Below are positions 1 to 11,877 of a DNA stretch of 11,877 nucleotides, in pieces; within the stretch, counting starts at the first letter, position 1, and each line of letters starts with the position of its first letter. A program made the translations under genes and the position numbers. The notes below the pieces were generated by a model. It had not been told where the DNA came from. It saw only the letters and a list, made by a program, of their open reading frames with translations, and ran no database searches. The stretch is from an uncultured bacterium. Its GTDB lineage: Bacteria > Bdellovibrionota_F > JAHFAK01. Location: contig CAZRKD010000028.1 in the NCBI GenBank assembly GCA_964600515.1, positions 1 through 11,877 on the forward strand, in the 5' to 3' direction.

Positions 1-215
1 TTCAAAAAACGAAATACTATTGGATTACTACCTTGGAAAGAACTTTGATTGATTGCTTATTACACAAAAAGCTTCTCGGACATCAGGTGGCGCTTGATGC
101 TTTGAAACAGGCTATTGATCAGCAAAAAGTAAAATTGGGAAAGGTCTATGATCTGGCTAAAAAAATGGGTGTGATCCATCGTATTTTACACTATATTGAG
201 GCAATGGGGTTATGA
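1..215 (+). CDS. Partial, 5'-truncated CDS. Putative C-terminal fragment of an AbiEi-family (type IV TA / abortive-infection) antitoxin-like regulator.
   Basis: The reading frame is open from the window edge at nt 3 with no upstream stop; the 60-aa ORF in the track begins at an internal TTG. It ends TGA at 213-215 and overlaps the next gene's ATG by 4 nt (ATGA), which indicates a coupled pair. The motif '..TLERTLIDCLL..' resembles the C-terminal region of AbiEi-type antitoxins; this is recalled from memory and not searched. Its position immediately upstream of a DUF1814 nucleotidyltransferase fits the family. Confidence 0.4.
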   Translation, partial: QKTKYYWITTLERTLIDCLLHKKLLGHQVALDALKQAIDQQKVKLGKVYDLAKKMGVIHRILHYIEAMGL

Positions 216-1081
216 ACCCAGAAAAGGAAAAACAGATTACTCGTGCTATGAAAAAGCTCATTCAAACTGAGCCTCGTCTCAATTTGAATGAGGTTCGTAT
301 CATCGTAGCTATAGAAAGGGCGATTGCGCGTCTGTCAACATTAACCGAATTGGCAAAACATTTGATATTTAAAGGTGGCTTTGTACTTCTTAAAAGTTAT
401 GAAAGTCTTCGTTTAACGAGAGATGCTGATGCTCTAGCCATAGTTATCTCGAAAGAAAAATTGAGTACTTTAGTTCAAAAAGCATTAGCAACTGATTTAA
501 AAGATGGATTGTGGTATGGAGATATTAAAGTACGAGAATTAACAAAACAGGGTGAATATGGTGCCTATCGTTTTGATTGTGCTTTCCAGATTGGAATGCC
601 TGATCAAAAAAAAGTTCATAAGCTTTCAAGAATCCATATTGATGTTAGTTTTAGCGATCGTTTGCCACGTAAGCCGGCTAATCAAGTTATGTCATCACTC
701 CTTGGACATGAAGAACCGGTGACATGGAGAATCTATCCTATTGAGTACATTATTTCAGAAAAACTTCAGACTTTCATTGATAGAGGATCTTCTAATTCAC
801 GTGCTAAGGATGTATATGACCTCATTTATCTTCTACCAAAGTGTACTGATACTGAAGCTTTATACGCTGCAATTAAAAGTACATTCGAAAATCGACACAC
901 GCAAATTCCCAGCTCATTTCTCAATCATGCAACTCAGTTTGATACGACAATACTTTCGCATGGATGGGCGGGCGTAAAAACACTCAAAGAAAAATCAAGT
1001 TTTGAAACTGCATGGGAAATGTTGATGAGATATCTTCAAGGCTTAGATAATTATATAAATATAAAAGGAGGAAAAGTATGA
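212..1081 (+). CDS. AbiEii/AbiGii-family nucleotidyltransferase (DUF1814-like putative toxin)
   Basis: 289 aa. The N-terminal 'HLIFKGGFVLLKSYESLRLTRDADAL' fits the pol-beta-type NTase signature GG-x13-DxDx, and a later 'IHIDVSF' supplies a third acidic motif, as in AbiEii. The start overlaps the upstream partial ORF (ATGA). Confidence 0.6.
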   Translation: MNPEKEKQITRAMKKLIQTEPRLNLNEVRIIVAIERAIARLSTLTELAKHLIFKGGFVLLKSYESLRLTRDADALAIVISKEKLSTLVQKALATDLKDGLWYGDIKVRELTKQGEYGAYRFDCAFQIGMPDQKKVHKLSRIHIDVSFSDRLPRKPANQVMSSLLGHEEPVTWRIYPIEYIISEKLQTFIDRGSSNSRAKDVYDLIYLLPKCTDTEALYAAIKSTFENRHTQIPSSFLNHATQFDTTILSHGWAGVKTLKEKSSFETAWEMLMRYLQGLDNYINIKGGKV

Positions 1082-1521
1082 ATTTTTTTGCTAAATTCAG
1101 CGACTATAGCTACGCACTCATGCGGATGGTCGTAGGTTTTATGTTTTCATTTCACGGAGTGCAGAAAATTTTTGGTATTTTAAGTGATTACCCGTCTCCA
1201 GCAATTGGAACACAAATGTGGTTTGGTGGATTAATTGAACTTATTGGCGGCTTTCTTATTATGGTTGGTTTCAAAACTCGCTGGGCGGCATTCATTACAA
1301 GCGGTATGATGGCTGTTGCATATTTTCAGTTTCATTGGAAATTTCAATTCAATACCAACTTTTTCCCCGCAATTAATCAAGGTGAGCCAGCAGTTCTTTA
1401 TTGCTTCATTTTTCTTTATATTGCTTGCAAAGGCAGCGGAATATGGAGTCTGGAAAAATTAGGTGCAGACCAACTCATGAACATATTTGGTATGGGGCAT
1501 ATCCCAATTCAAAAAGTGTGA
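1078..1521 (+). CDS. DoxX-family inner-membrane protein, with a 19-aa C-terminal extension contributed by a repeat element
   Basis: 147 aa with four predicted TM helices. It has the DoxX-like motifs 'MRMVVGFMFSFHGVQKIFG' and a near-terminal 'GSGIWSLEKL' (DoxX proteins normally end with G.G.WSLD). A strong RBS AAGGAGG lies 6 nt upstream, and the ATG overlaps the AbiEii stop (ATGA). The tail 'GADQLMNIFGMGHIPIQKV' comes from repeat copy 1. Confidence 0.7.
   Translation: MNFFAKFSDYSYALMRMVVGFMFSFHGVQKIFGILSDYPSPAIGTQMWFGGLIELIGGFLIMVGFKTRWAAFITSGMMAVAYFQFHWKFQFNTNFFPAINQGEPAVLYCFIFLYIACKGSGIWSLEKLGADQLMNIFGMGHIPIQKV
1462..1499 (+). repeat. Copy 1 of a 38-nt dispersed repeat (ggtgcagaccaacNNatgaNNNNatttggNatggggca). 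It forms the 3' end of the DoxX ORF.
   Basis: By manual alignment it is identical at about 34/38 positions to the reverse complement of 4853-4890 and at about 33/38 to the reverse complement of 7197-7234. A shared A-rich 5' flank (gaaRaaWta) precedes the copies at 1462 and 4853. Confidence 0.8.
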
Positions 1522-1565
1522 CATGCTTTTGGAAAAAAGTACACTCACTTTTCTACTCAATAAAT

Positions 1566-2078
1566 TCACTTTTGTGTAAAGCGAGAAATACTATCAATAT
1601 GTTGGGGAAAGTTCTGTAAGAGATAATTTCTTTTTCCTAATTCAAAATCTATAAACTCAAACCCAGGAGCAACGGTGCATCCGACAAGAGCATAAGAATT
1701 CTTATCAATTACTTCAGCTGCAAACCATGTCTGTGCTGGTATGATATGTTGAAAACAACTGGTATTGGTATTTCCTAATATGGTCGTCTTTAAAAGTCCT
1801 TGTGAATCTATTTCGTAGATTGTTAAAGGACTGCCTGCATAGAAATGCCAAATTTCATCAGATTTAATTTGGTGAAAGGCCGAGAAGTCAGCGCTTTCGA
1901 GTAAAAAATAAATAGTCGTACAAAAAACTCTATCCCCATTAAACCGTTTAGGAAGACCTTCTTGTGTAATGATTGCTCGCGATCTGTATACTTCACGATA
2001 ATACCCACCTTCAGGGTGTTTTATTAAATCAAATTTTTTGATGAGGAAGGCGGCCTCTTTATTAGTAATCATATTCAT
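1566..2078 (-). CDS. DUF985 / cupin_5-family protein
   Basis: 170 aa. The N-terminal 'LIKHPEGGYYREVYRS' and the '..FHQIKSDEIWHFYAGSPL..' block are characteristic of the DUF985 cupin family. It lies 4 nt downstream of the SPFH gene on the same strand, so the two probably form an operon. Confidence 0.65.
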   Translation of the reverse strand: MNMITNKEAAFLIKKFDLIKHPEGGYYREVYRSRAIITQEGLPKRFNGDRVFCTTIYFLLESADFSAFHQIKSDEIWHFYAGSPLTIYEIDSQGLLKTTILGNTNTSCFQHIIPAQTWFAAEVIDKNSYALVGCTVAPGFEFIDFELGKRNYLLQNFPQHIDSISRFTQK

Positions 2079-2082
2079 ATAA

Positions 2083-2958
2083 CTACCTTCTGTTTTCTTT
2101 CGTCTCTCTTATTACCGGCAGCACTCCTGCCATTTCGCCAATGACATTCACAAGTTCAGTATCAGAAGGAAGCACAATCTTAGCATTATTTTTTAATGAA
2201 TTCTCGACCGCTTGGATTTTTCGTAACACTTGGGCATTCCCTTTGAAATACGTTTCGGCGGCTTCGTTGACGAGCTGAATTGCTTGGGCTTCACCTTCTG
2301 CTTCGAGAATCTTTGCTTGTTTAATTCCTTCGGCCTTTTTGATTTCCGAGCGTTTAACACCATCTGCTTGTGTCTCAGCTGCAGTAGCAAAATCGATTGC
2401 GGCGATTTTTTCATTCTCGGCCTTCACAACTTTATTCATTGTTTCTTGAACATCTTTTGGGGGATCAATTTCTTTTAATTCAGTTCGCATGATTTCAAGT
2501 CCCCAGTTGTGTGTTTCTGTGGTCAGTGTTTTCAAAAGATCGGTATTGATTCTCCCGCGTTCGCTATTGGCAGATTTGAGACTCATTGTTCCGATGATGT
2601 TTCGTAATGTTGTGCGTGCTAAATTCACAATTTGCCAGCGATAATCATTAACTTTATATTGAGAATTCTTTACGCTTTCTTCATCGGTTCGTATTTTAAA
2701 ATATACCTGCGCATCGACTGTAGCATTGAGATTATCATTGGTAATGATTACCTGCGGTTCAGCATTCACCATTTGTTCGGTTGTATTTACAATGTAAATT
2801 TGTTGAATGCCGGGAATTATCCAGTGAAATCCAGGATGCGCAAACTTAGAATATTTGCCGAGGGTTTCGATAAGCGCTCTACTTGTCGGACGAACAATTC
2901 TAATACCGGACAAGAGAAATAAAATAATAATTCCAAGAAGAACATAAAAAATTGTCAT
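2083..2958 (-). CDS. SPFH/band-7 (stomatin/prohibitin/HflK-C-like) membrane protein
   Basis: It has an N-terminal TM helix (IFYVLLGIIILFLLSGI), an SPFH core, and a C-terminal coiled-coil rich in A/E/K (AENEKIAAIDFATAAETQADGVKRSEIKKAEGIKQAKILEAEGEAQAI). The ORF track starts at 2970 (MEVCM..). I prefer the internal ATG at 2958, because GGAGG lies 5 nt upstream of it and is embedded in the earlier codons. Confidence 0.8.
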   Translation of the reverse strand: MTIFYVLLGIIILFLLSGIRIVRPTSRALIETLGKYSKFAHPGFHWIIPGIQQIYIVNTTEQMVNAEPQVIITNDNLNATVDAQVYFKIRTDEESVKNSQYKVNDYRWQIVNLARTTLRNIIGTMSLKSANSERGRINTDLLKTLTTETHNWGLEIMRTELKEIDPPKDVQETMNKVVKAENEKIAAIDFATAAETQADGVKRSEIKKAEGIKQAKILEAEGEAQAIQLVNEAAETYFKGNAQVLRKIQAVENSLKNNAKIVLPSDTELVNVIGEMAGVLPVIRETKENRR

Positions 2959-3037
2959 ACATACCTCCATTGATTTTTAATTTGTATTATACGTACGATA
3001 TGTATACTGCAGAATTATTAAATACAAGGTTGAATGT

Positions 3038-3478
3038 ATGAACCGTTTTGAAATCATTATATTTCTTTTCTTTAGTTTTGCTTGCGGGATTGGTTTATAT
3101 ACTTTTTATTATGCCAAAGGAGCATCGTATTTGACGAATGATCCACAAGCATGTGCAAATTGTCATATAATGGAAGATCATTATAGTGCATGGCTCAAAT
3201 CGAGTCATCGAAATGTAGCTACGTGTAATGATTGTCATGCACCTCATGATATTATTGGCAAATATTTCACCAAAGCTTTGAATGGATTTAACCATAGTCT
3301 TGCGTTTACTACCGGACGTTTCTCTGAACCTATCAGTATTACAAAACGTAATCATGAAATTACCGAAGCAAGCTGTCGATATTGTCATGCAAATATTACG
3401 AACATGATTGATCATAATCCTTCGGCAGATCAATTATCATGTGTACGCTGCCATGCCAATATTGGGCATGCACATTAA
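3038..3478 (+). CDS. nrfH: Cytochrome c nitrite reductase small subunit NrfH (NapC/NirT-family tetrahaem quinol dehydrogenase)
   Basis: 146 aa with an N-terminal TM anchor and four CXXCH motifs (CANCH, CNDCH, CRYCH, CVRCH). The first is CXXCHxM, as in Desulfovibrio NrfH haem 1. It lies 9 nt upstream of nrfA. Confidence 0.85.
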   Translation: MNRFEIIIFLFFSFACGIGLYTFYYAKGASYLTNDPQACANCHIMEDHYSAWLKSSHRNVATCNDCHAPHDIIGKYFTKALNGFNHSLAFTTGRFSEPISITKRNHEITEASCRYCHANITNMIDHNPSADQLSCVRCHANIGHAH

Positions 3479-3487
3479 GGAGAAATT

Positions 3488-4852
3488 ATGAATAAAAGAT
3501 TAATGATGATTGGAATGATTATTGTTGGAGCTATCGGTGCGCTTGGTATAACGAGTCTTCTCGTTACTATCTTCGAGCGAAAACAAGAAGCAAAGAATCC
3601 CTTTTATCGCGTGGTAGAAATTACCGATGAAACTGAGGATGCATCAGTATGGGGCAAGAACTTTCCTCTCCAATACGATGATTACTTGCGCACGGTAGAT
3701 ATGGTACGAACACGATATGGTGGAAGTGAAGCAACTCCACGAACGCCAAGCAAAGTAGATCCTCGATCTATTGTTTCCCAATCAAAAATAGAAGAAGATG
3801 AACGTTTAAAAACGATGTGGGCAGGCTATGCTTTTTCAAAAGACTTTCGTGAAGAACGAGGACATGGCTTCATGCTTGAAGATCAGACATTTACCGGTCG
3901 ACAAAAAGCAAGTCCTCAGCCTGGTGCATGTATAAACTGCCATGCTTCAACATATGTTGCAATGAAGGAATTAGGCGATGGTGATATTAAGAAAGGTTTT
4001 GAGAAACTCAATTCACTTCCCTATGGAGAAGCTCGTAAGCATGTTAAACATCCTGTTGGATGCGTTGATTGTCATGATGCAAAGACTATGCAGCTTCGTA
4101 TAACACGGCCAGCATTTATTGAAGGTATGAGAGTACTCAAGGCATCTCAAGGAATAAAAGATTATGATGTAAATACAATGGCAACACGCCAAGAAATGAG
4201 AAGCTTTGTTTGCGGACAATGCCACGTGGAATATTATTTTAAAGGAAAAGAAAAGACGCTCACCTATCCGTGGCATAAAGGTTTAGCTATAGAAAATATT
4301 ATTGCATATTATGATGAAGTTGGTCATAAGGATTGGGAACATGCTGAAACGGGAGCTCCAGTTCTCAAGGCTCAGCACCCTGAATTTGAGATGTGGAATC
4401 AAGGAATTCATGCTCGTTCTGGAGTTGCATGTGCAGATTGTCATATGCCGTACAAACGTGTTGGCGCTCAAAAAATTAGCGATCATCATGTACGAAGTCC
4501 TTTACTCAATATTGCACATTCATGCCAGACCTGTCATCGTTTTCCAGAAGCTGAACTCAAAGCGCGAGTTGAGCTGATTCAGTCGAAAACTTTTGAACTG
4601 CGTAATCGTGCAATGGATGCACTTATGGCTTTGATAACTGATTTAAAAAATGCGAAGGCTGTGGGTACATCGCAGGATACATTGAAAAAGACATGGGATT
4701 TTCAACGTAAAGCTCAGTTCATGATAGATTTTGTCGAAGCTGAAAACTCAACTGGATTTCATGCACCTCAAGAAGCGGCACGTATTCTAGGAACTGCGAT
4801 CGATCTTATTCGCCAAGGGCAAATGGAGATTTATAAAATAAAAAAGAATTAG
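3488..4852 (+). CDS. nrfA: Ammonia-forming cytochrome c nitrite reductase catalytic subunit NrfA (pentahaem); CXXCH-type active-site haem
   Basis: 454 aa with an RBS AAGGAG 7 nt upstream. It has five CXXCH motifs (CINCH, CVDCH, CGQCH, CADCH, CQTCH). The NrfA signature blocks 'WAGY.FS.D..E.RGH' and 'FVCGQCHVEYYF' are near-identical to E. coli NrfA. The N-terminus has one hydrophobic helix acting as a signal or anchor. Confidence 0.88.
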   Translation: MNKRLMMIGMIIVGAIGALGITSLLVTIFERKQEAKNPFYRVVEITDETEDASVWGKNFPLQYDDYLRTVDMVRTRYGGSEATPRTPSKVDPRSIVSQSKIEEDERLKTMWAGYAFSKDFREERGHGFMLEDQTFTGRQKASPQPGACINCHASTYVAMKELGDGDIKKGFEKLNSLPYGEARKHVKHPVGCVDCHDAKTMQLRITRPAFIEGMRVLKASQGIKDYDVNTMATRQEMRSFVCGQCHVEYYFKGKEKTLTYPWHKGLAIENIIAYYDEVGHKDWEHAETGAPVLKAQHPEFEMWNQGIHARSGVACADCHMPYKRVGAQKISDHHVRSPLLNIAHSCQTCHRFPEAELKARVELIQSKTFELRNRAMDALMALITDLKNAKAVGTSQDTLKKTWDFQRKAQFMIDFVEAENSTGFHAPQEAARILGTAIDLIRQGQMEIYKIKKN

Positions 4853-5583
4853 TGCCCCATACCAAATGTAGTCATAAGTTGGTCTGCACCTATTTCTTCA
4901 ACAATTTTTTTTGCTGCATTGGCAGGTGTGCCAATTGCTCTTGGTGGCTTTGTGATTGGCCGGCCAATGACTAAAAGAGATGCGCCGGCTCTGATTGCTT
5001 CAGCCGGGGTCATGACTCGCTTTTGATCGCCAAGGGCTGCCCATTCGGGACGAACACCCGGGGTAATTTTGAGTAAATTGTCTAGATCGTGATGCTTCCC
5101 CAGTAATGTGAGTTCTTGAGGCGAGCAAATGATTCCATCACATCCAGCTAAGAGTGCATCTTGCGCAAATTGCAAAACTTTTGTTTGAGAAGACTCACCA
5201 AAAATATGATAAACAGTATTTTCATCAAGTGCAGTTAAAACAGTAACCGCAAGAACGAGTGATTGTCCTTTATTGGCAACCGCAGCTTTCATGGCTTCTA
5301 TGCCTGCTGATGCATGCACATTAAACATTTTAACCTTAAGCCGTGCAACTGATTTTGCCGCAGCTGCAACGGTATTTGGAATATCATCAAACTTTCCATC
5401 AAAAAAAATTTCTCCCCCGAGTGAATGAATACATTCGACGACTTGAGGAGCCCCCACAGCGGTGATTAACTCTAGGCCAACTTTAAAATATCCTACATGT
5501 GGGGCAAGACTTTCGACCAGCGATTTCGCATCATCTAAATTATCTTCATCAAGCGCGACAATAATTCTGTCTTTTGCGTCCAT
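4849..5583 (-). CDS. pyrF: Orotidine-5'-phosphate decarboxylase, with a 13-aa C-terminal tail derived from the repeat
   Basis: 244 aa with OMP-decarboxylase motifs 'IVALD', 'FKVGLEL', 'DxKxxDIPNT' and 'VIGRPI'. Its stop codon overlaps the nrfA stop (TTAG). The tail 'GADQLMTTFGMGH' follows the '..AAKKIVEEI' terminus typical of the family. Confidence 0.85.
   Translation of the reverse strand: MDAKDRIIVALDEDNLDDAKSLVESLAPHVGYFKVGLELITAVGAPQVVECIHSLGGEIFFDGKFDDIPNTVAAAAKSVARLKVKMFNVHASAGIEAMKAAVANKGQSLVLAVTVLTALDENTVYHIFGESSQTKVLQFAQDALLAGCDGIICSPQELTLLGKHHDLDNLLKITPGVRPEWAALGDQKRVMTPAEAIRAGASLLVIGRPITKPPRAIGTPANAAKKIVEEIGADQLMTTFGMGH
4853..4890 (-). repeat. Copy 2 of the 38-nt repeat (minus orientation). 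It forms the 3' end of the pyrF ORF.
   Basis: The reverse complement reads ggtgcagaccaacttatgactacatttggtatggggca, which encodes the PyrF tail GADQLMTTFGMGH. The repeat starts 1 nt after the nrfA stop codon. Confidence 0.8.
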
Positions 5584-5682
5584 ATTTCTATGGTTATTAT
5601 AGAAAAAAAGATTTTACAATATTTTTTTCACTTTCGTGGATAGTTTGACTTTATTTTTTCCGTATGTGAGAAGCATATTTCT

Positions 5683-6198
5683 ATGGAAACAACAAAGCAT
5701 GTTCGTCCTTCGTGGGATGACTACTTTATGGAAGTCGCCAATACGATTTCAAAGCGTGCTACGTGTGATCGCGGCCGAAGTGGCTGCGTAATTGCGCGCG
5801 ATAGTCATCTTCTTGTTACTGGCTATGTTGGTTCTCCAACGGGACTCGCTCATTGCGATGATGTTGGACACCAGATGAAGAAATTACTTCATGAAGATGG
5901 AACAATAACCAATCATTGCGTACGAACCGTTCATGCGGAACAAAATGCTATATGCCAAGCCGCAAAGCTCGGTGTTTCGATTGCAGGAGCAACATTATAT
6001 TGTCGAATGACTCCGTGTCGAGTGTGCGCGATGCTTATTATTAATTGCGGAATATCTCGAGTTGTGTGCGAACGGCGCTATCATGATGGAACTCAGTCTG
6101 AGGCTATGTTTAAAGAAGCTCACATTAAACTGGAATATAAATTTGATGAAGTCCAAAAGTATGCCAATCAGGCAGAAATATCAAAAACTATTTCTTAA
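5683..6198 (+). CDS. comEB: Deoxycytidylate (dCMP) deaminase / ComEB-family cytidine-deoxycytidylate deaminase
   Basis: 171 aa. It has the zinc-binding motifs 'HAEQNAI' (H-A-E) and 'PCRVCA' (PCxxC), and the N-terminus 'RPSWDDYFMEVA' typical of dCMP deaminases. Confidence 0.8.
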   Translation: METTKHVRPSWDDYFMEVANTISKRATCDRGRSGCVIARDSHLLVTGYVGSPTGLAHCDDVGHQMKKLLHEDGTITNHCVRTVHAEQNAICQAAKLGVSIAGATLYCRMTPCRVCAMLIINCGISRVVCERRYHDGTQSEAMFKEAHIKLEYKFDEVQKYANQAEISKTIS

Positions 6199-7027
6199 TT
6201 TCTAATAACGTTTTTCTTCTTGGCTTAAAATTAAATTCCTCGCCATTTTTCTTAATTGAAAGGTGAAGATCACCAAAAAGGCAGGTCTTAATTTCTGTTG
6301 GGTTTTCTCGTTCAAACAGTAAAAATTGTTCCTGAGATGCAAATCCCTTAAAGATAATTTCTATTTCAGGATAACGAACTCTACCCGATATTTCTAAAGT
6401 ATTGTCCACTTTATCACCACAGGATTTCATTTTAATGTTCAAAAAATTACTAAAAGGATCATTGAATTTGTATTCTTTGCCTTGAAAGTAGAGATACGCA
6501 CTTGCCGCCCACTTTCCAAATATTTTCGATGATGCAATTTCAAATACACTTTCTTTGTCATCAAAACCGCTCGAGCTTATGAGTGTCCATTGCGACGTAG
6601 AAAGCTTTTTTGCTTCATATGTTGCCCATGCAATGGGTGTGTGTGAGAAGTTTTTATTATTACACGTACCCTTTGTAATTAATCCATAATGAGATGTAAA
6701 ATAGGGTATTTGCGGTCTGAGCGTATGAATCCAGCGAGGAGTAAATTCGAATTCTCGCGTAGATAAATTAAAATGAAGATTGAGATTAACATCTCCCCAA
6801 GTTCCAAGAGCATCTTCTTTGGTCAGCTTCAAGGTATGTATTGATATCGTATTTTCATTAAATGAATATTGATTGGGTGTAAAAATTTCTTTGCGAACAA
6901 ATTGTTTTCCATCATCATGGGCAAATGCAGCTCGAAGAATCGGAGTTCCCTCTTTCACTATCCAATCAATCAAAAAAGCATTTTTTCCGGTTGAAGAAAA
7001 AATGTACCAAAATTTATTTGTTTTCAT
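6188..7027 (-). CDS. Hypothetical protein with no family recognisable by eye
   Basis: 279 aa, rich in K/N/F, with no TM helix or signal peptide and no motif I recognise. It starts 16 nt downstream of the tRNA-Ser 3' end on the same strand, with no clear SD. It overlaps the comEB 3' end by 11 nt (convergent). Codon usage is AT-rich and uniform over the full length, which supports it being a real gene. Confidence 0.5.
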   Translation of the reverse strand: MKTNKFWYIFSSTGKNAFLIDWIVKEGTPILRAAFAHDDGKQFVRKEIFTPNQYSFNENTISIHTLKLTKEDALGTWGDVNLNLHFNLSTREFEFTPRWIHTLRPQIPYFTSHYGLITKGTCNNKNFSHTPIAWATYEAKKLSTSQWTLISSSGFDDKESVFEIASSKIFGKWAASAYLYFQGKEYKFNDPFSNFLNIKMKSCGDKVDNTLEISGRVRYPEIEIIFKGFASQEQFLLFERENPTEIKTCLFGDLHLSIKKNGEEFNFKPRRKTLLEIKK

Positions 7028-7043
7028 AATTTACGCTTACATT

Positions 7044-7133
<90 letters not shown>

Positions 7134-7148
7134 AAAAATTAATAAAAC

Positions 7149-7176
7149 ACTATGATTTTTGTAGAAAATAAGTCAA
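7149..7176 (-). promoter_or_regulatory. Candidate sigma70-type promoter for tRNA-Ser
   Basis: On the minus strand: TTGACT (plus coordinates 7171-7176), a 16-nt spacer, and CATAGT (7149-7154). The predicted TSS lies about 9 nt upstream of the mature tRNA 5' end. Found by eye. Confidence 0.3.
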
Positions 7177-7196
7177 GCGAGAGGTAGTACAAAATA

Positions 7197-7234
7197 TGCC
7201 CCATCCCAAATGAGTTCATTTGTTGGTCTGCACC
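7197..7234 (-). repeat. Copy 3 of the 38-nt repeat (minus orientation). It is non-coding and sits between the divergent tRNA-Ser and ABC-transporter promoters.
   Basis: The reverse complement reads ggtgcagaccaacaaatgaactcatttgggatggggca. It preserves the same frame (GADQQMNSFGMGH) but is not part of an ORF: a TGA lies 19 codons upstream, with no start codon in between. Confidence 0.8.
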
Positions 7235-7238
7235 TTTA

Positions 7239-7268
7239 TTGACCTTGGGATTTTTCTTGCGATAGATT
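7239..7268 (+). promoter_or_regulatory. Candidate promoter for the ABC transporter operon, possibly giving a leaderless or near-leaderless mRNA
   Basis: TTGACC (7239-7244), an 18-nt spacer, and TAGATT (7263-7268). The ATG at 7275 has no SD sequence, so a TSS at or near the ATG is plausible. Low confidence. Confidence 0.25.
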
Positions 7269-7274
7269 GCGTGT

Positions 7275-8021
7275 ATGATTAGTCTTCATGCTGTTTCAAA
7301 AGCCTATGATGGAAAAGTCATAGTTCATAATCTTACAACATCGTTTCACAAAGAGAAGATCCATATACTTCTTGGCCCAAGCGGTTCAGGTAAAACAACA
7401 ATCTTACGGCTTATTATGGGGCTTATTGAACCTGATACGGGTGAAATACAGATTAATGATACAATTGTATCACGGCAGAAGCATAGGGATATTGCTTCAC
7501 AGATTGGTTATGTAATTCAAGAAAGTGGATTATTCCCTCATTTGTCAGCAAAAGAAAATGTTACGTTAGTAGCAAAGCTCCGGGGTTGGAAAAAAGAATC
7601 GATACAAAAAAGATTAGAAGAACTCTTGCGGCTCGTTAATCTTGATAATGATAGTATACGACGTTATCCACAAGAACTTTCGGGAGGCCAGCGTAAACGT
7701 GTGAGTCTCATGCGTGCGTTGATGCTCGATCCTCCCTATCTCTTGCTCGATGAACCGTTAGGCGCACTTGATCCTATCATTCGCTCAGAACTTCAAGCTG
7801 AGCTCAAAAGGATTTTTTCAGTACTTAAGAAAACCGTCATTCTCGTAACCCACGATATTAATGAAGCCGCTCTTTTTGGAGATACGATTAGCCTTTTTCA
7901 TCAAGGAGCTATTATTCAACAAGGTACATTCGAGGAGCTTTGTATAAAACCAACGACTACTTTTGTGACTCAATTTATTGATGCGCAAAAGCCACCTCAA
8001 AATATACGGAAATTTTTATGA
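7275..8021 (+). CDS. Osmoprotectant (glycine betaine/choline/carnitine-type) ABC transporter ATP-binding protein, OpuCA/YehX-like, lacking C-terminal CBS domains
   Basis: 248 aa with Walker A GPSGSGKTT, Q-loop, signature LSGGQRKRV, Walker B LLLDEP and H-loop THD. It ends TGA overlapping the next gene's ATG (ATGA). Confidence 0.8.
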   Translation: MISLHAVSKAYDGKVIVHNLTTSFHKEKIHILLGPSGSGKTTILRLIMGLIEPDTGEIQINDTIVSRQKHRDIASQIGYVIQESGLFPHLSAKENVTLVAKLRGWKKESIQKRLEELLRLVNLDNDSIRRYPQELSGGQRKRVSLMRALMLDPPYLLLDEPLGALDPIIRSELQAELKRIFSVLKKTVILVTHDINEAALFGDTISLFHQGAIIQQGTFEELCIKPTTTFVTQFIDAQKPPQNIRKFL

Positions 8022-9499
8022 AATATCTCACTCTTATGAGTTTTTTTCTTTTGTTTATTTCTCAATCATTCGGTCAAGAAACACGAGATAAAACTATTGT
8101 CGTTGGTTCAAAAACATTTACCGAGAGTTATATCCTCGCCGAAATTATTGCGGAAGTTATCGAAGATGTTGGCGAGGCAAAGGTAGAGCGGCGTTTTGGG
8201 CTTGGAGGAACGGGCATAGTGTTTACCGCGCTTGAAACGGGCGAAATAGATATTTATCCCGAATATACAGGAACAATCACCGAAGTAATTATTAAAAATC
8301 CAACGATTACTTCGGTTAAAGATATTCGTGAGGCTTTAGCGAATAAAAATCTCATTATCAGTGAATCGTTAGGATTCAATAATACCTATGCGATTGCGCT
8401 TAAACGAAGCACGGCCGAAAAATTACACATTAAAACAATAACTGATCTTATGAAACATCCCGGAATTCTTGTTGGTTTTAGCCATGAATTTTTAAAACGA
8501 AATGACGGTTTCCCAGCTCTCGAGAAAGCATATGGATTAAATCTTACGAATGTCATTGGAATTCAACATGGGCTTGCCTATACGGCAATTGAGAGCGGCA
8601 AGATTGAGTTAACCGATATTTATTCTACCGATGCAAAACTCACAAAATTCGATTTAGAAATTTTAAAAGATGATCATAATTTTTTTCCACAATACTATGC
8701 CGTTCTCTTTGCTCGAAAAAAACTTGCCGAAGAATTCCCGAAAACATGGCATGCGCTTCAAAAACTTGAAGGAAGAATACGTGATGAAAAAATGCAAGAG
8801 CTCAATGCCCGAGCTGAAATAGATAAAAAGACCTTTCAAGAAGTTGCACTCGAATTTAGAGGGGAATTACGCAAAGGCACTCAGTCGAGTTTTTTAAAAA
8901 AATTATGGGAGGTAAGCCTCGAGCATTTGTATTTAGTCATGATTTCTCTTGTTGCTGCGATCTTTATTGGGGTACCATTAGGAATAATAGCAACGCGATA
9001 TCAATTGCTCGGGCAGGCAATATTACTCGTCAGCGGATTACTGCAGACAATCCCATCGCTGGCACTCCTTTGTTTTCTTATCCCATTTTTTGGCATTGGT
9101 ACATTGCCATCACTTGTCGCTCTTTTTTTATACGGACTCTTACCTATTGTTCGCAATACCTACAGCGGTATAATTTCATTAGATCCACACTATCGAGAAA
9201 CTGCACGGGCACTTGGGCTTACTCACGTGGAAGAGTTACGATTTGTTGAACTTCCCTTAGCTTCAATTACGCTTATTTCGGGTATAAAAACATCGGCGGT
9301 TATCAATGTTGGTACAGCAACCCTCGCAGCACTCATTGGTGCGGGTGGTTATGGCAAATTAATTATTACCGGCTTAGCACTGAACGATATTCCCACGATT
9401 CTCTCCGGTGCCATCCCTGCTGCCCTTATGGCGCTCGTTATCCATGCATGCTTTGAAGTACTTGATAGAATTATTATTCCAAAGGGGATTAGATTATAA
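8018..9499 (+). CDS. Fused substrate-binding protein and permease of an OpuC/YehZ-YehW-type osmoprotectant ABC importer (N-terminal periplasmic binding domain, C-terminal TMD)
   Basis: 493 aa. The signal peptide is MKYLTLMSFFLLFISQSFG|QE. An OpuAC-family binding domain follows ('VVGSKTFTESYILAEIIAEVIED', as in OpuCC/YehZ). After residue 300 come about 6 TM helices with an EAA-loop-like 'ETARALGLTHVEELRFVELPLA' typical of BPD_transp_1 permeases. Confidence 0.8.
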   Translation: MKYLTLMSFFLLFISQSFGQETRDKTIVVGSKTFTESYILAEIIAEVIEDVGEAKVERRFGLGGTGIVFTALETGEIDIYPEYTGTITEVIIKNPTITSVKDIREALANKNLIISESLGFNNTYAIALKRSTAEKLHIKTITDLMKHPGILVGFSHEFLKRNDGFPALEKAYGLNLTNVIGIQHGLAYTAIESGKIELTDIYSTDAKLTKFDLEILKDDHNFFPQYYAVLFARKKLAEEFPKTWHALQKLEGRIRDEKMQELNARAEIDKKTFQEVALEFRGELRKGTQSSFLKKLWEVSLEHLYLVMISLVAAIFIGVPLGIIATRYQLLGQAILLVSGLLQTIPSLALLCFLIPFFGIGTLPSLVALFLYGLLPIVRNTYSGIISLDPHYRETARALGLTHVEELRFVELPLASITLISGIKTSAVINVGTATLAALIGAGGYGKLIITGLALNDIPTILSGAIPAALMALVIHACFEVLDRIIIPKGIRL

Positions 9500-10264
9500 T
9501 CCAAACAGACATTTCGTATTTTCTTCAGTAATAGTATCTATTTCTTCAAGAGTTTTATTCTTAATTCGTGCGACTTCTTCGGCAATATATTTTACATACG
9601 CTGGTTCATTGCGTTTACCACGAAAGGGAACGGGGGCTAGGAATGGAGCGTCAGTTTCAATGAGAATGCGATCGAGCGGTACGTGTTTACAGGTTTCTTT
9701 AAGCGCATCGGTTTTTTTAAATGTGAGTATTCCAGAAAATGAAATAGAGAAACCAAGATCAAGAAAGAGCTGTGCGTGTTCTCTCGTTCCCGTAAAGCAA
9801 TGAATCACGCCGCGCAAGTGATTATTTTTACAGTATGAAGCAATTATCTCATGTGCTTCGATAAATGCATCACGGACATGGACAATAATGGGAAGTTGTA
9901 ATTCCAGTGCAAGCTCAATTTGTTCTCGGAAAACTTTCTGCTGCATATCCCGCGAACTTGCGTTGTAATAAAAATCGAGTCCAATTTCACCGATTGCTAC
10001 AAATCGCTTATGTGAATTTACGATTTTTTTTATGTTTGTTCTAGACTCAGGTGAGAATGAATCAGCACGATGGGGATGAATGCCTATACTAGAATAGATA
10101 AAATCATATGCATTAAGTAACTCAGCTGTTTTAGTGTCGGCGAGATTATCCGTACATGCTAACGATAGCATTTTTGTGATCCCAGCGGCCTTTGCTCGGC
10201 CTATTACGAGAGTTCGATCGCTATCAAATGCATCAAGGTCAAGATGGCAATGACTATCAATCAT
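9494..10264 (-). CDS. tatD: TatD-family metal-dependent hydrolase/DNase
   Basis: 256 aa. It has an N-terminal 'MIDSHCHLD' and conserved His/Glu/Asp blocks (..IGEIGLD.., ..PIIVHVRDA.., ..GVIHCFTG.., ..ILIETDAPFL..). Its stop overlaps the permease stop by 6 nt (convergent). Confidence 0.85.
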   Translation of the reverse strand: MIDSHCHLDLDAFDSDRTLVIGRAKAAGITKMLSLACTDNLADTKTAELLNAYDFIYSSIGIHPHRADSFSPESRTNIKKIVNSHKRFVAIGEIGLDFYYNASSRDMQQKVFREQIELALELQLPIIVHVRDAFIEAHEIIASYCKNNHLRGVIHCFTGTREHAQLFLDLGFSISFSGILTFKKTDALKETCKHVPLDRILIETDAPFLAPVPFRGKRNEPAYVKYIAEEVARIKNKTLEEIDTITEENTKCLFGL

Positions 10265-10292
10265 GATGTTTCGTTCGTAATTCCATAGTTAT

Positions 10293-10318
10293 AAGTGGGA
10301 AACATATATCTCCCACTT
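10293..10318. other. Perfect 8-bp-stem hairpin (AAGTGGGA-N10-TCCCACTT) in the PSP1-tatD intergenic spacer
   Basis: It is seen directly in the sequence, 4 nt downstream of the PSP1 stop on the minus strand. The minus-strand 3' flank is not U-rich (ATAACTATGG), so it is more likely an RNA stability or processing element, or a weak terminator, than a canonical intrinsic terminator. On the plus strand it is followed by TTTCTCT. Confidence 0.35.
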
Positions 10319-10321
10319 TCT

Positions 10322-11260
10322 CTAGCTTACTTTCTCCTCCTGGGTTTTATGAGGGTTAAACGATTTTATTTTTGGTATGCCCGGGGATTCCTCAACGTCT
10401 CGATAATTATCTTCAATTCGACGTAACATATCTCGTCCAAGTATTTTCTCAGGTGTATCTTCCGGAGCAGCTTGAATTACTTTTCTAACTCCACAGGCTG
10501 AAATTGTTTTGATGGTTCCGTCTTTTGTTTCAATCGTAATTTGTCGTGGAAGAATGTTGAGATATTTGACTTTGCACTCTCCATCTTCGCTTGTTGCAAT
10601 AAGATCATTGACCTTTGGTAGGCCTTGTGAACAATTACAATAATTTTTTTCTTCGTATGATAGACAACATTTTAATTTTCCACATAAGCCCGTGAGTTTC
10701 GTGGGATTCATTGATAGGCCTTGATTTTTAGCGGCACTAACTGCAAGCGGAGAAAAAGAATTAATATAGCGATTACAGCAGAGTTGTTGTCCGCATGGAC
10801 CAATACCTCCAATTTGTTTTGTTTCTTCGCGAGGACCAATTTGCATCATCTGAATACGTGTATGTAATTCTTGTGCAAGATCTTTTACCAATTCTCGAAA
10901 ATCGACTCGATTATCAGATGTATAGAAAAACGTAGCTTGAGAGCCATTTGCATGAAATTCGACACGAGAGAGTTTCATGGTGAGATTTCTTTCTTTAATT
11001 TTATCCAAACAATAATTAAATGCTTGAACTTGCCGTTTTTCATTGTGTGCTTCACGTTCCAAATCTTCTTTTGTTGCAACTCGTACAATACGATCACGTA
11101 TCTTTGTATCAGGAAGATTAATAATGAGCGAGATCTTGCCAACTTTGAGACCATCTTTTGTGTCTGCAACCACAAGATCACCAACGCGTATTTTAATATC
11201 AGAAGCATTAATACTTTCGGGCCGGATACTATTTTTAAATTTGACTTTCGCTATGCGCAT
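10322..11260 (-). CDS. ricT: PSP1 C-terminal-domain protein (YaaT/RicT-like)
   Basis: 312 aa. It has the diagnostic PSP1 cysteine motifs 'GPCGQQLCCNRY' and 'GLCGKLKCCLSYEE', an RBS AAGGAG 5 nt upstream, and a 26-nt overlap with the upstream holB. This matches the conserved holB-yaaT synteny of Firmicutes. Confidence 0.8.
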   Translation of the reverse strand: MRIAKVKFKNSIRPESINASDIKIRVGDLVVADTKDGLKVGKISLIINLPDTKIRDRIVRVATKEDLEREAHNEKRQVQAFNYCLDKIKERNLTMKLSRVEFHANGSQATFFYTSDNRVDFRELVKDLAQELHTRIQMMQIGPREETKQIGGIGPCGQQLCCNRYINSFSPLAVSAAKNQGLSMNPTKLTGLCGKLKCCLSYEEKNYCNCSQGLPKVNDLIATSEDGECKVKYLNILPRQITIETKDGTIKTISACGVRKVIQAAPEDTPEKILGRDMLRRIEDNYRDVEESPGIPKIKSFNPHKTQEEKVS

Positions 11261-11830
11261 AGAGACTCCTTAATCTTAAATGTAAATTGGTTAATGTTAA
11301 TTGAACATTACAATTTTCTTTAATTCTTTTCTCAAGTGATAGACTGTAATCAATACACTGGAAAAGTCTTTCGTCATAATGAATGTCAGAATTATTATGT
11401 GCTCCAATACGATCTTTCAAGCACATAAGTACCTCGCCGACATATTCCTTAAGTGTTTCTTTATCTTTAATGAGAAGAGCGTTTTCGGCAAGGGAATCGG
11501 CTGTATGGAAATTGAGATTATATGCTTTCTTTTCACCTGCAGTATTTTCTTTAGGTAAAGAAGATAAAGCTTGGGCCTTCAAGATACAGCTTCGTGATTG
11601 AATCGTCGGCAGTATCGCTCGTTTCGTATGGGCAATAAAAAACATAATAGTATTCGGTGGCGGTTCTTCGATTGTTTTTAAAAGTGCATTTTGTGTTTGG
11701 ATATTCATCGTATCTGCATCATCGATGATTACAATTTTATAACGTGCTTCAAGCGGTGCAAAATCAAGAAATGCTATAATTTCCCGTGCCGATGCGATGC
11801 GAATCATGTCTTTCTCAGATGTAATAATAC
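11235..11830 (-). CDS. holB: DNA polymerase III delta' subunit (HolB; clamp-loader AAA+), N-terminally truncated by the contig end/adapter
   Basis: 'KIVIIDDADTMNIQTQNALLKTIEEPPPNTIMFFIA' and 'TIQSRSCILK' are the Walker-B/sensor-1 region and the SRC motif of clamp-loader subunits. The reading frame stays open upstream of the track's ATG (11807) to 11830 (..GIITSEKD-MIRIAS..), where adapter sequence begins. The Walker-A N-terminus is missing. Confidence 0.7.
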
Positions 11831-11877
11831 CTGTCTCTTATACACATCTGACGCTGCCGACGATCTTACGCGTGTAG
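11831..11877. other. Illumina Nextera adapter read-through: Tn5 mosaic end, read-1 adapter, i5 index and start of P5. A non-biological artefact.
   Basis: CTGTCTCTTATACACATCT (11831-11849) is the Tn5 mosaic end. GACGCTGCCGACGA (11850-11863) is the reverse complement of the TCGTCGGCAGCGTC primer tail. TCTTACGC (11864-11871) is the reverse complement of i5 index GCGTAAGA, which I recall as S517/N517 and which should be verified. GTGTAG (11872-11877) starts GTGTAGATCTCGGTGGTCGCCGTATCATT. Confidence 0.92.

Follow-up and report, generated by a model that had tools for sequence, protein, structure and literature searches.

Genes and features at the abiE-doxX locus

The window, that is, the whole stretch of 11,877 nucleotides that was analysed, begins with three same-strand ORFs (3-215, 212-1081 and 1078-1521, all on the + strand) which encode the end of an AbiEi antitoxin, an AbiEii toxin and a DoxX-family membrane protein. 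The preliminary description had reported these ORFs to be chained by two ATGA stop/start overlaps, and both overlaps, at 212-215 and 1078-1081, were confirmed in the sequence. The features discussed below, including the copies of a dispersed repeat found elsewhere in the window, are as follows.

3-215, + strand: abiEi 3' end with the final 70 codons for a ~190-aa antitoxin; stop codon TGA at 213-215
212-215, + strand: ATGA stop/start overlap of abiEi and abiEii, read from the sequence (context ggttATGAac)
212-1081, + strand: abiEii, a 289-aa DUF1814 nucleotidyltransferase toxin, apparently intact (PF08843, PADLOC and PDB matches)
1065-1071, + strand: Shine-Dalgarno (SD) sequence of doxX, AAGGAGG, 6 nt before the ATG and within the last abiEii codons
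1078-1081, + strand: ATGA stop/start overlap of abiEii and doxX, read from the sequence (context agtATGAat)
1078-1521, + strand: doxX, a 147-aa DoxX-family membrane protein (PF07681)
1461-1499, + strand: dispersed repeat copy of ~39 nt in place of the native doxX stop, translated as …GADQLMNIFGMGH…
4853-4891, - strand: dispersed repeat copy that makes up the 13 final codons of pyrF, read in the same frame
7197-7235, - strand: third dispersed repeat copy in the window

A 4-nt overlap is nothing unusual in this compact window, where ATGA overlaps occur in three of the seven same-strand neighbouring gene pairs and convergent genes overlap too. The Rfam scan gave nothing in the AbiE-doxX region, and its sole match in the window was a tRNA-Ser at 7044-7133. 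PADLOC analysis of ten further window proteins (two ABC-transporter proteins were left out) revealed no second defence system; its matches to the dCMP deaminase and TatD among these ten were discarded as look-alikes. The window is apparently an entire contig: its far end, 11831-11877, is presumably Illumina Nextera adapter sequence, and 11,877 nt is also the longest contig listed in the database for the identical DoxX protein.

The 147-aa protein matches the Pfam DoxX family PF07681 (E 9e-13, 49.1 bits, cut-off 23.6), shows hydrophobic segments in its Kyte-Doolittle profile and scores under the cut-offs of both the HvfX and the DoxD equivalog models of NCBIfam. The DoxX family includes the M. 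tuberculosis DoxX of the SodA-SseA-DoxX complex and the DoxD of thiosulfate:quinone oxidoreductase. The subfamily represented here is highly conserved, with 60-82% identity across many phyla. Its 2951 homologues are typically 127-129 aa long, and most of those listed cover 86% of the query. Correspondingly, the conserved core of the window protein consists of residues 1-127 (about 1078-1458), the remainder being a repeat-derived tail. Homology to the closest genome, that of Deltaproteobacteria bacterium nzgw173 (locus L003), stops at ~1455, where the L003 gene reads D-K-K-stop, whereas the window gene reads on through the ~39-nt repeat for 20 further codons. The window protein thus shares the Pfam DoxX domain with its family but differs from it in a 20-residue C-terminal extension derived from the dispersed repeat. 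The core of this repeat reads AGGTGCAGACCAAC..ATGA....ATTTGG.ATGGGGCA in the three copies in the window, and the repeat is absent from all fetched loci of other organisms. Considered as a structured REP-like palindrome, it folds weakly (z +0.6 to -2.0), and this candidate was rejected. The repeat copy that had been noticed at the DoxX 3' end was located with its core at 1461-1499, together with the two further copies. It had been taken to add to an impression that the locus was remodelled. This impression is correct, in that the repeat extended the doxX 3' end and that a cupin gene downstream in the window is absent from relatives, but the remodelling bears no relation to AbiE.

The AbiE pair and its homologues in other organisms

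The 289-aa protein had been assigned to DUF1814/AbiEii, and the expected match to Pfam PF08843 was indeed obtained (E 1.2e-26, 94.6 bits, cut-off 22.5). The protein is also matched by the PADLOC AbiEii model (E 1e-41) and by PDB chain 9hlo_B (E 1.3e-15). The homologues nearest to it, the closest of them 73% identical, come from metagenomes and are uncharacterised; homologue lengths are 279-292 aa. For AbiEii of S. agalactiae, mutant data indicate that the nucleotidyltransferase (NTase) motifs I (hGG), II (R..DhD), III (KLxxaxxR) and IV (+DxxD) are needed for toxicity (PMC3985639). An alignment of the window protein with 19 homologues (53-72% identical, 267-292 aa) showed that G55 and G56 of motif I, R67, D71 and D73 of motif II, K184 and R191 of motif III and K199-D200-x-x-D203 of motif IV are all present. 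These residues are invariant in the alignment except for K184, which is nearly invariant, and they also align with those of 9hlo_B. Invariant as well is T69, located within R67-L-T69-R-D71-A-D73. The auto-phosphorylated Thr of S. agalactiae AbiEii, T65, lies two residues before the first Asp of motif II (bioRxiv 10.64898/2026.01.19.700257), and T69 is its equivalent in the window protein. Conservation in AbiEii extends as far as D279 (1046-1048), past which the homologues have tails of 0-14 residues. Judged from its sequence, the toxin appears intact, being of full length and keeping every residue needed for toxicity.

Only the C-terminal 70 residues of AbiEi lie on the contig, and the N-terminal wHTH part falls off it together with the promoter and operator. 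The frame of ORF 3-215 is open up to the contig start, with no stop before the edge. The 70-aa fragment matches positions 134-194 of 198 in PADLOC AbiEi models (13 models matched, best E 1.5e-12), and a Pfam search with this fragment gave no match. Its identity to the C-termini of the proteins (160-217 aa) encoded directly upstream of AbiEii homologues is 66-69%, and an AbiEi_4 match is present in most of these proteins. The PADLOC match and the identity to these partner proteins bear out the earlier description of the first ORF as an AbiEi-like fragment. That the family of this ORF had been misassigned, one of three options raised at the outset, is ruled out by the matches to PADLOC AbiEi, PF08843 and PF07681. 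A homologue search with the fragment returned two partial proteins of 67-69% identity, and no full-length AbiEi with this C-terminus was found in a collection of 5.8 billion proteins. An exact-protein look-up of AbiEii in the form of this ORF matched nothing.

Three assemblies, namely the window, L001 and L085, break off inside abiEi at positions that agree to within one base. L001 and L085 differ from the window by 1-3 SNPs and evidently represent the same organism. The shared end suggests that a repeat, or a junction that varies within the population, lies immediately before base 1. Along these lines, abiEi might be cut short or disrupted immediately before that base, for example through an IS element or a rearrangement, leaving a damaged module comparable to the brnTA remnants described below for L004 and L110. 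The coincident assembly ends agree with such damage, as does the lack of a full-length protein in the large collection. However, the abiEi frame contains no frameshift up to the contig edge and retains its identity to the partner C-termini, and abiEii keeps all its catalytic residues, while cells should not tolerate an intact toxin that has no antitoxin. In addition, assemblies are interrupted at the short dispersed repeat as well, as in the case of L085, which ends inside the repeat copy at 4853, and the break at base 1 may be purely an assembly effect. A damaged module is thus a rather unlikely explanation of the locus.

The contexts of AbiEii homologues were collected by six exact-protein look-ups and a metagenome scan (11 loci), giving about 20 loci from other organisms. 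The ATGA overlap of abiEi and abiEii is a shared feature of the AbiE family: at every AbiEii-homologue locus with gene calls, an upstream gene of 160-217 aa overlaps the toxin gene by 4 nt, and the antitoxin and toxin genes of the S. agalactiae abiE operon overlap in the same way (PMC3985639). The genes downstream of the AbiEii homologues are unrelated to each other, comprising a transposase, an Rv2179c-like gene and unknown genes, with nothing at all in some cases. At L106-L108, the toxin gene overlaps the downstream Rv2179c-like gene by 23 nt, and therefore AbiE cassettes abut unrelated genes elsewhere also. A compositional test for recent transfer of abiE gave no signal, its GC content being 36% against 38.5% for the backbone and the window. 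A 15-bp hairpin at 257-292 inside abiEii (z -4.9) was considered as a regulatory feature of the family and rejected, as it is not conserved in the homologue loci.

Like the AbiE systems of S. agalactiae and Lactococcus, the window pair combines a PF08843 toxin that conserves NTase motifs I-IV and the phospho-acceptor Thr with an upstream antitoxin gene whose end overlaps the toxin start by 4 nt. It differs from them in that its proteins show only remote sequence similarity to those that have been characterised and that the last ~5 codons of its toxin are encoded by the doxX ribosome-binding site. At the level of sequence, the pair appears to possess each AbiE characteristic that can be examined on the contig. 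AbiE, an abortive-infection system that gives phage resistance, was originally assigned to the Type IV toxin-antitoxin (TA) systems and was moved to Type VII in a 2026 preprint; it is grouped with the DUF1814/COG5340 MenAT family of M. tuberculosis.

doxX and the variable DNA upstream of it

The preliminary description held that the tight coupling of the three genes normally signals stoichiometric co-function, and proposed to check in related genomes whether doxX is preceded by the AbiE genes. A DoxX scan with one genome per species yielded 349 relatives, and the best 80 of these 349 loci were fetched with 6-kb flanks. Searched by tblastn, none of the 79 loci from other genomes among these best 80 contained AbiEi or AbiEii within 6 kb of the doxX orthologue. 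In the reverse direction, an HMM built from 120 DoxX homologues found no DoxX near AbiEii homologues at any of the about 20 loci from other organisms; its single match among the AbiEii loci was L085, which comes from the same organism as the window. The upstream neighbours of doxX orthologues vary in family, strand and distance, and include MsrA, SRPBCC/AHSA1 proteins and a chromate transporter. A PADLOC search of the DoxX protein gave no match, and no AbiE-DoxX link is described in the literature searched, where the two papers that contain both terms make no connection between them in title or abstract. On these comparisons, the association of AbiE with DoxX is not conserved in either direction. 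Orthologous doxX loci without the NTase pair were the outcome named beforehand as pointing to accidental coupling, and the counts in both directions argue against the proposed co-function.

The closest relatives instead carry a different cassette in front of doxX. In L003, the backbone doxX-band7-dCMP deaminase-orf279-tatD-PSP1-holB has the same order and orientation as in the window, with 57-89% amino acid identity (82% for DoxX). L003 is without AbiE and has an intact BrnT/BrnA pair directly upstream of doxX, which ends 12 nt before the doxX ATG. In L004, which encodes the identical DoxX, brnTA is deleted and decayed, and in L110 (DoxX 82% identical) just 35 nt from the brnA 5' end are left between an unrelated ORF and doxX. 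BrnT/BrnA at the equivalent site is therefore intact in one relative and decayed in two. The BrnT/BrnA cassette resembles the AbiE pair in its position and orientation and in ending right before the doxX SD, but it belongs to an unrelated TA family (PF04365 with PF14384) and has its own stop codon and a 12-nt gap to doxX, with no overlap. Because the closest relatives hold BrnT/BrnA or its remnants at the same spot, doxX borders a TA-collecting region. As far as these genomes can tell, doxX is the stable backbone and the DNA just upstream of it is a variable region which gains and loses TA cassettes.

The DNA similarity of the window to L003, L004 and L006 starts at the doxX SD before running on through doxX, and the SD occupies the same position in these three loci. 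Among the orthologues, 70 of 77 doxX genes start with ATGA, and a GGAGG-type SD precedes the doxX starts of the orthologues listed. In the window, the doxX SD and start region encode the final abiEii codons, K-G-G-K-V-stop, and in L006 the doxX ATGA likewise serves as the end of msrA, an unrelated gene. Since the doxX start is natively ATGA, the TGA stop is supplied by doxX, and any upstream frame in the right register ends there. The second ATGA is intrinsic to the doxX start; the abiEii-doxX overlap is real, yet it carries almost no functional information. Moreover, a doxX gene depending on coupling for its translation would be required to lack an initiation signal of its own, and this gene seems to have one in the strong SD AAGGAGG, which is common to relatives without the overlap.

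These data bear on the idea of a three-component AbiE variant, in which DoxX would have joined the system as a sensor or effector in the membrane, its translational coupling keeping it in a constant proportion to the toxin. Two consecutive ATGA overlaps with no intergenic space would be expected of such a variant, and the arrangement does recur in L001 and L085, albeit with 1-3 base differences and evidently in the same organism. Against it stand the lack of co-occurrence at the doxX and at the AbiEii loci, the role of doxX as syntenic backbone in relatives without AbiE, its own SD and native ATGA start, and the absence of both a PADLOC match for DoxX and a described AbiE-DoxX link in the literature searched. 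Taken together, we consider a three-component system highly improbable.

With regard to transcription, the scan found no terminator-like site on the + strand before doxX. The promoter scan returned 7 promoter-like sites against 6.8 expected, which is the chance frequency and gives the scan no power in this AT-rich DNA, and the sole promoter-like match near doxX, at 1022-1051, is weak. A distance of 0-15 nt is all that separates a TA cassette from the doxX SD in two lineages, which leaves doxX without an obvious promoter of its own. Some regulatory dependence of doxX on the cassette may exist. A stronger version would make the site directly in front of the doxX SD a recurrent landing place for TA cassettes, with doxX expression wired to TA promoters and autoregulation or to stress derepression. 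Two unrelated cassettes of the same orientation ending so close to the doxX SD would be consistent with this, as would the TA remnants that persist in L004 and L110 and the lack of a terminator-like site and of any better promoter-like match before doxX. However, the pattern is seen in two or three related lineages only, the promoter scan is powerless in such DNA, and the TA genes of L004 and L110 have decayed while doxX has stayed intact, which argues that doxX needs no working cassette. Such wiring is unlikely on balance; if it were true, the expression of a widely conserved, redox-associated membrane protein would be tied to the autoregulation of a TA operon.

A probable mobile AbiE module next to a chromosomal gene

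Among the options raised at the outset, the insertion of a TA cassette directly in front of doxX has held up, whereas the three-gene variant with a recruited membrane component has not, any more than a misassigned first ORF. The locus is very probably a canonical two-gene AbiE module, mobile in nature, which was inserted or swapped in directly upstream of a conserved chromosomal doxX, with the second ATGA as a by-product. The window starts inside abiEi, and the left border of the insertion lies beyond base 1.

By analogy with characterised systems, AbiEii would be a DNA-polymerase-beta-type nucleotidyltransferase which adds nucleotides to the acceptor ends of tRNAs and so stops translation. 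AbiEi would repress the operon through an N-terminal winged helix, with autoregulation at inverted repeats of the promoter, and its C-terminal domain would neutralise the toxin by inducing auto-phosphorylation on a conserved Thr, here predicted to be T69. The tRNA-directed activity and the phospho-acceptor Thr of AbiEii have been reported previously (bioRxiv 10.64898/2026.01.19.700257). Translation of abiEi and abiEii would be coupled through the first ATGA. In contrast, doxX belongs to the backbone as a separate gene and would be started from its own strong ribosome-binding site. The second ATGA would have arisen by an accident of insertion, in which the abiEii frame runs through the doxX SD and ends on the TGA of the native ATG-A start. 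As there is no intergenic room for a promoter or a terminator, doxX probably owes its transcription at least in part to read-through of the cassette or to a promoter within abiEii.

Beyond annotation, the locus is of little consequence: it contributes a further uncharacterised AbiE pair, located beside a housekeeping gene in an AT-rich bacterium of groundwater type. The mildly interesting remainder is that different TA cassettes occur at the same site beside doxX in related genomes. The locus also offers a worked example that ATGA overlaps by themselves do not indicate co-function: a mobile cassette which loses or lacks its own stop may simply end on the ATG-A start of the gene that it lands against. 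This would call for caution in guilt-by-association screens which nominate defence components from 4-nt overlaps.

Toxin-antitoxin cassettes beside doxX

The site that is held by the AbiE pair in the window is occupied by BrnT/BrnA in relatives, of which three carry this cassette in different states upstream of doxX:

L003 (the closest relative with a syntenic backbone), 4786-5275: BrnT/BrnA, intact
L004, 186-386: BrnT/BrnA with an internal deletion
L110, 459-493: BrnT/BrnA of which only 35 nt from the brnA start remain

In these loci one TA cassette can be followed through a short series of decay stages, next to a doxX that is unchanged. Within abiEii of the window, codons 16-27 contain an inverted repeat (257-292, 15 bp, 6-nt loop) that folds on the + strand with -18.9 kcal/mol (z -4.9). 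Read on the - strand, the inverted repeat precedes a T-run and thus resembles a terminator; no conservation of this element was found among AbiEii-homologue loci.

Contig borders and lineage-specific genes

The window and two further assemblies evidently of the same organism, L001 and L085, end within abiEi at coinciding positions, to within one base (bases 1-2 of the window and base 1 of each of the other two). The three copies of the locus come from separate assemblies and are 1-3 SNPs apart. L085 stops, at its other end, within the copy at 4853 of the dispersed repeat described below. These end points indicate that a repeat, or a junction that varies between strains, may lie directly upstream of the window. 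At the opposite border, an Illumina Nextera transposase adapter (CTGTCTCTTATACACATCTGACGCTGCCGACGA and index bases) has been incorporated by the assembly at window positions 11831-11877, and the holB ORF (11235-11807) is therefore cut, encoding 190 aa versus 286 aa in L003.

Comparison of the backbone with L003 involved the following features of the window:

1566-2078, 3038-5583 and 7275-9499: cupin_5 gene, nrfH-nrfA (cytochrome c nitrite reductase), pyrF and a fused opuC-like ABC transporter
6188-7027 (-): ORF of 279 aa

L003 lacks the genes in the first line, although its stretch is syntenic in other respects, and the backbone is therefore broken by several lineage-specific insertions. The 279-aa ORF is retained in L003 with 73% identity and synteny, and has no Pfam match. 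Two other backbone genes matched PADLOC models, namely a dCMP deaminase (5683-6198; 'dCTPase', E 2.5e-18) and TatD (9494-10264; 'QatD', E 1.6e-27). Both stand alone in the conserved backbone, with no partner genes beside them, and are therefore probably housekeeping genes that resemble defence genes.

A dispersed repeat at gene ends

A repeat of ~39 nt with the pattern AGGTGCAGACCAAC..ATGA....ATTTGG.ATGGGGCA is present in the window in three copies:

1461-1499 (+)
4853-4891 (-)
7197-7235 (-)

DoxX and PyrF owe their C-terminal tails (GADQLMxxFGMGH) to two of the copies, translated in the same frame, and the repeat-derived pyrF tail produces the 4-nt convergent overlap between pyrF and nrfA. 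The third copy is intergenic, flanked by tRNA-Ser on one side and the ABC transporter gene on the other. The repeat shows no more than weak folding and is absent from L003. Its in-frame capture at gene ends recalls the Rickettsia palindromic elements.

Conservation of the DoxX subfamily

Across the orthologous loci retrieved with their flanks (L005-L084), the DoxX subfamily (127-129 aa) shows unusually high conservation, with 59-82% identity. Its sources are MAGs labelled as many phyla, including Omnitrophota, Nitrospirota, Elusimicrobia, Planctomycetes, Zixibacteria and Melainabacteria. Such identity across so many labelled phyla hints at strong constraint on this DoxX subfamily or at its frequent transfer.

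Follow-up and report, generated by a model that had tools for sequence, protein, structure and literature searches.

A short interspersed repeat as the probable source of a common C-terminal tail on DoxX and PyrF

Two unrelated proteins, DoxX and PyrF, are predicted to end in the same C-terminal tail in the 11,877-nt stretch of DNA analysed here (the window), and we favour, with a probability of roughly 0.55, an explanation in which a short (~40 nt), lineage-specific interspersed repeat trails genes, loss of stop codons gives the tails, and the cupin-SPFH-nrfHA block between repeat copies 1 and 2 is stable and stands in its ancestral orientation. Each copy would lie directly behind a gene and point the same way, copy 1 behind doxX and copy 2 behind pyrF (Table 1). 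In doxX, a TAA stop codon, as found in a relative, would have become the TTA of the window, leaving the ORF open into the repeat; in pyrF, a tail that the repeat encodes would have taken the place of the stop codon and the four codons before it. Both ORFs would thus enter the repeat and gain the same tail because their native stop codons are gone, and the mutual inversion of copies 1 and 2 needs no inversion event, since doxX and pyrF lie on opposite strands.

Table 1. Positions of the repeat copies and of the genes around them in the window.
Feature	Position	Strand	Remarks
doxX	1078..1521	+	Pfam DoxX; non-homologous C-terminal extension, residues 129-147
Repeat copy 1	1461..1502 (core 1462-1499)	+	supplies the final 19 codons of doxX
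Cupin_5 (DUF985)	1566..2078	-	4 nt downstream of the SPFH stop; missing at the relative's locus
SPFH/Band_7	2083..2970	-	relative's orthologue has 88% aa identity, same orientation
nrfH (NapC/NirT-type)	3038..3478	+	missing at the relative's syntenic locus
nrfA (cytochrome c552)	3488..4852	+	missing at the relative's syntenic locus
pyrF	4849..5583	-	last 4 native codons and stop replaced by a 13-residue repeat-encoded tail
Repeat copy 2	4850..4891 (core 4853-4890)	-	supplies the final 13 codons of pyrF
tRNA-Ser(gct)	7043..7134	-	downstream of copy 3
Repeat copy 3	7194..7235 (core 7197-7234)	-	intergenic; 59 nt upstream of tRNA-Ser(gct), same strand

The repeat and the tails of DoxX and PyrF

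The pattern GGTGCAGACCAACNNATGANNNNATTTGGNATGGGGCA matches exactly at the three cores listed in Table 1 and was found in none of 200 shuffled sequences, and an nhmmer profile of the repeat recovers copy 1 with E=5.5e-13. As the original prediction had stated, copies 1 and 2 are inverted around the genes for the cupin, SPFH, NrfH and NrfA. They agree at 34 of 38 bases, and their likeness reaches 47 nt at 87% (1453-1499 vs 4853-4899); the longest uninterrupted runs of identity measure 16 and 15 nt, and copies differ most in the central part of the repeat. The stop codon of nrfA (4850-4852) directly adjoins the inner end of copy 2. Three copies are visible in the 11.9 kb of genome and the overlapping contigs; a Nextera adapter stands at the end of the window's contig, whose assembly is probably a single-cell genome. 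Copy 3 has an in-frame stop a few codons upstream, and in the window no co-oriented gene stands in front of it. Beyond the 42-nt unit, toward the tRNA-Ser promoter, the homology of copies 1 and 3 is weak downstream, and an extension of that homology into the promoter was rejected on account of this weak similarity.

The tail common to DoxX and PyrF, GADQLM..FGMGH, is in frame in both proteins, again in agreement with the original prediction. Up to their stop codons, DoxX reads ...LEKLGADQLMNIFGMGHIPIQKV and PyrF reads ...EEIGADQLMTTFGMGH, and the predicted tail-bearing peptides are ...GADQLMNIFGMGHIPIQKV and ...GADQLMTTFGMGH. Comparison with homologues shows these predicted tails to be add-ons to the native proteins. 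For DoxX, alignment stops near residue 130 in 150 homologues, and the relative's protein has 127 aa and ends in ...GIWSFDKK, with a TAA stop codon where the window has TTA. PyrF has 244 aa in the window versus ~235 aa in its homologues, which end in ...AEEISAVL, and its tail falls outside the homologous region of 12 aligned PyrF sequences. The repeat is open in four of its six reading frames, which makes the shared frame of the two tails unremarkable in itself. The common tail requires only a repeat behind each gene and the loss of the native stop codon, and the recombination originally proposed to explain why two unrelated genes share a tail is not needed.

Several differences between copies are synonymous in the tail frame (CTC/CTT, GGT/GGG, CAT/CAC and ATC/ATT), as would be expected of a coding module under selection, with GADQLM..FGMGH serving as a functional C-terminal peptide of both DoxX and PyrF. 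We find this barely credible: the intergenic copy 3 retains the same "frame" outside any gene, a strain variant carries an M to I change within the tail, the tail is absent from all DoxX and PyrF homologues, and the hosts differ in kind, a membrane protein in one case, a cytosolic enzyme in the other. The tails are more probably by-products without a selected role.

Kinship and possible function of the repeat

Scans with the repeat pattern returned no match in GTDB species representative genomes or in IMG/VR, and in JGI metagenomes, a collection that misses some known contigs of the organism, they returned only copy 3 from the same organism; BLAST of the copies against phages and plasmids gave no matches or chance-level ones. 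At E<=1, Rfam reported tRNA only and nothing for the repeat, and a scan for terminators and promoters found nothing at the repeat copies. Folding was evaluated for both DNA and RNA, with DNA energies of -3 to -7 kcal/mol and z between +0.7 and -2.9, and copy 2 alone clearly beats its shuffles. By inspection, the ends of the repeat match at 8 of 12 positions (GGTGCAGACCAA vs the reverse complement of TTGGTATGGGGCA), and the flanks of the three copies (TTA/TAT, ATA/CTA and AAA/TAT) reveal no consistent target-site duplication; the combination of terminal inverted repeats and target-site duplication that marks MITEs was not found. Recombinase, invertase, integrase and transposase domains are absent by Pfam from the 15 substantial ORFs of the window. 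Two other candidates were rejected: a template/variable-repeat pair of a DGR, because the differences are not confined to adenines, no reverse transcriptase is present and such a system needs longer repeats, and a mini-ORF (AGGTG-N11-ATG), because its predicted peptides are not conserved in the relative.

We infer that the repeat is a REP/MITE-like selfish element or a gene-3'-end element, spread by copying or gene conversion. REP-type repeats of 20-40 nt lie just behind genes, often between convergent genes, and are inherited vertically with long persistence at orthologous sites (PMC3116915; 10.1101/2021.07.10.451892). The repeat described here resembles them in lying behind genes at a length of ~40 nt and in being retained at an orthologous site. 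However, REP/REPIN systems have tens to hundreds of copies and a RAYT gene, whereas three copies and no RAYT gene are visible here; the palindromic potential appears weak, there is no doublet (REPIN) organisation, and the copies overlap the ends of ORFs and so are not strictly extragenic. In-frame fusion of small repeats with host ORFs has been documented for MITEs and RPEs (PMC10969869), and, as with Rickettsia palindromic elements and intragenic MITEs, unrelated host proteins here contain a small repeat in frame. RPEs measure about 100-150 bp and sit inside ORFs, in contrast to a repeat of ~40 nt that extends ORFs at the 3' end through stop loss and that has no evident terminal inverted repeats or target-site duplications.

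The repeat also recalls integron attC and Xer-dif sites in its imperfect symmetry and in its place at the 3' end of gene units that are tightly packed, and by inspection six of the seven positions of GACCAAC fit the inverse core RYYYAAC. With 38-47 nt its length differs from those of attC (57-141 nt) and dif (28 nt), and, unlike attC, it has a single core-like heptamer with no GTTRRRY partner, no intI or array, and mixed orientations.

Between orthologous copies of the window and the related species discussed below, the 5' half of the repeat (AGGTG..GACC.AC..ATGAAC) has 78% identity versus 53-65% at synonymous third positions. This conservation across species above the synonymous-site level, the constant orientation behind genes, and the preservation of primary sequence although structure is weak would all suit a host cis-element, either a DNA site to which a protein binds or an RNA element at the 3' end, whose copies are kept alike by selection. 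We regard this as possible if unlikely, given that there is no Rfam family or terminator-like signature, that copy 3 of the window is not behind a co-oriented gene, that the 3' half is not conserved in the relative's orthologue, and that three copies make the evidence too thin.

Orientation and gene content of the bracketed block

In the contig of the related species (L099) the gene order is deaminase(-), X431(-), SPFH(+), doxX(-), with X431 between the deaminase gene and SPFH. These orientations agree with the window, including that of SPFH relative to both doxX and the dCMP deaminase gene, and nrfHA, pyrF and the cupin gene are all lacking at this syntenic locus. An orthologue of copy 3 occupies the same site in L099 (8889-8936, ~60 nt upstream of tRNA-Ser(gct); nhmmer E=1e-8), behind a DUF2238 gene and before tRNA-Ser, the window having ABC-OpuBC where L099 has DUF2238. 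Since the tRNA-Ser copy is kept at the same site in the relative, the repeat family predates the split of the two species.

In the original prediction, recombination between copies 1 and 2 inverts the cupin-SPFH-nrfHA segment and swaps the tails, at present or in the past, and with the copies inverted and in the same frame both ORFs would indeed survive such an event. The assemblies argue otherwise. Copy 1 is spanned by the window, L082, L083 and L092, and copy 2 by the window and L082; these contigs come from four assemblies and all are collinear; no alternative isomer was seen at the contig level among eight contigs from five samples plus the window, which are collinear where informative, and the clusters of DoxX and of PyrF at 90% identity contain no swapped-tail variants. 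In E. coli, recombination that depends on RecA requires a minimum of roughly 23-27 bp, and the identical runs of copies 1 and 2 fall below this length. A variable centre such as that of the repeat does not suit tyrosine or serine recombinases, the 11.9 kb contain no recombinase gene, and the related species shares the orientation of SPFH. Inversion switches and shufflons (Hin/hix, Rci/sfx) likewise have short inverted repeats that bracket a DNA segment, and shufflon sites lie in 3' coding ends where C-termini are exchanged, much as the repeats here lie at ORF ends; the present case differs in its lack of a recombinase gene, its variable centre, the occurrence of the same tail on both genes and the absence of a second isomer from any assembly. 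Neither an adjoining recombinase nor, at the contig level, both orientations in the population were found, and we consider an invertible segment very improbable.

One observation would favour inversion: contigs of other assemblies tend to end within copies 1 and 2. Contig L093 runs from within copy 1 to within copy 2, and L094 starts within copy 1 (ends at 1489, 1495 and 4870), so that 3 of ~14 contig ends fall within the 84 nt of these copies where ~0.1 would be expected. For the interspersed-repeat explanation to accommodate this clustering, the genome must have additional copies in other places. Because the ends cluster inside the repeats, they hint at structural heterogeneity at copies 1 and 2, and it is conceivable, although a long shot, that the repeat is a working recombination site and that populations are heterogeneous there because the block is inverted, or excised and inserted. 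If so, the nitrite-ammonification genes would be on a mobile or switchable cassette, with the recombinase encoded elsewhere.

The original prediction also suggested that the block was historically rearranged and possibly acquired horizontally. Gene gain or loss at the locus is supported by the relative, which is without nrfHA, pyrF and the cupin gene there. The test of composition that the original prediction called for is negative: GC is 0.35-0.44 throughout the window, the GC3 and codon-usage distance of the cupin, SPFH, nrfH and nrfA genes are within the range of the other genes, and neither GC nor codon usage signals foreign DNA in the nrfHA block. For nrfHA, absence from the locus of a close relative is a feature shared with horizontal islands, and it would be compatible with gain or with loss. 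Elsewhere, nrfHA forms a bare two-gene unit in 80 loci of other phyla. No protein on record is identical to NrfA (454 aa), PyrF or AbiEii, and homologues of PyrF and Nramp (L095-L098, L103-L106) stand in loci of unrelated lineages that carry no synteny information.

These differences in gene content bear on a further alternative, in which the repeat is a recombination scar or attachment site at which cassettes (nrfHA, the cupin gene and the ABC/OpuBC pair) were inserted or exchanged, the tRNA-Ser copy being the original. Next to each of the three copies lies a segment unlike that of the relative (the cupin gene; pyrF/nrfHA vs X431; ABC-OpuBC vs DUF2238), packing is tight where the nrfA stop codon meets copy 2, homology to the relative's SPFH promoter region stops just before the nrfH start, and both the bare nrfHA pairs of other loci and the clustered contig ends would fit. 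We nevertheless hold it to be quite unlikely, as there is no integrase, the repeat centre varies between copies, the relative has its copy-3 orthologue without these cassettes, the repeat is found in none of the donor-like nrfHA loci, and composition gives no sign of foreign DNA. The cupin gene, moreover, may have been lost in the relative instead of gained here, since the spacer between doxX and SPFH in the relative may represent a deletion junction.

Consequences for annotation and for nitrite ammonification

The interspersed-repeat explanation would make this a small, clean case in which a short repeat and stop loss give two unrelated proteins the same C-terminal tail, and annotation pipelines or readers can misread such tails as a shared domain or a recombination trace. 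Short inverted repeats that flank an operon do not necessarily mark a switch, their orientation here following that of the host genes. The nrfHA genes of this uncultured groundwater lineage lie in a region of high gene turnover, which bears on the patchy spread of nitrite ammonification.

Repeat copies and the ends of doxX and pyrF

The window carries three copies of a repeat of 38-42 nt with the consensus GGTGCAGACCAAC-NN-ATGA-NNNN-ATTTGG-N-ATGGGGCA, a pattern that found no match in any of 200 dinucleotide-preserving shuffles. Copies 1 and 2 are equal at 34 of 38 bases, and their similarity reaches 47 nt at 87%; the longest identical runs are 16 and 15 nt, and the centre is the most variable stretch between copies. 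As the original prediction correctly described, copies 1 and 2 are inverted around the genes for Cupin_5/DUF985 and SPFH/Band_7 proteins, nrfH and nrfA, and both are read in one and the same frame as tails of DoxX and PyrF. In copy 3 this frame is open, yet a stop interrupts it a few codons upstream. Each copy has the orientation of the gene in front of it (doxX, pyrF, and DUF2238 in a related species), and this by itself makes copies 1 and 2 inverted relative to each other. We also note that the convergent nrfA (TAG) and pyrF (TAA, minus strand) stop codons overlap in TTAG (window 4849-4852), and that in two other populations (L092 and L093) a G>T change at window 1494, inside copy 1, replaces a Met of the DoxX tail by Ile.

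Positions and contexts of the repeat copies in the window
Copy	Position	Strand	Context
1	1462-1499	+	last 19 codons of doxX ORF (...LEKLGADQLMNIFGMGHIPIQKV*)
2	4853-4890	-	last 13 codons of pyrF ORF (...EEIGADQLMTTFGMGH*)
3	7197-7234	-	intergenic; 59 nt upstream of tRNA-Ser(gct), same strand

Comparison with homologues indicates that both tails are add-ons. PyrF homologues (7,749 matches, 12 of them aligned) are ~235 aa long and end in ...AEEISAVL*, and the window PyrF resembles them up to ...EEI, where the repeat-encoded tail begins. For DoxX, alignments to the best 150 relatives in a full HMMER scan stop at about residue 126-131 of 147, and the orthologue in the nearest relative has 127 aa, ending in ...GIWSFDKK*. 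Since the relative has AAG AAA TAA at the site of GAA AAA TTA GGT GCA GAC in the window, doxX appears to have lost its stop codon, so that its reading frame runs on into the DNA that follows the gene.

Arrangement of the genes between copies 1 and 2

The original prediction had gone further, proposing that recombination between copies 1 and 2 inverts the cupin-SPFH-nrfHA block and swaps the tails. Exact-protein look-ups traced the same organism (99.8-100% identity) to eight contigs from five other samples; one sample carrying it is a deep-subsurface groundwater metagenome (10.1101/176263). Copy 1 is crossed by three of these contigs (L082, L083 and L092) and copy 2 by L082, all in the window arrangement, and neither a doxX-nrfA nor a cupin-pyrF junction occurs among the eight. 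Proteins clustered at 90% identity likewise include no swapped-tail variants: the DoxX cluster has two members, each of 147 aa, and the PyrF cluster one. In E. coli, RecA-dependent exchange is efficient only from roughly 23-27 bp of identity upward, so the short identical runs count against a switch, as does the variable repeat centre, which is unfavourable to site-specific recombinases; no window ORF encodes a recombinase, integrase or transposase domain. In the relative, SPFH is oriented as in the window with respect to doxX and the deaminase gene, and the block is thus in a shared, presumably ancestral, orientation, which speaks against a past inversion as well. Inversion between the two copies is possible, at a lower probability than the reading of the repeat preferred below. 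The cupin, SPFH, nrfH and nrfA genes show no deviation from the rest of the window in GC, GC3 or codon usage of the kind expected of an acquired segment.

The ends of contigs from independent assemblies are clustered at the repeats. L093 corresponds to window 1489-4870, its two ends falling within copies 1 and 2, and L094 begins at window 1495, within copy 1; by our own arithmetic, three ends within repeats compare with ~0.1 expected of roughly 14. An assembly graph is not expected to tangle at identities of 15-16 nt; the clustering would then reflect either longer-matching copies elsewhere in the genome or real structural heterogeneity at copies 1 and 2. Counting nearby positions, the ends lie at window 1489, 1495, 4797, 4812 and 4870 (L093, L094 and L092).

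Other irregularities were observed. The ENA contig L084 (6562-6802) tracks the window into pyrF and at window 5383 shifts to trigger-factor-like sequence, a junction that stems either from chimeric assembly or from a rearrangement. A 28-nt indel between strains at the start of the dCMP deaminase gene (window 5665-5692; L001 6254-6310) gives differing N-termini, and two contigs also end there. The last 47 bases of the window (11831-11877) are Illumina Nextera i5 adapter (reverse complement CTACAC-GCGTAAGA-TCGTCGGCAGCGTCAGATGTGTATAAGAGACAG), and holB is truncated at this contaminated end.

Gene turnover and age of the repeat in a related species

The relative was reached through a highly lineage-restricted 279-aa protein without a Pfam domain (window 6188-7027), for which 5.8 billion proteins hold only one other 90% cluster, 73% identical and located on L099, a 24-kb contig of GCA_023250585.1. 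Orthologues share 71-88% amino-acid identity, and the order on L099 is tmk, holB, PSP1, tatD, DUF2238, tRNA-Ser(gct), GATase, hyp287, dCMP deaminase (-), a 431-aa protein without a Pfam match (-), SPFH (+), doxX (-) and BrnTA. The relative's locus is without nrfHA, pyrF and the cupin gene, and DUF2238 and GATase take the place of the window's ABC-OpuBC pair; the gene content around the repeats has thus changed more than once, by gain or loss. Over the 20 nt of the relative's doxX-SPFH spacer, 15 positions agree with the 5' half of copy 1, a match equalled by only 4.4e-4 of all L099 20-mers; in our own alignment the spacer also agrees with the start region of the cupin gene in the window at 15 of 19 positions with one gap, and it may thus be a deletion junction. 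That the repeat is a recombination scar or attachment site connected with such cassette turnover is possible, with lower probability than the reading preferred below. Among 80 nrfA loci from many phyla (NrfA identity 67-75%), nrfH alone is common to the window and the repeat is absent.

Upstream of doxX, an AbiEii-type toxin gene (window 33-1081) is preceded by a short ORF cut by the contig start, with overlapping starts and stops; its own stop overlaps the doxX start, and a BrnT/BrnA pair holds the equivalent place in the relative. L099 also contains two intergenic copies (4600-4715 and 8026-8142) of a ~116-nt near-perfect palindromic MITE-like element with no relation to the ~40-nt repeat.

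At the position of copy 3, L099 carries AAAGGTGGGGACCGACTCATGAACACAAAAAGTCAGTGGGGATGA, separated by 63 nt from the tRNA-Ser(gct) gene downstream of it on the same strand (nhmmer E=1e-8), and this orthologue shows the repeat family to be older than the split of the two species. The 5' halves of the orthologous copies share 78% identity, as against 53-65% at synonymous third positions, a hint of some constraint; conservation in the relative does not extend to the 3' half. A functional cis-element, to which such constraint might belong, is likewise possible at lower probability. Hairpin potential is weak and inconsistent between copies, and the repeat has no Rfam family, terminator-like signature, or phage or plasmid match. 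An Rfam match to 'Plastid-psbl-rps4 3'UTR' (window 7044-7097, +) was rejected as the antisense strand of tRNA-Ser, scoring under the gathering threshold. There are no additional copies in the window, L099-L102 or the other loci compared. The scans of public collections looked for exact matches to the pattern, and the metagenome collection is without known contigs of the organism, such as Ga0212128, which carries copies 1 and 2, so near-absence of matches there says little on copy number.

Likeness to known interspersed repeats

The repeat is similar to REP elements in its size, its position and its long persistence by vertical descent (PMC3116915; 10.1101/2021.07.10.451892), and to RPE and intragenic MITE cases in its in-frame fusion to host proteins (PMC10969869); no target-site duplication is evident at its copies, and the likeness is a resemblance rather than an established family membership. 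On the best-supported reading, it is a small interspersed repeat, specific to this lineage and placed at gene 3' ends, and the tail common to DoxX and PyrF is a by-product of stop-codon loss ahead of it.

Follow-up and report, generated by a model that had tools for sequence, protein, structure and literature searches.

The locus and its neighbourhood

The window, by which we mean the whole stretch of 11,877 nucleotides analysed here (uncultured bacterium, GenBank assembly GCA_964600515.1, contig CAZRKD010000028.1), ends on its right-hand side in three genes, all on the minus strand.

9494–10264, minus strand: TatD-family DNase gene (PF01026)
10322–11260, minus strand: PSP1 (RicT/YaaT-like) gene, downstream of holB (PF04468)
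11235–11830, minus strand: holB (DNA polymerase III delta-prime), genuine 3′ two-thirds (PF13177 and homologue alignment)

The PF13177 match in holB is strong (E = 8.8e-26; 91.2 bits against a gathering cut-off of 27) and covers profile positions 73–159 of 161. When aligned to full-length homologues of 265–299 amino acids, the window's holB lacks about 88 N-terminal residues. The gene order around holB can be compared in three relatives, in each of which tmk (thymidylate kinase, PF02223) sits directly upstream of holB and overlaps its start by 4 nt, with PSP1 downstream.

L127: holB 71% identical; order tmk-holB-PSP1
L122 (GCA_023250585.1, JAHFAK010000020.1): holB 58% identical; order tmk-holB-PSP1-TatD
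L128/L129: holB 51% identical; order tmk-holB-PSP1

The holB-PSP1-TatD order of the window is kept in L122. A preliminary description of this DNA had placed tmk, as a probability, beyond holB; the synteny of the three relatives (71%, 58% and 51% holB identity) supports the prediction that tmk lies upstream of holB in this organism too.

Several other features of the window were noted. An AbiEii-family nucleotidyltransferase toxin gene (PF08843) occupies 212–1081. It is overlapped by 4 nt by an open reading frame at 3–215 that is cut at its 5′ end by the left contig end, where no adapter is present; this frame has no Pfam match, and we suspect that it is the end of a putative cognate AbiEi antitoxin gene. 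Genes for a NapC/NirT-type tetrahaem cytochrome and, after it, cytochrome c552 (PF02335, E = 1e-132) span 3038–4852, and are read as an nrfHA pair with a predicted role in ammonifying nitrite reduction. The tRNA-Ser(GCT) at 7043–7134 (minus strand) accounts for a 138-nt stretch with 90% identity to L122, a distant relative that shows just 70–76% identity in coding DNA. A 279-aa open reading frame at 6188–7027 (minus strand) belongs to no Pfam family; L122 has one of similar size (287 aa), also with no Pfam family, adjoining a deaminase gene.

Identity of the last 47 nucleotides

Genuine holB sequence stops at 11830. Positions 11831–11877 read CTGTCTCTTATACACATCT GACGCTGCCGACGA TCTTACGC GTGTAG, and the junction 11830/11831 in the window is ...GTAATAATAC/CTGTCTCTTATACACATCT. 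This tail resolves into four consecutive segments on the plus strand.

11831–11849, plus strand: Tn5 mosaic end CTGTCTCTTATACACATCT, 19 nt; exact match, the sole one in the window
11850–11863, plus strand: invariant 3′ portion of the i5 index primer together with the Read-1 primer site (TCGTCGGCAGCGTC, reverse-complemented to GACGCTGCCGACGA); 14 of 14 positions
11864–11871, plus strand: i5 index TCTTACGC, 8 nt, reverse complement of GCGTAAGA (Nextera XT S517)
11872–11877, plus strand: GTGTAG, the beginning of the reverse-complemented P5 segment (GTGTAGATCTCGGTGGTCGCCGTATCATT); 6 of 6 positions, the remainder lost at the contig end

The preliminary description had proposed exactly these coordinates and this four-part division, had named the tail as Nextera read-through with i5 index GCGTAAGA, and had suggested matching it against adapter strings. 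That comparison was made position by position, and all 39 constant, non-index positions agree, without a mismatch, with the Nextera i5 adapter (AATGATACGGCGACCACCGAGATCTACAC-i5-TCGTCGGCAGCGTCAGATGTGTATAAGAGACAG) in reverse complement; coordinates and division are both exact. The index itself is a catalogued one. GCGTAAGA is printed as Nextera XT i5 index S517 (PMC7770539), and the S517 index primer is printed as AATGATACGGCGACCACCGAGATCTACAC, index GCGTAAGA, TCGTCGGCAGCGTC (PMC9010798). The 33-mer formed by the mosaic end and the following 14 nt, CTGTCTCTTATACACATCTGACGCTGCCGACGA, serves for adapter trimming in 91 papers of the literature searched, for example PMC6460022. The i7 version of the adapter gives 17 mismatches to the tail, which is thus assigned to the i5 side. 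The tail is terminal and reads outward, ending at the window's last base; the contig stops before the final 23 nt of the P5 segment. The tail's G+C content is 51%, and that of the sequence before it 38.5%.

Both strands of the whole window were searched for other pieces of adapter (Nextera i5 and i7, TruSeq R1 and R2) as 10- and 12-mers. The left end contains none of them. The search returned one 10-mer only, TCGTCGGCAG of the forward i5 adapter, inside holB at 11603–11612. Its flanks are not adapter, and it is also present in two other assemblies of the locus (see below). We expect one or two such chance matches by our own estimate, and this 10-mer is genuine genome.

Native sequence beyond the junction

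The PSP1 gene beside holB served as an anchor for locating the native locus elsewhere. The exact PSP1 protein is also encoded on two metagenome contigs from the same population, L001 (ENA ERZ27245685, k141_237374) and L002 (JGI 3300009444, Ga0114945_10006670). L001 is 99.78% identical to the window over 6449 aligned bases and L002 99.81% over 6143. Both alignments stop exactly at 11830, and over the 330 nt leading up to the junction the three sequences show no difference. Neither L001 nor L002 carries the adapter; past 11830 they continue ...TGCAATCATTGTTCTTCGTGTACGAAAATCAACAAAAATATTCATCCGGATGTAT/GTATTATT... across the junction, which encodes ...YCNHCSSCTKINKNIHPDVC/IITSEKD (...IHPDVC/IITSEKD...). 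The holB continuation in L001 and L002 matches the homologues column for column, including a conserved cysteine cluster (C-x2-C) and the IHPD motif. From 11831 onward the native genome thus differs from the adapter tail. The expectation set out in the preliminary description, that the genome goes on with the holB N-terminus, is borne out by these two contigs, which match the window as far as 11830 and from there run on in holB codons.

Taken together, the exact match to the adapter and the existence of a native continuation leave us virtually certain that the 47 nt at the contig end are sequencing-library adapter assembled onto a genuine contig. A chance resemblance of genuine genome to the adapter can be weighed at the same point. 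One adapter 10-mer does turn up in holB by chance, as described above. The tail, however, matches at 39 fixed positions without a mismatch (per-position chance about 4^-39) and adds a valid index. The window has a single copy of the mosaic end, against about 0.01 matches to this 19-mer expected by chance even with up to three mismatches allowed. Moreover, the residues that the adapter would encode align with no homologue and include a stop codon. These probabilities and the native continuation in L001 and L002 refute the chance reading, to which we assign a practically nil likelihood. A blastn alignment to L122 at 76% identity does run 8 nt into the adapter (to 11838); we regard this as an ungapped chance extension and not as homology.

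L001 and L002 reach just 113–114 nt past the junction (L001:1–114, L002:1–113) and end at the same base, within the holB N-terminus. About 30 nt from this shared end, a 1-nt indel separates them (AAATAAATAAAAATG versus AAAT-AATAAAAATG). The common end is likely a coverage gap with error-prone last reads, and the two contigs are possibly drawn from the same underlying reads. We consider it improbable that the shared end instead reflects genuine strain variation or rearrangement upstream of holB and not a random gap in coverage. When JGI metagenomes were scanned with a 33-mer spanning the native junction, Ga0114945_10006670 alone matched and no further bridging contig was found.

The holB gene model

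Two features close to the junction, both on the minus strand, determine how holB is read in the window.

11805–11807, minus strand: internal ATG, the spurious start of a 190-aa call (ORF list)
11838–11840, minus strand: in-frame TAA within the mosaic end, closing the holB frame (translation)

The holB frame across the adapter translates as YTRKIVGSVRCV*ETG, followed by the genuine IITSEKD. Since the mosaic end supplies an in-frame TAA, the holB frame no longer runs off the contig and looks complete at 190 aa; the mechanical ORF list gives 11235–11807, 190 aa. A public protein collection contains P0001 (source NCBI, on a contig of 11,877 nt), also of 190 aa and 100% identical to this open reading frame. 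The adapter has therefore already caused a wrong gene model in a public protein set. It had been predicted in the preliminary description that any annotation in 11831–11877 would be spurious; the mosaic-end TAA and the resulting 190-aa protein, started from an internal ATG, are a concrete instance. For curation, 11831–11877 should be removed and holB recorded as 5′-partial, extending past the contig end, and not as a ‘complete’ 190-aa protein.

The same tail in public records

The matches listed for a 41-mer comprising the mosaic end, the 14-mer and the same index number 125, on at least 119 contigs from 42 assemblies among the GTDB species-representative genomes. The figures that follow refer to the matches listed (L003–L121, at least 119 contigs); the window is not among these loci. 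All 125 listed occurrences are terminal and face outward, and in 123 of them the tail is perfect adapter to the last base, the longer tails going on into the P5 complement. Tail lengths range from 41 to 76 nt and cluster at 41–50, with a mode of 47, the length of the window's tail; the SPAdes subset has a mode of 48. Most of the listed contigs (97/119) come from assemblies with 2–12 affected contigs, which by analogy supports the advice in the preliminary description to check other contig ends of this assembly. Among the matches listed, the affected assemblies belong to unrelated phyla, from Collinsella to Thaumarchaeota, and are MAGs or uncultured organisms where the record titles say so. Contigs with SPAdes-type names and an adapter tail number 53, with a median coverage of 5.5x (range 3.4–15.3); four with MEGAHIT-type names have tails of 43–52 nt. 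Adapter-bearing ends are also found on long contigs of 118–236 kb (L028, L115).

A search of 5,426 complete E. coli genomes (28 Gb) for the full 47-mer gave no match; scattered occurrences come from 9 plasmid and 28 phage records of unrelated hosts. This distribution is the pattern expected of contamination and not of a mobile element.

Some of these phage records deserve mention in their own right. In the ‘complete’ genome of Acinetobacter phage TAC1 (MK170160.1; L126:1501–1640, at about 22.6–22.7 kb) the same 47-mer, with the same index as in the window, is followed by junk and then by the forward i5 adapter, again with that index. Whereas the window has one terminal tail, TAC1 has a pair of adapter copies in inverted orientation, separated by junk and internal to the record. 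The native stretch CATCAGCTTTACCTTTCTCAATAC flanks the insertion on both sides, and the insertion, which lies between two CDS both annotated as tail fiber protein, probably splits one gene. In the Vibrio phages JSF5 and JSF6 (KY883634.1 and KY883635.1) and the E. coli phages ESSI2 and Lambda_4C10, the 47-mer or most of it is at or near the record ends. Some of these adapter-bearing phage records are in RefSeq (NC_049393-5), and one has the 47-mer under a ‘hypothetical protein’ feature.

The public records also bear on whether a transposon could lie in the holB gene of this organism, the tail then being a genuine Tn5/IS50 end or an engineered EZ-Tn5 insertion. Its first 19 nt are indeed a Tn5-derived transposase recognition sequence. 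The mosaic end derives from the outside and inside ends of Tn5/IS50 and is bound by the same transposase. It is, however, a synthetic hybrid, with three mismatches to the natural outside end CTGACTCTTATACACAAGT and four to the inside end CTGTCTCTTGATCAGATCT, and it is this synthetic form that the tail contains. Examined as a candidate natural transposon end, the tail proved to have neither an outside nor an inside end, and what lies inboard is Illumina sequence and not transposon body: the primer site, then a catalogued index of 8 nt, then P5, all known only from sequencing libraries. The lack of any match in the 28 Gb of complete E. coli genomes argues against an insertion, as does the presence, among the matches listed, of this very string at the ends of contigs from dozens of unrelated phyla. 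In addition, holB belongs to the essential clamp-loader genes, and the two adapter-free contigs show how it natively continues in this population. A transposon end or engineered insertion is accordingly exceedingly improbable.

Origin of the tail and of the contig break

The tail is the strand that is read when the sequencer runs off a short Tn5-tagmented (Nextera) insert on the i5 side. In the sequence of events that we envisage, Tn5 would have cut after 11830 to give a fragment shorter than the read length, and the read from this fragment, most likely Read 2, would have been left untrimmed or been trimmed against the wrong adapter set. At a spot of low coverage with no better-supported native path, a de Bruijn graph assembler would then have kept the k-mers made up of native sequence plus adapter. 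The stop after 47 of the 70 adapter nucleotides could be explained along the same lines: k-mers with fewer than about 8 native bases would be common to thousands of read-through junctions and would become branch points. Modelling this for k = 55 and 1e4–1e5 junctions predicts tails of 45–49 nt. The observed 47 nt would thus be consistent with a k = 55 graph, k being a value that we infer. Contigs with MEGAHIT-type names have similar tails (four cases), so k = 55 is not the sole possible reason for the tail length. More generally, such tails may by their length reveal which k the assembler used and how heavily the data were loaded with read-through.

The preliminary description had treated both the apparent end of holB and the contig break as artefacts. 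The first part holds: the end of holB is artificial, given that L001 and L002 diverge from the window at 11831. The break itself is a different matter, and probably reflects a low-coverage gap at which a short-insert read was extended into adapter. This reading relies on the clean assemblies, which gain just 113–114 nt, finish on the same base and have an indel near that end, and on the 5.5x median coverage of the SPAdes contigs. We also considered the version implicit in the preliminary description, in which the adapter tip displaced a well-covered native path, the break is purely an adapter artefact, and re-trimming and re-assembly would lengthen the contig substantially. As hub nodes, adapter k-mers do bring contigs to an end, and adapter ends occur even on the contigs of 118–236 kb mentioned above (L028, L115). 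On the other hand, assemblers clip short tips where a better-supported path exists; the short gain in L001 and L002, with its shared end base and nearby 1-nt indel, is as expected at a coverage gap; and comparable adapter-bearing SPAdes contigs have the low median coverage already given. Displacement of a well-covered path is thus possible but, in our judgement, rather unlikely. Trimming certainly removes the 47 nt and corrects the gene model; on the coverage-gap reading it may leave a contig no longer than its native end.

The tail is an ordinary and well-known assembly artefact and not a genomic feature; there is nothing biologically new in it, and no biological conclusion follows. Its use lies in quality control and curation. 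Sister contigs of the same assembly need screening, as in public MAGs the artefact is usually found on several contigs per assembly. Adapter tails of this kind can cause false overlaps between contigs, false ‘conserved’ 40–50-mers across unrelated taxa and spurious ORF boundaries.

Comparison with known adapter and transposon sequences

The closest known counterpart is the Nextera/Nextera XT i5 read-through with index S517. All four segments have the same sequence in the same order, and the arrangement is terminal and outward. Nothing of substance is different; the window's tail lacks just the last 23 nt of P5. The i7-side read-through (CTGTCTCTTATACACATCTCCGAGCCCACGAGAC...) has the 19-nt mosaic end in common with the window's tail, but after the mosaic end the tail departs from it at 17 positions. 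Relative to the natural Tn5/IS50 ends, the tail comes without a transposon body, it is flanked by Illumina-specific sequence, and the complete E. coli genomes do not contain the string.
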